Shown in pieces: positions 1 to 64,000 of a stretch of DNA of 64,000 nt. This DNA comes from a virus, in the IMG/VR virus record IMGVR_UViG_3300017917_002349, positions 97,939 through 161,938 of that record; one strand, 5' to 3'. Under the pieces are notes generated by a model. It was not told where the DNA came from and ran no database searches. It saw only the letters and a list, made by a program, of their open reading frames with translations. Made by a program: the position numbers and the translations under genes. The stretch's first letter is position 1, and each line of letters begins with the position of its first letter.

Positions 1-692
1 ACAAAATAATCTACTAATCTGCTGCTGAGTATGTCGTGATTGCTGAGACACATATGATTGTATCTACAGTCATAGCCTTTGAAATATCCTGAACCGTTAG
101 CTTCGTACTGCTCAAATACCCAATCTTTGTCACGATATTCACCCCACTGTATTTCTACCAATGATCCCTGCGCCCAATCGAGATCAGGCCATTGTGTACA
201 GGGGTGTACAGAATCATCAAAAGCACGGATCATCAAAGGTGCTCTTAGATTTTTTATCCTAGTTTGATAGGCTATCAAAGCTAGTCTACTCACAGTCTGT
301 AGGTGATCTAGGGCAGGGCGTTGGATATGTTTGAGATACAATTCTGCTGCGCGAGCACGATCTTTGCCCACCTGCCGATCTAGATCTATGATATTCCAAT
401 TAGTCAGGGTAGGTTGATCTTCAAAATACCAATACCTAGCGGCACTGGTCAAAACTATGATCACATAGTCTTGCGGCATGATCTGATCCACAAAACTCAT
501 ATAACTGTTCAAGGTCCAATCCTGTGAACAGCCTATGAGACTATAGTTGAACAATTCAATGGGATGGCCTATGCTCTTACTCAAACGGTGAGCGGTCTGT
601 CTAGTCCAGCTTCGAGCGGAATCTTTAGAGGGATCGCAGATGCCAAAGCTGTCTGCGAATACCCATAGTCTTGTGGTAGTGCGAGAGTCCAT
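1..692 (-). CDS. SGNH/GDSL-like hydrolase-fold protein (partial, runs off window start)
   Basis: Not in the ORF track. Manual translation from ATG at 692: MDSRTTTRLWVFADSFG...NYSLIGCSQDW...DCRYNHMCLSNH, open to position 1. Has a (G/A)DSF block and a late His motif. Confidence 0.55.
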   Translation of the reverse strand, partial: MDSRTTTRLWVFADSFGICDPSKDSARSWTRQTAHRLSKSIGHPIELFNYSLIGCSQDWTLNSYMSFVDQIMPQDYVIIVLTSAARYWYFEDQPTLTNWNIIDLDRQVGKDRARAAELYLKHIQRPALDHLQTVSRLALIAYQTRIKNLRAPLMIRAFDDSVHPCTQWPDLDWAQGSLVEIQWGEYRDKDWVFEQYEANGSGYFKGYDCRYNHMCLSNHDILSSRLVDYF

Positions 693-729
693 GACTGTAT
701 ATATCTGTCATGGATCAGTGAAGTTTAGA

Positions 730-918
730 TTATTGACTTACGGTATAGGTACTGACCTCAGCTGACCATTGATCTGTACCGCGCTGCTGCATCTGGGCCG
801 CAAACGCCTGTGCCAATCGCCAAGCCTCTGACTGATCAGTGATATGTCTGCTGAGATCTTGACGCTGTACACGTACATGAGTAGTGAGATTACGTGCCAT
901 AACTTTATATGCTTGCAT
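730..918 (-). CDS. hypothetical protein
   Basis: 62-aa ORF with AGGAG RBS and upstream ATAAATA (936-942, minus strand). Confidence 0.7.
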   Translation of the reverse strand: MQAYKVMARNLTTHVRVQRQDLSRHITDQSEAWRLAQAFAAQMQQRGTDQWSAEVSTYTVSQ

Positions 919-938
919 AGCCTGCTCCTGTTACGTAT

Positions 939-1580
939 TTATTCAGTTTTGTTTTTTGGCTCGGCTATAAAGTTATAGATCACACAGAATCTCTGAGATG
1001 CTGTTTTGGGTCTGCCCGTGGTTCTCCAATGCGTACCGTCGAAATCGTACCAGGTATTAGCCTGAGCCGCTAGTTCGAATGCAGTGTCAAATGTTTCGGG
1101 TATTTCCCATTCTTGTAGCCACGATCTCTGTTGATATACTGTGGTTGGGGTATCGCTGGTTTCTGGAAAATACAATCCAGTCTGATGCGGGCCAACTAGA
1201 TCGATATGAGGTCTGCTGTGATCCGATTCTGTGGGCAGGCTGTTGACTATGCGGATCTTGAACAGCACACCCAAGCGCCTGTCTGTGCGATCCAAGGCAG
1301 TTAATAAAGGTACTACTAGAAAATTATAGAGTTCGCTCTGTTCAAAGTCGTTGTCATATACCAAATGGGTGAATTGATTCCAGTCATAGAGTCTGATGTC
1401 CTTGCAGCGTTCCGGTCCGAAATATCCATAATTGATGCAGGGATCAGTCACAACATGGCGATAAAAGTCCGAGACTTCCTCTGTTAACAGATCGTCGACC
1501 TGATGTAGTTTTGGAATAATTTTTAGATCGCTGTGTTTTCTAGGTTCTCCCGGAACGGGCATGGGCATAAAATCAGTCAT
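939..1580 (-). CDS. 2OG-Fe(II) oxygenase-like protein
   Basis: PHID motif, FDGTHW, C-terminal R-x-x-x-x-x-N-F; GGAG RBS. Confidence 0.6.
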   Translation of the reverse strand: MTDFMPMPVPGEPRKHSDLKIIPKLHQVDDLLTEEVSDFYRHVVTDPCINYGYFGPERCKDIRLYDWNQFTHLVYDNDFEQSELYNFLVVPLLTALDRTDRRLGVLFKIRIVNSLPTESDHSRPHIDLVGPHQTGLYFPETSDTPTTVYQQRSWLQEWEIPETFDTAFELAAQANTWYDFDGTHWRTTGRPKTASQRFCVIYNFIAEPKNKTE

Positions 1581-1616
1581 AGTATCTCCTTGTCTTTTAC
1601 TTAGCTAAGTAAATTC

Positions 1617-2225
1617 ATGCAAGCACAGATTTTAGATTTGTTTCCTACCGCGGTGGTGCGCTACAGCATAGACCCAGACCAATGGCGGGATCAACTACAG
1701 CAGCAGGTCATGGAACACACTGGCAGTCACAGTTATTCTGTGAATACCCACATACTGGATCTTTTTCCTGATTTGGCCAAGGATTTTCTGCTGTGTCTCA
1801 ACGACTATGCAGCCAATGTATTGGCTCTGAGCGAACCACAGAGCCTACAGACCAGTTGGCTGAACCATAGCCAAGGCACAGACTATACACATGAACACAT
1901 GCACAGCAATGCAGTATTGGCCTGTTGTTGGTATATTGATCTACCTCAGGGTCGAGATCGCATAAGATTCCATAAACCAGACAGCAGAGCTTGGGGAGTA
2001 TGGAGCATGATGTTTGACCTAGATCCTCAACGCCAACAGCGCAGTCCCTATGCCAAGAACACCGTGGAACTGTCAGTGACCAATGGGGATCTGTTGGTTT
2101 GGCCCGCATGGTTGCTGCACAGCGTACCCGAGATGGGCCAACCGGGTCACAGATGGAGTCTGGCTGCTAATACCATGCCTCAATCAGGTTGGGGACGAGG
2201 ACTACATGAATATAGAAATGATTAG
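1617..2225 (+). CDS. 2OG-Fe(II) oxygenase (TIGR02466-like)
   Basis: LFPT N-terminus, SWLN...HxH.N, GDLLVWPAWLLHSV, R-x-S-x-A-x-N. Confidence 0.75.
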   Translation: MQAQILDLFPTAVVRYSIDPDQWRDQLQQQVMEHTGSHSYSVNTHILDLFPDLAKDFLLCLNDYAANVLALSEPQSLQTSWLNHSQGTDYTHEHMHSNAVLACCWYIDLPQGRDRIRFHKPDSRAWGVWSMMFDLDPQRQQRSPYAKNTVELSVTNGDLLVWPAWLLHSVPEMGQPGHRWSLAANTMPQSGWGRGLHEYRND

Positions 2226-2733
2226 GCACGAGGATCAATGGTGCATCCATGGCCATATAGACCTAGATCCGCAATGGCGCATCATGTTCAGAAACCCCAC
2301 TAGGAACTATGCTGATCTAACCAAAACGCATGGTGGGCTACAGTGGGAACCCGCACCGATCTACGGCCTTTCTCGCTTGGATCGTCTAGCACAACGGCTG
2401 CTGAACCAAGCGGGCATCGCTAGGACCATAACCGCAGTTTGGAAGTCTTGGTGCATTGACTATGCACCGGGAGGTTATCAGGATCCGCATCAGCACGGCT
2501 CGGCCCTGATAACCAGTGTGTTGTATTTTGATCAGGACAGTTCAGAGACCATACTACAGATAGGCCAGCGTGAACTAAAATTCAGCAGCACGCCTGGCAG
2601 ATTCATCTTGTTTGACGGATTGACCACGCACTGGGGCACGCCTGTGCAGGTCCGCAAGCGAGTCTTGGTCACTGACTGGGAATATCGAGAATTCACAGCC
2701 GAAATCCAAACCAATAGATCAGACCAGGTATGA
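2206..2733 (+). CDS. 2OG-Fe(II) oxygenase-like protein
   Basis: Start moved to ATG 2206 behind a GAGG RBS; SWCIDY..GGYQDPHQH..SVLY, FDG.T.H, KRVLV. Confidence 0.65.
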   Translation: MNIEMIRHEDQWCIHGHIDLDPQWRIMFRNPTRNYADLTKTHGGLQWEPAPIYGLSRLDRLAQRLLNQAGIARTITAVWKSWCIDYAPGGYQDPHQHGSALITSVLYFDQDSSETILQIGQRELKFSSTPGRFILFDGLTTHWGTPVQVRKRVLVTDWEYREFTAEIQTNRSDQV

Positions 2734-2926
2734 TGATAAAGAACTGTGGCAGGAAGTTCATGATCAGAGCACGTTCCCGCCAACGATAGCCCACATAGAC
2801 CCACCCCGAAGCACCTGCCAGTTGCAGCAGGCTATTCCAGGGCGTCCAGCCCATGACATGGAATACCATGGCCACGGTTATGATTAGAGCACTGATCCAT
2901 TTGATCCACCACACATGATCTCTCAT
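2693..2926 (-). CDS. small membrane protein
   Basis: 77 aa, three hydrophobic segments, translationally coupled to the upstream gene. Confidence 0.7.
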   Translation of the reverse strand: MRDHVWWIKWISALIITVAMVFHVMGWTPWNSLLQLAGASGWVYVGYRWRERALIMNFLPQFFIIIPGLIYWFGFRL

Positions 2927-3606
2927 CTGTGGGAGCCCAATCTCTGGCTTCTCGTGGGAGCGCAGCCTGCCAAGGTGATGTCATCTAGCCAGTAGTGATC
3001 TATGCTCTGCACATACTTGTGATTGGCATCCTTGTCTATGAAACGGAAGATCCTAGGATCGTCCCAGGCTATGGGAAAGTCTAGTATGCGGCTGACCCAG
3101 CGTAGATAGTGTTCACGATGCAGGAAGAATGCTTCGTGATCCAAGAAATGATAGTCTAGGCCCGAAGGGATCAGGGTATTGTAATAGTAGTCCTGTGCTA
3201 TGGGGGTGGTATGTTCACCCCGCACACGCTGCTGTTGCACACGATTGATATTTTGATCCCTAACGATCATGGCCACAGATACTCTTACTCCCAGGCTCTG
3301 GGCCCGCTCTGCTACTTCTAGGATTTTAGGCACGTATCTCACACCGTCGAAGAAAAATGGACAGCTGACATTGGCCAGATGGTACTGGCTGCCCTCAAAG
3401 GTCTCGGGGGTCAACAGTTCGGGACGCAGCCAGTATTCTGCAAAGGGTTCTTGATCGCTGGGCACCCAATATTCTTCCAGCAGAGCATCCCAGCCCTGTA
3501 CCTCGGGGCTCAGGCTCAACAGCCTTGAAAACAGGTGATTGCCCGAGCCCTGCGGTCCCGTTACTATCAGCAGTCGTTTATCTTGTGTATCTCTGTTGTC
3601 CAACAT
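2923..3606 (-). CDS. sulfotransferase-like / P-loop fold protein
   Basis: LLIVTGPQGSGNHLFSRLL resembles a PAPS-binding loop; later IVRD motif. Confidence 0.5.
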   Translation of the reverse strand: MLDNRDTQDKRLLIVTGPQGSGNHLFSRLLSLSPEVQGWDALLEEYWVPSDQEPFAEYWLRPELLTPETFEGSQYHLANVSCPFFFDGVRYVPKILEVAERAQSLGVRVSVAMIVRDQNINRVQQQRVRGEHTTPIAQDYYYNTLIPSGLDYHFLDHEAFFLHREHYLRWVSRILDFPIAWDDPRIFRFIDKDANHKYVQSIDHYWLDDITLAGCAPTRSQRLGSHR

Positions 3607-4237
3607 AGGTTCTTACTTTCAATGGGTTGATGTCGTCTGTGGGCCCCGTACCAGAATCTGGAGCGAACACAAACAGGATCACAGCTGAATCATCTGTGAT
3701 AAAGTTATGTAGCTCGTTTCTGCGCATGTAGAAAATTTCTCCTTCACGCACAGCATAGAACTCATTGTTGTCCAGCTCAACACGTCCCTGGCCTCGCAGG
3801 ACCATGCCTACCCTATGGCTGGGATGTGTGTGCAGGGTCTGGTACATGTGTGGGGGAAAATGTACGTAGTTAATCACAGGGTCGCCCAATCTTCCAGGGT
3901 TGATGGCCGTGGTATTGGTGCCTCCGTCCATGTATGAAAGATTGCCCTGATCCAAGGTGTCCTGCACATAGTAGCGGCTTTCAAGACAGTGCAGTCCTGG
4001 ATACTCTATCACACAGGCCGTGCCTGCGTCTGTGTTGATGGTAAACTCATGGTTCACAGCCAGGGCCGCTGCCACAGTGGTGAATTGGGCTGTGCTGCTG
4101 GTGTAGCTGCTGTGATTCAGCATGACATAGTATGTGCCTTCAGTGGCAGCAAAGGTCTGTGTAGACTGAGTGGGTACGTGTGTGATGGTCAATGGCCATC
4201 GATCTAGAAATTTCTGTCGTCCTTGTATATTGATCAT
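3578..4237 (-). CDS. cupin domain protein
   Basis: LHTHPSHRVGMVLRGQG...GEIFYMRRNELHNF cupin motifs. Confidence 0.75.
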   Translation of the reverse strand: MINIQGRQKFLDRWPLTITHVPTQSTQTFAATEGTYYVMLNHSSYTSSTAQFTTVAAALAVNHEFTINTDAGTACVIEYPGLHCLESRYYVQDTLDQGNLSYMDGGTNTTAINPGRLGDPVINYVHFPPHMYQTLHTHPSHRVGMVLRGQGRVELDNNEFYAVREGEIFYMRRNELHNFITDDSAVILFVFAPDSGTGPTDDINPLKVRTYVGQQRYTR

Positions 4238-4252
4238 AGCTGGTCTCGTAGG

Positions 4253-4281
4253 AAAAAAAAGCGAGTGGGATTAGCACTCGC
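4253..4281 (-). terminator. intrinsic terminator/attenuator after the ferritin-like gene
   Basis: GCGAGTG-7nt-CACTCGC stem followed by T8 on the minus strand. Confidence 0.75.
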
Positions 4282-4299
4282 TCTCTGTGGGGGTTGGGA

Positions 4300-4998
4300 T
4301 TACCAACCGTAGGCGTCTGCGACCAATGCACGGCCGCTTTCTGAAGCCACTGTGTTACGGCAGCTGATGTCGTAGAGATCACGACGCATACGTGCAGCCA
4401 AGGCCTGCGCACGATCTGCATCTTCCTGGGTCTTGATCAACTGCTCTAGCTTGCGAGCGCCGATGTTGGCATGGAAGCCTTCATCACGAGCGATCTTGGC
4501 ATAGGTTGTGCTGATGAACTCATCATCAACGCAGCGAGCCATTTCATCCCAGACTGCTTCTGCACGACCTTCTGCTACCAACTGATAGGCAGCCAGTGCG
4601 ATGGCATCTGTGTCTGCACCGTACTGAGCCAATAGACCCGCACCCTTGGCAGTGGGACGAGCTGCTTCAGCGCGGATAGCTGCATCAACGTCTAGATCTT
4701 GACCAGTGATGTGCTCGATGACTTCCTTGACCATACGGAAATGATTGGCTTCATCGTGAGCCTGCTTGGTTAATAGCTGTAGTTCTTCTACAGGTGTGTC
4801 AGAGGGCAACTGTGCGATGGTCTGGCTGATTTCAACCATGTTCATGCGCTCATTGACCATACGACCAATAAAGTGTGTGACTAGTTCTTGTTGAGCTGGC
4901 TTAGAATCGAAGTAAGCTCGGACGTTGTGTTGGCTGGCAGCAAACAGAGCTTGGTTATCTCTGCGGATCTGCTCGACCACTTGGCGTGCTTGTGACAT
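4300..4998 (-). CDS. ferritin-like diiron protein
   Basis: Two DExxH motifs (DEANH, DEGFH) in helical context; AAGGAG RBS. Confidence 0.7.
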   Translation of the reverse strand: MSQARQVVEQIRRDNQALFAASQHNVRAYFDSKPAQQELVTHFIGRMVNERMNMVEISQTIAQLPSDTPVEELQLLTKQAHDEANHFRMVKEVIEHITGQDLDVDAAIRAEAARPTAKGAGLLAQYGADTDAIALAAYQLVAEGRAEAVWDEMARCVDDEFISTTYAKIARDEGFHANIGARKLEQLIKTQEDADRAQALAARMRRDLYDISCRNTVASESGRALVADAYGW

Positions 4999-5105
4999 TG
5001 TGTGTTCTCCTTGAAAAAATTGCTTGGGTGATAAAAAATTCCTGATTTTAGAAAAAATTCGTTCCTATCACAGAATTATTTATCTTTTAGAAAATTTTTT
5101 CAGAA

Positions 5106-5315
5106 TTAATCAAATAAGGTCATTATAACACGAGTTTGTTCGGGCCAGCGCAGTATCCAAAGATCTGCTAGTTTGGGCTGTGTGAACAGCAGCCACCAAT
5201 CTGTGGCCAGATGCAGATGATTGAGACTGCGTGGCCATGCATGCACCAAAGGTTGCCATGACATGATGAGATCTCGCTGGCAGGTGTTGAAGTCTTCAAG
5301 GTAGACTAGGAGCAT
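5106..5315 (-). CDS. hypothetical protein
   Basis: 69-aa ORF preceded by TAAATA. Confidence 0.5.
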   Translation of the reverse strand: MLLVYLEDFNTCQRDLIMSWQPLVHAWPRSLNHLHLATDWWLLFTQPKLADLWILRWPEQTRVIMTLFD

Positions 5316-5373
5316 GAGATATTTAATCTAAATCCGTGGTTATACCATTTAACTATCCCCCAACAAATATAAT

Positions 5374-6018
5374 TTAATTTTTTCTAAATACGATCCAATC
5401 AAATTTATCAATGACTTCTACCAATGTATAGTCATATTGTGAAACAACTAAATCGCATACCATTTTTACTTGTGGTGTATTTCTTTGAATAATACTACTA
5501 TTTCTATATCTAGGGACATCTAATATTGCAGGACCTAAACTAACAATACTTTTTGTTATTGTCCAAGTTAAATCATCAAAGACTATTATACCACCACTTT
5601 TTATCATTATGTTAGATAACACAAATGCTATTAGTGTAGACTCGAACGTATGCCCGCCATCTATATAACAGAAATCAAACTTCTCAGCATCTGCTTTAAT
5701 TAAGTTTGCTAAATCCCACGAATAGCCTTCTCTACTAACTATTGGGTTAATATAATTTTCTAATGAAAATTCTTGCATTAGATCATTAATGTTAGGAACA
5801 AGTTTATTTGAAAGTAGGTCAAATGTTGTTAGTTTTCCAACACCTTGCTCCTCGAGGATAGCACCTAGATAAACAGAACTTTTTCCATGAAAATGTCCTA
5901 GTTCACAAAGATTTTTAAATTTGTTCTGATGTATTAAATCTCGTAGATACAGGGCCTGCTCGTGTCTCATATAGGGCAGATCTTTATATTTTTCAGTTAT
6001 AGCATTTATTTTATACAT
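5374..6018 (-). CDS. class I SAM-dependent methyltransferase (Methyltransf_24-like)
   Basis: ELGHFHGKS motif I, FDFCYIDGGH, GGIIVFDD; visibly AT-rich relative to flanks. Confidence 0.8.
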   Translation of the reverse strand: MYKINAITEKYKDLPYMRHEQALYLRDLIHQNKFKNLCELGHFHGKSSVYLGAILEEQGVGKLTTFDLLSNKLVPNINDLMQEFSLENYINPIVSREGYSWDLANLIKADAEKFDFCYIDGGHTFESTLIAFVLSNIMIKSGGIIVFDDLTWTITKSIVSLGPAILDVPRYRNSSIIQRNTPQVKMVCDLVVSQYDYTLVEVIDKFDWIVFRKN

Positions 6019-6041
6019 ACTAATTAATTAGTCAATAAAAT

Positions 6042-6116
6042 TGGTAGCCGCGAGTGGGAACGATCCACCGGCCTAACGCTTATCAAGCGTTTGCTCTACC
6101 ACTGAGCTACGCGGCT
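6042..6116 (-). tRNA. tRNA-Ile(GAT)
   Basis: AGCCGCG/CGCGGCT acceptor stem, D arm TAGCTCAGTGGTAGAGC, anticodon loop TTGATAA, encoded CCA; atypical T loop ATCGTTC. Confidence 0.9.
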
Positions 6117-6238
6117 AAATTTGGTAGTTTGATAACGATCTTGCGGCATTAGATATTTATCGGCGCAGCCGCGCAAAAAATTTTTGAGCGCGAAGCGTAG
6201 CGCAGCAAACGCGGTCAAAAGAGATCTAGACTGGGATA

Positions 6239-6481
6239 TCAGAGTAGAGAATCGCCGCCGAGATCAGGATCCAGCGGTAGTCCCGTGGCGAGATCTAGAC
6301 TGGGATCTACACAGGGGCAATGATCAGCCCAGGTTAACAGGAACTCTGTTAATAGCTGGGGATCTGTGATGGTAAAACGTGTGCGATTGAGATGAGGGTC
6401 GATGTCAATGCCTCGTGACTCTAACCACCGGAGTACATGATAGAACTGGGGATCTTGGGTATATACACAGTATTGCGGCAC
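6239..6481 (-). CDS. hypothetical protein
   Basis: 80-aa ORF. Confidence 0.55.
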   Translation of the reverse strand: MPQYCVYTQDPQFYHVLRWLESRGIDIDPHLNRTRFTITDPQLLTEFLLTWADHCPCVDPSLDLATGLPLDPDLGGDSLL

Positions 6482-6512
6482 AGCAATATATATGCTAAAT
6501 ACTACCTAGAGA

Positions 6513-6758
6513 GTGAAATTTCTAGGAGAACACACCGTGACAGAAACACATTGGAGAACTATAGCAAAGAGCATATCTTGGCGCATAGTGGCAACACTGG
6601 TAACAGCATGGTTCACAGGCCTAACTGGTGCTATAGTGATTAATATATGGATGACAGTGGCATATTACATACACGAGCGTGTATGGACAAGAATTACATG
6701 GGGCTTTAAGCCCTTTTTTGTTGACCAGAATAAGATCAGTGTAGACAGCAGAGTCTAG
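6513..6758 (+). CDS. DUF2061-like small membrane protein
   Basis: RTIAKSISWR...YYIHERVW..I.WG pattern. Confidence 0.65.
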   Translation: MKFLGEHTVTETHWRTIAKSISWRIVATLVTAWFTGLTGAIVINIWMTVAYYIHERVWTRITWGFKPFFVDQNKISVDSRV

Positions 6759-6890
6759 CCCGAAATGGGAGTACAGCCCAAAAAAATTGGCCGCGCAAAA
6801 AAAACAGATCCCGAAAAAGTTTTCAGGGTGGTGATTTGCTACCACACTGTTGCTAAAATACAACACATGCATGCATAACCGGCCACCACC

Positions 6891-7103
6891 TCAACACCGA
6901 AGGGTCTGACCTGGCTGCCTCTGCTCAGGTCTAAGGTGGCCACCACAGTGTCTGAGGGCTCGATCATCCCAGGCAGGTATCTGATCATGCAGCTGACCTT
7001 GGCTGGGCCTGGGATCCCAGGGTGCGTCACGATAATCTCGTATAGCGCACGCCTGTAGAGCTAGACAGCTAACTACAGCAACGCCGAATAATAGCCGTGA
7101 CAT
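6891..7103 (-). CDS. putative small lipoprotein
   Basis: Hydrophobic N-terminus with LQAC lipobox-like motif; start uncertain. Confidence 0.5.
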   Translation of the reverse strand: MSRLLFGVAVVSCLALQACAIRDYRDAPWDPRPSQGQLHDQIPAWDDRALRHCGGHLRPEQRQPGQTLRC

Positions 7104-7302
7104 CTTCTGTTATCTCTGTGTGTTGATCCATGACTGCTGCGATCATCAGCTGATGTATGGTCACAGCATCCTGCTTGTATGCTGGGGGCAAGTTGCCAAT
7201 AAGACGATCCACTGCCTCTTGCGATTCGCAGCTCCAGATCATGTCAGCGATCTGATACTGCTGACGGGTCAGTCCCCGTAGTTCAATAGTCATTGCCGTC
7301 AC
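7069..7302 (-). CDS. hypothetical early protein
   Basis: ORF in a coupled leftward run. Confidence 0.6.
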   Translation of the reverse strand: MTAMTIELRGLTRQQYQIADMIWSCESQEAVDRLIGNLPPAYKQDAVTIHQLMIAAVMDQHTEITEDVTAIIRRCCS

Positions 7303-7477
7303 CTGCTCGCTTGATCATCAGTGTGCCACACGCCATGCAGCCAAGTCCAGTGACTGCTACCAGCACTGACTGTAGGAGCTCTGAGTCAGTGATTGAGTTC
7401 TCTACACCGCCTACTGCGAATGCTGTGATGATCATACCTACTATGACGACGAACATGCCCTGCTTTTCTGTGACCAT
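7283..7477 (-). CDS. small membrane protein (early)
   Basis: Two hydrophobic segments; AAGGAG RBS and promoter at 7510-7538. Confidence 0.7.
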   Translation of the reverse strand: MVTEKQGMFVVIVGMIITAFAVGGVENSITDSELLQSVLVAVTGLGCMACGTLMIKRAGDGNDY

Positions 7478-7543
7478 TTAGTGCTCCTTGTTTGTTAGTG
7501 TATGTGTTGATTATACAGCCAAATGCTGGGTCTGTCAACCAAT

Positions 7544-7933
7544 TTAGACCCAGCTGTCTACCATCAAGACAGGCTTCTTCAGCACTCGTTTGACGAAGTC
7601 CTCGGGCTCATCGTCAGTGCGTACTAACATAAAGCCCATGCTCTCTACTAGGTCTATTTCCTTGATCTCTAGGTCTATGCCCGCAGCTTCCAGGGCACGA
7701 TTGATGTTAGTAAGCGCATACTTAACACCTGCGTCGAACGCCTCATACTCGCCGTCACCTACATCTTCTGCGTCATAGTCAAAACCCTCTACCATTGCGT
7801 TCAGATACTCTTGACCGTCTGCAACGATGAACTTGCCAATCTTCTTCCACTGGCGCTGGTCCTCGCAGTCGAAGTGGTCACAGCATTCGTTGAGATCAAA
7901 ACTTGCGAATTCGTCGTAGTTTACTTTGGCCAT
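7544..7933 (-). CDS. acidic hypothetical early protein
   Basis: 129 aa, own promoter and GGGAGCGA RBS. Confidence 0.8.
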   Translation of the reverse strand: MAKVNYDEFASFDLNECCDHFDCEDQRQWKKIGKFIVADGQEYLNAMVEGFDYDAEDVGDGEYEAFDAGVKYALTNINRALEAAGIDLEIKEIDLVESMGFMLVRTDDEPEDFVKRVLKKPVLMVDSWV

Positions 7934-7978
7934 TTGGGTCGCTCCCTGTTGTGTTAATATGTGTTAATTATAGCTGAA

Positions 7979-8263
7979 TCAATCACCGCTGTCAATCTGA
8001 TAGCGATCCCCACACTCCGAGCAGGTGTATTCTGTAAGGCAACGCCCCACAGTCTGCGATGTATACTTGTGTTTACAGGGCTGTCCTTCCTTGTCGAGTC
8101 GGACTTGACCTGTAGGGCGACCGAACATATACTGGCCGCCACAGTTGGTGCAACCAAAAGTATCTGTGGCTGCATCATAGCCTGCGATCACGTGCTTATA
8201 TTTGTTATCACCGGCCGGCACACGACCGCTACCGTTGCAAACTGGGCAAACGCCTTTTTCCAT
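7979..8263 (-). CDS. zinc-ribbon protein
   Basis: CPVCNGSG, CTNC, CSEC; start moved to the ATG behind AAGGAGCGA. Confidence 0.75.
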   Translation of the reverse strand: MEKGVCPVCNGSGRVPAGDNKYKHVIAGYDAATDTFGCTNCGGQYMFGRPTGQVRLDKEGQPCKHKYTSQTVGRCLTEYTCSECGDRYQIDSGD

Positions 8264-8318
8264 CTTTCGCTCCTTACTATTCACTATACCTATAGTATAG
8301 CACCGCAGGCCCAATCTG

Positions 8319-8630
8319 TCAACCAATCTTCTTGATCTTCCTATCCAAAGATTCCTGGATCTCTCGTGTGGCTTGATCTAGCAGTTGCCCGCGGGTGTGG
8401 ACGTCGCTGTTGCAGAACTGCCACATCTTGAACGCATCCCCTCTGAGTCCCATCAAGATCCCTTCGTAGTCCCGGTAGGAGCAGCAGGCCCAGAGACTCT
8501 GAGGACGATAGGTGTAGAAGTCATAGTCACGCTCTGTGTTGTGCTGGGTGACTATGCGTCGGGCCGTGCTCTGCAGTCGGTAATACTTCTGCATGTGCCC
8601 GGACTTTTGATCGTAGACTACCCACCCCAT
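8319..8630 (-). CDS. hypothetical early protein (resembles 21170-21475 N-terminus)
   Basis: MGWVVYDQKS vs MWYVYDKRS; coupled start. Confidence 0.6.
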   Translation of the reverse strand: MGWVVYDQKSGHMQKYYRLQSTARRIVTQHNTERDYDFYTYRPQSLWACCSYRDYEGILMGLRGDAFKMWQFCNSDVHTRGQLLDQATREIQESLDRKIKKIG

Positions 8631-8977
8631 CAGTCCAACCTCGATCCTGCGTAGGCTTGGAAACCATACCGCTTGAACACCTCTGCCGCTGCCTCTGCAC
8701 CTGCTTCCAGGGTGTCCACGTTCTGGCAACCGAACTTGCTGGGATTCCACATCTGCAGACCGCCGCTGTAGGACGGACGGATGTCGCACTCTTTCAGTGC
8801 GCGACCGATCTTGGTGTTGCCTTTGACACCGTAGATGTTTACCCAGGCGAAACCACAGGCGAAACGATCTTGACCTCCCAGGACTTCCTGGAAGTATTTC
8901 TGTGCAGCAGCGTAGGCCGCTTGCTGTGCTTCTTGGACGATTGCAGGGATCTGCTCGGGGGTTGCTGTGATAGTCAT
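8630..8977 (-). CDS. hypothetical early protein
   Basis: ACGFAWV motif; promoter and RBS. Confidence 0.75.
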   Translation of the reverse strand: MTITATPEQIPAIVQEAQQAAYAAAQKYFQEVLGGQDRFACGFAWVNIYGVKGNTKIGRALKECDIRPSYSGGLQMWNPSKFGCQNVDTLEAGAEAAAEVFKRYGFQAYAGSRLD

Positions 8978-9030
8978 TTGGGCTCCTTGTTGTCTAAGTG
9001 TGTGTAGTATACTGTGAATTGGCTGCTGTG

Positions 9031-9261
9031 TCAACCAAAATGTTTCAGTAGCCCGCCAAGGCATAGGGTTATGGCCACAGCATTAATCACCATCTGCGGA
9101 TAGTTCTTGACCCTAACAGTCCAGATGAAATAGGCTGTGCCACCTAGCAGTCCCATAAGAATATTCCACGGATGTAGCTGCGGGAAGTAGTTCATCAGCA
9201 GGTACATGACTAGGATGAACGCCGTGCCCACCCATTGGATGATGTCGTTGATGTCTCTCAT
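9031..9261 (-). CDS. small membrane protein
   Basis: Three hydrophobic segments; resembles 2693-2926. Confidence 0.7.
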   Translation of the reverse strand: MRDINDIIQWVGTAFILVMYLLMNYFPQLHPWNILMGLLGGTAYFIWTVRVKNYPQMVINAVAITLCLGGLLKHFG

Positions 9262-9371
9262 AGAGCAGCCACGTTGGCCAACACCGCGGCAGTGATCAAT
9301 AGACCGGCTTGGATGACGCCAGTGATCCAGCCCAGGTAAATCACAGTCAGTGCACCGATGAGTTTCAACAT
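9258..9371 (-). CDS. 37-aa hydrophobic peptide (not in ORF track)
   Basis: MLKLIGALTVIYLGWITGVIQAGLLITAAVLANVAAL; AGGAGCGA RBS, promoter 9405/9428, ATGA coupling. Confidence 0.7.
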   Translation of the reverse strand: MLKLIGALTVIYLGWITGVIQAGLLITAAVLANVAAL

Positions 9372-9438
9372 AGTTCGCTCCTAAGTTGTTTAGTTAGTGT
9401 GTATATAATAGCATCACTGAACCAAAATGTCAACCAAA

Positions 9439-9807
9439 TTATGTGTGGCTTTTCTGCAACAGTTCTGAGTCCGGGCTGCGGATCACGAAAGATTCTGTGG
9501 GGAATCTCTGCTGTATGCTCTTGAACAGCTCATCTTGGTTGCGCCCCTGACCTAGGAACTGCTGGGTGTCAGAGCGATAGGCATAGAAGGTATCCTCGTG
9601 GCACTCCAATTGGATCTGGATCCTAGGAGCTTCCACGGGAGGTTCTGCTGCAGGCTCTGGGAATACGTCGGGGTGTAGATCTCTCAGTTGCTGATCCTTG
9701 ATTCCCAATCGTCGCATCAGCTGCGTGAATGCTGACAGCATGAACAGCTCACAGAGCTTCCAACCTACTATTGTGCCTAGGCTGATGCCTATGAGGAAAT
9801 CAATCAT
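9439..9807 (-). CDS. hypothetical protein with N-terminal membrane anchor
   Basis: 122-aa ORF, coupled. Confidence 0.7.
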   Translation of the reverse strand: MIDFLIGISLGTIVGWKLCELFMLSAFTQLMRRLGIKDQQLRDLHPDVFPEPAAEPPVEAPRIQIQLECHEDTFYAYRSDTQQFLGQGRNQDELFKSIQQRFPTESFVIRSPDSELLQKSHT

Positions 9808-10133
9808 TAGGTTCTCCGGGGTTTGAGCAGAGCCTGGCTTTCCTTGCGCAGTAGTCCCGCTCTGCGGTACATTTCATCTGCGGCCCGGTTCATGCTTTCA
9901 CTTCGAGCTTCGGCTAGCTTGGTGCCGCCGAACTCTCGATCGATGTAGTATTGGATGAGGCTGTTCTTGATCATAGAAGGTAGATCCATGCCCGTGTCCT
10001 CGGGTACGATAAAGCGCACAGGGCAACGACCCCATCCACCGTACTCTACGAATTCTGCATACCAACGTCTATGATCTTTGTTGTAGGGGTCGAAGGCCAC
10101 TAGGGGCCTGCACAAGAACTCAAGTTTGCTCAT
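9807..10133 (-). CDS. hypothetical protein
   Basis: 108-aa ORF with RBS and promoter. Confidence 0.75.
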   Translation of the reverse strand: MSKLEFLCRPLVAFDPYNKDHRRWYAEFVEYGGWGRCPVRFIVPEDTGMDLPSMIKNSLIQYYIDREFGGTKLAEARSESMNRAADEMYRRAGLLRKESQALLKPRRT

Positions 10134-10225
10134 TTATCTATCTGGATCCTCTTGGGTCTATATTATATATCTTATTATATACAAAGTATTGGTCAAAGTC
10201 AACCTACTAGCAGCGGGGCGGTGAT

Positions 10226-10256
10226 AAAAAAACCCACTGTACGTGCATACAGTGGG
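10226..10256 (-). terminator. intrinsic terminator
   Basis: CCCACTGTA/TACAGTGGG stem plus T7. Confidence 0.85.
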
Positions 10257-10287
10257 TCCAAGTTACCGCCGCCGGGAGCGAATCGGT

Positions 10288-10593
10288 TTAGGCAGTAACA
10301 GCCGCTGTCTTCGCGACAGTGACCTTGACACCTGCTTTGGGTGCAGGATTCTTTTTCTCGCAGTAGGCGATGGCAGCTTGGATAGCGGCATTGCCCGAGC
10401 CAAAGCCCACGGACTTGAGATGCTGTACAGCTTCAGCCTTGGTCATCTCGTTGGGCAGCTCTACGAGATCCACATCAGTATGACCGTTCTTAGCGAGGAT
10501 CTTGATGCGCATCACATCATTGGCAAAACGTAGCTTGGTCTTGCCTTCAAGGGTTGAAACGCCTGCAACAGCAAATTTCTTATCAGTAGCCAT
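10288..10593 (-). CDS. small basic protein, possibly nucleic-acid binding
   Basis: Lys/Ala-rich C-terminus, own promoter, 5' hairpin and terminator. Confidence 0.75.
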   Translation of the reverse strand: MATDKKFAVAGVSTLEGKTKLRFANDVMRIKILAKNGHTDVDLVELPNEMTKAEAVQHLKSVGFGSGNAAIQAAIAYCEKKNPAPKAGVKVTVAKTAAVTA

Positions 10594-10675
10594 TTTCAAA
10601 TCTCCAAAAGTGTGTGTATGAATCTGCCAATCCTTTTATTGGCATAGTTTACTATAGCACAACTATCCAAGTATG

Positions 10676-10867
10676 TCAACCGATCGGTTGCCCAATTTGT
10701 GGAATCACTTGGATAGTCACGCTTTCCTTCTCGTCTAGGGCGGCGATAAACTCGTCATCATAGACCAGATCCTGCATGGCCAAATCAATCATTGATTCGA
10801 CCCGATCCAGATCTGCTTGGCCTGGGCCAGAGCAGATCACGGTAAATGTGTAGGCAAATGTTCTCAT
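10676..10867 (-). CDS. hypothetical protein
   Basis: 63-aa coupled ORF. Confidence 0.65.
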   Translation of the reverse strand: MRTFAYTFTVICSGPGQADLDRVESMIDLAMQDLVYDDEFIAALDEKESVTIQVIPQIGQPIG

Positions 10868-11484
10868 CCTATCAAACTACGGCGCTGTTCAGCACCATCC
10901 TTGATCCATTCTGTGAGCTCTTCTTCGTTCTCACGCTCCCATTCACGGATGCTCTCCGAGATACCAAATGCTTCGTCCAACTCCGGATAGTTCTGCTCGA
11001 TCTCGTCGGCACCCATGCCTTCTAGACTGAAATCATCGCAGGAGCCTTCAGAGTATTCGCCAGCAAATGCCATACCACCTTCATAGAACAGGGCATTGAC
11101 ACGGAAACCCAGTTGCTCGAGCTTCTGGTAAGCATTCACGGGTGGAGCCCATGCTGAGTCGAAGCAGGTGTGTAAGATCCGACCATCTGGATGGATATCC
11201 TGATTGCCCGATTCGCCTACATCCCATTTGGTGCCCCACTCATTGGTGCAGAAATCATACCAGTTGCCGTAGCCATACTTCTCTACATTGCGTCGAGTCT
11301 GTGCTTCCAGAGCCTGCTGTTTCTCGTCGTCACCGTAGGAACCACTCATAGTTTCTGTGAGTTCTTTGGGCACAGGAATGAACTCTTGCAGGAACTCTCC
11401 CCGCTCAAGTGCATCGTAGGCCCGCTTGATCATCGCTGGGTCATCGTGTTCTAGTGTGACGTTATTGTTGCACCAATTCGGCAT
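10864..11484 (-). CDS. DUF1281/YubB-like protein
   Basis: MPNWC.N start, NWYDF..NEWGTKWD, FDSAWAPP. Confidence 0.75.
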   Translation of the reverse strand: MPNWCNNNVTLEHDDPAMIKRAYDALERGEFLQEFIPVPKELTETMSGSYGDDEKQQALEAQTRRNVEKYGYGNWYDFCTNEWGTKWDVGESGNQDIHPDGRILHTCFDSAWAPPVNAYQKLEQLGFRVNALFYEGGMAFAGEYSEGSCDDFSLEGMGADEIEQNYPELDEAFGISESIREWERENEEELTEWIKDGAEQRRSLIG

Positions 11485-11518
11485 AGTCGCTCTCCTAAGT
11501 CAAGTTAGTATTATACAG

Positions 11519-11743
11519 TCAACGGCTCAAAATGTCAACCAGTTTTTGGTTCTGGAAATCTTTGTATCTGCGATCCAATAAGGAGTCTACGCTGTCCACG
11601 AGGGTCTGTTCCATGAGTGTGGCATTTCTGCCACAGATCTGTTCCACCGTCCGCAGGATCTTGTGCTGTGCCATGGGGCTGTATTCACCGGACTCCAGGG
11701 CCTCTACGGCTCTGCGAATGTATTCATGTTCTTGGGGGGTCAT
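11519..11743 (-). CDS. hypothetical protein
   Basis: ORF in a coupled run. Confidence 0.6.
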   Translation of the reverse strand: MTPQEHEYIRRAVEALESGEYSPMAQHKILRTVEQICGRNATLMEQTLVDSVDSLLDRRYKDFQNQKLVDILSR

Positions 11744-11954
11744 AGTCTTTCACCATACGGTATAGGGGTTCAATTTCTTCACAGTCTACAGCAGAGAATT
11801 CGTCATCTCTCCAATCCACGAACTCTGTGCGGACTGGATCTCCATAGTTGCCATCATAGGCTAGGCTCAGTGCTTCCTCTTCCGAGTCCGCTTCGATCTC
11901 GTAGTATTCATCGATAACAGCGGCACGAGCTAGGGTGAACTTGAATCTAGCCAT
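11724..11954 (-). CDS. hypothetical protein
   Basis: ORF in a coupled run. Confidence 0.7.
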   Translation of the reverse strand: MARFKFTLARAAVIDEYYEIEADSEEEALSLAYDGNYGDPVRTEFVDWRDDEFSAVDCEEIEPLYRMVKDYDPPRT

Positions 11955-12193
11955 CAGTAATCCGCCGTGACACGACCGTTATCATAGGTAAGGAATACCT
12001 TGCCCGTTTCCACTTGGCCTGTGCCAGCTTCGTCGAAGTAGGTTACCTTATAGCAGAACTGACCGCCATTGGTGATACCTACAAACTCTGCGGATTCAAA
12101 ACTAGCACCTGTGTAACCACTGACTGCTAGAGCACGGGCCAGGCCCTGCCTAGTGAATGTGGTTAAGGTCTTGAGCGTGTCTGCTGTGATCAT
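11954..12193 (-). CDS. hypothetical protein
   Basis: ORF in a coupled run. Confidence 0.7.
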   Translation of the reverse strand: MITADTLKTLTTFTRQGLARALAVSGYTGASFESAEFVGITNGGQFCYKVTYFDEAGTGQVETGKVFLTYDNGRVTADY

Positions 12194-12414
12194 TAGGCAC
12201 CCCCGTAGTAGATCGCATCCTCATCGGCTGCATTCTCAGCGTATTCTGCGGGGTCCTCATCACAATCCTCGCTAAGGATACGCTGGACTTCTTCTGGCTT
12301 CAACTCTAGGACGCGGGCGATAGTCAGCACGGTCTGTGCGTCCTGCCCAAAATCGTCACCCATGTCGTGGGCCATTTCCTGCACTTCTATTTCCAAATTG
12401 CTGAAAAATCCCAT
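12193..12414 (-). CDS. small acidic protein
   Basis: Start moved to the ATG behind AGGAGAGCGA. Confidence 0.7.
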   Translation of the reverse strand: MGFFSNLEIEVQEMAHDMGDDFGQDAQTVLTIARVLELKPEEVQRILSEDCDEDPAEYAENAADEDAIYYGGA

Positions 12415-12463
12415 TGTCGCTCTCCTAAGTATGTGTATATTATAACACACCCTATCCAATCTG

Positions 12464-12793
12464 TCAACCGATTTCTGCCACGTGTTTGCAGTTGCCACGG
12501 AAGGTGAATCCCGGACAGGTGCAGGTCTTGTCCTCTAGATTAACAAAGTAGGAGTTGCCTTTGGATCCCTTGATCTCCACGGTCGCATTCTTGGCTGCAT
12601 TCTCAGGGGCCTTGAATGGATTGGGCTTGACTGTTTCGAACTTGCGTCCCCGCTTGTCGAATCCTTTGATTCCGTTCTTGAAATACTTGATCTCTTTGGT
12701 ATCATGCCGTTGGTAGGCAATCAGCGTGGTGCCATCTAGTAGGTAAACATGGGGATGGAAGGCACCCCCAGTGGTTTCACGCAGTGCTTCCAT
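12464..12793 (-). CDS. SWIM zinc-finger protein
   Basis: GSKGNSYFV...CTCPGFTFRGNCKH. Confidence 0.8.
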   Translation of the reverse strand: MEALRETTGGAFHPHVYLLDGTTLIAYQRHDTKEIKYFKNGIKGFDKRGRKFETVKPNPFKAPENAAKNATVEIKGSKGNSYFVNLEDKTCTCPGFTFRGNCKHVAEIG

Positions 12794-13059
12794 TAACGGT
12801 AGTCCTTACGATCACCAAATCGTTCGTTCCAATCGTAGCCAGCCATGTATTCAGCCACTGACTCTTTATCGGAGACTTCAACGCGGGGTCCGGAGTCGCT
12901 ACCAACACCGCCATAGTGCGGCTGTGGACGACGACCGTAGTAGGAATCGGCACTGCCACGATCATACAAGCAACCGTGAACTCCACGCACAAACGGAAAA
13001 CCCTTAAGGGCCCGGACAACACGCTCTTGCTCTGTTTCAGTTTCTAGTTTAATATACAT
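12793..13059 (-). CDS. hypothetical early protein
   Basis: YDRGSADSYY motif; promoter and RBS. Confidence 0.75.
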   Translation of the reverse strand: MYIKLETETEQERVVRALKGFPFVRGVHGCLYDRGSADSYYGRRPQPHYGGVGSDSGPRVEVSDKESVAEYMAGYDWNERFGDRKDYR

Positions 13060-13123
13060 CTTCGCTCCTGTTATCTAACTATGACTCAAGTATAGCACCA
13101 AAATGGCACCCTGTCAACCAAAA

Positions 13124-13444
13124 TCAACGAGGAATACGAACTACGATGCCCTGTGGCGTAGAAACAACAGCATAGCCCTTGCTCTCAAGAATGCTCACGG
13201 CCTCACGAGCCATGGCGCGATCTCTCTTTATGGCACCCTCAAGTTTCACAGCGATGAATTTCTTGCGGTAGTTGATGTAGCTCTCAGCGTAGGCGAACGC
13301 TGTATCCAAAAGGTCCAGAGCTCGCTGTGCCATGCACTGCTGCTGGGGGGTGTAGGTGCAGGCCAGTTCTCTGTTGCGGTAGTAGGCATTGAGGGCTGCC
13401 CCGCGTTTGTTGTCATCTGCATCACGATAGTTTAGTTGTTTCAT
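13124..13444 (-). CDS. hypothetical early protein
   Basis: Promoter and RBS; start corrected. Confidence 0.7.
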   Translation of the reverse strand: MKQLNYRDADDNKRGAALNAYYRNRELACTYTPQQQCMAQRALDLLDTAFAYAESYINYRKKFIAVKLEGAIKRDRAMAREAVSILESKGYAVVSTPQGIVVRIPR

Positions 13445-13519
13445 TTCACGCTCCTTATGTTCACTGTACCTACAGTATAACACCGAAGAATCAAAATGTC
13501 AACCAAAATGTCAAAGACC

Positions 13520-13879
13520 CTAGACTATCAAGGGTTTCTTGTAGGGGTCCCTACGATCACTCCAGATCTTGTAGCTGTGGTTGGCACGTACCCAATCTGC
13601 AAATGTCTGTGGCTCAGTCTTGAACCAGGCCTGGATATCGTCTGGACCAATATCTTCCGTGCTGGTAAACACGTAGATTTCGTAGTGACGATGCTGGTTA
13701 TACTGTGCTCGAAGTTTCAGTGCTGTAAGGTTAAAGCCCATGGGCTTCTCTACCTTCTTGCTTTGTTTTATCGAATCAAACAGATGGTTCTTAGCCCAGT
13801 TGTCAGGGTGGTGTTCCGTGATCTCTTCAAAGAACTCCACCCCCTCACAGTCCCAAGAGACTATGTAATAACGTGTCAT
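13520..13879 (-). CDS. hypothetical protein
   Basis: 119-aa ORF. Confidence 0.7.
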   Translation of the reverse strand: MTRYYIVSWDCEGVEFFEEITEHHPDNWAKNHLFDSIKQSKKVEKPMGFNLTALKLRAQYNQHRHYEIYVFTSTEDIGPDDIQAWFKTEPQTFADWVRANHSYKIWSDRRDPYKKPLIV

Positions 13880-14389
13880 GAGTTTACTGTGTTGTGCGGA
13901 TCGAATTCTTCCTCAGAACCAACTCCATTGGAGTCTAACCATTGATAGATCAGTTCCAGAGGACAGTCCAGTTGCAGGGCGATGCTCTTAGGGCCATAGC
14001 CCTCGATGTAGAGCTGCTCGATGTCATAGGCTAGATCGCTGAGACTCATCGTGCAGTCTCCTTCATGACTTCCTGGGTCTTACCCACAGCCTTATCGATA
14101 GCGGATGCTACGCCTGATACTCCAACAGTGGCCACAAACATACCTGCAATGAATGCCATTAGAATTTTCATGACTACTCCTTAAACAAACGCCCAATAAG
14201 AACCTACGGCTATTGCATAAACAGCAACAGCGTAGCCCAACATCTTTAGATCTTCTTTGAACAAATCCATGCTTGCTCCTTGAACATTTACGATACCTAT
14301 AGTATACAACCAATCTAGGATTTTGTCAACTACGCACACGTATAACAGCGGGGCCTGTAGCTAAAAAGCCACATCCCCTGGCACTCCTG

Positions 14390-15595
14390 TCAAGCTGTCT
14401 CTCTTTCGTAGATCACAGTCTGTCCAAAGGGTGCTTCTGCCTTGTCGTTGCCTTTGACAACGAATATGGTATCGCAGTAGTCCTCTTCACCCCAACCACC
14501 ACAAGGGTAGCCGTCCGTGAACATGATAAACTTCTTAGGACGAATGTCATTCTCCTGCATGAACTGCCAGTTGACTTCGAAGTCTGTGCCACCACCGCCC
14601 TGAGGTTCGTAGTCTAACAGGTCTTCACTGTTATCATGTGTGATCTCTTTGTGGTTATAGATCTCTGTGTCAAAGCACCACAGATTGACCTTGAAGTCCT
14701 CGAACTGATCCATGATGCCCTTGATCTCGCCTAAGAAAATAGTTGCATCTTCTTCACCGATACTACCACTCATGTCCATAGAGACCGCTACGTCGATGGT
14801 AGTGGCTTCCTTCATGCCCGGAAGGATAGCACCTGAGTGCATACTCTTGCGATTCACACGCTGGAAGGAATAGTCATTGCGGACGATGCTTTGGATCTCT
14901 TGGCGAACCAACTCGCGCCACGAAATCTTAGGCTCAGTCATAGACTTGATCATACGCATGATGCCTGCGGGGGTCTTACCTGCACCAGCGGCCGCGGCAC
15001 TCTGGATCATAGCCTCTTTGATCTCATCACGGATACGCTGAGCATCTTCCTTGCTCATGCCAGGACGATTGCCTTTGCCTTCTTTGTCGTCGCCTTCACC
15101 ACCTTGGCCGTCACCTTCTTTGATGTGCTCGTCAAGCAGATCGCCCAATTGCTTGAGCAGTTGATCCATAGGGATCTTCTCTGCCTTCTCATAGAGATCG
15201 TCGTAGATCTCTTCCCAGGCCATGCCACGGTACTTGGCATCATAGCAGATCTTGACCTGTGTGATTTTCTCGCCGATACGCTCGTCTACGAGGATCTGGT
15301 TCACAGCGAAGTCCTGTGCGATGTTGCTGAGCTGACGATCGCGACTACCAACACGGCCAAAGTGATCAAACACGCAGTGACAGATCTCGTGACCAAACAG
15401 GAATTCAAGTTGTTTAGGCGAGAGCTTCTCTACGAACTTGGTATTGTAGTAAAAGTCTCGTCCATTGGTTGCGGCAGTAGGACACCACTCGTCTGCGTTA
15501 ATAAGACGCATACGGGTTGCCATGTTGCCAAAGAAAGGAGCCTTGAGCAGTAGGCCTACTCGGGCTGTGATAAGTTTTTCTACGATTGGATCCAT
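14390..15595 (-). CDS. VWA-like domain / putative metallopeptidase (DUF2201-like)
   Basis: TAATNG, HEICH (HExxH), MIDAS DMSGS, GGGGTDF, FTDG. Confidence 0.85.
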   Translation of the reverse strand: MDPIVEKLITARVGLLLKAPFFGNMATRMRLINADEWCPTAATNGRDFYYNTKFVEKLSPKQLEFLFGHEICHCVFDHFGRVGSRDRQLSNIAQDFAVNQILVDERIGEKITQVKICYDAKYRGMAWEEIYDDLYEKAEKIPMDQLLKQLGDLLDEHIKEGDGQGGEGDDKEGKGNRPGMSKEDAQRIRDEIKEAMIQSAAAAGAGKTPAGIMRMIKSMTEPKISWRELVRQEIQSIVRNDYSFQRVNRKSMHSGAILPGMKEATTIDVAVSMDMSGSIGEEDATIFLGEIKGIMDQFEDFKVNLWCFDTEIYNHKEITHDNSEDLLDYEPQGGGGTDFEVNWQFMQENDIRPKKFIMFTDGYPCGGWGEEDYCDTIFVVKGNDKAEAPFGQTVIYERETA

Positions 15596-15652
15596 TAGTC
15601 GCTCTCCTTACTGTATGTATCTATTATAGCACCTCGGGCCCTAGTTGTCAAC

Positions 15653-15695
15653 CAAAAAGAAACCGGGCAGTGTTGCCATACTACAACACCCCCGG
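15653..15695 (-). terminator. intrinsic terminator ending the structured MoxR 3' UTR
   Basis: CCGGG-GGTGTTG/CAACACT-CCCGG stem followed by TTTCTTTTT. Confidence 0.65.
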
Positions 15696-15777
15696 CACCC
15701 TCCGCCAGTGACTAGATGGCGCGGAAAAGGGTGGGCTAGAGCCCTGGGGAGCCCTAGCCCTAGGCTACGGTGAGGTC

Positions 15778-16866
15778 TTAATTGTTCTCCATAGCCGTCA
15801 ACACATACTTGCCGAAACGCTTGTGGAACTCGTCGAAGCTCTGCATCTTGGTAGCGTCAAAGGGCAGGTTGTAGTTGGTGAGTCCAGTCTTGGCACCCAT
15901 GACAACCAGCTCAGTCGGGAAGTTATCCATCATGTAGCGGAAGAACAGGTCAGCCTTGTCGTCAAACTTCTTGTCCTTTTTCTCAGCGGCATCCTTGAGC
16001 TCGTAGCAGAGGCTAACGGTCAATGAATACATGGCACTGACTTCTTTGATAGCCAAGTCCTTGACCTTGCCTTCGAGGATGTCGGAAGCCTTAGGCAATT
16101 TGCCTGCGATCTTGCGGTGAGCCATAAACTTCACAGCCAAACCGTCACCGATAGCACCTGCGATCAAGTTCTGCAGGGTCTCGTTGTCAGTGTCATCGTC
16201 ATTGAGCAGGTCGCTGACGAACACCCAAGAACGAGGAGTCGCAAATGACTTGCTAGGGCTCTTAGGATCGAAGTCATAGAGGTCTTGCTTGGCAAAACCC
16301 ACATAACCAACGACCTCAGGGTGGATGTCGTTCATAACAGCCCACTCTTGGAAGTCATCGAAGTCTACCTTCATCTCCAAGTGGACGAAACGGTTTGCCA
16401 ACGGAGCAGGCATACGGTAGGTAACACCACGGTCGCCTTCACGGTTACCAGCGGCAACGATGTCCACGCCCTTGGGCAGTTCATAGGTGCCTACACGGCG
16501 GTTAAGGATCAACTGATAGGCCGCGGCTTGCACGGCAGGAGGAGCGGAGTTAAGCTCGTCCAAGAAGATCAATGCAGTGGAGTCTGCATTGGTAGGCAGT
16601 TCTGCAGGAGGAGCCCAGACCATCTTGCCCTGCTCTGCATTGTAATAGGGGATGCCCTTGATGTCTGTGGGTTCCCAAAGAGCCAGACGAACGTCAATGA
16701 CCTCACGGTCCATCTCAAGACCGATCTGCTTGACGATATCGCTCTTACCGATACCTGGAGGGCCCCACAGGAATGTAGGACGGCGAACTTTGATCGCCTT
16801 ACGGATCGCCTTTTTGGCGCTCTTAGGGCCACATTGACGAACGGAAATATCTTGTGCTTTTGCCAT
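15778..16866 (-). CDS. MoxR-like AAA+ ATPase
   Basis: Walker A GPPGIGKS, Walker B IFLDE, AAGNR, LANRF, TPRSW; adjacent to a VWA partner. Confidence 0.9.
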   Translation of the reverse strand: MAKAQDISVRQCGPKSAKKAIRKAIKVRRPTFLWGPPGIGKSDIVKQIGLEMDREVIDVRLALWEPTDIKGIPYYNAEQGKMVWAPPAELPTNADSTALIFLDELNSAPPAVQAAAYQLILNRRVGTYELPKGVDIVAAGNREGDRGVTYRMPAPLANRFVHLEMKVDFDDFQEWAVMNDIHPEVVGYVGFAKQDLYDFDPKSPSKSFATPRSWVFVSDLLNDDDTDNETLQNLIAGAIGDGLAVKFMAHRKIAGKLPKASDILEGKVKDLAIKEVSAMYSLTVSLCYELKDAAEKKDKKFDDKADLFFRYMMDNFPTELVVMGAKTGLTNYNLPFDATKMQSFDEFHKRFGKYVLTAMENN

Positions 16867-16941
16867 TTAAGACCTCACTAAAGTTAGAACAAACAAACTG
16901 CTTTCCCAGTATCATTATTGTAGCACCTCTCGGTGCAGTTG

Positions 16942-17577
16942 TCAACCACTGATTTTCACGTAGTTGAGCTGTGTGGCGCCGTTGCCACGGTGTTGCTTGA
17001 TCTTGCCCTTGATGCGCACAGTGCCCTGGAGTTCCTTGGTATGCCAGAAATCCACGATGCTGTCACCCATACGTGCATCCATGCGGTACTTGCCATATTC
17101 TGCGTTGTACCGTGTGCGGATCACAGTGACATCACCCACGATGGTATCACCTACAGCGCCCGGGAGCGGTTGGGAACTGAAGATCTCTCGCTTGAGTTCA
17201 GCATGCGCAGCATCACGCAAGGCCACTGAGGGCAAACAGCTGATCACAGCGAAATCGTAGATATCACGACCCGTGAACTCTTCTTTGGCTGCAATCCGCA
17301 TGGCAGTCTGCTGGAAATCATTCATCTTGCCTGTGAGAGCCAACAGCGTGTATGATTTGAAGTGATCCCGGGCTGAGCGTCCTGCAGCGTAGTCGGCTTC
17401 AGTGATCTGGGTGAAATCGTTGTCGCGGAGCCATTGCTTGACCATGGCTTTGTTGGCTCGCTTGTCGACCACGTAGCTTTCGTCGATATAACGGCCTTTG
17501 TCCTCTTTGAGATACTCACCGTTGATGCGTTGAGCTGCTGCCGCGGCACCCCAAACTTGATCTGCTGTAAATTGCAT
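16942..17577 (-). CDS. hypothetical protein, possible C-terminal OB-fold
   Basis: 211 aa, beta-rich C-terminus ending TQLNYVK. Confidence 0.7.
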   Translation of the reverse strand: MQFTADQVWGAAAAAQRINGEYLKEDKGRYIDESYVVDKRANKAMVKQWLRDNDFTQITEADYAAGRSARDHFKSYTLLALTGKMNDFQQTAMRIAAKEEFTGRDIYDFAVISCLPSVALRDAAHAELKREIFSSQPLPGAVGDTIVGDVTVIRTRYNAEYGKYRMDARMGDSIVDFWHTKELQGTVRIKGKIKQHRGNGATQLNYVKISG

Positions 17578-17684
17578 CTATCGCTCCTTGCTATTCACTA
17601 TACCTCTAGTATACGATCTTTTGGCCCAGTTGTCAACCGTTTTGGGGAGTGCCGGCGGGTGTGGCTTTTCTGCAACATATGGTC

Positions 17685-17712
17685 AAAAAAACAGGGCCTA
17701 GTAAGGCCCTGT
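17685..17712 (-). terminator. intrinsic terminator
   Basis: ACAGGGCCT/AGGCCCTGT stem plus T-run. Confidence 0.85.
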
Positions 17713-17758
17713 CAAAACCGCCCCGGGAGCGAATCGGCTTGGTTTTGAGGAGCGAACC

Positions 17759-18034
17759 TTAGGCTACGGTCCAACCAGCTGCCTTGGCCATGTAACCAAG
17801 TGCTACGATTTCACGGCTGGGTTGACCCAACTCGTACTCAGTGACTGTGACACCGTTGCCTGCTGTGCGGCTGTTTGCGTAGACAGCATAACCACCTTGA
17901 CGGATGCGGCTAGCTTCTGCGGCTAGATTCTTTACACCAAAACGCTTGCTGGCCTGAGCGGCTGTAAGAGTTTCACCATTGTAAAGAGCTTGGAAGACCT
18001 TGAAAGTCTTGGTTTCGGGATTGAATCGCTTCAT
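17759..18034 (-). CDS. winged-helix-like DNA-binding protein
   Basis: GETLTAAQASKRFGVKNLAAEASRIRQGGY HTH-like pattern followed by a beta wing. Confidence 0.65.
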   Translation of the reverse strand: MKRFNPETKTFKVFQALYNGETLTAAQASKRFGVKNLAAEASRIRQGGYAVYANSRTAGNGVTVTEYELGQPSREIVALGYMAKAAGWTVA

Positions 18035-18131
18035 GTTTTTTCCTCTAAATGTTATAGCTGATTACTTGTTTTTCAGCGTCCTTATAATATACTATAATCC
18101 AAAATATATTGCAAGGATCAATATTACCAAA

Positions 18132-18332
18132 TTACTTTTTACTAACCTTTACGCTGGGCACAGCCATGATAACAGCCGCAGCCAACCAGGTGTAAAAGGT
18201 ATAGGGCAGCACATGATTAGGCCAGAGATGCTGTCCAAATTCGTTAATGGCCCAGATAAAGGCCAATGGCCCAATGGCTACAAAGAACACTACCACAGCC
18301 ACCAAGCCCACGATAGTCATGAGTTTATTCAT
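18132..18332 (-). CDS. small membrane protein
   Basis: Two hydrophobic segments. Confidence 0.65.
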   Translation of the reverse strand: MNKLMTIVGLVAVVVFFVAIGPLAFIWAINEFGQHLWPNHVLPYTFYTWLAAAVIMAVPSVKVSKK

Positions 18333-18555
18333 CGTCTTTCTCCTGTGCAGCAGCCAAGGCAGCGATTTCAGCGTCGATGGCCCGCTCTTTCTTCTTACCA
18401 GCCAGTGCAGTGCCTCGCTGATACACCTGCCAATAATGATCCCCGCAGTAGCTCTTGCCCTGAAGCACAGCTGAACCGCAGTAGTGGATCGAACCCCTTA
18501 GGGGGTCCTGATCCGGACCAATCCACTGGCACTCACGGATTGGAATGTCTACCAT
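18325..18555 (-). CDS. GcrA C-terminal-domain-like protein
   Basis: ECQWIG...YCG...SYCGDH...VY matches the Cys/His spacing of the GcrA C-terminus; TAATG coupling. Confidence 0.55.
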   Translation of the reverse strand: MVDIPIRECQWIGPDQDPLRGSIHYCGSAVLQGKSYCGDHYWQVYQRGTALAGKKKERAIDAEIAALAAAQEKDDE

Positions 18556-19676
18556 TAATGCATCCCCTTCATAACAGTTACGCGAGCATGACCTTCCCAA
18601 TTGCTGGGGAACGCCTTGCGCAGTTGTGCTACTTTGAGCACGGTACGTAGGCTGAGTTCACGCATGCTGGCACGATTGGTCTCGATGAAATTAACCACTT
18701 CGTCCTTGGCGATGTCCTCAAGCTCGTAGTCATCTAACATACCGTCCTTGACGATCTGCTTGATGCGCAAGACCTTCTCGCGGTCAGTGTCCATGCGCAG
18801 ATCGATGTAGTGGCAACGGCTTTCAAGAGCGGCAAGGTGATCCTGCAGTTTCTTAGAACGCACATTCTCAAACTTCAAGTTAGTGATAAAGATAGCACCA
18901 CCCTTGAACTCGAAACGATCTGGAATACCCTCGCTTCGCAGGATACGGCTGTCAGTGTTCCACGAGATAGTACGCTTCTTGGAACTGTCCAGGGCCGCTT
19001 TTAAAATATTAAGCGAGATGTCGTCCAAAAGAATGCTGTCACAGTCGTCAAACACAAGAATGCTCTTAGAGTCTGAGAACTTGTAGAGCTTAGAGTACAG
19101 ACCAATGGCACTCATAGCACCCTTGACGATCTCGTACTTGGGCTTGCGTTCGCCTAGCGTGTTGAACAGATCGTCCTTAGACAGTACTTCTTCAACACCA
19201 AAGCTCTTGCCCACACCAGGAGGGCCTGTGACGATCATGGCACGTACATCGCCTGCTTTCACAGCCTTGGTCATGTCCTTGAGGATCTCAAAACGCACAC
19301 GGGTACGCTCGATGATCTGTTCATCGGTCTCGTGTGCTACAGCAGAGTCAGCGACCTTGATCTGTGTGAAGTCTGTGACCTCGGCACCCTTGGTGCTCTT
19401 GTTCTTGAGCGCAGTCAACATGCTGACAGCCTGGGGCTGGCGAGTGGCCTGTACAGTACCTTCCACGGCATAGTCTCCTTGACGGCAACGGATGCGGATT
19501 GAACGATCTGGGAACGGGATACTGCCTGCGGGACTTACGCTGGTACCATCGACAGTGACATAGCCTTCGCCCGTCTTTGAGACCTTGTAGTCTTCGACCA
19601 ACTCGAATGAATAGCCGGCAACATTAGTGGGTTGACCCTTGATGTTGTACCAGCCCTCGGTGAAAGTAATACGCAT
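18555..19676 (-). CDS. AAA-family ATPase
   Basis: GPPGVGKS, LVFDDCD, IFITN, SRC; start corrected to the ATG behind AGGAGCGAA. Confidence 0.85.
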   Translation of the reverse strand: MRITFTEGWYNIKGQPTNVAGYSFELVEDYKVSKTGEGYVTVDGTSVSPAGSIPFPDRSIRIRCRQGDYAVEGTVQATRQPQAVSMLTALKNKSTKGAEVTDFTQIKVADSAVAHETDEQIIERTRVRFEILKDMTKAVKAGDVRAMIVTGPPGVGKSFGVEEVLSKDDLFNTLGERKPKYEIVKGAMSAIGLYSKLYKFSDSKSILVFDDCDSILLDDISLNILKAALDSSKKRTISWNTDSRILRSEGIPDRFEFKGGAIFITNLKFENVRSKKLQDHLAALESRCHYIDLRMDTDREKVLRIKQIVKDGMLDDYELEDIAKDEVVNFIETNRASMRELSLRTVLKVAQLRKAFPSNWEGHARVTVMKGMH

Positions 19677-19757
19677 TTTCGCTCCTGTGTATTTGTTGAA
19701 CATTCTCGTATTATATTACAGATAGGGGCTGTTGTCAACCCCTAACAGTAATAACCC

Positions 19758-20192
19758 TTATGCGTCAAGGGCTTCTTGTATGCCAAACGCCTTCTCTAGA
19801 TCTACAAACCCGCCCTCGCAGCCGTAGTATTCTACATACCAATTGCCGTCCAAACGGTAGATATAGTTGTATTCTTCAAACTGGCTGTCACGCTGATAAG
19901 CAGCAAAGTCTGCCCAAACCCGGCACTCACAGCCTGTCTCGCCACGATCGCGTCCGTAGGCTGTGGTCCAATTGTCGGGTTTGTTGCGATCGTCAAAGTC
20001 GTGGGCCTGACCGATCTCAGGGCGCAGGCTGCTGATATCGCCCAAGAGCATGAGAGCGTAGATCTTGGCACGATCCTGGTAGTGTTCCTGCAGGATCTTA
20101 CCGTTGTTGTCCAGGTAACCGTCCCAGTGGCAGTAGATCTGCATGATCTCACCGTTGGGCTGTTCCATCGCGATAGTGCTTCGTGTTGCCAT
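19758..20192 (-). CDS. conserved phage early protein
   Basis: MATRS.I, IYCHWDGY, AYGRDRGE, EEYNY. Confidence 0.8.
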   Translation of the reverse strand: MATRSTIAMEQPNGEIMQIYCHWDGYLDNNGKILQEHYQDRAKIYALMLLGDISSLRPEIGQAHDFDDRNKPDNWTTAYGRDRGETGCECRVWADFAAYQRDSQFEEYNYIYRLDGNWYVEYYGCEGGFVDLEKAFGIQEALDA

Positions 20193-20260
20193 AGTTCGCT
20201 CCTAGTTGTTTAACTCAGTCTAGAGTATAACACGGGCCGGAGCCCGTGTCAACCACATTG

Positions 20261-20614
20261 TTAAATACCCTGGAACTCTGTAAGGGCTTTCTGTGCGTCT
20301 GCGTCCAACATACAGGCGTCCATGGCCCGTTGCTTTTCCTCTGCTACGGTCTTGCGATATGCTTCCAACTCTGCTTGTTTGGCTTCCATAGCAGGCCACA
20401 CTACATCTGAAGGGTTAAGGTAAGGACCCGTGTAGTCTACCTTGTCTTCCTTAAGGGTGATCTCACCTGAGCGGATGCCCTCAAATACCATGCCCCACGT
20501 GGGTTGCTGAGGACGGCCTGTGGGTCCGAACAGTTCTTGTGCTTTAGATTGGACCTTCTCCGCAGCGATCTCGTTGAGTCGGCGGACGAAATACTCGCGT
20601 TGTGCTTGTTCCAT
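20261..20614 (-). CDS. hypothetical early protein
   Basis: Promoter and RBS. Confidence 0.75.
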   Translation of the reverse strand: MEQAQREYFVRRLNEIAAEKVQSKAQELFGPTGRPQQPTWGMVFEGIRSGEITLKEDKVDYTGPYLNPSDVVWPAMEAKQAELEAYRKTVAEEKQRAMDACMLDADAQKALTEFQGI

Positions 20615-20686
20615 AATGCGCTCCTTAAAAGTGTGTGTGATATAGTAAGTTGCTCTGCTTCCTTACTATGTCATTATTATATGCTC

Positions 20687-21169
20687 TTACGAGCCTGTTG
20701 TCAACCGGATTTGGTGTGGCTGATCAGCCACAGTGGCAAAGTGCTCGATGAAGATGTGATGAGCATCACCCGATCGTTGGATGCAGCGATCAGCAGCACG
20801 ATAGAGATCCAGCCACGTGGGTCCCGGGATCATCTCGTAGACAGGCTGTTCGCCCCAATGATCTCTGTAGCAGACTTCCACAGCAGCAGCATAGGGATGC
20901 TGCTGGTTCAGGTCCTCTACTTCAAAGATACTCCAGATTGAGCGCAGGCCCAGTTGCTGCTTGATGTCGCTGTAGTGATCCATCTTAGTGTCAAATGCAG
21001 CTTCATCCTGCTTGTAGGCATTCTCCAAGCCCTGCTCGAACTGACGGACGATTTTCAACAGCAGATCCCCCAGGGGCTGCTCTACGACCATACGCTGTAG
21101 ATCACGCAGCTCGCAGAGGGTGTTGTGTACAGTTTTAAAGTCTTGTGAGTGAAGTGTCACGGTTTCCAT
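20687..21169 (-). CDS. hypothetical protein
   Basis: 160 aa, SGDAHHIFIE motif. Confidence 0.7.
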   Translation of the reverse strand: METVTLHSQDFKTVHNTLCELRDLQRMVVEQPLGDLLLKIVRQFEQGLENAYKQDEAAFDTKMDHYSDIKQQLGLRSIWSIFEVEDLNQQHPYAAAVEVCYRDHWGEQPVYEMIPGPTWLDLYRAADRCIQRSGDAHHIFIEHFATVADQPHQIRLTTGS

Positions 21170-21475
21170 TTACATGCTCCAATAGAGTTCAGATGAAGGA
21201 TCGCAGCTACGGGGTGTGTTGACACTCTGTGTGAACTCAGCACCCGTCATCAAGTTACGCTTTGTGACACGCTGTTCTATCACTGAGTGATACCACGCAG
21301 CTTCCGCGGCAGCCATCCAGAACAGGGGGTCGTCTTCATGAGCATTGCTGCCCGGGTAGTAGGGAAAGTGACGCACATACTTCTTGTGCGCTCTAGTGAT
21401 GGCAGCCTGTGCAGCCGGGTGGGTCTTGTAGCTCTTGACTATGGCAGAACTACGCTTGTCGTATACGTACCACAT
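21170..21475 (-). CDS. hypothetical early protein
   Basis: NLMTG...TPRSCDPSSELYWSM C-terminus; promoter and RBS. Confidence 0.75.
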   Translation of the reverse strand: MWYVYDKRSSAIVKSYKTHPAAQAAITRAHKKYVRHFPYYPGSNAHEDDPLFWMAAAEAAWYHSVIEQRVTKRNLMTGAEFTQSVNTPRSCDPSSELYWSM

Positions 21476-21529
21476 GGTCGCTCCTTGTTAACGTTACAGT
21501 GCGTATTATACACAGAAGAGTGGCGCCTG

Positions 21530-21850
21530 TCAACTACCACGCAGATCGGTGTTGTAGAATGGACGCAGTTCGCGGATTAATTCACGCTCGCGAGCATGAG
21601 CCGCTGTCTTGCCTCGCACCAATTCCAAAGGCTCGATGCGGATCAGTTCTTTAGAATCATAGCTTCTCAACAGACGGCATAGAGCCCAGGTCTTGGCTTC
21701 AGTGCGAGCGCGATACCAGTGCTTGGCTGCCCGGCTACGTAGACTCTTTAGCACTGTGGTCTCTGTTTTGGCAGTAACACCAATGTAGACTCCCTCAGGG
21801 CCTGTGATCTGATATATGATGTGATTACGATCTGATCTCTTTGCTCGCAT
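21530..21850 (-). CDS. GIY-YIG nuclease domain protein
   Basis: IIYQI...YIGVT...R...ERELI...YN. Confidence 0.75.
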   Translation of the reverse strand: MRAKRSDRNHIIYQITGPEGVYIGVTAKTETTVLKSLRSRAAKHWYRARTEAKTWALCRLLRSYDSKELIRIEPLELVRGKTAAHARERELIRELRPFYNTDLRGS

Positions 21851-21935
21851 AGTCCGCTCCTTCACTATGCATATAGTATAACATCACCGGGCCAATCTGT
21901 CAACCAAAATAACAAAGACCCTACAGGGCCTCGGG

Positions 21936-22064
21936 TTATTGTACGTGATCCTCGATTAGTTGCGCGAGCTGCTCGACAGCCGCCTGCGCGGCATCGTCGT
22001 CTAAATTTGTGTGCTGCTGTAGCGAGGCTAATGCAGCGTAGAACTGTTGCTGTAGATCTGACAT
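21936..22064 (-). CDS. 42-aa hypothetical protein
   Basis: AAGGAG RBS, promoter 22087/22110. Confidence 0.6.
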   Translation of the reverse strand: MSDLQQQFYAALASLQQHTNLDDDAAQAAVEQLAQLIEDHVQ

Positions 22065-22123
22065 AGTGCTCCTTGTGTAAGTGTTAATTATAGCACTCCC
22101 CGTCCAATCTGTCAACCAAAATG

Positions 22124-22190
22124 ATATCCACAGGATATACACATGTTGTCCACAGACTCGTCCACAACCCTGTGCATATCCTGTGGATCG
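22124..22190. repeat. phased array of six DnaA-box-like 9-mers
   Basis: ATATCCACA 22124, ATATACACA 22135, TTGTCCACA 22146, TCGTCCACA 22158, inverted TGTGCATAT 22171 and TGTGGATCG 22182. Confidence 0.7.
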
Positions 22191-22250
22191 GTCGCGAACG
22201 TTGTTCTAGAGCCACGGCAGCCCCTCTGCGCTCGATCGCTGCTGCTGTAG

Positions 22251-22335
22251 TGGTAGGACCGACCGGAATCGAACCGGTATGCATCGCTGCGAGGGATTTT
22301 AAGTCCCTTGTGTCTACCTATTTCACCACGGTCCC
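22251..22335 (-). tRNA. tRNA-Leu(TAA)
   Basis: GGGACCG acceptor, loop CTTAAAA, long variable arm, GGTTCGATTCC, encoded CCA. Confidence 0.95.
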
Positions 22336-22357
22336 CTAACGCGGGCTGCTGCTGTAG

Positions 22358-22434
22358 TGGCCACGCATAAGGGATTCGAACCCCTGACCCACAGCTTAGA
22401 AGGCTGTTGCTCTATCCTGCTGAGCTAATGCGTG
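22358..22434 (-). tRNA. tRNA-Arg(TCT)
   Basis: CACGCAT/ATGCGTG acceptor, loop CTTCTAA, GGTTCGAATCC, encoded CCA. Confidence 0.95.
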
Positions 22435-22439
22435 ATGTT

Positions 22440-22516
22440 TGGTGGGCCCCCCGGGACTTGAACCCGGACTCAACGGATTATGAGTCCGCTGCTTTAACCA
22501 ATTAAGCTAAAGGCCC
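22440..22516 (-). tRNA. tRNA with CAT anticodon, probably Ile2 (lysidine type) rather than Met
   Basis: GGGCCTT acceptor, anticodon arm GCGGA-CTCATAA-TCCGT, GGTTCAAGTCC, encoded CCA. Confidence 0.85.
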
Positions 22517-22530
22517 TGTGACTAGTGTAA

Positions 22531-22821
22531 TTAATCCTCTCTTGGGTGTGGTTGATTCACTTCTGGATCCCACTGTGTAGTGCGCTGCTGCTGCCCTAGT
22601 GTGACAAAACGATGTAGATCTTCCATGTGTTCTTGGAATATGTCAGGCACGGCAGCTGCTGCTCGCTGCATGTCATATGTGTGGGGATAGTGACGCAGCG
22701 CCCCGCGAGCACGATCACGTATGCCCGAGGGAATCCTGGGAGTCATCCGGGGATCGCAGAGCTCTTCCAGCAGCCTACGTGCCTGTTCAACAGCTCGATA
22801 ACGTTCATCTGGTAAGGTCAT
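22531..22821 (-). CDS. hypothetical protein (MTLPDERYRA type)
   Basis: TPRIP..IR..AR..LRHYP; downstream of promoter 22870/22893. Confidence 0.65.
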   Translation of the reverse strand: MTLPDERYRAVEQARRLLEELCDPRMTPRIPSGIRDRARGALRHYPHTYDMQRAAAAVPDIFQEHMEDLHRFVTLGQQQRTTQWDPEVNQPHPRED

Positions 22822-22894
22822 GTCCCAATCTCTGCTTGATGATAATCTGCGCTTCTTAAGCATCAGTATATTATATGCTCATAAAGTCAAGTTG

Positions 22895-23119
22895 TCAACG
22901 AGTTTTGGTAGATCGTGCAGCGGGGCCTCGTAGTGATCTTAGTCTAGCTAGATAGATTTCCACTGCTCGGCAACGAGCCACTGTGTGATAACGACTGGCC
23001 AGCTGCCAATAGTAGAGGGCCAGCGTGTGACTGGTAGTGGCTATGACCAAAGCGCCTTGGCTGTCATATACGGTGTATCTACACTCACAGGGCAGATATT
23101 CAACTAGTAGACGGCTCAT
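22895..23119 (-). CDS. hypothetical protein
   Basis: 74-aa ORF preceded by TAAATA. Confidence 0.4.
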   Translation of the reverse strand: MSRLLVEYLPCECRYTVYDSQGALVIATTSHTLALYYWQLASRYHTVARCRAVEIYLARLRSLRGPAARSTKTR

Positions 23120-23290
23120 GATCTAGTATTTACAGCAGCGGGGCCTAGTGCGGGCCACCCTCAGGCCAGGTCAGGGAGCCGCGAACACGGTGGGAAATGG
23201 TGCCAAACGATGCGATCTAGGGGTCTAGCGTGTGGAAACTCAGAGCGCAGAGTAGATCTAGGGTGGTGGTATGACAGGCTATGCTAAAAT

Positions 23291-23360
23291 GGTCACACTT
23301 TTCCACACTTTTCCACACTTTATCACACTTTTCGCTACTTTTCTGCACCCTTTTTCACTC
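23291..23360 (+). repeat. degenerate 10-bp tandem repeat containing two TTTTCCACA boxes
   Basis: ggtcacactt|ttccacactt|ttccacactt|tatcacactt|ttcgctactt|ttctgcaccc|tttttcactc. Confidence 0.8.
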
Positions 23361-23746
23361 TCGGCCTGCGCAGCGGCCCGTATACGCAAGGCGGCGATCA
23401 GTAAATCACACAAACACACACTCACTGACCCGCGTCCGCATCATCAGCAGCGGGGCCTTGGGCACCGATCTCTGATGCGGGGCCTAGCACTACTCCCCAA
23501 GCTATGTAACCCATCCATACCGCCAGCACTATCAGCATGGCCCATTCACGTTCAGTTAACATCTTCCCCCACCTCCATCCAAGATAACAACACTAGAAAC
23601 ACCACGGCTGTGATCACCATCATTAGGGGTGCCGCTGATCTTATGCTCAGGGTCATCATTAACCACATGTAAAGGAACACTGAGATTTTCTGCCACATAC
23701 ACTGCCTCCTAGTCTACACATACTTATCCAGTAAATACGAGATCAT

Positions 23747-23932
23747 ATGTTGTATACTCTATACCTCACAGCCCAACAGCTAGATCGGGCACAGGACCTA
23801 ATAGGGGATCAATCCCAGGTTAGATTATGGCATGTGCTCGCAGACTACTCCACGGGCTACTCCACGGAAGATCGCTTTGTTCTGCTCATAGACTGTGATC
23901 CCCGCCAGTATCTGCTGATGTTGCTGTTATGA
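23747..23932 (+). CDS. hypothetical protein
   Basis: 61-aa ORF after TAAATA. Confidence 0.5.
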   Translation: MLYTLYLTAQQLDRAQDLIGDQSQVRLWHVLADYSTGYSTEDRFVLLIDCDPRQYLLMLLL

Positions 23933-23994
23933 TCGCGGCCGCGGCGCTTCGCGCAGGAAAATTATCATTTGCTCTCTGCCTGGTAAATATGTAT

Positions 23995-24375
23995 ATGAGA
24001 AATATCTGTATCCTTGCTCTGGCTTTGGTCGTCACTGCCTGCTCTCATCTGCAGTCGTGGATACCTTCATTTTGGGACGACAATCAATCAAATTATATTG
24101 TGCAGACTCGTTTGAGCATAGAGAGTCTGGACTGTGCTCGTGAACAGCTACCACAGGTACAGAGTCTACAGCGTGATATCCGTAGGTTTGAACTATACTC
24201 AGAATCCAAGGGCAGCTTGCAAAAGGACGTACTCAGGGTCATAGAACCCATGAAGAACACAGTAGATGAGTGGGCCCGAAGGGGCGAAGGGTCTCGGACC
24301 TATTGCGAGATCAAACGGAAATTATTGGCACAGCAGGCAGAACGTGCGGCTAGGGTCATACTGGGGAGATGGTAA
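23995..24375 (+). CDS. putative lipoprotein
   Basis: MRNICILALALVVTAC lipobox; after TAAATA. Confidence 0.7.
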   Translation: MRNICILALALVVTACSHLQSWIPSFWDDNQSNYIVQTRLSIESLDCAREQLPQVQSLQRDIRRFELYSESKGSLQKDVLRVIEPMKNTVDEWARRGEGSRTYCEIKRKLLAQQAERAARVILGRW

Positions 24376-24609
24376 ATGATTGAACAACTACAGTTTCTAA
24401 CGTCATGTGGCAGGCCCTGGGCAGAGCAGCGAGCGCAGTTTGCCCTAGAGATCACTAGGGCACATCAGCAGGGTGATATATCCGAGTCGGAGTATCAGGC
24501 ACTCATGGCTGACCTGATCCGATCAGATCGATTAAATGAGGAAGCCGATGACGGGGACATCAAGAACCTATTGGTCAGCTGCATAATGATTGGAGCGAAA
24601 TTGGCATGA
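24376..24609 (+). CDS. hypothetical protein
   Basis: Coupled ORF. Confidence 0.7.
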   Translation: MIEQLQFLTSCGRPWAEQRAQFALEITRAHQQGDISESEYQALMADLIRSDRLNEEADDGDIKNLLVSCIMIGAKLA

Positions 24610-25085
24610 AAATCCGTGATGTAATACAAGAAAATATCTTTACCTGCGACTATCATAAGGTCATGCAGGCCGTGGCTGAACTCTATCAGCAACACTACGC
24701 AGTCAACGTATGGAACTCTGCAGAAGCACATGACGCTGCTGCCCGGGTACTGATGAAGCAGCATCCCACAGATGAAGAGCTGGACTTGATCATCGACACC
24801 GCAGAGCTGCCAGAACGATTCCTAGATCTAGACTTTCCCGTCATGGATGAGCTGATGTTTGGCTCTGGCGGAGACATCACAGAAGAGCCTGCTTCTAGAG
24901 ACCTCTGCACATCGGGCAAGCCCGATAGGGCTCTGGGTGCCAGCCAACTGGCCAGCTGTAAGTCGCAGGGCTATCGCAGCAGAGAAGGTGGCAAGAGCCA
25001 CAAGATAGGCTCAGAACGTGTCAAGGTCCGTGGCAAACGCATCAAGGGCAAGAAGTACGGCGGCCCCCTACCAGATTGGAGTTAA
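24606..25085 (+). CDS. hypothetical late protein
   Basis: MKIRDVIQE leader, basic C-terminal module. Confidence 0.7.
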   Translation: MKIRDVIQENIFTCDYHKVMQAVAELYQQHYAVNVWNSAEAHDAAARVLMKQHPTDEELDLIIDTAELPERFLDLDFPVMDELMFGSGGDITEEPASRDLCTSGKPDRALGASQLASCKSQGYRSREGGKSHKIGSERVKVRGKRIKGKKYGGPLPDWS

Positions 25086-25645
25086 TGTTGACAGACCTTG
25101 CTGCCGGAGATCTGCTCATAGCACCCCCTGCCATGCAGGACACACGTTTCCATCACTCGGTGTTGTTGATCACACAGCACTCGCAGCGAGCCAGTTTCGC
25201 TCTGTGTGTAAATCGACCCACTGAGCACAGGCTCAATGACATACTAGAACCCCTGACCATACGATTTCCCCAAAACCCACAGATGTATTGGGGCGGTCCT
25301 GTGAGCCCTTCCACGGTATGGATGCTGCACGACTCAGCTTGGTCAAGCCAGGGCACGGCTCCCGTCACTGATCAGTGGAGCATCACCAGCCATCACCAGA
25401 TGTTTGATCACATACAGGCGCAGGGTTGGCCCCAGCAGTATAGACTGATGTTTGGACACTCGGGCTGGGGGCCTGGGCAGCTCACAGCAGAACTCACAGG
25501 CCAAGACCCCTGGAGCCATCGCAGCAGCTGGCTGGTACTACACGGGCCTGACCCAGACTGGCTCTTGAACCCCCAGGTAGAAGAACTATGGCGCCAGGCC
25601 ACAGCATTCTGTGGACAGCAGACCGTGGACACTTGGATGGCCTAA
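25085..25645 (+). CDS. YqgE/AlgH (DUF179) family protein
   Basis: LLIAPPAM.D.RF..SV, WGGPV, GHSGWGPGQL..E, SW. Confidence 0.85.
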   Translation: MLTDLAAGDLLIAPPAMQDTRFHHSVLLITQHSQRASFALCVNRPTEHRLNDILEPLTIRFPQNPQMYWGGPVSPSTVWMLHDSAWSSQGTAPVTDQWSITSHHQMFDHIQAQGWPQQYRLMFGHSGWGPGQLTAELTGQDPWSHRSSWLVLHGPDPDWLLNPQVEELWRQATAFCGQQTVDTWMA

Positions 25646-25646
25646 C

Positions 25647-26528
25647 ATGCAGCTGGTACCTAGGTACCCCAGCCCAGAACTCGTGATAGATTGGTGGCTG
25701 ATGAATCACAGCAGATACCAACCCCCATATTGGCACCCCATACTGTATCAGGGCAACATCAGCTTACCCCAGTTAGATCACTGCCTTGGGTTCTTGGCAC
25801 AGGCCCAGGCCCAGGGCCGACCCTTGAGGGTGAAATTCACAGGGGGTGAGGTCACAGAATGGTCCGGGTTTGATCTGCTGATCAAGGCAGCCCAGGCCCA
25901 GGGCATCTACACGGAATTCCGCAGCCATGCCCAGATCAGCCGAGAACAGTGGCAGACCCTGATGCAGAGCTCCGGCTCTGTGAACATGGACTATCACCCA
26001 GGGTTTGCCAGCCCTGCGGTGTTTCTGGGCAATCTAGATGTGGCCTGTGATCTGGGCGTGACCGTGTCAGTGACCCTGAACATGACCAAGGGCTCATGGC
26101 CAGAGCTCATAGATCTAGAACAGACCATACAGAGACGCAGGCCAGAGGTCCAGGTGCAGAGGCACATAGTGTTCATGGACCCAGTGTTCAACACAGAGCC
26201 CCAAGACTACACACCAGAACAGCTGGCCCAGCTGCGAGATCAGACCCTGGACCTATGTCTAGGCTCAGAGCTCACAGACTACGCGACCCTGGTCTTAGAA
26301 TCACGTAACAGATTCCAGGGTTGGCAGTGCCATGCGGGACTAGATCAATGTGTGGTAGATGCTTGGGGTAGGGTCTATAGAAGCCACTGTAGACACAGAG
26401 GCTATATGGGCAAGATCAGCGATCCACAGATCACATGGCCCTCGGAGCCCGTGATCTGCGGTCTGGATCAGTGTGTGAATGCCTTTGATATACGGGCCAT
26501 CAAGATACAGCAGACTGCTCTCGAATGA
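25647..26528 (+). CDS. degenerate radical-SAM/SPASM-like protein
   Basis: FTGGEVT and C-terminal CHAG...G.VY..C..C...C kept, but CxxxCxxC absent. Confidence 0.6.
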   Translation: MQLVPRYPSPELVIDWWLMNHSRYQPPYWHPILYQGNISLPQLDHCLGFLAQAQAQGRPLRVKFTGGEVTEWSGFDLLIKAAQAQGIYTEFRSHAQISREQWQTLMQSSGSVNMDYHPGFASPAVFLGNLDVACDLGVTVSVTLNMTKGSWPELIDLEQTIQRRRPEVQVQRHIVFMDPVFNTEPQDYTPEQLAQLRDQTLDLCLGSELTDYATLVLESRNRFQGWQCHAGLDQCVVDAWGRVYRSHCRHRGYMGKISDPQITWPSEPVICGLDQCVNAFDIRAIKIQQTALE

Positions 26529-27015
26529 AGCCACGCAGAGCCTGTTCCACGAACTGATTAAAGGTCAGGTCCTGCTCATGGGCCAGCTTCATGTAGGTCA
26601 AGAGCTCTTGATCAGTGAAGTCCACGGGCACCTGTATTCTGGTGTCGTAGTCTTGGCCTTGAACTATGGCCTGGGCCTTGTCTAGGAAGTCTTCTTCCAC
26701 TTCAAGATCCGTGAAATCCACATCATCCCAGGCCTCCTTGGCTCGGGTTCCTAGATCTTCTGCGGCCTGATCATGGGCTGCTCGATACAGAGGATTGGTC
26801 CAACGATAGGCTCGATTTCTAGCATAGTCAAAGGCCTCCATTTGATAGACTTCCTGTGAGCGTGTGTCAAAAACCACGGTCACGGTGTGCCCGTCTTGAT
26901 CACCATTCCATGAATCCAGCCTATAGGCATGGGGACCAAAACACTGCCAGGTATAGTCTGACCCTTCTGTGATTCGATAATCACAGACCTGCATAAAATC
27001 ACGTAGTGTAGGCAT
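26500..27015 (-). CDS. hypothetical protein
   Basis: 171-aa ORF with RBS. Confidence 0.75.
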   Translation of the reverse strand: MPTLRDFMQVCDYRITEGSDYTWQCFGPHAYRLDSWNGDQDGHTVTVVFDTRSQEVYQMEAFDYARNRAYRWTNPLYRAAHDQAAEDLGTRAKEAWDDVDFTDLEVEEDFLDKAQAIVQGQDYDTRIQVPVDFTDQELLTYMKLAHEQDLTFNQFVEQALRGFIREQSAVS

Positions 27016-27027
27016 GATAGTTCCTTG

Positions 27028-27495
27028 TTAGAAATTTGCTTGGTTTGAACGAATCCAACGGATGAGGCTGTAGAGTTCTTTGCTGCCCTCGGGCATGAAC
27101 TTCTTGCGCCAATCGTAGTCACAGTGCAGGCCACGATCCTTGAAGTAGCGTGTCTTGAACCTAGTACCGGGCTTGTTGACAGTGATGTCATGATCATAGC
27201 CATAACCACTCCAGCTGCTGCGACTTTTTTCGGTCCTAAAGGCCGTGATCACATAGCCGTCGGGGCAGTTGACCTGCCAACCCGTACCACCAATTTTCTT
27301 GTTGGGATGCGGCAACTGTTGCCAGGTATAGCCATCTATGACATCCTGTATCTCTCTTCGATCTTCGGCTTCTTTTTTCAGAGCCATGAGACGATTACCG
27401 ATCTGCTGCATGTCGCGAGCAGTCAAACCCATGAGCTGGGCCTGGACTAGGATTCTTTCTTGCTTGTCACTGAGTTTAGCACGTTCTCTTGCCAT
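27028..27495 (-). CDS. hypothetical protein
   Basis: Downstream of promoter 27525/27548. Confidence 0.7.
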   Translation of the reverse strand: MARERAKLSDKQERILVQAQLMGLTARDMQQIGNRLMALKKEAEDRREIQDVIDGYTWQQLPHPNKKIGGTGWQVNCPDGYVITAFRTEKSRSSWSGYGYDHDITVNKPGTRFKTRYFKDRGLHCDYDWRKKFMPEGSKELYSLIRWIRSNQANF

Positions 27496-27549
27496 GATAC
27501 TTGTCTGTGTGTTAATGAAACTTAATAATAACACCTTTCTAGAGCAGTG

Positions 27550-27795
27550 TCAACGATTTCTTTCGGAGATTTCTTTACAATGGACACAGAGCCTTACACC
27601 GGGCACGGCTATTTGGCGAGCTAGTGGTATGTCTTCACCACAGTCGTCACAGACTTCTGCAGAAGGTTCCTGTGCTTGTTTGGCCAATTTGTTCTGTACA
27701 GCACTGATAGCATTCATATGCATGTGCAGGCTGTGTAGCTGGGCCATTTCAGCTTCTTCTTCATTGTTGTATTCGAATTGATCTAGATCATTCAT
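27550..27795 (-). CDS. TraR/DksA C4-type zinc-finger protein
   Basis: CDDCGEDIPLARQIAVPGVRLCVHC. Confidence 0.9.
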   Translation of the reverse strand: MNDLDQFEYNNEEEAEMAQLHSLHMHMNAISAVQNKLAKQAQEPSAEVCDDCGEDIPLARQIAVPGVRLCVHCKEISERNR

Positions 27796-28052
27796 TTATC
27801 TGATTCTTTGATAGTGATTAATAGGCTGTTTCGATCTTGTTTATATTTGGCCCAGCTGTCCCAAAACGGGTCCCAGATCATCCATTTGGTCATGTAAAAT
27901 CCAAAGACACACATGGGCACTGACATGATCACCCATCTGGCCCAACCTTCAGCACTCCAGCCCATGCCTAGGAAAAACATAGCAGTGAGCCACAGCTTTT
28001 GCCATCGTTCTTGACGAGACCATACCCAGCGAATCCATCTAAAAAATTCCAT
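27792..28052 (-). CDS. membrane protein
   Basis: Trp-rich, two hydrophobic segments. Confidence 0.65.
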   Translation of the reverse strand: MEFFRWIRWVWSRQERWQKLWLTAMFFLGMGWSAEGWARWVIMSVPMCVFGFYMTKWMIWDPFWDSWAKYKQDRNSLLITIKESDK

Positions 28053-28053
28053 A

Positions 28054-28293
28054 CTAGTCTTTCTTTTTGAGTTGATCCATGACCTGTTGTTTGGCTCTGC
28101 GATCTAGATCGGAGTTTTCTGCTTCTATGATCTTATAGGCCATCAGGTCCATAAATTCCAACAGGGCTATCTTGCCCTGTTCGTTAAACTTGTTGTAGCC
28201 CAACCCTACCGAACTTTTGTAATAGTAGTTGGGATTGTTCAGTATTTCTTCTAGACCACCGTAGACGAGATCTTTGACAGCACCCTTCTGCAT
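28054..28293 (-). CDS. hypothetical protein
   Basis: Start moved to the ATG just past the ligase stop. Confidence 0.65.
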   Translation of the reverse strand: MQKGAVKDLVYGGLEEILNNPNYYYKSSVGLGYNKFNEQGKIALLEFMDLMAYKIIEAENSDLDRRAKQQVMDQLKKKD

Positions 28294-28294
28294 G

Positions 28295-29620
28295 TTAAAT
28301 TTTCTCACCTTTCGTAAAGCCGCGGAATCGGAGGAAGCGAGGGAAACGGAGCGACCATGTGTCCTCACTATCTTGGCTCCTAGTCGCTGCGTCTGCACGG
28401 ACTTCCACGACCTGCCCAATGAGCGTATCCTTAGCTGACCAAAATTCTGCTCTCTGTTCGTCTGTAAAACCCGAACCACAATTGACCACGATTCTTTTAC
28501 CATCGTCCGTTCCTTCACATACCAGAGCACCTAGCTTGCCCACATTGCGACCTGTGCCTTCTTCCACAGCAGTCACAGACAACGATACCTCGATAAACGG
28601 TTTCATCTTTAGCCAATCTGTGGTGCGTTTGCACTGATAGACAGCATTGGGCTCCTTGATCATCACGCCTTCATAGCCAGCTTCAACCATTTCTCGCATG
28701 TAGTCGCGGAACTCGATCTCATCAGTGAACACATCTAGATCAAACTCACGTTGTGCCACGATGTTGATAAAGCCTGAATCTGCAAAGATCTTAGAAAAGT
28801 TTTCGCGCAGGAAAGCTGAGCGACGTCGCTGACCCATGGTGCTCTTACCTGCCTTGAATTCAACCAAAGGCAGGATATCGAACACATTCAACTGTGCATC
28901 TGATGTCTTGACATCGTGCTTGCGATGTACTTCACGCATCAATGCTTGAAAGTTACTGCTCATGATCTCACCATCTATGACCATGCTACGCCCAAACTCC
29001 TCGATGAAGTTTGATAGATAATCAGTGATGTGGCTAAAGTTCTCTAAGACTTTACCGTTGCGGGTGTACTGAGTCACGGTCTTCTGTTCGTAATCGACCA
29101 CGGTAAGACAGCGAACACCGTCTAGTTTAGGTTCGACGATTTTCTTGCCTGTGAGTTTGGTTTCGTGATTGGCAGAATCGTGGCTCAACTGACATTCAAA
29201 CACTGGCACAGAATAATTTGGCTTCTTGAGCTTCTTGGCGATCTTGTTAACAGTGACTTCTGAAATTCCGCAACGAAGGTCCTTGCGTAAAATTCTAGAA
29301 TAGAACCCATTCCATTGATCTTTAGTGGACACATCCATGGCCAGTTGTATGGCATCACGTGCGGCATGTCCAGTGAGTTCACGCTTGTATAATGCTTCGG
29401 CTAGTTCTTTGAAATTGACCCAGCTAAGGCCTTGTCCGTCTACTTCACTGATTGGAACTTGTTTCACACCAAAGGTATATAGATTGTCTAGACACATGCG
29501 AACACCTTCGAAGAATTCGTCTAGACCTTCGTTCATGGCAGATTCTAATACTGCTTCTTTGGCTAAGCGACTGTTGTCTGCTTCTAGCTGTGAAATAATT
29601 GTCTGCGGTTGTGTACGCAC
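28295..29620 (-). CDS. ATP-dependent DNA ligase
   Basis: EPKLDGVR, DGE, EGVMIK, WLKMK, GSGFTD, LRFPRF. Confidence 0.95.
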   Translation of the reverse strand: MRTQPQTIISQLEADNSRLAKEAVLESAMNEGLDEFFEGVRMCLDNLYTFGVKQVPISEVDGQGLSWVNFKELAEALYKRELTGHAARDAIQLAMDVSTKDQWNGFYSRILRKDLRCGISEVTVNKIAKKLKKPNYSVPVFECQLSHDSANHETKLTGKKIVEPKLDGVRCLTVVDYEQKTVTQYTRNGKVLENFSHITDYLSNFIEEFGRSMVIDGEIMSSNFQALMREVHRKHDVKTSDAQLNVFDILPLVEFKAGKSTMGQRRRSAFLRENFSKIFADSGFINIVAQREFDLDVFTDEIEFRDYMREMVEAGYEGVMIKEPNAVYQCKRTTDWLKMKPFIEVSLSVTAVEEGTGRNVGKLGALVCEGTDDGKRIVVNCGSGFTDEQRAEFWSAKDTLIGQVVEVRADAATRSQDSEDTWSLRFPRFLRFRGFTKGEKI

Positions 29621-29674
29621 CTTGGCTCCTTGATGTTTAACAATAATATATTATAGCACCAGAAAGATCGTTTG

Positions 29675-30559
29675 TCAATCACTGACCGTGAAAAAACTCT
29701 CCGGAACTTTGCTGACATCATATAGATCGGTGCGTTCTTTTGGAATCATGAAACGATCCATCATTTTGGGCACATACTGCCACTGATTGGGCAGAATTTT
29801 ACCGTCTGCAGTCGTGATGATATAGTCTTTGCTGGTAAAGTAATCCATTAGATCGTGAATGGTTCTGCCAAAGGCTCTGGGCTGTGTTTCCACGCACTCG
29901 ATTTGAACTATTGGACGATTATTGGCGATGGTCTGATGAGCACCTTCAAGCACCTGTAGTTCATAGCCTTCTACATCAATCTTAATGATGTCTACATCTG
30001 TGAAGTTATAAGAATCCAAAGTCAGTTGTGGAACCTGCACACGCTGATACCCTGTATTAATCTTCACGGGCCTGCCACTGGGCGTTGTATATCCGTCGTT
30101 GGCTACTCGGTTATGCCCGTCGTTCTTTTTAATATGCATCTCAACACTACCAGATACAGGACCCAAGGCTACATTATAAGTTTGGATCTTGCCAGAAACA
30201 GCAAGGCTAGCCCATTGTCCTGTGGCAGCATCTTGCCACCAACCTTTGGTGGGGTCTTGATGATTTTGATTAAGTGCTATGTTATCTAATGCTACTTGAT
30301 ATGTGCCGGGCACGGGTTCAAAGCCGTGTACCTCTTGGGCGAATGTAGCATACTCCCAAGTGTTCATACCGATGTTCATACCGATGTCTAGTATTTTTCT
30401 AGGATTCGGACAGAGTTCTCGAAGATGTATCAAGTTCTGTTTTTGATATGGTCCTGCTCTAAGACGTTGTGTATAAAAACTATCGCTGTCCCAGACCCAC
30501 ATACGTCGGCCTATTTTATTTTCGATTAATATTTTTTGAGTTTGTGCCTGTACTGTCAT
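29675..30559 (-). CDS. FkbM family methyltransferase
   Basis: LDIGMNIG, GFEP, IKIDVEGYELQVLEG. Confidence 0.9.
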   Translation of the reverse strand: MTVQAQTQKILIENKIGRRMWVWDSDSFYTQRLRAGPYQKQNLIHLRELCPNPRKILDIGMNIGMNTWEYATFAQEVHGFEPVPGTYQVALDNIALNQNHQDPTKGWWQDAATGQWASLAVSGKIQTYNVALGPVSGSVEMHIKKNDGHNRVANDGYTTPSGRPVKINTGYQRVQVPQLTLDSYNFTDVDIIKIDVEGYELQVLEGAHQTIANNRPIVQIECVETQPRAFGRTIHDLMDYFTSKDYIITTADGKILPNQWQYVPKMMDRFMIPKERTDLYDVSKVPESFFTVSD

Positions 30560-30619
30560 AGGTTCTCCTTAGTGCTAGTATATATGATCTCGGGATCACA
30601 TACGATGGCAAATGTGATC

Positions 30620-31324
30620 TTAGAAGGGATAGCGTTCATAGTCTGAAATCACACTGGAAGGCAGTTCATTAATAGGAAACTTACAACCAAATTTCCCTAG
30701 GCGAGTTTCCTGCCAACTCTGTTCATGAACTTCTAGGGATTTCTTATCTAGATCGTAGTTGATCATAAAAGCGAATTTGGCATCACGAGCTAAAGGATCA
30801 CCGCACCCGTTCTTGCGATGTTCATAGTGTCTCCTCCAACCTCCTGTGAGCTGAATATTACAGCCCTCGTGTCGGCCTAATACTTTTAGACAGTGTTTCC
30901 AAATGCGACTCAATGTACCACAACCAAACGGGTCATTGCCGTTCTTATCGCTCATGCGTCCGGACGTGCCGATACCTAGATAACCGCTGCCCTGATAAGG
31001 TTCATAGAATGCATCGGCATAGATATAGAGTCCGCCAAAGATATCATCTTTGTCGAGAATTAAATGTTCGATCGGATTAGGTCGATCAGAACTCAACCTG
31101 CCAAATATTTCTGCATAGACTTTCTCACGCTTTTCGTACCAGGCCGGAACTTTTCCTAGAAATCTAAGACGTAGTCCTCCGTCAGGCAGTTTGATATCGC
31201 GTTCGTCGAATGAGCCGTCCTCTTTCAACAGTTGTCTTGTTTTTGGACAGACATTCGGATAGACTTCAAAAATGTCGTGAATACTAAAATACGGAGTCCA
31301 AGTCCAAGAGCTTTTCTTTGCCAT
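30620..31324 (-). CDS. hypothetical protein, possible divergent GIY-YIG
   Basis: GLYIY...LGIG...SRIWKH...E...PIN. Confidence 0.55.
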   Translation of the reverse strand: MAKKSSWTWTPYFSIHDIFEVYPNVCPKTRQLLKEDGSFDERDIKLPDGGLRLRFLGKVPAWYEKREKVYAEIFGRLSSDRPNPIEHLILDKDDIFGGLYIYADAFYEPYQGSGYLGIGTSGRMSDKNGNDPFGCGTLSRIWKHCLKVLGRHEGCNIQLTGGWRRHYEHRKNGCGDPLARDAKFAFMINYDLDKKSLEVHEQSWQETRLGKFGCKFPINELPSSVISDYERYPF

Positions 31325-31377
31325 AATTACCTCGGGTTTGATTGATAAAACTATTATATAATCAAACCCGAAGTTTG

Positions 31378-31905
31378 TCAATCACTGTCAAACAAGGAAT
31401 TGAATATCTGATCAGTGACTCGATACTTCTTGGCTATCTTTCGTTCATCACGGATATTGCCCACAGGTAACGATCCAAAAGATTGATAATGCATGTCCAA
31501 AAGTTGCCTCTCACATTCTAAAACTTCATCTTTCGGATAATCTTTTACAGCAAAAGGATAATTGGTCATGTCCCAGATCTTTATACAGACATTAGATTTG
31601 TTTATGCCCGGAAAAAATTTAATCACATCCAGCATATCATTTCCTGCGCTGTTCGGACTAGGTTTGGTAGGCCATCCTGGTATTTGAAATGCCTGTCGAT
31701 AGATACGTTCTCCGTAGCTACCACGCATCCAATCATTGTCAGCACTCATACCGTACTTCATAACTGAGTTCTTATAAGAAAAAGCATAGGTATAATATTT
31801 GATACCTGCATTTTTCATTTCAGTCTTGATTTGAGCAGCGTGTAGACATTGATTTAGGTCTATGATTGCTGCGGGTAATTTTGAAATATCAACAGTCATC
31901 ATCAT
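31378..31905 (-). CDS. hypothetical protein, possible divergent GIY-YIG
   Basis: YTYAF...MKYGMS...ERIYRQ...ERQLL...PVGN. Confidence 0.55.
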   Translation of the reverse strand: MMMTVDISKLPAAIIDLNQCLHAAQIKTEMKNAGIKYYTYAFSYKNSVMKYGMSADNDWMRGSYGERIYRQAFQIPGWPTKPSPNSAGNDMLDVIKFFPGINKSNVCIKIWDMTNYPFAVKDYPKDEVLECERQLLDMHYQSFGSLPVGNIRDERKIAKKYRVTDQIFNSLFDSD

Positions 31906-32281
31906 CTCCTATTTTGTAACCAACATCGTCTTGTGTCACAGGAAAGTCTGCAGGCAAAGGAGATATATGAAATCTCCAACCTACTATGTGAGCATTGACC
32001 TGTTCGATAATTTTATCCAACCCAATCTCTTCTACCCATTCCGACTCTCCTAGTTTATCACTGGCGATATCCCAATGATAATGATTCTTGAGAGATTGTT
32101 CAAGTTTGTCGATCTGATCAGCTGGACCTTGCCAGACATAATCAAAACAGGCTCTGTGCCTTTTGGCACTGTAGGCACACTGATAGGTGCCTAATCTTGA
32201 CTTAGGATTAGATGTTATTCCTATTTTCACATCCAAAGACCCCATAGGGTCTTTGAAGGCATATAACCATTTTCTAGCCAT
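31889..32281 (-). CDS. GIY-YIG (T5orf172-like) domain protein
   Basis: LYAF...VKIGITSNPKSRL...LE...SEW. Confidence 0.75.
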   Translation of the reverse strand: MARKWLYAFKDPMGSLDVKIGITSNPKSRLGTYQCAYSAKRHRACFDYVWQGPADQIDKLEQSLKNHYHWDIASDKLGESEWVEEIGLDKIIEQVNAHIVGWRFHISPLPADFPVTQDDVGYKIGDDDDC

Positions 32282-33507
32282 TATACACTCCAAACATATT
32301 CTGCTTGAGGAATCACTGCTAGCCTTCCGCAGTTTTGATTATAAAGATTAATCAGACCGTTCATAACTATTTCTGTGTCATTCTTCAGCAGTCTACCGCG
32401 TCCGAGATTATTCGTGATAGCATTTTCGTAACTATCCTTGATGGCCTTCTGTGAACTCTCTGGATCACCGAACTTCGCAGTCAAGATGTTTTCTAGTTCT
32501 GTATCGAACTGTGCGTCTAGATCATAATTGCCATGTTCAAAAGCCTGGTATAGATAACTCATAGGACGGAACACTTCTAGAGTCAATGGAGCCAATGGCC
32601 AAACCTTTCTGTGAAATTCTAATGCATGTTTCCAAAACACTCCGTTGCTGGCTCGCCCATTGCCCAATAGTAGGTCATAACATTCCTCACCAGAATTGAT
32701 CTGAGTCCATGAACCTGCAATTTTGGCCTTGCGTTTTGTCACGCAGCCTGTGTTCTGAATAATACGATCGATCTTGATTGCTTTGGTATCTTTGGTATCC
32801 AATTGAATCATGAAGCGATCATAATGCTCGAGACCTCGCTTGTTGGTAGAATTGATACGAATCATATTCTTGCCCGCCAGCCAACAACCGTATTGGATAC
32901 GGCCTTCTTCGGTATCTGCGAATCCTGCAGCAGTAATGACCTTGGCATCAACTTCATCGATATCGATGTACCAAACAGGAAACTCTGTGTAATTGCGAAG
33001 ACGTGCAGTCTGCACAGTGTGATGACCGTCCCATAGGCAGTAGTAGATTTTACCTTCCCAGGTGAATTTAATAGCACAGGGAATAATTACCGCAGTGTCG
33101 TCCCAGTCTTTATAGATTTTACTAACGTGTTTTGGTGCTAGGTCTCTTTGAAAGATACTATACAAGAATAGTTCGTCCCATTTAACATAAGCAAATTTAG
33201 GACGAAGTCCGTCGCCCTTGACCTTTAGATCAAAAACTAGATAGCCATTATTACTGATATTAGGTGGAAACTTTGAAGGACTGTAATTGGGTCCTAATAC
33301 ACATAACAGTGCCTGATGAATATCTTCTAGAGGAATGATACCGTGTGAGTTTGAATAATTCAAGCTCATGGTCCGTAGGTCAATGATATCGGATTCGATA
33401 TCAAATTTTACGGGATAGTTAATTAGAAAGTTTCGAATCGCTGTTTTTTGATTCCAAGCAGACGATTTCTGTTTGCGGCTGACTAGAGCCAGGGTTTGAG
33501 GTTTCAT
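32281..33507 (-). CDS. ParB/Srx-like N-terminal domain protein
   Basis: FQRDL...HV..I, LWDGHHT; 408 aa. Confidence 0.6.
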   Translation of the reverse strand: MKPQTLALVSRKQKSSAWNQKTAIRNFLINYPVKFDIESDIIDLRTMSLNYSNSHGIIPLEDIHQALLCVLGPNYSPSKFPPNISNNGYLVFDLKVKGDGLRPKFAYVKWDELFLYSIFQRDLAPKHVSKIYKDWDDTAVIIPCAIKFTWEGKIYYCLWDGHHTVQTARLRNYTEFPVWYIDIDEVDAKVITAAGFADTEEGRIQYGCWLAGKNMIRINSTNKRGLEHYDRFMIQLDTKDTKAIKIDRIIQNTGCVTKRKAKIAGSWTQINSGEECYDLLLGNGRASNGVFWKHALEFHRKVWPLAPLTLEVFRPMSYLYQAFEHGNYDLDAQFDTELENILTAKFGDPESSQKAIKDSYENAITNNLGRGRLLKNDTEIVMNGLINLYNQNCGRLAVIPQAEYVWSV

Positions 33508-33611
33508 AAATTTTCCTTGTCTTAGTTAAACAAAATTTGTGCGATGCCTACTCCACCTGTTTCGGCGCACTGTTAATAGTATAACAGGGCCCAAAGGCCC
33601 TGTCAATACTG

Positions 33612-34127
33612 TTAGACACCCAAATAAGCTGCCCAACTAGGGTGCTGTAGATGATAACCACGCTTTTTGCGCTTACCAACTAAGTCCCAAAAGTGGGGTT
33701 TATAGGGTGCAACTTTTGGTTTCATCTTGCCCACATGAGCAGCCTTGCGATAGTTACAGGGCTTACAGGCTGTGGTCGAGTTTTCCCAGGTAGTCTTACC
33801 TCCTTGACTCACAGGATGAACATGATCTAATGTAGCTGTTGCTTCTGTGACTTCTGTGCCACAGTATTGACAAACATACTCGTCTCGCAAGAAAATATTA
33901 CGCTTTGATAGGCGCATGGTATGTTTTGGCTTTTGGTAATCTTTGAGCAGCAGAACAGCAGGCACACGAGTTTCCCAACGTGCCGAATGTACTATCCAAT
34001 CTTCATGCCACTCTAAGACCTCAGCTTTGTCCAAAACCATATATCGTATGGCCTCCTGCCAATCTACGATTGACAACGGTAACAAGCTGATCGGTTGCAT
34101 GTCTGCATTTAAAAGTAATGTGCTCAT
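33612..34127 (-). CDS. HNH endonuclease (McrA-like)
   Basis: TLLLNAD, RDEYVCQYCG, TLDHVHPVSQGG..TWEN..AC..CN. Confidence 0.9.
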   Translation of the reverse strand: MSTLLLNADMQPISLLPLSIVDWQEAIRYMVLDKAEVLEWHEDWIVHSARWETRVPAVLLLKDYQKPKHTMRLSKRNIFLRDEYVCQYCGTEVTEATATLDHVHPVSQGGKTTWENSTTACKPCNYRKAAHVGKMKPKVAPYKPHFWDLVGKRKKRGYHLQHPSWAAYLGV

Positions 34128-34219
34128 TTTGAATTGCTCTGAGGTACAGTATTTAATCCAACTTGTATTATATGCTCAGATAACGCCCTTGTCTACCGTT
34201 TTTTGTAATAAGTACGACT

Positions 34220-35041
34220 ATGAGCAAAATAGAAAGATTAGTAGCCTATGGTTGTAGTTTTACACAAGGGGGCGAACTGCAAGACGAAGAATGGTTACCA
34301 GGTGCAGAAGAGATCAAACGTAAACACGGACTAGACGCTTTTTTTCGAGCATTAGACAAAAAGTTACCAAACGAAGAGCAATGGAATGTCTATTACGAAA
34401 GTAGTAAAAAATTCTCCTATGCAAATATACTAGCAGAAAAACTAGGGCTTGCCTGCCTTAACCAATCAAGACCAGGTAACAGCATGATGCAGATACTTTG
34501 GCAGATAGAAAACGATCTTGCCAATGGTACTGTCGGAGGCAGTGATCTCGTTATCGTTGGCATTACTACTTGCGACAGGATCGCAAAGATTACTGAATTT
34601 CGAGAAAAAATCCGCTGCGAAAATCTACACATGGCATGGCCAGTATCATGGCCAGAAGACCTCAGGCCCAGCCATCCACATTTGGTAAAATGGTTTACAC
34701 TAGAAACTGCTAAATTCTTGCAGGCTATCTTTTTGTCGCATCTGCTTGGACTTGCTAGGTCTGTATTAGCAGATAGATTATACTTTGTAGAATGCTATCC
34801 ACTTCATGGTCCGGATGGCAAAGAAGATAAACACTGCGAAGAATATAAACTCATTGTCAGTAGAATTTTTACAGAATTACAGAATTCTGGACTACTTTTA
34901 AGCGACAAACATTTTTTCCATGAAGTTTTTGACAACGATTTATTGGGCGGAGGACACCCAAAATTACATGTGCATCAGCGATGGGCTGAAGAAATCTATA
35001 ATAATTGTAGACATAAAGGTTTGACACAGCGTTGTGAATAA
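34220..35041 (+). CDS. SGNH-like hydrolase-fold protein
   Basis: AYGCSFT, N.S.PG.S, GHP. Confidence 0.6.
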
Positions 35042-35049
35042 TTTATACT
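35021..35049 (+). promoter_or_regulatory. sigma70 promoter for the clpP/heptose operon
   Basis: TTGACA-17-TATACT. Confidence 0.8.
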
Positions 35050-35076
35050 GTACTTACTAAATTTCAAAGGAATATT

Positions 35077-35664
35077 ATGACCCTAGTACCAATGGTGGTT
35101 GAATCAACAAGCAAAGGCGAACGTGCCTTTGATATCTATAGCAGATTGCTCAAAGAACGTATCGTCATGCTGAATGGCCCAGTAGAAGACCATATGGCTA
35201 ATCTAATCGTGGCTCAACTGCTGTTTCTAGAAAGTGAAAATCCTGACAAGGAAATCAGTTTGTTTATCAACAGTCCCGGTGGTGTTGTCACAGCAGGTAT
35301 GAGTATCTACGACACCATGCAGTTTATACGCCCACCCGTTGCTACCTATGTCATGGGACAGGCCTGTTCAATGGGCAGTCTGCTAGCACAATCAGGAGCG
35401 GCAGGTAAACGATATATGCTGCCCAATGCTCGTCATATGATACATCAGCCGTCGGGCGGAGCTCGTGGACAGGCCACAGACATGCAGATACAAGTAGAAG
35501 AAATCCTTAAGATGAAAAAGACATTGACTGAAATCTATGTCAAACATAATTCAAAAGGCAAAACCTTTGATCAGCTCAGTGCTGACATGGAACGAGACAA
35601 GTTCATGAGTGCCCAAGAAGCTCTCGACTACGGACTGATCGATAAAATTATAGAGAAAAGATAA
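35077..35664 (+). CDS. clpP: ATP-dependent Clp protease proteolytic subunit
   Basis: [31 protein letters not shown]. Confidence 0.97.
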
Positions 35665-36059
35665 TGGCAAGACTAGAAGGTAAAGTTGATAAAGGTTGGG
35701 GTTATGAAGTTATCTGGGCTACCAACGACAAATATGCAGGCAAGATCCTAGTATTTGAAAAAGTAGGTGCTAAGTTCAGCATGCACTTTCACAAAGAAAA
35801 GGACGAAACTTGGTTCGTTAATGCCGGCAGTTTCAAACTGATTTGGTGCGATACCAAGACTGCGACCTATCATGAAAAGATATTAAATGAAGGCGATACA
35901 TGGCGAAACCTGCCGATGATGCCTCATCAACTGATAGCACTGCAACCTAATTCTATGGTGTTTGAAGTCAGCACCCCAGATTCGGTAGAAGATAATTACA
36001 GGATCATTCCAGGAGACAGTCAAATTGCAACCAAGCCTGCAACAGAACAATCAGCCTAA
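35664..36059 (+). CDS. cupin protein (sugar-phosphate isomerase-like)
   Basis: KGWGYE, SMHFH..KDET, PH, EVST....D.YR. Confidence 0.75.
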   Translation: MARLEGKVDKGWGYEVIWATNDKYAGKILVFEKVGAKFSMHFHKEKDETWFVNAGSFKLIWCDTKTATYHEKILNEGDTWRNLPMMPHQLIALQPNSMVFEVSTPDSVEDNYRIIPGDSQIATKPATEQSA

Positions 36060-36642
36060 GATTTCTTGGGGTGGTGGAGAGTATAGAACCAAGTGTGTGG
36101 TTGGTCTAGACAGAGACGGTGTTATTAACCGAGACCTCGGAACATATTGTTACAGAGTAGAAGACTTTGATCCTATACCCGGCAGTATTGATGCTGTGGC
36201 TACTCTAAGAAGAAAAGGCTACAAGATCGTTATCATCACAGACCAAGGAGGCATCGAAAAAGGATTATTCAAACAAGAAGATGTCGAAACAGTACATCAA
36301 CACATGTTCGAATTATTAGGTGCCGCGGGATGTTTCAGTATTGATGCTCTGTATTATTCTGCTAGTAGTCGCAAAGATGATCCTTTCGCTAAGCCAAACA
36401 CTGGTATGTTCAAACGTTGTGAAGCGGAACACAAAGATATCAAATTCAAAGAAGGATATTATGTGGGCGATAAGATCAAAGACCTCAAGGCCGCTATGAA
36501 CATGGGAGCTAGACCTGTACTAGTAAGAACAGGCTACGGACTAGAAACAGAAAAAGAATTACAGAAATTCACCTATAGAAAAATCAAAGCCAGAACATTG
36601 ATCTTCGATAATCTAGAACAATTTGTTGAAAGTCTCACATGA
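36025..36642 (+). CDS. gmhB: D-glycero-D-manno-heptose 1,7-bisphosphate phosphatase
   Basis: LDRDGVIN, KP.TGM, VGDK..D, LVRTGYG; start uncertain. Confidence 0.85.
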   Translation: MQPSLQQNNQPKISWGGGEYRTKCVVGLDRDGVINRDLGTYCYRVEDFDPIPGSIDAVATLRRKGYKIVIITDQGGIEKGLFKQEDVETVHQHMFELLGAAGCFSIDALYYSASSRKDDPFAKPNTGMFKRCEAEHKDIKFKEGYYVGDKIKDLKAAMNMGARPVLVRTGYGLETEKELQKFTYRKIKARTLIFDNLEQFVESLT

Positions 36643-37043
36643 CCAAGGTACTAGTAAATGGAACTTTTGATATCTTGCACCTTGGGCACCTTAGATTACT
36701 GGAATATGCAAGAAGCCACCCCCAGTCTTATGTGTATGTTCTTATAGACAGTGACCGTAGAGTTCGTGAACTCAAAGGTTCAGATAGGCCTATACACAAT
36801 GAATACGAACGTGCAAGTTTTTTGTTTGCCCTAAAGTCTGTCGATAGGGTAGATATTTTTGATACCGACGACGATCTACGAAATTATATTAAAAACTACG
36901 AACCGGATGTAATGGTCAAAGGCAGTGATTATAGAAATAAACCTGTGATTGGTGCGGAATACTGTAAGAAAATAAAATTCTATGAACGACTTGAAAAATA
37001 CTCAACCTCAAACAAAATACAGGATATTATTAATAGGAGATAA
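36639..37043 (+). CDS. hldC: heptose 1-phosphate adenylyltransferase (RfaE domain II)
   Basis: NGTFDILHLGH, SD..V..LKG..RP, KGSDY, STS. Confidence 0.85.
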   Translation: MTKVLVNGTFDILHLGHLRLLEYARSHPQSYVYVLIDSDRRVRELKGSDRPIHNEYERASFLFALKSVDRVDIFDTDDDLRNYIKNYEPDVMVKGSDYRNKPVIGAEYCKKIKFYERLEKYSTSNKIQDIINRR

Positions 37044-37743
37044 CTGCGAAGATATCTATCAGTACGGTACTGTAGATCGTATATCACCGGAAGCGCCTGT
37101 GCCTGTGTTTAAGTTTCTCTACGAAGAACGACGACCCGGGATGGCCGGAAACGTTCTCCGTAATCTAGAGGCACTAGGTTGCGAAGTAAATTATCTCTGC
37201 GGCAAGACATCTACTAAGACGAGACTAGTAGATAAACGCAGTAATCAACATATTGTGAGAATTGACAACGATGTTGTATCGCAGCCCATAACATTAGAAA
37301 CTGAAGTACCTAAAGTCTTTGATGCTATCGTAGTCAGTGACTACGACAAAGGCACAGTCTCTTATGAACTCATAGAAGAACTTATTCAAACGAAAATACC
37401 TGTGTTCATTGACACCAAGAAAACCGATCTAGAACGTATGCAAGGTGCATGGGTGAAGATCAACGAATTAGAGTACAGCAAGATCAAATCTGAATGCACA
37501 GGATTGATAGTCACTTCGGGTTCTAAGGGAGCCAGGGCTGTACATCACGATCTAGAATTAAACGCACCTTCTGTAGAAGTTGCAGATGTTACAGGCGCAG
37601 GTGATACATTCTTAGCGGCCTTTGCTGTGAAATGGTTAGAACAAAAAGACCTTGAAAAATCTATACAGTATGCTATTCGTGCAGCCAGTATTACTGTTCA
37701 ACACTTTGGCGTGTATGCGCCCACATTAGAGGAATTACAATGA
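36982..37743 (+). CDS. hldA: heptose 7-phosphate kinase (RfaE domain I, PfkB family)
   Basis: RISPEAPVPV, SDYDKG, DVTGAGDTF. Confidence 0.85.
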   Translation: MNDLKNTQPQTKYRILLIGDNCEDIYQYGTVDRISPEAPVPVFKFLYEERRPGMAGNVLRNLEALGCEVNYLCGKTSTKTRLVDKRSNQHIVRIDNDVVSQPITLETEVPKVFDAIVVSDYDKGTVSYELIEELIQTKIPVFIDTKKTDLERMQGAWVKINELEYSKIKSECTGLIVTSGSKGARAVHHDLELNAPSVEVADVTGAGDTFLAAFAVKWLEQKDLEKSIQYAIRAASITVQHFGVYAPTLEELQ

Positions 37744-38603
37744 TTATCCTAACAGGAGCAGGCGGCTTTATCGGTAGCGTCATGCTAGGCTACCTTAACC
37801 GATTGGGCAGAGACGATATAATTATCGTTGATGATCTTCCATTAGCTGAACAGTTTCATAATCTCAAAGATAAAAGTTATCATAGACTCTATAGTTCGCA
37901 GGATATACCTGTGCTAGATCAAGTAGAAGCTGTGCTGCACATAGGTGCCAATAGCAGTACTTTAGAAAAAAATTGGAGCAGTATCTACAAGACCAACGTA
38001 GAGTCTACTAGACAATGGAATCAGTTCTGTCAGGAAAGAAATATACCTTTAATCTTCACATCCTCTGCAGCAGTTTATGGCAACGGAGAAGGTCCGTTGA
38101 ATCAATATGCATTTAGCAAGCATGTCAGCGAACATGAAATTTCTGCAGTTTCGTTAAGACTCTTCAATGTCTACGGACCCAATGAGTATCATAAAGGCCG
38201 TATGGCCAGTACCATTTATCATTGGCACCAACAATTACAAGCCAGCTCTAATATCCAAATATTTCAAAACAGCAGACAATATTTCAGAGATTTTATTTGG
38301 GTCGAGGATGTATGCAAGACAATTTATCATTTTATCACAAACTATCAACCTGGAATTTATGATCTAGGCACAGGTAAACCTAGGGATTTTGAAACTCTAG
38401 CCGACCTAGTCTTAAAAAGCACGGGGCGGGGAGGTAAAACTTTTATAGATATGAATAACGATCTTAGAGAACAATATCAAACCTATACCAGAGCTGACAC
38501 ACGGAGACTGATCAATGCTGGTGTGCCCGTGGATGAGTTCTTAGAAATAGATCAGGCAGTACCTAGGTATTTAGAATATCTTGATGAGAAACGTTATTAC
38601 TAA
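37740..38603 (+). CDS. hldD: ADP-L-glycero-D-manno-heptose 6-epimerase
   Basis: [48 protein letters not shown]. Confidence 0.9.
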
Positions 38604-39796
38604 AATATCTTCTTCAAGGCCACAATTAAATCACTCATCATAGCATCATCATGAAAGGGAGTCGGAGCGAATCTTAGTCTCTCAGTGCCCACATCAACTG
38701 TTGGATAGTTTATGGGCTGTACATAGATGTTATGATCTTCTAAGAGCTTGTCGCTCATTGACTTACACTTCTTAGCTTCCCCTACTAACAAAGGAACTAT
38801 GTGTGTGGTGCTGCACTCCATTAGAGGCAGACCGTTTTCTATTAAGAGTGTTTTGAGTTTACGAGCACGTTCTTGATGTTGCTCTCGTATCTGATTATTA
38901 TCTTTAAGATATTTTACAGCAGCTAAAGCACCTGCACAGGACACCGGCGACATCGAAGTAGTGAAGATAAAACCTGCTGCTACCGAACGAATAGCATCAA
39001 CGACATCAGCATCGGCAGCGATATAGCCGCCTTGGACTCCAAAGGCTTTCCCGAGAGTACCGTTGATTATATCAATCCGGGATTCTAGTCCTAATTCTTC
39101 CACCTTTCCGCCGCCATGGGTTCCGTAGAGTCCTACCGCATGCACTTCATCAATATAGGTTATGGCCTGATACTTGTCAGCAAGATCGCAGATGTCCTGT
39201 ATAGGCGATACATCGCCGTCCATGGAATAAACTGATTCAAAGATGATACAGGGAGTAAAGCCTGAGAGTTTGCTGGCCGCGAGTTTATCTTCTAGATCCT
39301 GTAGATCATTGTGCCTAAATATCTGTTTAGGAGCCTTTGAATGTTGCATGCCCACAATCAAACTATTATGATTATTTTCGTCTGAAATAAATTGGATATT
39401 TTTAATAATTTTACTCAGTGCAATTATAGTCCATTCGTTGGCCACATATGCAGAACTAAACAAAAGAGCTCGGCTCTTATTGTGCAACATAGCCAACTCA
39501 TGTTCTAGTGCCACATGATAGTGACTGGTTCCTCCTATGTTTCGAGTACCACCGGATCCCGAACCTGTTTGATTTAGAGCAGTATGCATGGCGTCTAATA
39601 CGACCTTATGTTGGCCCATACCTAGGTAATCATTGGAGCACCAATTAACTATAGTTTTAATATTATAAGGTCCATACCAGATGGCCTTAGGGAACTCTCC
39701 GCGTTCCCGCACTATGTCATTAAAAACACGGTATTTACCTGAATTTTTAAGATCTAAAATTAGTTGTTTAAAGGGTTCTTTGTTTATCATAATCAT
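38600..39796 (-). CDS. hemA: 5-aminolevulinate synthase
   Basis: [57 protein letters not shown]. Confidence 0.93.
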
Positions 39797-39831
39797 ATTT
39801 AAGCCGATAAATATTACACTGAGGATTAACC

Positions 39832-40074
39832 ATGGCAGATATAGTAAAACTAGATGTACCGCTATTCATAAGACTTTTAGAACTATCTAGAGAAGAAATC
39901 AAAGACGATGCGGATATACATGATGTTGCAGAAATAGTGATCAAGATGAGTCAGGCCGGGCCAGTAACCATGGCAAACTACGAAGATATTGTGGATTTTA
40001 TGAAAAAACAAGGCAGCGACTCTTCACAAGACTCAGAATTGGCTAGGATCAAAAAGTTGGGCGGTGTAGAATGA
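39832..40074 (+). CDS. hypothetical late protein
   Basis: [12 protein letters not shown] motif. Confidence 0.75.
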
Positions 40075-40361
40075 AAGTTACAGAAATCATAAGAGGAATA
40101 CTAGATATACTAGACGGAAAGAACATTCCTCGTCCGGACGAATCTGTGCCTAACGAACAATTCTATGACGATGACGTTCGTAGATTCCGCCAAATCGTTG
40201 ATTTAAAAGATAAGGGTGAGGAAACACAGTATAGTAATACTCCCCGAGAAGAATACGCAGGTATAGAAGCAGTGACTACAGCAGCCGGCGGCGGCCCTAA
40301 TAAACCAAAACACGTAGACGACATCCGAGGCAACAGCTTTAGAGTTCATGGAGATAACTAA
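40071..40361 (+). CDS. hypothetical late protein
   Basis: Coupled ORF. Confidence 0.7.
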   Translation: MKVTEIIRGILDILDGKNIPRPDESVPNEQFYDDDVRRFRQIVDLKDKGEETQYSNTPREEYAGIEAVTTAAGGGPNKPKHVDDIRGNSFRVHGDN

Positions 40362-41299
40362 TGGCAGCTAACGGTATTTCAACATTAGCAACTAAAGAAG
40401 CTAGACAAATAGCCAAACTTGAACTTGCAGCAGACAATAGAGCCGCTGATGGTAATGCCCGCTCAGTCTACGACATTTCAGAACTACCTACTAAGTATGT
40501 AGGAAATACAGTTTACGACAACGTCAACGAAGGAGGGCTTGTTCAAGGACGCCCCTGGGCCACCGCAGAAACTCCCAACTCTATATCAGGATTGAGATTC
40601 TGGATAGACACATCTGTCACATCAACACTGAACGGCGGCACCTACACAGACGGAGCCGCACTGACAGCCTGGACAGAAAGAAAACAAAATGCTGCCTATG
40701 TAAATCCTGCTGCCAACCGCCGCGGCACTATAGAGAGCGGTGCAGGGGATTTACAGAACGGTTATCCTGTAGTGAGACATAGGTTCACTGTAGCAGCAGA
40801 TTGGGATCAGGCGGAATGGACTTCAGTGTCGGGATTTGCCAACGCAACAGGCTACACTATGGTATGTGTGGCTAAACTCAGTCCAACTCCCTTGGGCACC
40901 GCACTACACATATTCCGCATTAGAAACACCAGTGGCACATATTCGTCTAGTGTTTACTATAATACTACCTCGGGAAGATTTGAAATGGCAGCACCAACTG
41001 GTGGTTCATTAGTAGACAACACCATAGATCCAGACGGCACTTGGAAAATTGTTACAGTGAGGTATGACAGTACCGCAGCCGCAGCCAGCAGATTCACCTT
41101 TAGATGGGCCAAGACTGCTCGCACCGTGACCAACAACGGCACACCTAGCGGAGCATTGGCCGCAGACGCAGGCAGTAACATTATGGTTGGCTACTTCTGG
41201 AACGCAGACTTTGGAGAGGTAATGGCCTACAACACCGCACTCTCAGATGCTCAGATCGTAGCTTTAGAAGATTACCTCAGCAGCAAGTGGGGAGTCTAA
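40361..41299 (+). CDS. putative virion protein with LamG/concanavalin-like domain
   Basis: LRFWID, GEVMAYNTALS...LEDYLSSKWG. Confidence 0.6.
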   Translation: MAANGISTLATKEARQIAKLELAADNRAADGNARSVYDISELPTKYVGNTVYDNVNEGGLVQGRPWATAETPNSISGLRFWIDTSVTSTLNGGTYTDGAALTAWTERKQNAAYVNPAANRRGTIESGAGDLQNGYPVVRHRFTVAADWDQAEWTSVSGFANATGYTMVCVAKLSPTPLGTALHIFRIRNTSGTYSSSVYYNTTSGRFEMAAPTGGSLVDNTIDPDGTWKIVTVRYDSTAAAASRFTFRWAKTARTVTNNGTPSGALAADAGSNIMVGYFWNADFGEVMAYNTALSDAQIVALEDYLSSKWGV

Positions 41300-41302
41300 T
41301 CT

Positions 41303-42682
41303 ATGGGAATAATGAATCCCAATTCTACAAATTATCAACATCCTTGGGAACCTAATCTAAGTGATTTGCATACCACTATGGACTACAGTGCCAGTGGCGA
41401 GCCTTTACTTAGAGTAAACAACGTCGGTGGTGTGACCTACAACAATGCCGGTAATATCTCAGCCAGCATGGACGCATTTGGTCGTATGCGTATCAGTACT
41501 CCTTACACTCTGTTTGATGGGGGCTTACGTTATAGAGACAACTCTTTCAAATGGGACCAACAGGACACAGGCAATGGTACATCTGCGTTTTATCAATTTG
41601 AAAGCAGTGTGGTAATGACTGTAGCAGGTAATGGTGACTCTAGCATTAGACAAAGCAAACAGGTATTCAGTTATCAACCAGGTAAAAGTCTGTTGACCAT
41701 GGCCACATTTGCTATGACGACACCTACAGCAGGTCTGCGCCAACGTGTGGGCTACTTTGGAACCTATAATGGTGTTTATTTTGAAGCAGATGGAACTACA
41801 CTAAATCTCGTTATAAGAAAGAGCCTTACTGTTAATGCTCCACCGGGCGGCTGGGGATTTCAGGATCCTACACCAACCGTAGATGATACTACAGAAAAGA
41901 TTCCTCAGAGTCAATGGAACGTAGATAGATTAAATGGTCAAGGTGGGCAGAATAATATCAGCGGAATAACCCTAGATGTCAGCAAGGCACAGATATGGTG
42001 GTGTGATGTAGAATGGCTAGGTGTTGGTTCAGTTAGATCAGGGTTTGTTATCAACGGACAATTCATCGTTTGTCACATATTTCACCACGCTAACATATTT
42101 GACAAGGTATACATGACCACTGCTACGCTACCTGTACGCTATGAACTTACTTCAACTGGAGCTGCAGGCACGATGCGAGCTATATGTAGCACAGTCTTGT
42201 CGGAAGGTGGCTATGCTAATCGCAGCCAGACTCGTTCGATAGCCACACCTCTCACAGGCAGAGAACTCAGCAACGTAGTTTATCGTCCTATTATCTGTTT
42301 AAGATTAAAATCGTCTAACATTGACAGTGTGGTAGTACCTACCAAGTTTGATCTGTATGGACTCCAGCAGGCAGGATTTATCTATAAGATAATACTAAAT
42401 CCAACGCTGACAGACGCCAACTGGACTTCAGCAGGCACAGGCAGTTCAGTAGAATACGATATGTCAGCTACCGCTCTAACAGGCGGAACCACAGTTGATC
42501 AAGGTATCTTTGTTGGTGCTCCCAAAGGTGGCGCCGCAAGCGTCAGTAGCAATGAAGTTGACTTCAGTCAGCAGTTGGGTAGAACCATAGCAGGTGTGTC
42601 AGATATATGGTGTTTGGCTGCTATATCAACATCAAACAACGATGATGTAGCAGCCGCGGTAAGTTGGCAGGAACACGGATAA
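41303..42682 (+). CDS. putative virion structural protein
   Basis: DAFGRMRIS.P.TLFD, YQPGKS, EWLGVG.VR.GF; beta-rich. Confidence 0.65.
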   Translation: MGIMNPNSTNYQHPWEPNLSDLHTTMDYSASGEPLLRVNNVGGVTYNNAGNISASMDAFGRMRISTPYTLFDGGLRYRDNSFKWDQQDTGNGTSAFYQFESSVVMTVAGNGDSSIRQSKQVFSYQPGKSLLTMATFAMTTPTAGLRQRVGYFGTYNGVYFEADGTTLNLVIRKSLTVNAPPGGWGFQDPTPTVDDTTEKIPQSQWNVDRLNGQGGQNNISGITLDVSKAQIWWCDVEWLGVGSVRSGFVINGQFIVCHIFHHANIFDKVYMTTATLPVRYELTSTGAAGTMRAICSTVLSEGGYANRSQTRSIATPLTGRELSNVVYRPIICLRLKSSNIDSVVVPTKFDLYGLQQAGFIYKIILNPTLTDANWTSAGTGSSVEYDMSATALTGGTTVDQGIFVGAPKGGAASVSSNEVDFSQQLGRTIAGVSDIWCLAAISTSNNDDVAAAVSWQEHG

Positions 42683-43083
42683 TGTTAAAAAAATATATCA
42701 ACATTGTAGAAGCAGCTAATAAAGGCTGTCCTATTGCCACACACGATCTAGAAGTCAATGTAAAGAATCGTCAGACGGCTATAGATAAACATCACTACGG
42801 CCCTGCAAATCCCGATGAGCCAGGTAGTTATTGGAAAGATGCTGCCCGTCAATGGAAGATAGATGAAAAGACTGCTAAAACTATGAAGTGTGAGAATTGT
42901 GCAGCCTTCAATATCACAGACGCTATGTATAAATGTATACATGATGGCATGGGTGCGGAAGCCTACCAAGCAGAAAAAACCAGAGAAGCCGCAGACTTAG
43001 GTTATTGTAACCTACTGCATTTTAAATGCGCTGGTACACGCAGTTGCGAACTATGGATCACCGGCGGACCAATTGTAAAGTAA
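42682..43083 (+). CDS. Cys-containing hypothetical protein
   Basis: CENCAAF, GYC...FKCAG..SC. Confidence 0.7.
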   Translation: MLKKYINIVEAANKGCPIATHDLEVNVKNRQTAIDKHHYGPANPDEPGSYWKDAARQWKIDEKTAKTMKCENCAAFNITDAMYKCIHDGMGAEAYQAEKTREAADLGYCNLLHFKCAGTRSCELWITGGPIVK

Positions 43084-43092
43084 GGAGCGATC

Positions 43093-43227
43093 ATGGAAGA
43101 AAAAATCTGTAATCATTGCAAACATCATGCACACTGCGGACAAAGTTGCCAAGACGAAAAGTGCGATCACTGCACCGAATGTGCCTGCGACTATTGTCAA
43201 GCACAAGATGTTGACGCTGACAAGTAA
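43093..43227 (+). CDS. 44-aa Cys/His-rich metallothionein-like protein (not in ORF track)
   Basis: MEEKICNHCKHHAHCGQSCQDEKCDHCTECACDYCQAQDVDADK; AAGGAG RBS. Confidence 0.7.
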   Translation: MEEKICNHCKHHAHCGQSCQDEKCDHCTECACDYCQAQDVDADK

Positions 43228-43843
43228 TAAATTTGATCCCTGTGGCTACTGGGATCGTCCAATGGATAAAGTATTGTATATTCCATTGGCCGAAGATCTA
43301 GATCTATTTGATCAGAATGGATATGATCTAACCGTTTTAGAGCAACACTTTGCTGTCAGCAATTATCGTGCTGCCTGTGAACACCGTAAACACAGGATGG
43401 CCATCAAACAGGAATGGTTCGTTCAAACTCCTGAGATCGAAGGACCTGTGTTGAATCACAGTCTACTCTTTGAAAGAAAAGCCTATACAGGAGCAGCACT
43501 AGAACAACTCAAATACTGGTCTCTTAAACTGCCTCTGGTACATAAAATTATAGCCATGCGTCCAAAATGGGGCTTAGACTTTAGTATGGATTATGTTGAT
43601 AGGGAAGGTAATGCTTTTGAAGTCCTACATTGGGAATGGGATAGTTTTGATTATATCGAAATAGAGTGTATTCGTAAAATCATAGAACCTAGACTCAAAG
43701 AAATAGATTGGGAAGATGCTGCGCAACAGATATTAAAGAACAAAGACAAATGGCACCATTTAGATTTCTTCGCACAGAGCAAATGGAAGTGCGATTATTT
43801 TGGTATCCCCGAAGAGCGTTTTAAAATGGTAAATTGGGAATAA
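43208..43843 (+). CDS. hypothetical protein
   Basis: Start moved to MLTLTSNK; FDQNGYDLT, PKWGLDFSMDY. Confidence 0.75.
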   Translation: MLTLTSNKFDPCGYWDRPMDKVLYIPLAEDLDLFDQNGYDLTVLEQHFAVSNYRAACEHRKHRMAIKQEWFVQTPEIEGPVLNHSLLFERKAYTGAALEQLKYWSLKLPLVHKIIAMRPKWGLDFSMDYVDREGNAFEVLHWEWDSFDYIEIECIRKIIEPRLKEIDWEDAAQQILKNKDKWHHLDFFAQSKWKCDYFGIPEERFKMVNWE

Positions 43844-43871
43844 ATATCTGATACTATTATAAGGTTTTCGG

Positions 43872-44681
43872 ATGAAAAAACTACTACTATTATTATCGTT
43901 GTTTGTTTCTACAGCATTTGCTTGGGATCAACGACCACCCTTACCTGTACAGGCCTGTCAGGTTCATAGCCCATACGGATTCGCACAAACACAACGACAG
44001 ATGCAGCCCATCTGCAGAGAAGCATATCTTGTAGCCTACGATCCACCTGCTAAGATTCCTGCGTATGTGGCCTACACACTACTACCACAAAATGCTCTAG
44101 GCTGCTTTCCGCGTACTAACGCATTTGTTGCGGATCAGTCTGTCCCAAACGGACCAACCCCATCGGATTATGCAGGAACGGGCTACGACAAGGGCCATGC
44201 TGCTCCAGATGGGGATCTGAGCTGGAGTCAGATTGTCGAATACGAGAGCTTTCTTATGACCAACATGTATCCGCAACACGGCAGTCTAAACCGTGGAATT
44301 TGGAAGTTGCTGGAAACTTCCATACGTGGATGGGCAGTACAACAGAACCACGCCTTTACCATATACGTTGGAGCTATATATGGAAGTGGTAATGAAAAGA
44401 TCGGTAACGGTGTAATCGTTCCTCATGGTTTTTATAAGATAGTTATAGACCAACAAACAGGTGCAGTAGCAGGTTGGATGTTCCCACATACAAAACCTTA
44501 TGTTAATTTGGGTAACGATCTTACCAAATTCCGTGTACCCGTAGCGCAGATCGAACAACAGGCCGGCATCGATTTTCCATTCCCTCAGAATGCTCGTGAA
44601 CTACAGCCTGGACAAGAATGGCCTGTAGACTACGGTGCTCTTACTAATGCCAAGAGAGCCAAGTGCGGGAAAGCCGATTAA
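43872..44681 (+). CDS. secreted DNA/RNA non-specific endonuclease
   Basis: Signal peptide, GYDKGH, SFLMTNMYPQ..LNRGIWK.LE, VP..FYK. Confidence 0.9.
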   Translation: MKKLLLLLSLFVSTAFAWDQRPPLPVQACQVHSPYGFAQTQRQMQPICREAYLVAYDPPAKIPAYVAYTLLPQNALGCFPRTNAFVADQSVPNGPTPSDYAGTGYDKGHAAPDGDLSWSQIVEYESFLMTNMYPQHGSLNRGIWKLLETSIRGWAVQQNHAFTIYVGAIYGSGNEKIGNGVIVPHGFYKIVIDQQTGAVAGWMFPHTKPYVNLGNDLTKFRVPVAQIEQQAGIDFPFPQNARELQPGQEWPVDYGALTNAKRAKCGKAD

Positions 44682-44693
44682 AATAAATATTGT

Positions 44694-45566
44694 ATGCAAC
44701 CAAAATCTTATCAATTATTTGCCCAACTCTTAGAAACTTATGTTGATGAAGCATCAACTAGTTTGGATCTTATTTCCGGTTCCGCGGGAGGTAAGGAAGT
44801 GGTGTTGGCTCTGCACAAAGATATGCAACTAGCACACGATCAAGATTATCGACAGGTAGATAAAATTTCTTGGTCAGAACTCAAAGGCTCTTATAACGGT
44901 GCTTGGGTAATCATTAAAGGTACCAGCGGTACTGGAGCCATCAAAGCCAGGGGCGATACCTACGATGCTGTGGCCAGTTCCGGTGGTCCTGTAGATACTA
45001 CATCTGACAGCAGAGGAGGCAATATTCTTGATTTCCTCAAATCAAAAATTGGTAAACTACAGAAATTTTATGTAGGTAAAGGTTCGCGAGCTGTAGACGA
45101 TAAAAAGAAAAAACGTGCAGATTCACGAAAAGGCATGAGCAATGAAGTCACTGTAGATAGCCTCACAAAGAAATTTAGACCTCTATGGGCCAAGGCAGTT
45201 TCTGCTGCCATAGCCGACATCAAAGGACACATTGCTAATCAGATCAAAAACGATGCCTTTGAAAAAGCAGAAAAGAAATTAAACCAAGTTAGAAATCTTC
45301 AAAACGCCATGGACATGTTAGAAACGGGCGATTCGGATGTTCCTTCGAGTGTGTCTTTGGCCATTAACACTGCGGTGATCATGGCAGCCAGTCATCACTA
45401 TCCGGAGCAGACAGGAAACATAACTAAATCCGGATACGGACGAGGTGGCTATAATGCTCAGTTTCCAGAAGGAGCCAGACAATTATTACAAGACATTTCT
45501 GCAGGCGATCAAAAGAAATTAGGAACAGTCCTTGGATTCTTTAAAAGGACTTTGATATCAGGATGA
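44694..45566 (+). CDS. hypothetical late protein
   Basis: 290-aa ORF after ATAAATA. Confidence 0.75.
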   Translation: MQPKSYQLFAQLLETYVDEASTSLDLISGSAGGKEVVLALHKDMQLAHDQDYRQVDKISWSELKGSYNGAWVIIKGTSGTGAIKARGDTYDAVASSGGPVDTTSDSRGGNILDFLKSKIGKLQKFYVGKGSRAVDDKKKKRADSRKGMSNEVTVDSLTKKFRPLWAKAVSAAIADIKGHIANQIKNDAFEKAEKKLNQVRNLQNAMDMLETGDSDVPSSVSLAINTAVIMAASHHYPEQTGNITKSGYGRGGYNAQFPEGARQLLQDISAGDQKKLGTVLGFFKRTLISG

Positions 45567-46690
45567 AACTCAATCAAATTATATTAGAGGCTAACATTGC
45601 AGCCAAATTGAAAGATCCTAAGATGATCAAGATGTTGGCCATAGCCATGCGCCACGACAGCACTTTGCCTAAAAGTAAGATAGCGAAACTAGGTGTGAAA
45701 CCTGATGATCAAGAAGTGATTAACCTATGGAGCGAACTTTTAGACGACAGCCTACGGACCACAGATTATGGCGACCTGGCCACAGAAGGAAAATTTGACG
45801 ATTGGCTTACACGCCTGTATATTAATGGAGTAGTAGACTACGAGGATATCAATGGCGAAGGTGGTGATGCACTAGGTGCATGGAGAGCCTTGAGCATCAG
45901 AGGTAAACTCAAAGAACCGCATCAGGATTTTAATAGATTTAAAAGTCTCAAACAGATACAGAATATTGTGCAGACCAGAGACTACAGAGATGAACTGCGT
46001 AAAATTAAAGATGCTGAAGTGATCGAAAAACACAAGCGTGAAAAGAAAGAAACAACACTCATTGATAATGATCGTTTTTTAATTACACTTCCTTATAACT
46101 ATGGTGCCTGTTATACCTTTAATAATTCTGTAGGATTCAATGCCAGTTTTTGTACAGGTTCTAGTTCGGGTCTTCGTTGGTTTGAAAGATATGCTCCGGA
46201 AGGTCCTATTATCAGTATCTATGACAAACAAAATCCAGATGATAAGGACGGTAAATGGCAGATGCATGCTCCTACTGGACAGATGAATAACGGTGACCAA
46301 AGTGACAGTTATGCTAGAGGAGATAAGAAATTCTCTGAATTATTTCCCGGACTAATGAAAGAAATCATACAAGCCTTGAAAAGCAATGCCGAGGAAATCA
46401 AAAAAAATTCAACAGAAATTACCAAAGGCGGCTACGATATTACAAAGGCCATTGCCGATATCAAAGATAGATTACCACATTCATACGCCAGTGAAGCACC
46501 TAAGACAAATGAACCAGAAGAAGATCCCAACGACGGTCCTGGAACTTATGTAGTAACTCAATTAGCTTCAGGCAAAACTGCACGTATCCAAGGTGATAGC
46601 CGAGCCGATATATTACAAAAACTCACAACACGCTATCCCGATAGTACCGAAGATGACTATACTATCGAGAAGCAAACAGACACACCTTAG
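45563..46690 (+). CDS. hypothetical late protein
   Basis: 375 aa, MKLNQIILE leader. Confidence 0.75.
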   Translation: MKLNQIILEANIAAKLKDPKMIKMLAIAMRHDSTLPKSKIAKLGVKPDDQEVINLWSELLDDSLRTTDYGDLATEGKFDDWLTRLYINGVVDYEDINGEGGDALGAWRALSIRGKLKEPHQDFNRFKSLKQIQNIVQTRDYRDELRKIKDAEVIEKHKREKKETTLIDNDRFLITLPYNYGACYTFNNSVGFNASFCTGSSSGLRWFERYAPEGPIISIYDKQNPDDKDGKWQMHAPTGQMNNGDQSDSYARGDKKFSELFPGLMKEIIQALKSNAEEIKKNSTEITKGGYDITKAIADIKDRLPHSYASEAPKTNEPEEDPNDGPGTYVVTQLASGKTARIQGDSRADILQKLTTRYPDSTEDDYTIEKQTDTP

Positions 46691-46777
46691 GACCCGTTTA
46701 ATTACGGTGTGTGTGTGCCCGGCTGCTGGGCGAGGATGATAGTAGGAGTCGTGCCCGAGGGCATCCTTAAGTGAGCT
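46680..46777 (+). ncRNA. candidate structured RNA
   Basis: GC-rich multi-stem intergenic segment; see findings. Confidence 0.5.
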
Positions 46778-46790
46778 TTATACGTATTGT

Positions 46791-47429
46791 ATGAAAACCA
46801 TAGCGATTTTTGCGCATCACCCACTGTGTTCCGTTCAATCTGTAAATGGAATCATAGAGTCTTTAACTCCGCATTATAAATTTAAATTATTCACTAAACA
46901 TCAAATCGAAGACGATTTTTTTAACGATGTTGACTGTGTATGCTTTCCTGGAGGCATAGGCGATTCAGACAGATATGACAATGTTTTAATCAACTATCAT
47001 ACTGTTATAAAAAATTATGTAGCAAATGGAGGACGATATCTAGGTATCTGTCTAGGTGCATATTGGGCAGGCCATCATTATTTTGATATACTCAGCTCAG
47101 GAACAGAAGTTGTACAGTATATCAGAAGACCCAATACCTGCACAAGAAGACCACATGCCAAGGCTATGCCTGTAAATTGGCAAGGTACCCAACAGAGGAT
47201 GTATTTCTATGACGGCTGTGCTATTATTGGTGATAATTTGGACGTTGTGGCTACCTATAGCAACAGTGATCCTATGGCAATTATACAAGGGAAAATTGGT
47301 CTGATAGGCTGCCATCCCGAAAGCCAGAAAACCTGGTACGATTATCATTCTTGGATGCCAAAACATTATCACAATGGAGAGCATCATAAGATATTGTTAA
47401 ATTTTGTTGATTTATTATTTTCTAGATAA
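46791..47429 (+). CDS. class I glutamine amidotransferase-like (BPL_N-like) protein
   Basis: FPGG, GGRYLGICLGAY, GCHPE. Confidence 0.8.
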   Translation: MKTIAIFAHHPLCSVQSVNGIIESLTPHYKFKLFTKHQIEDDFFNDVDCVCFPGGIGDSDRYDNVLINYHTVIKNYVANGGRYLGICLGAYWAGHHYFDILSSGTEVVQYIRRPNTCTRRPHAKAMPVNWQGTQQRMYFYDGCAIIGDNLDVVATYSNSDPMAIIQGKIGLIGCHPESQKTWYDYHSWMPKHYHNGEHHKILLNFVDLLFSR

Positions 47430-47464
47430 TATACTAATAAATAATTAACAAGGAGGAGTAAGCC

Positions 47465-47623
47465 ATGAAACAATCTAAATTGGTTCGTAAATTGTATAAG
47501 GCTTGCGTCCGACACGATGAAGATGCAATTATGGAACTTCGTAAAGAAGAATTCCGTAAGATACTAAAGCACCGCGCCGAAGGCAAACCATTTACACACA
47601 AGTGGACCGTGGTTCAGTTATAA
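47465..47623 (+). CDS. 52-aa basic hypothetical protein (not in ORF track)
   Basis: [14 protein letters not shown]...; ATAAATA and AGGAGG RBS. Confidence 0.65.
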
Positions 47624-47667
47624 TCGAACTGTAATATTTTATAGTACCTACTGCGGTAAATACTGCT

Positions 47668-48528
47668 ATGCAGCGAACTTACCGCAGTATATTCATTTCG
47701 GATGTTCACCTTGGCACTAAGGATTGCAAGGCCGAGGCCCTGAACAATTTCCTAAAACATAACACCTGCGATACATTATATCTCGTAGGCGATATCATCG
47801 ATGCTTGGAAGATACAACAAAACAAGTGGCGATGGAAACAGACTCACACCAATGTTGTTCGACGAGTATTAGGTCATGCTAAACGTGGAACTCGTGTAAT
47901 CTATATAGCTGGTAATCACGACGAGTTTCTAAGACCCATGATGCCCTATGGATTTTCATTTGGCCTAGTAGAAATCCACAATCAGATAGAACATATCGGC
48001 GCAGATGGTAAACACTATCTAGTAGTGCATGGAGATCTATTTGATGGTATCACAAGATTGGCTCCCTGGCTAAGTTTCCTCGGAGATAAGGCCTATGATT
48101 TTGTCCTATATCTAAATAGTAGATTTAATTGGATACGCCATAAATTAGGATTCGGATATTGGAGTCTTAGCAAATATCTTAAACACAAGGTCAAAAAGGC
48201 AGTTGATTTTATATTTCAGTTTGAAGAAAATCTTGCTACTTACTGCAAGAAGCGAGGTTTTGATGGTGTGATCTGCGGACATATACATCATGCAGAAATC
48301 AAAGATGTTAACGGTATCATCTACATGAATGATGGAGATTGGGTAGAATCGATGACTGCTTTAGTAGAACACTGGGATGGTCGTTGGGAAATAGTTACCT
48401 GGACCAAGGAGCGAGACGATGTGGTTACTGATAATAATAGCAGTTCACGTAAACAATCCAGCAGACGTGCCGGGCAGAGTAATATTACAGTTTCAAAATC
48501 AACAACAGTGCGAACAGGCTCTGTCTAG
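47668..48528 (+). CDS. metallophosphoesterase, LpxH2/PlcP-like phospholipase C
   Basis: SDVHLG, GDIID.W, GNHD, HGD.FD, CGHIH, N.GDWVES.TALVE. Confidence 0.8.
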   Translation: MQRTYRSIFISDVHLGTKDCKAEALNNFLKHNTCDTLYLVGDIIDAWKIQQNKWRWKQTHTNVVRRVLGHAKRGTRVIYIAGNHDEFLRPMMPYGFSFGLVEIHNQIEHIGADGKHYLVVHGDLFDGITRLAPWLSFLGDKAYDFVLYLNSRFNWIRHKLGFGYWSLSKYLKHKVKKAVDFIFQFEENLATYCKKRGFDGVICGHIHHAEIKDVNGIIYMNDGDWVESMTALVEHWDGRWEIVTWTKERDDVVTDNNSSSRKQSSRRAGQSNITVSKSTTVRTGSV

Positions 48529-48592
48529 TATGACATATTGGCTTAAATTTCAAAGTTTCAAGGTACAGGGAGAATGCATAAAAAAATCTTAA
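48419..48592 (+). CDS. 57-aa putative exported protein, overlapping both neighbours (not in ORF track)
   Basis: MWLLIIIAVHVNNPADVPG...C...C; AAGGAGCGA RBS at 48406. Confidence 0.55.
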   Translation: MWLLIIIAVHVNNPADVPGRVILQFQNQQQCEQALSSMTYWLKFQSFKVQGECIKKS

Positions 48593-49584
48593 TAATTACT
48601 GATAATCTACCGGACCAGATCAATGGTGTTGTTACGACCTTTAAAAATATTGAGACATACGCTTTTTTGGATGGGTATAGCATTCTATACCTTGATCCCC
48701 GGCAGTTCTTACATATTGGTAGCCCAGGCTACCCTGAGGTTAAACTTAGCCTTCCTTGGCAAATCGGCAAGAAGATTGAGGCGCTGGCTCCGGATCATAT
48801 ACACATCGCCACCGAGGGTCCTATTGGTCTGTGTGCTAGACTTTATCTTGACAAACGCGGCTATAATTACAATACTAGTTACCATACTAAATTCCCTGAA
48901 TTTTTAAATAAGATCTACAAAATTCCTACATCGTTGACGTATTCATATTTGAGATGGTTTCATAAACATAGCGGAAGAATTTTAACTACTACACAATCTA
49001 TGGTTGACGAACTTCGCAATCATGGTTTTCGGGGAGACATCAGACCATGGACTAGGGGTGTTGATAGAGCCAATCTGAAACCTACAAAAATTTATTCTCA
49101 TAGTTCATATCTGCATCTCAAACCCGTAGTATTGTGTGTGGGCAGAGTCAGTAAGGAAAAAGGACTGGATGACCTTTGTAGGCTACAAGACGATTTTTCG
49201 ATCGAAATCGTTGGTGATGGTCCCTACAGAGAAGAATTGGCTAAGAAGTACCCTAGAGTGAAATTCCTAGGATATCAAACAGGATCAGAATTAGCCAACA
49301 GTTATGCCAGAGCAGATGTATTTTGTTTCCCTAGCCAGACTGATACTTTTGGTATTGTAATTATTGAAGCACTAAGTCTAGGAACACCAGTAGCGGCCTA
49401 TCCTGTACAAGGCCCTCTAGACATCTTAGAACCCGGTATAACAGGACATATGAGCTGGAATCTAAAAGACAGTATTGAAATATGCAAACTCTATCCAAGA
49501 GACCGAGTAGCTGAGGCTAGTAAAAAGTGGTCTTGGGATGCCTGCTGGAAAATCTTCAAAGAAAATCTTATTGACCTACGATAA
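48574..49584 (+). CDS. GT4 glycosyltransferase, Agt-like glycolipid synthase
   Basis: QINGVVTT, HIATEGPIG, YHTKFPE, VGRVSKEK, FPSQTDTFG.V.IEA. Confidence 0.8.
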   Translation: MHKKILIITDNLPDQINGVVTTFKNIETYAFLDGYSILYLDPRQFLHIGSPGYPEVKLSLPWQIGKKIEALAPDHIHIATEGPIGLCARLYLDKRGYNYNTSYHTKFPEFLNKIYKIPTSLTYSYLRWFHKHSGRILTTTQSMVDELRNHGFRGDIRPWTRGVDRANLKPTKIYSHSSYLHLKPVVLCVGRVSKEKGLDDLCRLQDDFSIEIVGDGPYREELAKKYPRVKFLGYQTGSELANSYARADVFCFPSQTDTFGIVIIEALSLGTPVAAYPVQGPLDILEPGITGHMSWNLKDSIEICKLYPRDRVAEASKKWSWDACWKIFKENLIDLR

Positions 49585-50158
49585 TATCGTAGACTTCTTT
49601 CCAGTTTTTAACTTTTTGAATACCATCCTGCTCAAAAGACATGTTATGTCCGTGTTCCATTAGCAAAGGTTTTAATCCTACATTAAGACCTGCGATGCAG
49701 TTGGTAAATTTATCCTCGATCCAGTAATGATCTTTGCCTCGATACTTTTCAAGAACTTCATCTTTGTCTGCACCTGTTTCTAGGATAATGAATTTAGTAA
49801 ATGCTGTCTTTCCAAACAGCTTACATAGATTCATCTTTCTCAGCGCCTGAGCGTTTTCGTCTGAGCTCATGCTGGTGATACAATGGAATACATAGCCATG
49901 TTCTTCATGTAGACGTTTAACATAATACATGGCATCGCGCAAGGGCGGAAGGAAACCCATGTGCGCAGATTCATTGAATATTTTGATTAGTTTTTTGGAT
50001 TGTTCTTTATCGATATTGTATCTTTTGGCAATGTCGTATTTGAATTGCCAATCCTCAGTTTTTTGAAAACCATGTTGTTCCATCCAAACTGAGAACGCGA
50101 ACTCCCAATCCACGCAGACGCCATCGCAATCGGTTAGGATGATTTTTTCATTTTTCAT
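49568..50158 (-). CDS. HAD-superfamily hydrolase (nucleotidase-like)
   Basis: LTDCDGV, WIEDK..N. Confidence 0.75.
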   Translation of the reverse strand: MKNEKIILTDCDGVCVDWEFAFSVWMEQHGFQKTEDWQFKYDIAKRYNIDKEQSKKLIKIFNESAHMGFLPPLRDAMYYVKRLHEEHGYVFHCITSMSSDENAQALRKMNLCKLFGKTAFTKFIILETGADKDEVLEKYRGKDHYWIEDKFTNCIAGLNVGLKPLLMEHGHNMSFEQDGIQKVKNWKEVYDIIVGQ

Positions 50159-50194
50159 ATTTGCCCAATCAAGTAGTACATTGATAAATATATT

Positions 50195-50869
50195 ATGTTC
50201 ATAGAAAATAAGTATTCACGCATGTATTATAACATTATATCACGAGCAAAGTCAAGACCTAAAACGGGCTATACCGAAACACATCATATTCTTCCAAAAT
50301 CTATGGGTGGTAGCGATGATTTATCCAATCTTGTAGAACTCACAGCGAAGGAACATTATATTTGTCATCTTCTTTTACCAAAAATTACAGAAGGTGAAAA
50401 TAGATATAAAATGATTTATGCATACACTATAATGTCAGGTCGAAAGATTTACGGTTCTCGGAAGTACTCATTTTATAAAGAAGAATATGCCAAAATAAAC
50501 AGCCAACTACGATCCGGTGAGGGCAACGGAATGTGGGGTGCTGATCGTTCCGGCTCTAAAAATACCTTTTTTGGCAAAAAACATACAAAAGAAACAAAAC
50601 AAAAAATTTCAGAGGGTCAAAAAAGAAGAAAGTTAGAGCGTCCAGAATCTTTTAAAACATACGAAAGAACTTCTATTCATAGAAAAGCAGTAGGTGAAGC
50701 TACCAAAAGTCGCGCAGCATGTTATACTTTTAAACATCCAGAGCACGGAGAGTTCTACGGAACTACAGGAGATTTGGCAAAAGCCTATAATTTTAGCAGA
50801 GCTAGTGAAGCCTACAAACTAGTTAAAGGTGAATATAAATCTTACAAAGGCTGGAAGATAAGTGTGTAG
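50195..50869 (+). CDS. free-standing HNH homing endonuclease with NUMOD3-like motif
   Basis: ETHHILPKSMGG..NLV.LTAKEH..CH, FFGKKHTKETKQKIS. Confidence 0.85.
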   Translation: MFIENKYSRMYYNIISRAKSRPKTGYTETHHILPKSMGGSDDLSNLVELTAKEHYICHLLLPKITEGENRYKMIYAYTIMSGRKIYGSRKYSFYKEEYAKINSQLRSGEGNGMWGADRSGSKNTFFGKKHTKETKQKISEGQKRRKLERPESFKTYERTSIHRKAVGEATKSRAACYTFKHPEHGEFYGTTGDLAKAYNFSRASEAYKLVKGEYKSYKGWKISV

Positions 50870-50930
50870 TTAATGAATTTGTCAATGACTGCTGCTCTGC
50901 CATAAATACTGGCACACAGGAGATATCAAA

Positions 50931-52205
50931 ATGGACAAACGTACACAGAGACAGCAGACTCTACAACAGGATTGGACCCTAAATCCTCGTTGGCAAGGAA
51001 TCAAAAGACCCTATACAGCAGAGGAAGTCGTTCGCTTACAAGGCTCCAAGACTTACCCAAATCAGTTTGCTGTCGAACAATCAAAAAAACTATGGCGTAT
51101 GCTTCTAGAAGAAGACTACGTTCATACACTAGGTGCCCTTACAGGCATGCAGGCACTACAACAAGTCAAAGCAGGACTAAAAGCCATTTATCTATCAGGT
51201 TGGCAGGTTGCAGCAGACGCTAACCTTGCTGGAGACATGTACCCAGATCAGAGTTTATATCCAGCGGACTCTGTACCGTCAGTAGTAAAGAAAATAAACA
51301 ACACATTTGCCCGTGCAGATCAGATAGCGTGGAGCGAAGGCAAAGAACAAGACTTCTATGCACCTATTGTAGCAGATGCAGAAGCAGGGTTTGGTGGTGT
51401 GTTAAATGCCTACGAACTTATGAAGGGGATGATCAATGCAGGAGCGGCCGGAGTACACTTCGAGGATCAACTTGCCTCCGCCAAGAAGTGTGGACACATG
51501 GGAGGAAAGGTCTTGGTACCTACAAAGGAAGCTGTCAACAAGTTGGTTGCCGCTCGCCTTGCAGCTGACGTTATGGGTGTTCCTACCCTCGTTATTGCTC
51601 GTACTGATGCCGAAGCTGGTAATCTACTTACTAGTGACATTGACGATAATGATCGTCCTTTTCTCACTGGCGAACGTACTGTGGAGGGTTTCTACAGAAC
51701 AAAGAACGGACTTGAACAGGCAGTCAGCAGAGCCGTTGCCTATGCAAACTACGCAGACCTCGTGTGGTGTGAAACAGGAAAGCCTGATCTACAGTTCGCA
51801 AGGGAGTTTGCAGAGCGAGTACACAAGCACCATCCGGGTAAAATGTTAGCCTATAACTGTTCTCCTAGTTTCAACTGGAAGAAAAATCTAGACGACACCA
51901 CCATTGCCAAGTTCCAACGTGAGTTAGGCGCCATGGGCTACAAGTTTCAGTTCATTACTCTAGCAGGATTCCACAATCTCAACAATAGCATGTTTGAACT
52001 TGCACACGGATACGCTAGGGAAGGTATGACAGCATTTGTCAAGATGCAGGAACAGGAGTTTGCCAATGCTGCCATAGGGTTTGAAGCAGTGAAACATCAA
52101 CGCGAAGTTGGCACAGGTTACTTTGATCTTATCACTACCACTGTTGAGAAAGAAGCATCAACGCAGGCGTTAAAAGGCTCAACAGAAGAGGAACAATTCC
52201 ATTAA
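50931..52205 (+). CDS. aceA: isocitrate lyase
   Basis: [43 protein letters not shown]. Confidence 0.97.
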
Positions 52206-52906
52206 TGACTGAAATCATATATACCTTGGTGATGGTACAAATCACCATAGCCTGCGTCACCTTATACTTACACCGTAGCCAGGCACATCGTGCTGTACAG
52301 TTTCATCCTGCGGTAGCACACTTCATGCGTTTTTGGTTATGGTTGACCACAGGTATGGTAACTCGTGAATGGGTAGCTATACATCGCAAACATCATCAAT
52401 GCAGCGATCAAGAAGGTGATCCACATAGTCCCCAGATATTTGGCATATGGCGTGTGCTGTTTGGCGGCGCACTATTATATGCAGCCGCAGCCAAAAACAA
52501 AATCCTTATCCAAGAGCTAGGACACAGCACACCTAATGATTGGATTGAAGAAAACTTATACACCCCGCACAGTCGCCTAGGGATTCTTATGATGTTGATC
52601 ATAGATCTTGTTCTTTTTGGCCCTGTGGGATTTGTGGTCTGGGGTGTCCAGATGCTATGGATCCCGTTCTGGGCCGCAGGTATTATCAACGGACTCAGCC
52701 ACTGGTGGGGATATCGAAACACAGGCACCAAGGATACTAGCCGTAATCTTTGGCCTTTGGCTATATGGATTGGCGGAGAAGAACTACACAACAATCATCA
52801 CAGCGATGGCGCCAATGCTAAGTTTAGTCAAAAATGGTATGAGTTTGATATAGGCTGGATGTATATCTGTATTCTACGCTTTTTTAAACTCGCTAAAATA
52901 AGATAA
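52205..52906 (+). CDS. delta-9-type fatty acid desaturase
   Basis: His boxes HRSQAH, HRKHH, HNNHH. Confidence 0.9.
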   Translation: MTEIIYTLVMVQITIACVTLYLHRSQAHRAVQFHPAVAHFMRFWLWLTTGMVTREWVAIHRKHHQCSDQEGDPHSPQIFGIWRVLFGGALLYAAAAKNKILIQELGHSTPNDWIEENLYTPHSRLGILMMLIIDLVLFGPVGFVVWGVQMLWIPFWAAGIINGLSHWWGYRNTGTKDTSRNLWPLAIWIGGEELHNNHHSDGANAKFSQKWYEFDIGWMYICILRFFKLAKIR

Positions 52907-52908
52907 TA

Positions 52909-52932
52909 AGAAAGGCCCCGAAGGGCCTTTCT
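52909..52932. terminator. bidirectional terminator between convergent genes
   Basis: AGAAAGGCCC-CGAA-GGGCCTTTCT. Confidence 0.8.
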
Positions 52933-52985
52933 GCTACCACACTAATATATAATTCCGCTATGCGGGTTATCTCATAATAATATAA

Positions 52986-53267
52986 TTATTTCTTTGTACC
53001 GTTATTTACAAAACCGTACATCTTTTCAGCCGCTTCGAGAACTTTTTCAATTCCTGGGAATTCTGGCATAGCAACTGTGCTGACAATTTGACCTGTCTTT
53101 TCATCACGAGTGGCAGTTAGTTCCCAACCTTGAAATTTAACATGAAAGTCTTGCGCAATTAGATCCTTGGCCATTGCTAGAATCTCTGTACGGATTTCAT
53201 ATCCATTCTTATTAAATTTTACTTCTGGTAGTTTCATTTCTGGTACGTTTAGTCCGTTATTTGACAT
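52986..53267 (-). CDS. hypothetical protein
   Basis: YEIR..IL.MAKD...A..MY.FV; AAGGAG RBS. Confidence 0.75.
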   Translation of the reverse strand: MSNNGLNVPEMKLPEVKFNKNGYEIRTEILAMAKDLIAQDFHVKFQGWELTATRDEKTGQIVSTVAMPEFPGIEKVLEAAEKMYGFVNNGTKK

Positions 53268-53294
53268 AGTAATTCTCCTTTGTGTGTGTATGTC

Positions 53295-53549
53295 TTATTT
53301 GGCTTCTTTTTCTACTTTGTAGGGAGCCTGTGAAGCCTGCTCAGTCTTTGGAAACAGACATTTACTGACTGAATCCACAGAATACTTGACCATATCAATG
53401 GTGTTGTTAACTGCCATCTTGGCAAATTGGGTCTGCGCATCGATGTATGCGTGTGCTGCTTTGTTAAGTGCTGGATCTTTGAAAATCTGATCGGATACGA
53501 TCTTTTTGGTGTTTTGAAAAGATTCAATATAAAAATTCGGTGAAAACAT
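53295..53549 (-). CDS. phasin-like helical protein
   Basis: Amphipathic, AYIDAQTQFAKMAV; AGGAGG RBS; promoter TTGATT-17-TATAAT at 53580-53608. Confidence 0.45.
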   Translation of the reverse strand: MFSPNFYIESFQNTKKIVSDQIFKDPALNKAAHAYIDAQTQFAKMAVNNTIDMVKYSVDSVSKCLFPKTEQASQAPYKVEKEAK

Positions 53550-53635
53550 AACTCCTCCTTGTGTGTTTGTGTATGTATTATTATATATCCCTAAGGGATA
53601 CAAATCAAGAGTAAACATAGACTAATATGTCCTAA

Positions 53636-53758
53636 TTAATCTCTAAGCATGACTTCTTTGGCTAGATCAAATCGACCCATGCGACTAAGATGGGCCGCAG
53701 CTCTGGCCTTACCGAAACTTTCGCAAAAAGCAAAGAAGTTATTGATAAAGTTTTTCAT
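53636..53758 (-). CDS. 40-aa hypothetical protein (not in ORF track)
   Basis: MKNFINNFFAFCESFGKARAAAHLSRMGRFDLAKEVMLRD; ATGA coupling. Confidence 0.6.
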   Translation of the reverse strand: MKNFINNFFAFCESFGKARAAAHLSRMGRFDLAKEVMLRD

Positions 53759-53937
53759 ATGATTTTTCCTTGTGAGATTTTATACTCGTACTCTTTAGTA
53801 TAGTGTTCTATATCTGCGGCGTTCTGGGGGAATTTTGATGATATATAACGTTCCAGTTCGCTTTGATAGTGCTGCTTAGGGAACATTTCTGCTAGACGTT
53901 CTAATATGGCCAGCATTTTTGTTGATAGTTGTTTCAT
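53755..53937 (-). CDS. small protein, DUF3563-like
   Basis: LERYI...ADIE pattern; GAGG RBS. Confidence 0.5.
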   Translation of the reverse strand: MKQLSTKMLAILERLAEMFPKQHYQSELERYISSKFPQNAADIEHYTKEYEYKISQGKII

Positions 53938-54075
53938 TGTGTTATCCTCTGTAAGTGTGTGTAGTAACTCATGGTTTTTACTTAGTTATTTAGTCAGACT
54001 TTGTGCAACCGCACAAAAAAGTTAATTTAATATCGATCGCTTTTGAGTTAAATATAGTTTGTAAATGGGTAAACT

Positions 54076-54354
54076 ATGAAAGTACGTACAAGATCTATCC
54101 TACAAGAATTAAATGAAATAGCAGAAGTCCGTAACAAGGATTCTTTGTTTGAAAGCCGCGCCACTAATATCATCAATTCGGCTATAAATTTATTAGAAAG
54201 CCTACACAAGAATTATACTCCAGAGCAGGCCGATGAACTAGAGCGTAGATTTGTCAACGCAATAAGAGGACAAGATCCATCTAAATTTGTTCGAGGGATA
54301 CGCAAAATTGCTGAATCACGCAAACAGAAGAGACCGTTAAATGAATCAGAGTAA
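54076..54354 (+). CDS. hypothetical late protein
   Basis: 92-aa ORF after TAAATA. Confidence 0.75.
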   Translation: MKVRTRSILQELNEIAEVRNKDSLFESRATNIINSAINLLESLHKNYTPEQADELERRFVNAIRGQDPSKFVRGIRKIAESRKQKRPLNESE

Positions 54355-55132
54355 ATTATTAGAAGGCGGCAATGTTTTCAAAGATGCCGATAAACAACCC
54401 CTTACACGCAGAATTCAACGTGATGAAATTCCCTCCACTATCGCATATTTAGAGAAGCAGACAGGTGTAGATTTTACCTTAGACAAAGACGAAGAAGGTG
54501 TTCCTATCAAATGGCTAGGGACCACAGGTCGAAAAGCCGATTCTGGAGATCTTGATCTTAGTGTGGATGCCAACGAATTAGATAAAAAAGAATTCGCACA
54601 GAAACTTATTTCTATATTTGGCAAAGAGAGTGTAAAACTTTCGGGGGACAGTGTCCATCTAAAAACTCCTATAAACGGAGATCCCACTAACGGATTTGCA
54701 CAAACAGATTTCATGTTCAGCACGAATCCTAAATTCCAACAGGGCAGTATGCTAGGCGGTATACAAGATAGTCCTTATAGAGGAGAACATCGTCATATAC
54801 TATTGTCTAGTATAGCCAGAGCCAGAGGCATGAAATACAGTCCTAAGAATGGCCTAGTAGATCCCGAAACTAATGAACCTATGCCCAACGGCGATGATTG
54901 GAATTTCATCGCTAAACAATTATTAGGACAGACAGCTACAATTAAAGATATACGTTCTGTAGAAAGCATTGTAAATTATATTAAGAAATTACCCAACTAT
55001 GAAGAGCTGATCGCCGCAGCACAAGAAACATTGGGTCGTTCAGGAATAGAGCTTCCCAAGAAAGAAGCTCTAGAACACTACACACCTAACAGTCCTAGTT
55101 GGATGCGTAAGATAATGGACATTGTCAAATGA
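54341..55132 (+). CDS. nucleotidyltransferase-like protein (pol-beta superfamily)
   Basis: LGTTGRKADSGDLDLSVD and QTDFM fit hG[GS]..DhD...D. Confidence 0.6.
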   Translation: MNQSKLLEGGNVFKDADKQPLTRRIQRDEIPSTIAYLEKQTGVDFTLDKDEEGVPIKWLGTTGRKADSGDLDLSVDANELDKKEFAQKLISIFGKESVKLSGDSVHLKTPINGDPTNGFAQTDFMFSTNPKFQQGSMLGGIQDSPYRGEHRHILLSSIARARGMKYSPKNGLVDPETNEPMPNGDDWNFIAKQLLGQTATIKDIRSVESIVNYIKKLPNYEELIAAAQETLGRSGIELPKKEALEHYTPNSPSWMRKIMDIVK

Positions 55133-56343
55133 GAGCATTTGAGTTTCTAAATGAAAAATGGAGCAACAAATACAAACGCTCTATAAACTGTTCTAATCCT
55201 AAAGGCTTTAGTCAAAAGGCACACTGTGCTGGCCGTAAGAAAAATGAAAGCATCAACGAGGATGAGACTGCTGCTCCTAAAAAAGTAGGCAGAGAATTTA
55301 ATCATCTAGAGGATTTAGTGTTCACAGAACCCAAGGGTGCGATAAAAGCGGTCAGTGTGCTGAAATCTATGAGCCAAGATTCTTCGGATGTTGCTATTAA
55401 ATGGGACGGTAATCCTACAGTATATTGGGGTAGAGATGAAGACGGTACCTTCCGTATGGTAGGTAAGAACAACTGGGGCAGAGAAGAAGGCAAATCATCG
55501 AGTCCGGACGAACTCAAAGATTTTATCAACAGCAGAGGTAAAGGTGAAAAATGGCGTGCTAAATTTGCCGGAGATATGGCAGCTATGTGGCCCATATTCG
55601 AACGTGCTACACCTGCTGATTTCAGAGGCTACGTCTATGGTGATATATTATTCCATCCAGGAAAACCTTATCAAGGGGCTGATGGCAGAATTACATTTAC
55701 CCCTAACCAGACCACCTATTCAGTAAACGGCGGTTCAGAAGTAGGAAGAAAAATTTCCAAGGCCAAGATAGCTGTGGCTGCTCATCAACAATACGGATTC
55801 TTTGGTGATAAGAACGGAGAACCTTTTGAGAATCCGGAAGTATTTTCAAGCAATCCACAACTAGCAGTTTTTGGACAGACCTATGTCAGTCATAGACCTG
55901 CAGTTAACGCAGATAATCTAGGCAATATAGAAAAAATTGCCAACAAGAGTTCTGCTAAAATTGATCAATTCCTTACACCTATTCCTGGATTAAGTGATCT
56001 ACAATCAATCATCTATACCTATGTTAATAATAGAGCCAGAGAAAAGGCACTGGATAACATAGACGGCGACGATTTTTTCAATTGGCTGAAAACCAGCAAG
56101 GTCAGCACAGGCAAACAACAAAAGATTACTACTCACCCTCACATAGAAGCCATAGGAGATCTATTCTATCTAGTTAAAGAACTAATGAAAGCTAAAAATG
56201 AAGTGATAGCAGAACTGGATCGAGCCGAGGGAGATATCACAGCATCAACAGGAGGTAAACCCGGCGGTGAAGGATACGTCAAGGGCAAGGATTCTGTTAA
56301 ACTTGTCCCCAGAGACCGTTGGACTCCATATAGAGCCGATTAA
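55129..56343 (+). CDS. ligase-like covalent nucleotidyltransferase-fold protein
   Basis: IKWDG (KxDG), YGD, EGYV, VKLV. Confidence 0.55.
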   Translation: MRAFEFLNEKWSNKYKRSINCSNPKGFSQKAHCAGRKKNESINEDETAAPKKVGREFNHLEDLVFTEPKGAIKAVSVLKSMSQDSSDVAIKWDGNPTVYWGRDEDGTFRMVGKNNWGREEGKSSSPDELKDFINSRGKGEKWRAKFAGDMAAMWPIFERATPADFRGYVYGDILFHPGKPYQGADGRITFTPNQTTYSVNGGSEVGRKISKAKIAVAAHQQYGFFGDKNGEPFENPEVFSSNPQLAVFGQTYVSHRPAVNADNLGNIEKIANKSSAKIDQFLTPIPGLSDLQSIIYTYVNNRAREKALDNIDGDDFFNWLKTSKVSTGKQQKITTHPHIEAIGDLFYLVKELMKAKNEVIAELDRAEGDITASTGGKPGGEGYVKGKDSVKLVPRDRWTPYRAD

Positions 56344-56430
56344 AGCGCCTATAAGCCTATTTTTCTCCAAAATCAATAAATAAGTATGCCAGTCCCGGAG
56401 CGGGACTATAGATAAAGAGGAGAAAATATC

Positions 56431-56853
56431 ATGGCAGCATATACAAGAGTAAACCCAAATCCAACTACTACAGTTGACGTCCTATACGATACCCTACAAG
56501 TTCGTGCATGGAGAATCGAAGCCCCAGGCGTAGACCTAGAGTCAGCAACTATTGGCGGCAAAATGGAGCGTCTTGCTCAAGAGTTCGGCACTACTGGTGC
56601 AATCATTGAATACGACGCAGACACATTTGTTCTTATCGGCGATAGCCACGCCCTAAACAGCAATATTATCGCTCGTCGTGCAGACAAAGTCTTAGGTGGC
56701 ACAGGCGCACTAGTGAACTATATCGCAGAAAATGGTAACCTAAACACAGTTGGTTCTGGTTCCGCAGTAGCAGGTACAGTGGCAGCACCAGTAACAACAG
56801 CTATTGTTGAAGTTGGTTCCGTAACAACACTATTTGGTTTAAGCTCAACCTAA
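56431..56853 (+). CDS. putative virion protein
   Basis: Late promoter, 5' hairpin 56391-56407, strong RBS, own terminator. Confidence 0.7.
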   Translation: MAAYTRVNPNPTTTVDVLYDTLQVRAWRIEAPGVDLESATIGGKMERLAQEFGTTGAIIEYDADTFVLIGDSHALNSNIIARRADKVLGGTGALVNYIAENGNLNTVGSGSAVAGTVAAPVTTAIVEVGSVTTLFGLSST

Positions 56854-56879
56854 TAGAGTATTTCCTAGGGATGGGAAGG

Positions 56880-56907
56880 AAGAGCGGATTTATTCCGCTC
56901 TTTTTTT
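56880..56907 (+). terminator. intrinsic terminator
   Basis: AAGAGCGGA/TCCGCTCTT stem plus T-run. Confidence 0.85.
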
Positions 56908-56930
56908 GTCTGTGTAAATAGTAGCATATT

Positions 56931-57326
56931 ATGCCACGATACCAAATTATCACCCTAGTCGACATAACACGTAGCCAAGCTCATCGGTCAGAGACTGATA
57001 GAATCAAAGTTGGACAACAGGCTAATTTTAATTCTCTGATACAAGCCATAGGAATAAGATCTAATCCTACCTGGACTAAAGATCCTACGTTAAACACAGG
57101 TAGACTACCAGAACCCCATACGGGTAAATGCCATCATTGGATTTGGGATTTTGACATCGAACAAGAGCAGATATATCTCAAAGGATCAGACCCTGTGGGA
57201 CTTTTACTAGAAGATCTACACAATATTCCTATAGTTCCTAACCTGTTGAATACCGCAGATATCCATCCTGCAGTTTTTCAAACCACAGGCCCTGACCCAA
57301 ATACCTGGGTCACAATAATCTCGTAG
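56931..57326 (+). CDS. hypothetical late protein
   Basis: TLVDIT...QQANF. Confidence 0.75.
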   Translation: MPRYQIITLVDITRSQAHRSETDRIKVGQQANFNSLIQAIGIRSNPTWTKDPTLNTGRLPEPHTGKCHHWIWDFDIEQEQIYLKGSDPVGLLLEDLHNIPIVPNLLNTADIHPAVFQTTGPDPNTWVTIIS

Positions 57327-57376
57327 TTAAATTTGCTGCTTTCTACTATTAAATATTGTATTAAGAGGCATTTAAA

Positions 57377-57691
57377 ATGGAATTTATAATCACAACACTT
57401 AGGCAAATAAAAATTTGGATTTGGCTGGCCGCAATATTGCCAATGGTATCTCTTGCTGGCTTATTTTTAGTATGGCAGTATTTTGATAATACATTTGTCA
57501 GCGGTCTCATAATCAGCGGAGAAATTATCATTTGTACGCTGGCAATCGTTTGGTGGTGGTGGGCAATGTATACGATGAGGAACCTTGTGAGGCAGTGGGA
57601 CAAGACCAACATCAAAGTTTCTGAAGTCCTAGATGAAATCAAAGGTATAAGGGTTTCTGTCCGAGAGGTTTTTCACACAGATGATAAATAA
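57377..57691 (+). CDS. membrane protein
   Basis: Two TM segments and a coiled C-terminus. Confidence 0.65.
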   Translation: MEFIITTLRQIKIWIWLAAILPMVSLAGLFLVWQYFDNTFVSGLIISGEIIICTLAIVWWWWAMYTMRNLVRQWDKTNIKVSEVLDEIKGIRVSVREVFHTDDK

Positions 57692-57754
57692 AGTATCAGG
57701 CAAACACTAGGCATAATTTAGGCATCCAAACTTATTTTTTGGAGATTCATACCT

Positions 57755-58000
57755 ATGTCTGATCTAGCACAGACCACTGCATTAGAAAAAACCAGTTTAG
57801 AAGCACACGTTGATCTGTGTGCCATGCGCTATCTGCAATTAGATACGAGGTTATCCAACCTCGAAGGCAAAGTTAGCAACATTCATAGCGATATAGTAGA
57901 AGGCCAGAAGTCGATGACCAAAGTTATTATTGGTACGGCCGGTACAGTTATTGCAGGTGTTTTGGGAATTATAATTACTATCCTTATGAAAATGGGATAA
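57755..58000 (+). CDS. coiled-coil protein with C-terminal TM segment
   Basis: LEAHVDLCA.RY; hydrophobic tail. Confidence 0.7.
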   Translation: MSDLAQTTALEKTSLEAHVDLCAMRYLQLDTRLSNLEGKVSNIHSDIVEGQKSMTKVIIGTAGTVIAGVLGIIITILMKMG

Positions 58001-58052
58001 TTTTCATTCATTAAACACACACATTAAATAAAGGACCATAGGTCCTTTTTTT

Positions 58053-58472
58053 ATGACACAACTTTCTAAGAAATTAGAATCACTGATCAAAAACAGCAAA
58101 GAAACTCTACCGGTCAAAACCGATGAGGGGATTCTTGTAGGTACTGTGTTGATAGTCAGTCGCGGCACTTTAAAAGACCTATATGTTAATCAACACTGTA
58201 TCTATAAAGATGTCAGTCTCAACAAGGTAGCGATAAAATTGGCCAATATGTTATTTAGAAATGGTCAATCTTATCAAACTGATAAGATTTTTAGGGCTGA
58301 TCAAGAATATGGTCGCTGGTTCGCAGACAGCCAATTGTTACGAAATCAATATCAGAGAGCTGTAAATACTGGCAACTTTGAAAAATCCGATACTCTGTGG
58401 GCAAGATACTGTGAAAGCAGGAACAGAACCGCAGCAGCTAAAACTCTAGCAGAATTTTTAGCGAACGATTGA
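58053..58472 (+). CDS. hypothetical protein
   Basis: 139-aa ORF. Confidence 0.7.
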   Translation: MTQLSKKLESLIKNSKETLPVKTDEGILVGTVLIVSRGTLKDLYVNQHCIYKDVSLNKVAIKLANMLFRNGQSYQTDKIFRADQEYGRWFADSQLLRNQYQRAVNTGNFEKSDTLWARYCESRNRTAAAKTLAEFLAND

Positions 58473-58504
58473 ATAAATATAGTATCAATCTGGACCCTTT
58501 TATT

Positions 58505-59455
58505 ATGAAAACCACTGACTTATTTGCAAACAACAGATCTTCCAAAAAGCTCAATGAATCACTTCACAAGGCTTTCGGTAAAAGCATCGATTTAGAAAAA
58601 TTTACCACTGAGCAGTTAGAAGATGCCAGAAACAAACTACGTACACAGATTCACGATGTCCGTTCTAACAGCAGTTTCAACGAAACCGTGGAAAACGAAG
58701 CATTAACACAAGCACAGTGGATGTTAGATGCCATTGTCGCAGAACTTGGAGAACGCCAAGAATTTATCGTAGATAAAACAGGCGAACAGGTTGACGAGGT
58801 AGCTCCTCCGGGTGACAAGGCTGAGCGTATGGTCAAGCACATCAAAAAGGGCTATGCCAAAGACGGAAAACTTACAGATAAAGAACGCTCTATCGCTTAT
58901 GCAACAGCATGGAAGCAACACAACAATGATAAAAACGAATCAGTCGAAACAGGAGAAGAAATGACTAAAGTAACAGAAGGCGAGATCCAGCAAGCATCTG
59001 CGATCGTAACCGCTAAGACAATGGTAGACAGAGTAGGTCGTTGGATTGAAGAACTCAGCGGAATGGAGAATGACACACTCCTACAGTTAGGAGATTCTAT
59101 CCGTGACGAGATGGGTTCAGAACAAGCCAAAAATTTTATTTCTGCAGTGGCTCCTGCCATACAACAGGCCTTAGAAAATCTAAAGACAACCCGTGAAACA
59201 TTAGCCACAGGGGTTCGTACACTGACCGGCGAAGAACAAGGCGCGGAAATGCTAGGTTCTGAACCAGGTGCAGAAGGTGAAATGGGTGCCACAGAACCAG
59301 ATGCGATGAACGCTGAACCGGTCGCTGCGGCCGAAGAACCAACCGACGATTTCGCTGCGGCAGAACCAGCTGCTGGCGGAATGAGTGATGCCGGTAGAGA
59401 ACAGCGCGAAAGTATTCAATTTGAAAATCGTTTATTAAAAGTTCTAGCAGGATGA
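58505..59455 (+). CDS. acidic late protein (possible prohead core/scaffold component)
   Basis: Start corrected to MKTTDLF; helical, acidic, several LxE/xNE sites. Confidence 0.6.
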   Translation: MKTTDLFANNRSSKKLNESLHKAFGKSIDLEKFTTEQLEDARNKLRTQIHDVRSNSSFNETVENEALTQAQWMLDAIVAELGERQEFIVDKTGEQVDEVAPPGDKAERMVKHIKKGYAKDGKLTDKERSIAYATAWKQHNNDKNESVETGEEMTKVTEGEIQQASAIVTAKTMVDRVGRWIEELSGMENDTLLQLGDSIRDEMGSEQAKNFISAVAPAIQQALENLKTTRETLATGVRTLTGEEQGAEMLGSEPGAEGEMGATEPDAMNAEPVAAAEEPTDDFAAAEPAAGGMSDAGREQRESIQFENRLLKVLAG

Positions 59456-59715
59456 GATTTCAAGACGTTGCCTATGAGGGCGATTTTTTGAGAATCAAAG
59501 AATTAGCCCCAGCTGTATCCACTCCTGCTCCAGGAGCATCACCTGCACCTGCCGGAACTCCCCCTTCCGGCCTTGCTACTGGACAGATGGATCCTGCACA
59601 GGCAGCCAAGGCAGCAAAAGATAGAGCAGATCAAAAAAAACAACTTCAAGATCAGATCAAACAACTTGAACAACAGCTAGCAGATGCTAGAAAACAATTA
59701 GCGAGTCTAGGATGA
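59452..59715 (+). CDS. hypothetical late protein
   Basis: Pro/Ala linker plus coiled coil. Confidence 0.7.
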   Translation: MRFQDVAYEGDFLRIKELAPAVSTPAPGASPAPAGTPPSGLATGQMDPAQAAKAAKDRADQKKQLQDQIKQLEQQLADARKQLASLG

Positions 59716-60086
59716 GATTTTTTGAATTTGCCGGAGACGGCGACACTGGCGATAAATTTGTTATGGTTCTAAGAAACTATATTGGTCGAGCTGCCAGCAA
59801 GAAATCTTCTGCTAAATTAAATTGGAATGGGTTAAATCAAGTTTTGAAAACCAACGGTTTTGAACTCACTGCTGACTATGAAACTTTTAAGGCCATGTAT
59901 GATTCCAATCCGGCTATACAGACTATGGTCAAGAATTTCAATGCTGACGGTATTGAATTAAATGTTCCAGGCGCCCCAGACGAAGAGCCTAAGGGCGACG
60001 GCACACAAACTCCGCAAGACAGTCAAGCTGCTGTAGATCAAATCGCTGCATCAGCTGCACCACAACAATTGGCTGCCCAGGCTTGA
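59712..60086 (+). CDS. hypothetical late protein
   Basis: MRFFEF leader. Confidence 0.7.
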   Translation: MRFFEFAGDGDTGDKFVMVLRNYIGRAASKKSSAKLNWNGLNQVLKTNGFELTADYETFKAMYDSNPAIQTMVKNFNADGIELNVPGAPDEEPKGDGTQTPQDSQAAVDQIAASAAPQQLAAQA

Positions 60087-60111
60087 CAATCTAAAAATTC
60101 TGTAGTAATAT
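60083..60111 (+). promoter_or_regulatory. sigma70 promoter for the exonuclease
   Basis: TTGACA-17-TAATAT. Confidence 0.65.
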
Positions 60112-60118
60112 ATACAGA

Positions 60119-60820
60119 ATGACCAATCAATTTACTCCTCCCCCGTTCGTAGAAAAATTCCAATATAAAAATTGTCAACAGATCAATGATCCTGTAACTC
60201 GTAAACGAGTCTACCTCACTCCGGATGGCGAAAGTCTGCCGTCCGTGACGACTATCCTTGGTGCTACCAAGGACATGACTCATCTAAACGAATGGAAGAA
60301 ACGCATAGGCGAAGAAAAGGCCAAACAGATCACTACAGAAGCTGCAGGTGTAGGTACAGCCATGCATGCCAATCTAGAAAGATTTATTGCGGGAATTCCT
60401 AGACAGCCCGGAAACAATCCTGTGCATGTGCAGGCTAACAAAATGGCTGACGAAATTATAATAAACGGATTGTCACAGGTTAATGAAGTCTGGGCCATGG
60501 AGCAGAGTCTGTACTTCCCAGGACTTTATTCAGGAACTACCGATCTGGTAGCTGTGTATAAAGGAAATCCTTCAGTCTGTGACTATAAACAAACCAATAA
60601 ACCCAAAAAAGAAGAATGGGTTGAAGACTATAAAATTCAGCTGATAGCCTATATATTAGCACATAATGAAGTCTACGGCACAGACATCCGCGAAGGGCAT
60701 GTGTTTATGTGTAGTCGTAACTGTGAATATCAGCAGTTTGATCTATGGCCCGCAGATTTCAACAAGTATCAAGATCTGTGGTTGGGTAAGGTCGAAGAAT
60801 ACTATGTCAGTCTAAGATAA
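60119..60820 (+). CDS. PD-(D/E)XK exonuclease
   Basis: LPSVTTIL, GTAMH, E, GTTD, DYKQ, QLIAY. Confidence 0.85.
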   Translation: MTNQFTPPPFVEKFQYKNCQQINDPVTRKRVYLTPDGESLPSVTTILGATKDMTHLNEWKKRIGEEKAKQITTEAAGVGTAMHANLERFIAGIPRQPGNNPVHVQANKMADEIIINGLSQVNEVWAMEQSLYFPGLYSGTTDLVAVYKGNPSVCDYKQTNKPKKEEWVEDYKIQLIAYILAHNEVYGTDIREGHVFMCSRNCEYQQFDLWPADFNKYQDLWLGKVEEYYVSLR

Positions 60821-60844
60821 ATACCCTATAACGGGAATTCATCT

Positions 60845-62434
60845 ATGGCTGTCGTTCAGATATCGAAAATACAGGTCCGCAGAGGACAAAAACTATCTGG
60901 TATTGGAATACCACAATTAAGCTCAGCAGAATTCGCCTGGGCAGTTGATACTCAAGAATTATACATTGGTAACGGTTCGGTAGCTGAGGGCGCACCTTAT
61001 GTGGGTAATACCAAGGTTCTTACTGAACACGATAATATTCTTGAACTAGCATCTAGTTATAGATTTGCCAGCGTTGACCCTAGCATTACACTAAGTCTTC
61101 CTCGTAGTCTGCAGAGCAAACTAGATGAATATGTTAGTGTTTTAGATTTCGGTGCAGTTCCAGACGGATCAACTGATTGTTTATCTAGTTTTCAAAATGC
61201 ACTAAATCAACTTTTTAGGAACCCCGACGAAAAATTTAAAAAAACTCTGTTGATACCCAACGGAACTTATCTTCTCACTGGAAACCTCAATGTTCCCAGC
61301 ACCGCTAAAATCAAGGGAGAAACGAGAGACGGAGCCATTCTAGAAATCGGCGATAACAACATCTTGTTTATTACTGAAGATGGCGAAGGTGTTGCTAATT
61401 TTACCAGCAGTAACAGACCACAGAACATTTCTATAGCAGATCTAACAGTTAATCATAATCTAGGTCAGTTGGTATTAACTGGTGTAGCCAATAGCAGTAT
61501 TTCTGGTGTGAAATTTAAATCAGCGTATGTACTAGGAGATTCGATAGGATCAGTTGAATCTCATCCTGCATCTATATTCTGGGAAAATTCATTACCAGGC
61601 ACTAAAGTAACCGATATCCGTATCGAGGATTGTCTATTTGAAAGCACAGCATTAGGCATTAGAAGTGACCAAATAACTGTAGATTCTAGCTCACCACCTA
61701 ATTTTGAAACTCACATCGATATAGTGAACTGTAAGTTCTATGTCTGTGATAGTGCTATCGTGATTAATGGTATTCTAGCTCAAGGTAATAAATGGCATGT
61801 TGACCATTGCCATTTTGAGGAAATTTCTCGCTATGCATTTAAGGCATCGTATGGTAGAGGAACTTTGATCAGATATTGTACACTAACCAATTGTGGTAAT
61901 CTAACCAACACAGCAGCCTATCCAGTAAACGAAATGATCTATTTTGGTGAAAGTGAAGGCAATAGAGTTATCGAGTGTTCAACAAATAGACATCAGTCAG
62001 GCGGTATTGTATCAGTAAGTACCGTAGACGCCAAGGTAGAAGTTTATAATTCTAGCCTAACATCTTTAAATGATCAATATTATACTGATATATTCTTATC
62101 CGATTCATTCAGACCCTTAGCAGTATTATCGGCCTTTAATAGGTTCACTTACATTGATTATACTCTAAGATTGAATAATCATGTTAGAGCAGGTAGGATA
62201 GTTATCATGGTTGATTCTACCCTAGGCGAGATTAGTTTTGCTGATAACTATACCTATTCTACACCTTTCGTAACATCCCCAGGAGGAGTTCTTATGACTA
62301 GTTTTCAATTCAAAGCAGAGCTGAAAGACAACGATCTTGACAGCGGTATCGAAACAATATTATTGTCCTATGAGAACCCTATCAGTACTGGTGCTACCGG
62401 AACTATTTCTTATTCAGTGACCTACGGTGTTTGA
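60845..62434 (+). CDS. virion structural protein with pectate-lyase-like beta-helix
   Basis: MAVVQISKIQVRRG, SVLDFGAVPDGSTD, IPNGTY. Confidence 0.7.
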   Translation: MAVVQISKIQVRRGQKLSGIGIPQLSSAEFAWAVDTQELYIGNGSVAEGAPYVGNTKVLTEHDNILELASSYRFASVDPSITLSLPRSLQSKLDEYVSVLDFGAVPDGSTDCLSSFQNALNQLFRNPDEKFKKTLLIPNGTYLLTGNLNVPSTAKIKGETRDGAILEIGDNNILFITEDGEGVANFTSSNRPQNISIADLTVNHNLGQLVLTGVANSSISGVKFKSAYVLGDSIGSVESHPASIFWENSLPGTKVTDIRIEDCLFESTALGIRSDQITVDSSSPPNFETHIDIVNCKFYVCDSAIVINGILAQGNKWHVDHCHFEEISRYAFKASYGRGTLIRYCTLTNCGNLTNTAAYPVNEMIYFGESEGNRVIECSTNRHQSGGIVSVSTVDAKVEVYNSSLTSLNDQYYTDIFLSDSFRPLAVLSAFNRFTYIDYTLRLNNHVRAGRIVIMVDSTLGEISFADNYTYSTPFVTSPGGVLMTSFQFKAELKDNDLDSGIETILLSYENPISTGATGTISYSVTYGV

Positions 62435-62849
62435 TCTCTATGGTAATCATAGATTAATCAAATGGAAGCAAATAAGAAATGAAATTGAAACGGTCCACGA
62501 TCCTTTAACGGTCGTGGCCGAACTCTGGGCTCGCGCACCTTTGGTTAATCCTTTCATCGATCCTTCGAATGTAAATTCGTGGCCAGATCCTTGGCATTTG
62601 ATATTGGATGACAGATATGACGACCTTGCAGTTGTCATAGGAATGCTGTATACTATCAAATTAACACAGCGGTTTATAGACAGCTATTGCGAGATACATA
62701 TGTCTGTAGGCGATAAAAAATCAGAACCGGAATTCTTTTTAGTCGTGAATAATAGCATGGCATTGAATGTAGAGCCGAGAAAGGCCGTGAGCGTTGACCA
62801 ATTAAAACACGAATCTAAGATAATTTGGTCCGGAAAAACTATACAATAA
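62427..62849 (+). CDS. hypothetical protein
   Basis: WPDPWHLI motif. Confidence 0.7.
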   Translation: MFDLYGNHRLIKWKQIRNEIETVHDPLTVVAELWARAPLVNPFIDPSNVNSWPDPWHLILDDRYDDLAVVIGMLYTIKLTQRFIDSYCEIHMSVGDKKSEPEFFLVVNNSMALNVEPRKAVSVDQLKHESKIIWSGKTIQ

Positions 62850-62871
62850 ATATCAGACCAAGGTAGATAAC

Positions 62872-64000
62872 ATGAGCATAACAGTAATTAAAAGAAACGG
62901 AACGAAAGAACTATTAACGATTGAAAAATGGCAGGCACAGGTAAACAAGGTCTGTAAAGGTATAGCTGATGTAAGTCAGAGCATGATTGAAATTAAGGCA
63001 CAGGTAAATTTCTACGATGGCATCACTACAAAAGAAATTGACGAAATCACTTTACGTGCTATCGTAGATCTGATTGATGTAGAACATAATCCAGATGTTG
63101 GTCATACCAACTACCAATATGTAGCAGGCAAACAACGTTTGTCGATGCTGCGCAAAGATGTATATGGCAGCTACGAACCTCCCCACCTATACGAGATAAT
63201 TAAAAAGAATGTTTCGGTAGGACTGTATACTCCCGAATTACTAGAATGGTATACTGAAGATGATTGGAATCGAATGGACACCATCATCGATCATTCTAAA
63301 GACGAAGACTATTCCTATGCTGCCATAGAGCAGCTGATCGAAAAGTATTTGGTACGTAATCGTGCCACAAAGGAAATCTATGAAACACCACAGGTTAGAT
63401 ATATGGTGGCCGCAGCTACAGTCTTTCATCAAGAAGAACCTAATACAGCACGTATGCGATACATTAAAGAATACTACAATGCCGCATCTGATGGGTTATT
63501 CACTCTTGCTACTCCTGTATTGGCTGGCCTCGGGACTCCTACTAAACAATTTTCTAGTTGCGTCCTTATTCGCAGCGATGATGATCTTGATAGCATTTTT
63601 GCCAGCGGAGAAATGATGGCCAAGTATGCCAGCAAACGTGCCGGCATTGGTTTAGAAATTGGACGACTAAGAAGTCTCGGTAGTCCCATTCGTGGTGGCG
63701 AAATCATGCACACAGGCATGATACCTTTTTTGAAGAAGTGGTTTGGTGATTTACGTTCATGTTCCCAAGGTGGCATTAGAAATGCTAGTGCTACAGTATT
63801 CTATCCTATTTGGCATCATCAGTTTGACGATCTCATTGTTCTTAAGAACAATCAAGGAACTGAAGAAACTCGTGTTAGACATATGGACTACGGAGTTGTC
63901 TTATCAGCGTTCTTTTGGCGTCGTTTTAAAAACAAAGAAAATATTACTTTCTTTGATCCTAACGAAGTACCTGATCTTTACGAAGCCTTCTATAAGAATA
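62872..64000 (+). CDS. nrdA: ribonucleoside-diphosphate reductase class Ia alpha subunit (partial)
   Basis: Not in the ORF track. MSITVIKRNG ATP-cone, ETPQ, TPVLAGLGTPTKQFSSCVL, AGIG, CSQGGIR, LKNNQGTEETRVRHMDY. Confidence 0.95.
   Translation, partial: MSITVIKRNGTKELLTIEKWQAQVNKVCKGIADVSQSMIEIKAQVNFYDGITTKEIDEITLRAIVDLIDVEHNPDVGHTNYQYVAGKQRLSMLRKDVYGSYEPPHLYEIIKKNVSVGLYTPELLEWYTEDDWNRMDTIIDHSKDEDYSYAAIEQLIEKYLVRNRATKEIYETPQVRYMVAAATVFHQEEPNTARMRYIKEYYNAASDGLFTLATPVLAGLGTPTKQFSSCVLIRSDDDLDSIFASGEMMAKYASKRAGIGLEIGRLRSLGSPIRGGEIMHTGMIPFLKKWFGDLRSCSQGGIRNASATVFYPIWHHQFDDLIVLKNNQGTEETRVRHMDYGVVLSAFFWRRFKNKENITFFDPNEVPDLYEAFYKN

Follow-up and report, generated by a model that had tools for sequence, protein, structure and literature searches.

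What is the role of a sequence that recurs in identical form among the early genes of a phage? The window (the whole 64,000-nt stretch of DNA that was analysed) comes from an uncultured family of ~350-kb freshwater jumbo phages that, by the marker tested, is not T4-like and has Phosso, PA5oct and Atu_ph07 as its nearest cultured relatives, at 40-43%. The 15-mer CCGGGAGCGAATCGG is present on the plus strand at 10272-10286 and again at 17723-17737, and the core GGAGCGAAC at 17749. We estimate that about two identical pairs are expected for any 15-mer in 64 kb; the pair alone is thus not rare, and its significance rests on its context and on its conservation in relatives, with ~100 distinct copies found in IMG/VR jumbo-phage contigs. 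Both 15-mers are the tips of one conserved structured RNA at the 3' ends of early transcripts, and the best explanation is that this RNA is a previously undescribed element of the jumbo-phage family. A preliminary description of the locus had interpreted these 3' elements as silencing the early genes together, a reading that our analysis partly supports.

Read on the minus strand, the two 15-mers and the third core all lie between a stop codon (10288-10290 for a 101-aa ORF, 17759-17761 for an HTH_39 ORF) and a strong intrinsic terminator, which confirms the positions and context given in the preliminary description. The two terminators (13-bp stem and U7 at 10259-10230; 10-bp stem and U7 at 17713-17690) are the strongest of the early region, and both have a GC-rich hairpin and a U tract on the transcribed strand. 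As minus-strand features they cover 10223-10259 3' of site A, with a 4-nt loop, and 17683-17712 3' of site B, with a stem of ~10 bp. Conservation of a segment that follows the stop codon and precedes the terminator of the same mRNA is one of the features expected of a 3' UTR-derived sRNA. Site A is carried by the 101-aa gene (10288-10593, minus strand), and site B lies in the 3' UTR of a 91-aa winged-helix gene (17759-18034, minus strand; Pfam HTH_39, E = 1.4e-5); the gene downstream of either site varies among relatives.

The element is composed of an outer covarying helix (P1), a junction, a 3-bp helix (P2) and a 9-nt apical loop, A-UUCGCUCC. In the MFE fold of site A (10262-10299, minus strand), 10291-10299, which encode the last three codons of the ORF, pair with 10262-10270 to form P1, and 10284-10286 pair with 10272-10274 to form P2; the stop codon falls in the P1-P2 junction, and the loop at 10275-10283 has an unpaired probability of 0.93. 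At site B (17713-17747, minus strand), RNAalifold gives the same structure as the MFE fold: P1 joins 17741-17747 with 17713-17719, P2 joins 17735-17737 with 17723-17725, the junctions are AAG and GGC, and the loop at 17726-17734 has an unpaired probability of 0.88. The loop is displayed, as had been proposed, and it is conserved, but the short stem beneath it is not free-standing and forms the tip of the longer P1-P2 structure. Nor is the ACCGCC that had been noted before both 15-mers a common box: at site A it is the 3' strand of P1, at site B the junction plus P1. The third core, GGUUCGCUCCU (17748-17758, minus strand), directly 3' of the HTH_39 stop codon, had also been placed in an exposed stem; it is predicted to be mostly paired, with an unpaired probability of 0.21 against ~0.9 for the two loops. 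The nearest relatives keep UCGCUCC at this position with variable flanks, and other lineages have two hairpins in tandem; the third core is probably a degenerate first copy of such a tandem pair, with no loop display. The pairings attributed to it, over 11 nt with the RBS at 20192 (one G.U included) and over 9 nt with that at 19676, are correct.

Across relatives, P1 of the site B type is paired in 91.7% of cells, with 53 compensatory cells against 17.4 in shuffles (0/500), and the P1 covariation score is 0.44 compared with <=0.14 in slid registers. Among the orthologous copies of site A, P1 tracks the C-terminal codons (permutation, 0/2000). P2 is 99.7% paired and has compensatory variants (copies L190, L194 and L021), the same loop is borne by quite different stems (L087, L076), and loop variation is limited to one position. 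Four different helix scaffolds, coding sequence among these, carry the hairpin tip. G.U pairs outnumber A.C pairs 19:3, and allowing G.U gives a longer helix in 62 copies versus 16, a bias that points to RNA of the sense (mRNA) strand. A terminator is found within 95 nt of 125 sense copies in relatives; in type C copies the element is the apex of the terminator itself, and the whole early cluster of related contigs ends in tandem hairpins. The sequences themselves show the structure, conservation and strand of the hairpin.

These data also bear on a double-stranded DNA operator in the form of a 9-15-bp site that a DNA-binding protein of the phage, such as the winged-helix protein encoded alongside, would read in both orientations in early and late leaders and at the ends of units. 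The motif does occur in both orientations, always near transcript boundaries, and one copy follows an HTH gene. However, a DNA site does not require flanking helices in which covariation involves G.U wobble solely on the sense strand, the type A and type C copies are unlinked to the HTH gene, and at RBS sites the motif takes the position of a functional SD, with 2-5 nt between it and the ATG. We consider such an operator very unlikely.

In a scan of the window against Rfam 15, only four tRNAs passed the gathering thresholds and no family matched the hairpin; permissive scans of both UTRs gave anti-hemB as best match, at 24 bits against a threshold of 49.5, with an alignment that covers the terminator and not the loop. 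T-arms have a 5-bp stem, a 7-nt UUCRANY loop with A58 and a G53-C61 closing pair. The 15-mer matches 12/15 positions of the T-arm of the window's tRNA-Leu, and the loop starts with UUCG, so that one might think of a T-loop mimic or a tRNA-derived relic made of a T-arm and an acceptor remnant, such as an old att site. Yet the stem has 3 bp, the A58 equivalent is C, the closing pair is A.C in most copies, and neither ARAGORN nor the Rfam tRNA model (RF00005) finds anything here, even at E <= 10. In addition, the two direct copies bracket no integrase, and P1 comes from unrelated sequence in each context. The T-loop-like hairpin, which the preliminary description had named as one alternative, is effectively refuted, and a tRNA origin of any kind is extremely improbable.

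The loop is the exact complement of GGAGCGA(A), a barcode that we found throughout the family on RBSs of promoter-proximal early genes. The early region repeats a near-identical unit in which a consensus sigma-70 promoter is followed by a short leader, an SD and an ATG; the minus strand has 18 near-consensus promoters, all with such a leader and SD behind them. Among 986 promoter-leader units, GGAGC is present in 59%, GGAGCGA in 38% and GGAGG in 0.8%. Internal early genes and genes of other classes seldom have the barcode; in the window genome it is found in 11/17 early GGAG RBSs versus 5/72 elsewhere. The window contains 19 GGAGCGA sites where 4.8 would be expected, a count reached in 0/100 shuffles. 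Its earlier designation as the RBS of at least eight early genes is borne out, all eight minus-strand sites between 7.9 and 21.5 kb lying 2-5 nt before an ATG. They read GGAGCGA at 7939-7945 (129-aa ORF) and 21478-21484 (101-aa ORF), GGAGCGAA at 8267-8273 (94-aa ORF), 9375-9381 (small ORF), 13062-13068 (88-aa ORF), 19679-19685 (373-aa AAA-type ORF) and 20196-20202 (144-aa ORF), and GGAGCGAU at 17581-17587, before the 211-aa ORF that comes directly after site B. None of the hairpin-carrying genes has a barcode RBS: the RBS of the 101-aa gene is GGAGAUUUG, the HTH_39 gene has its own non-barcode RBS, and the barcode is present in 0/46 distinct leaders of HTH_39 orthologues.

Similar arrangements are known from T4-like phages as PeSLs, in which a stem-loop, a sigma-70-like early promoter, an SD and a start codon are repeated in hyperplastic early regions (PMC2839356, PMC4122927), and the early region of the window shows the same set of repeated components (PMC4122927). 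The hairpin and the barcode could be by-products of mobile terminator-promoter-SD cassettes of this sort, conserved as modules or recombination substrates and not for pairing; the repeated promoter/leader/SD/ATG units are as described for PeSLs, and some leaders are near-duplicates. Nevertheless, the leaders vary in the stretch from the -10 box to the SD but retain the 7-8-mer, the tip occurs on four unrelated scaffolds including coding sequence, unlike a copied module, compensatory changes and G.U bias indicate selection on RNA structure, and recombination does not predict complementarity between two motifs. These PeSL descriptions mention no sense-strand SD-complementary element (PMC2839356, PMC4122927). 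The extra hairpin of our phages is under structural constraint, and types A and B have it apart from the stem of the terminator. We regard a cassette by-product as distinctly unlikely. As a separate point against pairing, the shared RBS itself may be inherited with PeSL-like promoter/SD cassettes and not selected for pairing.

The 8-mer duplex of loop and RBS has an energy of -12.4 kcal/mol versus -5.6 for SD/anti-SD. Of the promoter-proximal early genes, 8/14 have values <=-12, compared with 0/21 for internal early genes and 1/193 for other genes, a class pattern that shuffled loops matched in 0/300 trials. Hairpin and barcode are both present in six relatives (G007 and G008 being counted by sense-strand loop copies inside the barcode cluster), and both are absent from G002 (complete, 357 kb), Phosso, PA5oct and Atu_ph07. 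Phages that keep the element without the GGAGCGA RBS, which would count against a link between the two, were looked for and none was found. The complementarity, its class specificity and the co-occurrence are observed directly; shared ancestry accounts for part of the co-occurrence. Loop and barcode hardly vary, which leaves no seed/target co-variation, and the single loop variant, CUCGCUCC, is accompanied by no matching RBS shift and coexists with mostly GGAGCGAA RBSs.

Longer complements were found in two late-type gene families, a CsgF-like gene and a 93-aa membrane-protein gene, which lie behind late-type boxes; in their RBS leaders the complement to the hairpin extends over 13-15 nt and includes P2 bases. 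The late-type 5' leader hairpin is fully complementary to the 3' hairpin. These loci lie hundreds of kb from the hairpins, with an estimated chance expectation of ~0.01 per genome, and such distant complements lend support to action in trans; both genes are absent from the window's own, incomplete contig. The MoxR repeat had been put forward as a third anti-RBS. Its RBS-to-3'-end complementarity does covary, but the pairing is gene-specific and the strand test was not supportive.

A further possibility is that the invariant loop is recognized, at transcript 3' ends, by an RNA-binding protein of phage or host involved in termination or antitermination, or in 3'-end stability or processing, and that the barcode match is incidental. 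Protein-bound hairpins, too, typically combine variable, covarying stems with an apical loop that does not change, the element always adjoins intrinsic terminators or forms their apex, and the lack of loop/RBS co-variation fits this explanation too. It leaves unexplained, however, that the loop exactly complements an early-specific, SD-extending 8-mer, that late-type leaders contain a 13-15-nt complement reaching into P2, and that hairpin and barcode are lost jointly; in addition, no RNA-binding protein candidate was found adjoining the element. Protein recognition of this kind appears unlikely to us.

Returning to pairing, we infer how the loop may meet RBSs in vivo, with what effect on translation and when, and whether in cis or in trans. 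The loop A-UUCGCUCC would pair Watson-Crick with GGAGCGA(A), the barcode that extends the SD at promoter-proximal early RBSs, and 30S binding should be blocked once the pairing covers the SD. The effector in trans would be a stable 3'-end fragment or the intact 3' end of the mRNA; in cis, the element would fold back on nested transcripts sharing one terminator. With the RBS leaders of the two late-type genes the pairing would be longer, at 13-15 nt. That translation is silenced by pairing of the hairpin loop with the barcode RBS, by either route, is a proposition to which we give even chances. More tentatively, and with somewhat less than even confidence, we propose that a lytic jumbo phage uses an RNA "address code": the GGAGCGAA extension, present on all promoter-proximal early RBSs and missing from host and late messages, would be the address read by the 3' hairpin to switch off the early class when transcripts complete or 3' fragments pile up, and the two late-type genes (CsgF-like secreted protein, small membrane protein) would also be held, by 13-15-nt kissing-hairpin pairing with their RBS leaders. 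The element points to a translational switch made of RNA alone. With 2-4 hairpins for 10-20 barcode RBSs per genome, the trans model needs high abundance. It also speaks against the pairing model that no evident temporal logic links the silencing of early genes with that of two late genes by one RNA. Hok-type fold-back is possible for read-through transcripts from upstream barcode promoters; the own RBSs of the hairpin-carrying genes have no complementarity to the hairpin.

Several known systems offer a comparison. CpxQ, DapZ, MicL and MalH are bacterial 3' UTR-derived sRNAs that act by base pairing. The phage hairpin shares with them a pairing region right after the stop codon, the intrinsic terminator and U-tail of the parent mRNA and, as read from sequence alone, a predicted target in the translation-initiation region. 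It differs in being encoded by a lytic jumbo phage, in presenting its seed as the 9-nt apical loop of a P1-P2 stem where theirs is linear and 5', in being multi-copy, at times in tandem or inside the terminator, and in having a whole promoter class with a common RBS barcode as its predicted targets. Staphylococcus RNAIII and RsaE/RoxS have C-rich-loop anti-SD hairpins that pair with the SDs of several mRNAs, in some cases loop-to-loop. The phage loop is likewise pyrimidine-rich, apical and complementary to the SDs of several mRNAs, but the sequences are dissimilar and it also reads 3-4 nt past the SD core (CGAA), so that phage early mRNAs would be told from mRNAs merely carrying GGAG.

In hok mRNA, fold-back inhibition relies on fbi/tac pairing of the 5' and 3' ends, and lambda sib acts by retroregulation. 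As in both, a 3'-terminal element is proposed here to control expression of the completed transcript, and the cis version of our model and the MoxR pairing resemble hok fbi; here, however, a single general-purpose 3' module would act on many different 5' ends that share a barcode, and P2 lacks the length of an RNase III site. Kissing-loop antisense control is known from CopA/CopT and RNAI/RNAII. The 3' hairpin and the late-type 5' leader hairpin are a fully complementary pair of the same kind, and the loop begins with a YUNR-like UUCG, but the partners are encoded far apart and do not arise as antisense transcripts of a single locus, and most predicted phage targets, the early RBSs, are not in hairpins.

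Finally, T4 RegB cuts GGAG in early SDs, and both RegA and RegB are proteins. The mechanism proposed here would similarly switch off early mRNAs as a class at their RBSs, but its candidate effector is an RNA. If the address-code reading is true, these phages would possess a temporal switch that works without a protein, a functional equivalent of T4 RegA/RegB.

Both identical 15-mers that the preliminary description had placed between a stop codon and a strong terminator of a leftward early transcript are found there (10272-10286 and 17723-17737, read on the + strand), as is a third core (17748-17758). On the minus strand, the first belongs to site A (10262-10299), after a 101-aa ORF, and the second to site B (17713-17747), after an HTH_39 gene. 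The two hairpin-terminators are the strongest intrinsic stops of the leftward early region, so nested transcripts from several upstream promoters should share a 3' end bearing a loop complementary to the early ribosome-binding site (RBS). The minus strand of this region carries 18 near-perfect TTGACA-17-TATAAT matches, corresponding to consensus sigma-70 promoters. The proposal that GGAGCGA is the RBS of early genes was borne out by all eight minus-strand sites at 7.9-21.5 kb, which sit 2-5 nt before an ATG; the window holds 19 occurrences of this motif versus 4.8 expected. One identical 15-mer pair per 64 kb is unremarkable alone, and it is the context and the conservation that make it remarkable.

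The window forms the final 64 kb of an IMG/VR contig of 161,938 bp; an estimated completeness of 46% puts the whole phage at about 350 kb. Similarity searches in near and distant modes gave no DNA match among 50,697 genomes of cultured phages; judged by the DUF2201 protein, the nearest cultured relatives are Sinorhizobium phage Phosso, Pseudomonas phage PA5oct, and Agrobacterium phage Atu_ph07 (40-43% identity). Uncultured relatives are present in IMG/VR in hundreds, at 70-90% protein identity and with complete genomes of 353-364 kb among them. The loci that we used from relatives cover at most 21 kb each, per-genome counts are pattern scans, and counts of early and other genes are based on our own ORF heuristics. 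The right edge of the early region holds a cluster of tRNA-Leu, tRNA-Arg, and tRNA-Met genes (22251-22736); a 297-nt "tmRNA" called by ARAGORN over tRNA-Met is without Rfam support and likely false.

The two 15-mers form the tip of an element made of a P1 helix, a junction, a 3-bp P2 helix, and a 9-nt apical loop, and its core is nearly unchanged behind the orthologues of the 101-aa ORF and of the HTH_39 gene. We aligned 99 distinct copies, a number inflated, like all our copy counts, by the relatedness of the sequences. Within the loop UCGCUCC is invariant; it is preceded by U or, in a few copies, by C, and the loop starts with A or G. P2, which closes the loop, is 99.7% paired and shows compensatory variants (alignment rows L190, L194, and L021), and the identical loop is carried elsewhere by quite different stems (relatives' loci L087 and L076, and first tandem copies). 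A second helix, P1, lies outside P2. In type B, found after the HTH_39 gene and including site B, it has 7-8 bp, with 91.7% of cells paired (75.6% in shuffles) and 53 compensatory cells (17.4 in shuffles); its covariation score of 0.44 was reached by 0/500 shuffles, slid registers gave at most 0.14, and RNAalifold, unaided, returned the same structure. In type A, represented by site A, the final two or three ORF codons supply the 5' strand of P1 and the stop codon lies in the junction, while the 3' strand tracks the C-terminal codons (cognate versus permuted, 0/2000). A collection-wide scan added type C, in which the intrinsic terminator itself bears the tip at its apex, and a fourth scaffold, in which the first of two tandem copies has a covarying P1 of its own. 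A new family of structured RNAs is thus well supported; its roughly 100 distinct copies occupy four scaffolds and share an invariant 9-nt loop.

Wobble pairs in type B P1 are far more often G.U (19) than A.C (3), and allowing G.U lengthens the helix in 62 copies, compared with 16 for A.C. This excess argues that the structure forms in mRNA-sense RNA, not in DNA or an antisense transcript; the same sense-strand wobbles and the covarying helices speak against a duplex-DNA operator, a reading that we disfavor. Once the folded segment extends into the last codons, the two window copies adopt the P1-P2-loop structure plus terminator, with the loop 0.88-0.93 unpaired. Short UTR pieces lacking these codons showed no significant structure (z = -0.44 and +1.39). 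A crude comparison of cognate and non-cognate helices over all copies was weak, since most type B helices are alike, and was replaced by the per-pair counts and the type A permutation. The suggestion that RNA hairpins expose an anti-RBS sequence therefore stands for the two 15-mers and fails for the third core, most of which is paired (0.21 unpaired). Two tandem hairpins close an extended series of sigma-70 promoters with barcode RBSs, all on one strand, in related contigs; the second of them is the closing terminator, and late-type boxes come next. The third core probably represents a degenerate first copy of such a pair. A T-loop-like hairpin had been offered as an alternative; this reading, like that of a T-arm, tRNA, or att relic, was rejected, as neither an ARAGORN run on the window nor scans with the Rfam tRNA model gave it support.

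The loop is the exact complement of GGAGCGA(A), an extension of the Shine-Dalgarno (SD) sequence that we call the barcode. Pairing to the conserved 16S rRNA 3' terminus does not account for the bases that follow GGAG. Across 986 distinct promoter-plus-leader units of the phage family, 72% of leaders contain GGAG, 59% GGAGC, 49% GGAGCG, 38% GGAGCGA, and 26.5% GGAGCGAA, with another 7% containing GGAGAGCGA; the canonical extension GGAGG appears in 0.8% of them, although other genes of this phage do use it. Here, 11/17 GGAG-type RBSs of the early cluster are GGAGC and 0/17 GGAGG, compared with 5 and 10, respectively, among the 72 GGAG-type RBSs of the other 193 genes. Within an early unit, it is the promoter-proximal gene that bears the barcode: pairing with the loop at -12 kcal/mol or lower is predicted for 8/14 promoter-proximal initiation regions, 0/21 internal ones, and 1/193 elsewhere, a result matched by 0/300 shuffled loops. 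The 8-mer duplex of loop and barcode has a predicted energy of -12.4 kcal/mol, versus -5.6 for AGGAG with the anti-SD. We rejected a general location of barcode RBSs in hairpin loops, as kissing partners, since flanking stems of at least 3 bp occur in 34/378 leaders versus 26/378 in a shifted-register control; an RBS within a hairpin holds for a few late-type leaders only. The loop variant CUCGCUCC and the RBS variant GGAGCGAG showed no visible correlation in two related phage records (G001 and G005).

Neither hairpin-carrying gene uses the barcode, which is found in 0/46 distinct HTH_39 leaders. The HTH_39 leader (18035-18131; about 2890-3000 in loci L083-L162 of relatives) has its own non-consensus promoter and a AAAGGAAAC-type RBS, and the stem of its 5'UTR hairpin covaries across relatives (GCUGA..UCAGC or GCUGU..ACAGC); this hairpin may serve as an operator RNA for autoregulation or as a stabilizer. 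Pfam and PHROGs revealed no RNA-binding or RNase candidate among the neighboring genes.

The comparisons show the structure of the element, its strand and conservation, the complementarity to the barcode, the class specificity, and the co-occurrence of hairpin and barcode. The best-supported reading is that the exposed loop, at the 3' end of early transcripts, would base-pair with the SD-plus-CGAA barcode and so occlude the SD; pairing in vivo, repression, its timing, and action in cis or in trans are inferred. Repeated promoter-SD units are also known as PeSL-type cassettes (PMC2839356, PMC4122927), and spread of such cassettes would explain part of the shared motifs, namely the repetition of these units and perhaps some of the barcode's uniformity, but it gives no account of a sense-strand complement that is under structural constraint and occurs on four scaffolds. 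Likewise, a protein-binding hairpin fits in part: it accounts for an invariant loop on variable stems and for the association with terminators, and leaves unexplained the complementarity of loop and barcode, the late leaders that match it over 13-15 nt, and the joint loss of hairpin and barcode.

This joint loss is seen in whole-record scans. Four related records (G001, G003, G004, and G005) have barcode RBS clusters with same-strand hairpins, and two (G007 and G008) have same-strand loop 8-mers inside the barcode cluster; a complete 357-kb relative (G002), whose HTH_39 protein is 88% identical, is without hairpin and barcode, as are the three cultured relatives Phosso, PA5oct, and Atu_ph07. 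No record with the early region present carries one singly, so conservation of the element in phages lacking the GGAGCGA RBS was not observed. This co-occurrence is partly a phylogenetic signal. A 19-mer scan of the genome collection gave 11 matches, nine being GC-rich chance matches within coding DNA and two being short phage-like contigs, binned into Fluviibacter (L340) and Aquiluna (L343) MAGs, that contain a type B element, sigma-70 promoters, and barcode RBSs. Placed in two different phyla, they are probably binning artifacts and no reliable clue to the host.

Several genes have RBS leaders complementary to 13-15 nt of the hairpin, P2 bases included. They encode a secreted protein of the CsgF family (about 160 aa; Pfam E = 1e-8 to 1e-18) and a membrane protein of 93 aa. 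About 0.01 such 13-mer matches are expected per 350-kb genome by our estimate, and the 13-mer is invariant in these leaders while the flanks differ. In G003 and G004, tens to hundreds of kb separate these genes from the hairpins, and one in G003 is on the opposite strand; such distances would favor at least some action in trans. By tblastn, these genes are absent from the present contig (46% complete). Two further genes carry the 15-mer complement as a 5' leader hairpin, ahead of a separate barcode RBS. The CsgF-family and membrane-protein genes are each preceded by a TAAATA[CT] box. This box is probably a late promoter, because in the present genome (A/T)TAAATA(C/T) precedes about 20 start codons by 10-35 nt, mostly of non-early genes, including that of a 2784-aa tail protein (position 26075 of the genome); other examples are at window positions 43840, 50900, and 60810. 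It resembles the T4 late promoter TATAAATA. The CsgF-family protein (curli type VIII secretion) is found behind a late-type box in jumbo phages of this family (L205:1021-1500, L206:1514-1993, L243:7032-7508, and L266:199-654).

Fold-back in cis would be favored by the shared-terminator layout and by a MoxR-type AAA gene (15778-16866, minus strand), whose RBS region and own stop/3'UTR start are complementary over 12 nt (15770-15781 and 16867-16878). This pairing covaries among 51 distinct relatives of quite different sequence, with a helix of at least 8 nt in 48 (permutation, 0/2000). Its strand test does not favor sense RNA (A.C extensions 31, G.U 2), probably an effect of flank composition among related sequences. 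A second conserved box, CCGGCACUCC (17640-17655, minus strand), is located between the site B terminator and the next -35, close to the latter, in most relatives; the complement of this box occurs in the MoxR and DUF2201 3' UTRs (15640-15700 and 14340-14390), ahead of GUGUUGU..ACAACAC hairpins, and the box matches none of the common RBSs.

No Rfam family matches the element, a weak anti-hemB match being driven by the terminator, and we found nothing comparable in full-text literature on jumbo-phage early genes, SD sequences, terminators, and small RNAs. Irrespective of mechanism, it represents a new structured RNA family, carried by ~350-kb freshwater phages of an abundant but uncultured clade, and a class-wide anti-RBS role for it is plausible. 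Its compactness also makes it a candidate part for orthogonal translational control. The main agents known to bring about the temporal shut-off of early genes in large lytic phages are proteins such as T4 RegA, RegB, and Alc. If the pairing is true, the avoidance of GGAGG by early genes here would be explained, and this would be, to our knowledge, the first lytic phage found to control an entire class of genes by means of an RBS barcode that those genes share and that the ends of its own transcripts read. The element resembles 3'UTR-derived sRNAs and the C-rich anti-SD loops of RNAIII and RsaE in kind, and hok fold-back inhibition and T4 RegA/RegB in logic.

Follow-up and report, generated by a model that had tools for sequence, protein, structure and literature searches.

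A phage gene for a MoxR-like ATPase whose ribosome-binding site is complementary to its own stop-codon region: comparative evidence for a conserved 5'-3' helix and a proposed closure of the mRNA

The window, that is, the whole stretch of viral DNA analyzed (64,000 nt), carries a gene for a MoxR-like AAA+ ATPase (Table 1). The predicted protein matches the Pfam families AAA_5 (33 bits; cut-off 22) and AAA_3 (29.4 bits; cut-off 27), as well as PHROG 1297, annotated as "ATPase" (E 5e-102). A sigma70-type promoter precedes the gene, at a position kept in 21/21 representative homologues, and transcription is predicted to start near 16910, 7 nt after the -10 hexamer, giving a transcript that begins ACUGGGAAAG... 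and has a 5' UTR of 44 nt. Two hairpins lie downstream of the gene. The stem of the first, terminator-like one covaries in homologues (95% paired, double changes in 5 of 7 pairs), while the second, present in some homologues only, is probably a back-up terminator. Judged by these predicted ends, the MoxR mRNA appears to form a transcription unit of its own, bounded by a sigma70 promoter and a terminator. The downstream gene is of the VWA type, the usual kind of MoxR partner.

Some further observations concern the surroundings of the gene. The second hairpin (GUGUUG...CAACAC, a TGT-N12-ACA palindrome) is placed just upstream of the next promoter and looks like a second intrinsic terminator on the transcribed strand. 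The DUF2201 partner gene falls in PHROG 1314 ("HNH endonuclease"), a label that looks wrong for its product. Between positions 14000 and 18500 almost every gene has its own near-consensus sigma70 promoter (TTGACA, 17 nt, TATAAT or TATACT), often preceded by a terminator, which makes this region a string of single-gene transcription units.

Table 1. Features of the MoxR locus in the window (RNA letters refer to the transcript).
Feature	Sequence or elements	Position	Strand	Basis or remark
Promoter of the MoxR gene, sigma70-type	TTGACA, 17 nt, TACAAT, TG before -10	16917..16945	minus	11/12 matches
Predicted transcript 5' end	ACUGGG	16905..16910	minus	inferred from promoter
5' arm	GUGAGGUCUUAA	16867..16878	minus	SD GAGG and 6-nt spacer; abuts ATG at 16866
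MoxR-like AAA+ ATPase gene	362 aa	15778..16866	minus	Pfam and PHROG match
Internal coding segment	UUUUGCCAAGCAAGACCUC	16279..16297	minus	two 8-bp blocks able to pair with the SD/AUG region
3' arm (anti-RBS)	UUAAGACCUCAC = U-UAA-GACCUCAC	15770..15781	minus
Hairpin 1, terminator-like	GGGCUAGGGCUC-CCCA-GGGCUCUAGCCC, then ACCCUUUU	15723..15760	minus	folding; GC-rich, short U run
Hairpin 2	CCGGGGGUGUUG...CAACACUGCCCGG, then UUUCUUUUU (longer U run)	15654..15695	minus	folding
Promoter of the next gene	perfect consensus	15623..15651	minus	12/12 matches; marks end of the MoxR unit
Next gene	Pfam DUF2201_N putative metallopeptidase and DUF2201 VWA-like domain	14390-15595

The gene is bracketed by a perfect 12-bp inverted repeat, noted in a preliminary description of this DNA: GTGAGGTCTTAA (15770-15781, plus strand) has its exact reverse complement in TTAAGACCTCAC (16867-16878, plus strand). 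The match at both sites is exact, and the RNA sequences then assigned to the two arms, one carrying the SD and abutting the AUG, the other spanning the stop codon, proved correct, the gene lying on the minus strand. The 3' arm is composed of the last coding nucleotide, the UAA stop (15780..15778) and the first 8 nt of the 3' UTR. Since the predicted promoter and terminators enclose them, both arms are placed within one predicted mRNA. A search of the whole 64,000-nt window revealed no further exact copy of either 12-mer.

The mere existence of such a repeat is not significant, because 12-mer inverted repeats no more than 1.5 kb apart occur in the window at chance frequency (12 seeds, about 9 pairs, vs. 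7.1 +/- 4.6 in dinucleotide shuffles); this count, the one point in favor of a chance complementarity, was dropped as evidence. A position-specific comparison gave a different picture. Among approximately 105 ORFs of the window, only the MoxR ORF shows perfect complementarity of more than 8 nt between its own start (-30..+3) and its own stop region, and non-cognate start/stop pairs are mostly complementary over 4-6 nt, with 1 of about 1250 reaching 12 nt or more. Together with the conservation, the covariation and the absence of the helix from a sister clade, described below, this null refutes chance, to which we assign a negligible weight. Start/stop self-pairing as a genome-wide habit was also rejected, as no second ORF in the window displays it. 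Another rejected candidate was an antisense gene for which the complementary strand of the 3' arm would serve as SD: the window contains only a 31-codon TTG frame there, and its start is not conserved (ATT or TTC in homologues). The 3' arm has no complementarity to the SD of the downstream VWA gene (AAGGAGAGCG).

Homologous loci were collected in several steps. A first scan of viral contigs yielded 80 loci with 83-93% protein identity to the MoxR-like protein; a second scan, seeded with the most divergent locus of the first, added further members of the clade and a sister clade at approximately 70-74% amino acid identity, and three more close loci (L163, L164, and L165) were taken from MAG contigs. 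The bins of the latter (Beijerinckia, Fluviibacter, and Aquiluna) were considered as indicators of the host and discarded: they represent unrelated lineages, and the loci, which lie on short contigs, probably derive from mis-binned freshwater phage. The close clade comprises 93 loci with 45 distinct arm pairs, and 50 distinct 5'/3' haplotypes were aligned. Apart from the helix arm, its 5' UTR is poorly conserved and contains many indels.

Compensatory changes between the arms, which had been proposed as a check on the preliminary description, are abundant in these homologues. A perfect Watson-Crick helix of 7-13 nt (mode 10) joins the SD to the stop region in 50/50 distinct haplotypes, in at least 10 different compensated versions that are scattered over the tree built from the coding sequence. 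These include: (i) GUGAGG.../...CCUCAC of the window, (ii) GCGAGG.../...CCUCGC of many loci, (iii) ACGAGG.../...CCUCGU (L067, L103, and L163), (iv) GGAGG.../...CCUCC (L055 and L071), (v) AGGGGUCUUA/UAAGACCCCU (L074), (vi) AGAGGUUA/UAACCUCU (L052), (vii) AGGUCUAGU/ACUAGACCU (L066, L072, and L077), in which the stop codon has changed from UAA to UAG with matched changes opposite, (viii) GAGUGAGGAAG/CUUCCUCACUC (L020), (ix) ACUGGAG/CUCCAGU (L054), and (x) CCGAGUGGA/UCCACUCGG (L164). The conserved, covarying core consists of the SD and the spacer that separates it from the AUG. On the other side, the 3' arm begins within -2..+2 nt of the stop codon in most haplotypes. An insertion in L068 shifts it to 18 nt downstream of the stop, with the arm still intact, and in every other variant it stays within the ribosome footprint of the stop.

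The pairing was quantified in two ways. In a plain MAFFT alignment, in which several variants are out of register, a condition that counts against structure, 89.2% of the cells are paired, compared with 84.3% in shuffles (0/500 reach the observed value) and 37-52% with slid partners, and double changes occur in 14 pairs vs. 7.0 expected. When arms were compared directly, cognate arms formed helices of 10.16 nt on average, vs. 8.77 nt for swapped arms (0/5000 permutations). RNAalifold applied to the column-wise joined UTRs detected no more than 4 bp of this helix, owing to indels that shift the variant arms out of register; the arms were therefore registered sequence by sequence.

A perfect inverted repeat bracketing a single gene is formally also what would be expected of a DNA-level feature, such as recombination or inversion sites, paired protein-binding sites or a leftover scar, and the helix contains almost no G-U pairs, too few to serve as strand-specific proof of selection at the RNA rather than the DNA level. 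The comparative data speak against such a feature, which we consider very unlikely. In 20/21 representative loci the gene has an unchanged orientation between its promoter and the VWA gene that follows (in L068 the DNA downstream differs); one arm invariably coincides with the SD and its partner invariably lies at the stop; and the genes flanking the repeat encode no recombinase domain. Moreover, each of the 10 or more arm sequences and the shifted registers would need a matching change in a binding protein. The recombination scar offered as an alternative in the preliminary description is not supported either, as a scar would not persist in at least 10 compensated versions.

The sister clade (49 distinct loci) provides a natural negative control. 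The helix between SD and 3' region is absent in 49/49 of its loci, in which the best start/stop complementarity amounts to 3-7 nt, consists mostly of A/T runs and seldom touches the ribosome-binding region; all 49 have a simple terminator directly after the stop codon. The helix is likewise absent in the homologues of two distant phages, PA5oct and the jumbo phage Vibrio phage 2.275.O. Because it is conserved and compensated in the close clade and absent from the sister clade, the sequence comparison indicates that the helix was gained in one lineage and then kept by selection for pairing.

Folding predictions point to a thermodynamic dominance of this helix. In the full-length mRNA of the window it is part of both the MFE and the centroid structures, with a mean probability of 0.98 in the partition function; among 12 diverse homologues the value is at least 0.92 in eight and just 0.03-0.44 in the remaining four. 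The isolated helices have energies of -9 to -20 kcal/mol across the variants (-17.4 for the 12 bp of the window). Transcripts of increasing length were also folded for the window, L004, and L002. At every length that stops 15 nt or more short of the ORF end, the unpaired fraction of the SD arm is 0.24-0.59, and inclusion of the 3' arm lowers it to 0.00-0.13. Long-range folding, also suggested as a check at the outset, therefore places the SD in the 5'-3' helix only when the 3' arm exists. As equilibrium predictions, which ignore ribosomes and folding kinetics, these results show that burial of the RBS by closure is thermodynamically feasible, and that no other part of the mRNA occludes it to the same degree.

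Two other pairings were noted in the coding sequence. An extension of the helix (CGUCAA/UUGACG), predicted in the window fold, was set aside as window-specific and not conserved. The internal segment UUUUGCCAAGCAAGACCUC shows 84% complementarity across 19 nt with the SD, the AUG and the first codons (16858-16876), and acts as a minor competitor in the partial-length folds. This pairing is probably not under selection, judging from the alignment, because its anti-SD half varies at synonymous sites among homologues (alignment columns near 680-697). It could nevertheless sequester the RBS transiently in the window phage, which blurs a simple picture of an mRNA that is open until finished.

When the 3' UTR is folded alone, the anti-RBS arm is essentially unpaired. 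A separate observation was made in L004, L006, L008-L013 and similar loci, where the arm ACCUCGCCC has a potential alternative partner in GGGCGGGAGG, a sequence resembling an SD that makes up the 5' half of the terminator stem. This pairing, approximately 3-35 nt after the stop, is the MFE structure of the 3' UTR folded alone in many homologues, and it may represent an antiterminator/terminator choice tied to the occupancy of the arm. Its equivalent in the window (UAGCC/GGCUA) is weak.

We propose that the finished MoxR mRNA closes in cis through its 5' and 3' UTRs and buries its own RBS, stopping new initiation; we give a probability of roughly 0.65 to this reading, in which closure in vivo, repression and cis action are inferred from the comparative and folding results. 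During synthesis the SD would be largely free and ribosomes would load. As soon as RNA synthesis has passed the 3' arm, and provided that no terminating ribosome sits on it, the ends of the mRNA would snap together, the RBS would be buried, and protein output per transcript would be capped; closure may also shield both ends of the mRNA from nucleases. Nearly all variants have the 3' arm on the stop codon or shortly after it, so that a terminating ribosome would have to melt the helix, and closure is therefore expected to compete with ribosome traffic, which would make the functional lifetime of each mRNA dependent on translation. As regards structure, the covariation and the predicted thermodynamics give good support to the original suggestion of a completed transcript that folds closed over its RBS. 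Its further parts, namely that translation would occur only co-transcriptionally or after processing and that closure would be a timer for an early gene, remain inferences.

Covariation does not distinguish pairing in cis from pairing in trans, and phage recombination makes the number of independent events behind it uncertain. The same changes would fit equally well an sRNA-target pair, in which a piece of the 3' UTR accumulates after decay of the mRNA and pairs with the RBS of other MoxR mRNAs. The layout of the 3' UTR, a single-stranded 5' seed followed by a Rho-independent terminator and a U tail, also resembles that of processed 3'-UTR sRNAs. The cis partner, however, is always present in the full-length mRNA at a far higher effective concentration, neither an sRNA nor a processing site was observed, and the overlap of the arm with the stop codon in nearly all homologues would be unneeded for a free-standing sRNA seed. 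Feedback in trans is for these reasons improbable in our estimation, even though it heads the list of alternatives, which continues by weight with a closed loop of positive function and end protection (both discussed below) and ends with the unlikely DNA-level repeat.

Besides the helix, the two ends of the mRNA seem to be related by a second contact. In homologues the 5' end reads ACUGAGAA and the terminator apex UUCUCAG, and CUGAGAA, starting from transcript nucleotide 2, is complementary to this apex, located some 30 nt beyond the stop codon. With the helix set aside, the longest complementarity left between the UTRs begins at predicted transcript nucleotide 2 in 43/49 haplotypes, and complementarity of the 5' end to the apex over at least 7 nt is found in 53% of the haplotypes vs. 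3.8% of shuffles. One position covaries (A/G at position 4 with U/C; AU 42, GC 5). Five haplotypes, including the window, have CUGGG at the predicted 5' end, and CCCAG occurs at the apex of terminator 1 in exactly these five, which makes a match of 5 bp in the window; they belong to more than one group on the CDS tree. Some homologues have an extra CCUGAGAA copy adjoining the SD. According to the folds, the 3' partner of the contact lies partly inside a weak apical stem of the terminator. For the clade we regard this contact as likely; for the window phage it is uncertain.

This contact, and the position of the helix, can also be read in terms of a closed loop with a positive, translation-coupled role, in which the helix is melted by each ribosome that reaches the stop codon, so that the adjacent SD is freed and termination licenses, or hands over to, a new initiation on that mRNA, while the contact between 5' end and apex keeps the ends tethered as long as the gate is open. 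The helix does bring start and stop codons face to face, its 3' arm lies within -2..+2 nt of the stop in most haplotypes and within the range of the ribosome footprint in all but the +18 case, and the CUGAGAA/UUCUCAG contact could serve as the tether. Against these points, the reading is conjectural throughout, the tether of the window measures just 5 bp and is partly inside the apical stem, and a bacterial precedent for such ribosome recycling was not found in the literature searched. We consider this role doubtful. A stricter form, in which the gate between SD and stop is opened only by a terminating ribosome, so that co-transcriptionally loaded ribosomes are recycled from stop to start and de novo initiation is excluded, is a similarly speculative proposal.

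The complementarity of the extreme 5' end to the terminator apex is compatible, too, with stabilization of the mRNA by 5'/3' pairing as the main function, the occlusion of the SD being a tolerated side effect; a shielding of this kind, by a 5'/3'-UTR interaction that protects against RNase Y, operates in the hbs mRNA (PMC5737220). This explanation seems to us slightly less probable again, since the covarying core, the SD and the spacer to the AUG, is the worst pairing site for keeping expression, and distal anti-SD elements destabilize mRNAs in Bacillus subtilis (PMC12697547).

Other anti-RBS motifs occur in the window. The extended SD AGGAGCGA is common to other early genes (10 copies vs. 1.4 expected), and UUCGCUCC is present in 3' UTRs at 17725-17757 and 10270-10285 (minus strand), between the stop codon and the terminator of two unrelated genes, with two copies after the gene ending at 17759. 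It is complementary to the shared SD AGGAGCGA of other genes and not to the SD of its own gene, and is a phenomenon related to, but distinct from, the self-pairing of MoxR. In read-through transcripts UUCGCUCC could occlude the RBS of the next gene, upstream of which it would lie, and transcripts from the proximal promoter would escape. Such 3'-UTR motifs directed against a shared early SD suggest a wider use of these elements in the phage lineage.

Few natural long-range 5'-3' interactions are known in bacterial mRNAs, and three reports of long-range interactions are cited in one study (PMC12697547). The MoxR case is naturally conserved and has unusually clean comparative evidence, with many compensated variants and a sister clade without the helix. 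The unit would offer a ready-made system for studying how transcript completion, ribosome traffic and mRNA closure set the amount of protein per transcript.

Several known systems share individual features with the MoxR mRNA. In MS2, long-distance interactions restrict translation to nascent RNA, and in the early transcripts of the T4 genes e and soc the RBS is occluded; in these cases the occluding partner lies upstream or inside another cistron. As proposed here for MoxR, RNA folding limits translation to particular transcripts or nascent chains. We know of no phage case of the MS2 or T4 type in which the SD of a gene pairs with its own stop-codon region, and a phage example of such pairing was not found in the literature searched.

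The hok mRNA, to which the locus was likened in the preliminary description, encodes a small toxin, has Sok as its antisense RNA and becomes active when its 3' end is trimmed; 5'-3' pairing that includes the extreme 5' end keeps the full-length mRNA closed and translationally inert, with the SD hidden by elements other than the 3' end. The principle of fold-back is shared, and so would be the closed full-length mRNA, with CUGAGAA or CUGGG paired to the terminator apex as the candidate 5'-end contact in MoxR. The MoxR gene, in contrast, encodes a 362-aa ATPase, its 3' element pairs directly with the SD, and a small toxic ORF with a conserved antisense element was not found at the locus. The analogy with the fold-back inhibition (tac/fbi) of this type I toxin-antitoxin system, discussed in PMC9841398, is limited to the fold-back principle; the locus is not a type I toxin gene, and the closest known case is icaR (PMC3868564).

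In B. subtilis, the UTRs of the hbs mRNA pair naturally, and this pairing couples stability to translation (PMC5737220). It resembles MoxR as a long-range pairing of both UTRs in one bacterial mRNA, and differs in that the hbs SD is not buried. Saturation mutagenesis in the same bacterium revealed that base pairing between the RBS and distal anti-SD-like 8-mers inhibits initiation and accelerates mRNA decay; these pyrimidine-rich elements act from hundreds of nucleotides downstream and are normally depleted from genes (PMC12697547). The physical mechanism is the same as that proposed for the MoxR mRNA and the distance is similar, but the reporters contain synthetic insertions, whereas the MoxR element is positively conserved at a fixed place.

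In the icaR mRNA of Staphylococcus aureus, a UCCCCUG motif in the 3' UTR pairs with the SD of the same mRNA and blocks formation of the initiation complex; icaR had been chosen among mRNAs whose 3' UTRs exceed 100 nt, and RNase III cleaves the duplex (PMC3868564). In both mRNAs the 3' UTR contains a complement of the gene's own SD region, over 12/12 bp for MoxR in the window. Typical RNase III substrates are longer than a 12-bp helix. The pairing in icaR is backed by experiment and that in MoxR by broad covariation; the icaR 3' UTR is long, while the MoxR anti-RBS overlaps the stop codon, and the MoxR helix (10-13 bp) reaches the AUG, so that start and stop face each other. MoxR also differs in belonging to a phage with sigma70-type promoters and in the likely second contact through its 5' end. 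The closure proposed for the MoxR mRNA would work like that of icaR, and what sets it apart is the overlap with the stop codon, the start facing the stop, the likely 5'-end contact and its occurrence in a phage gene.
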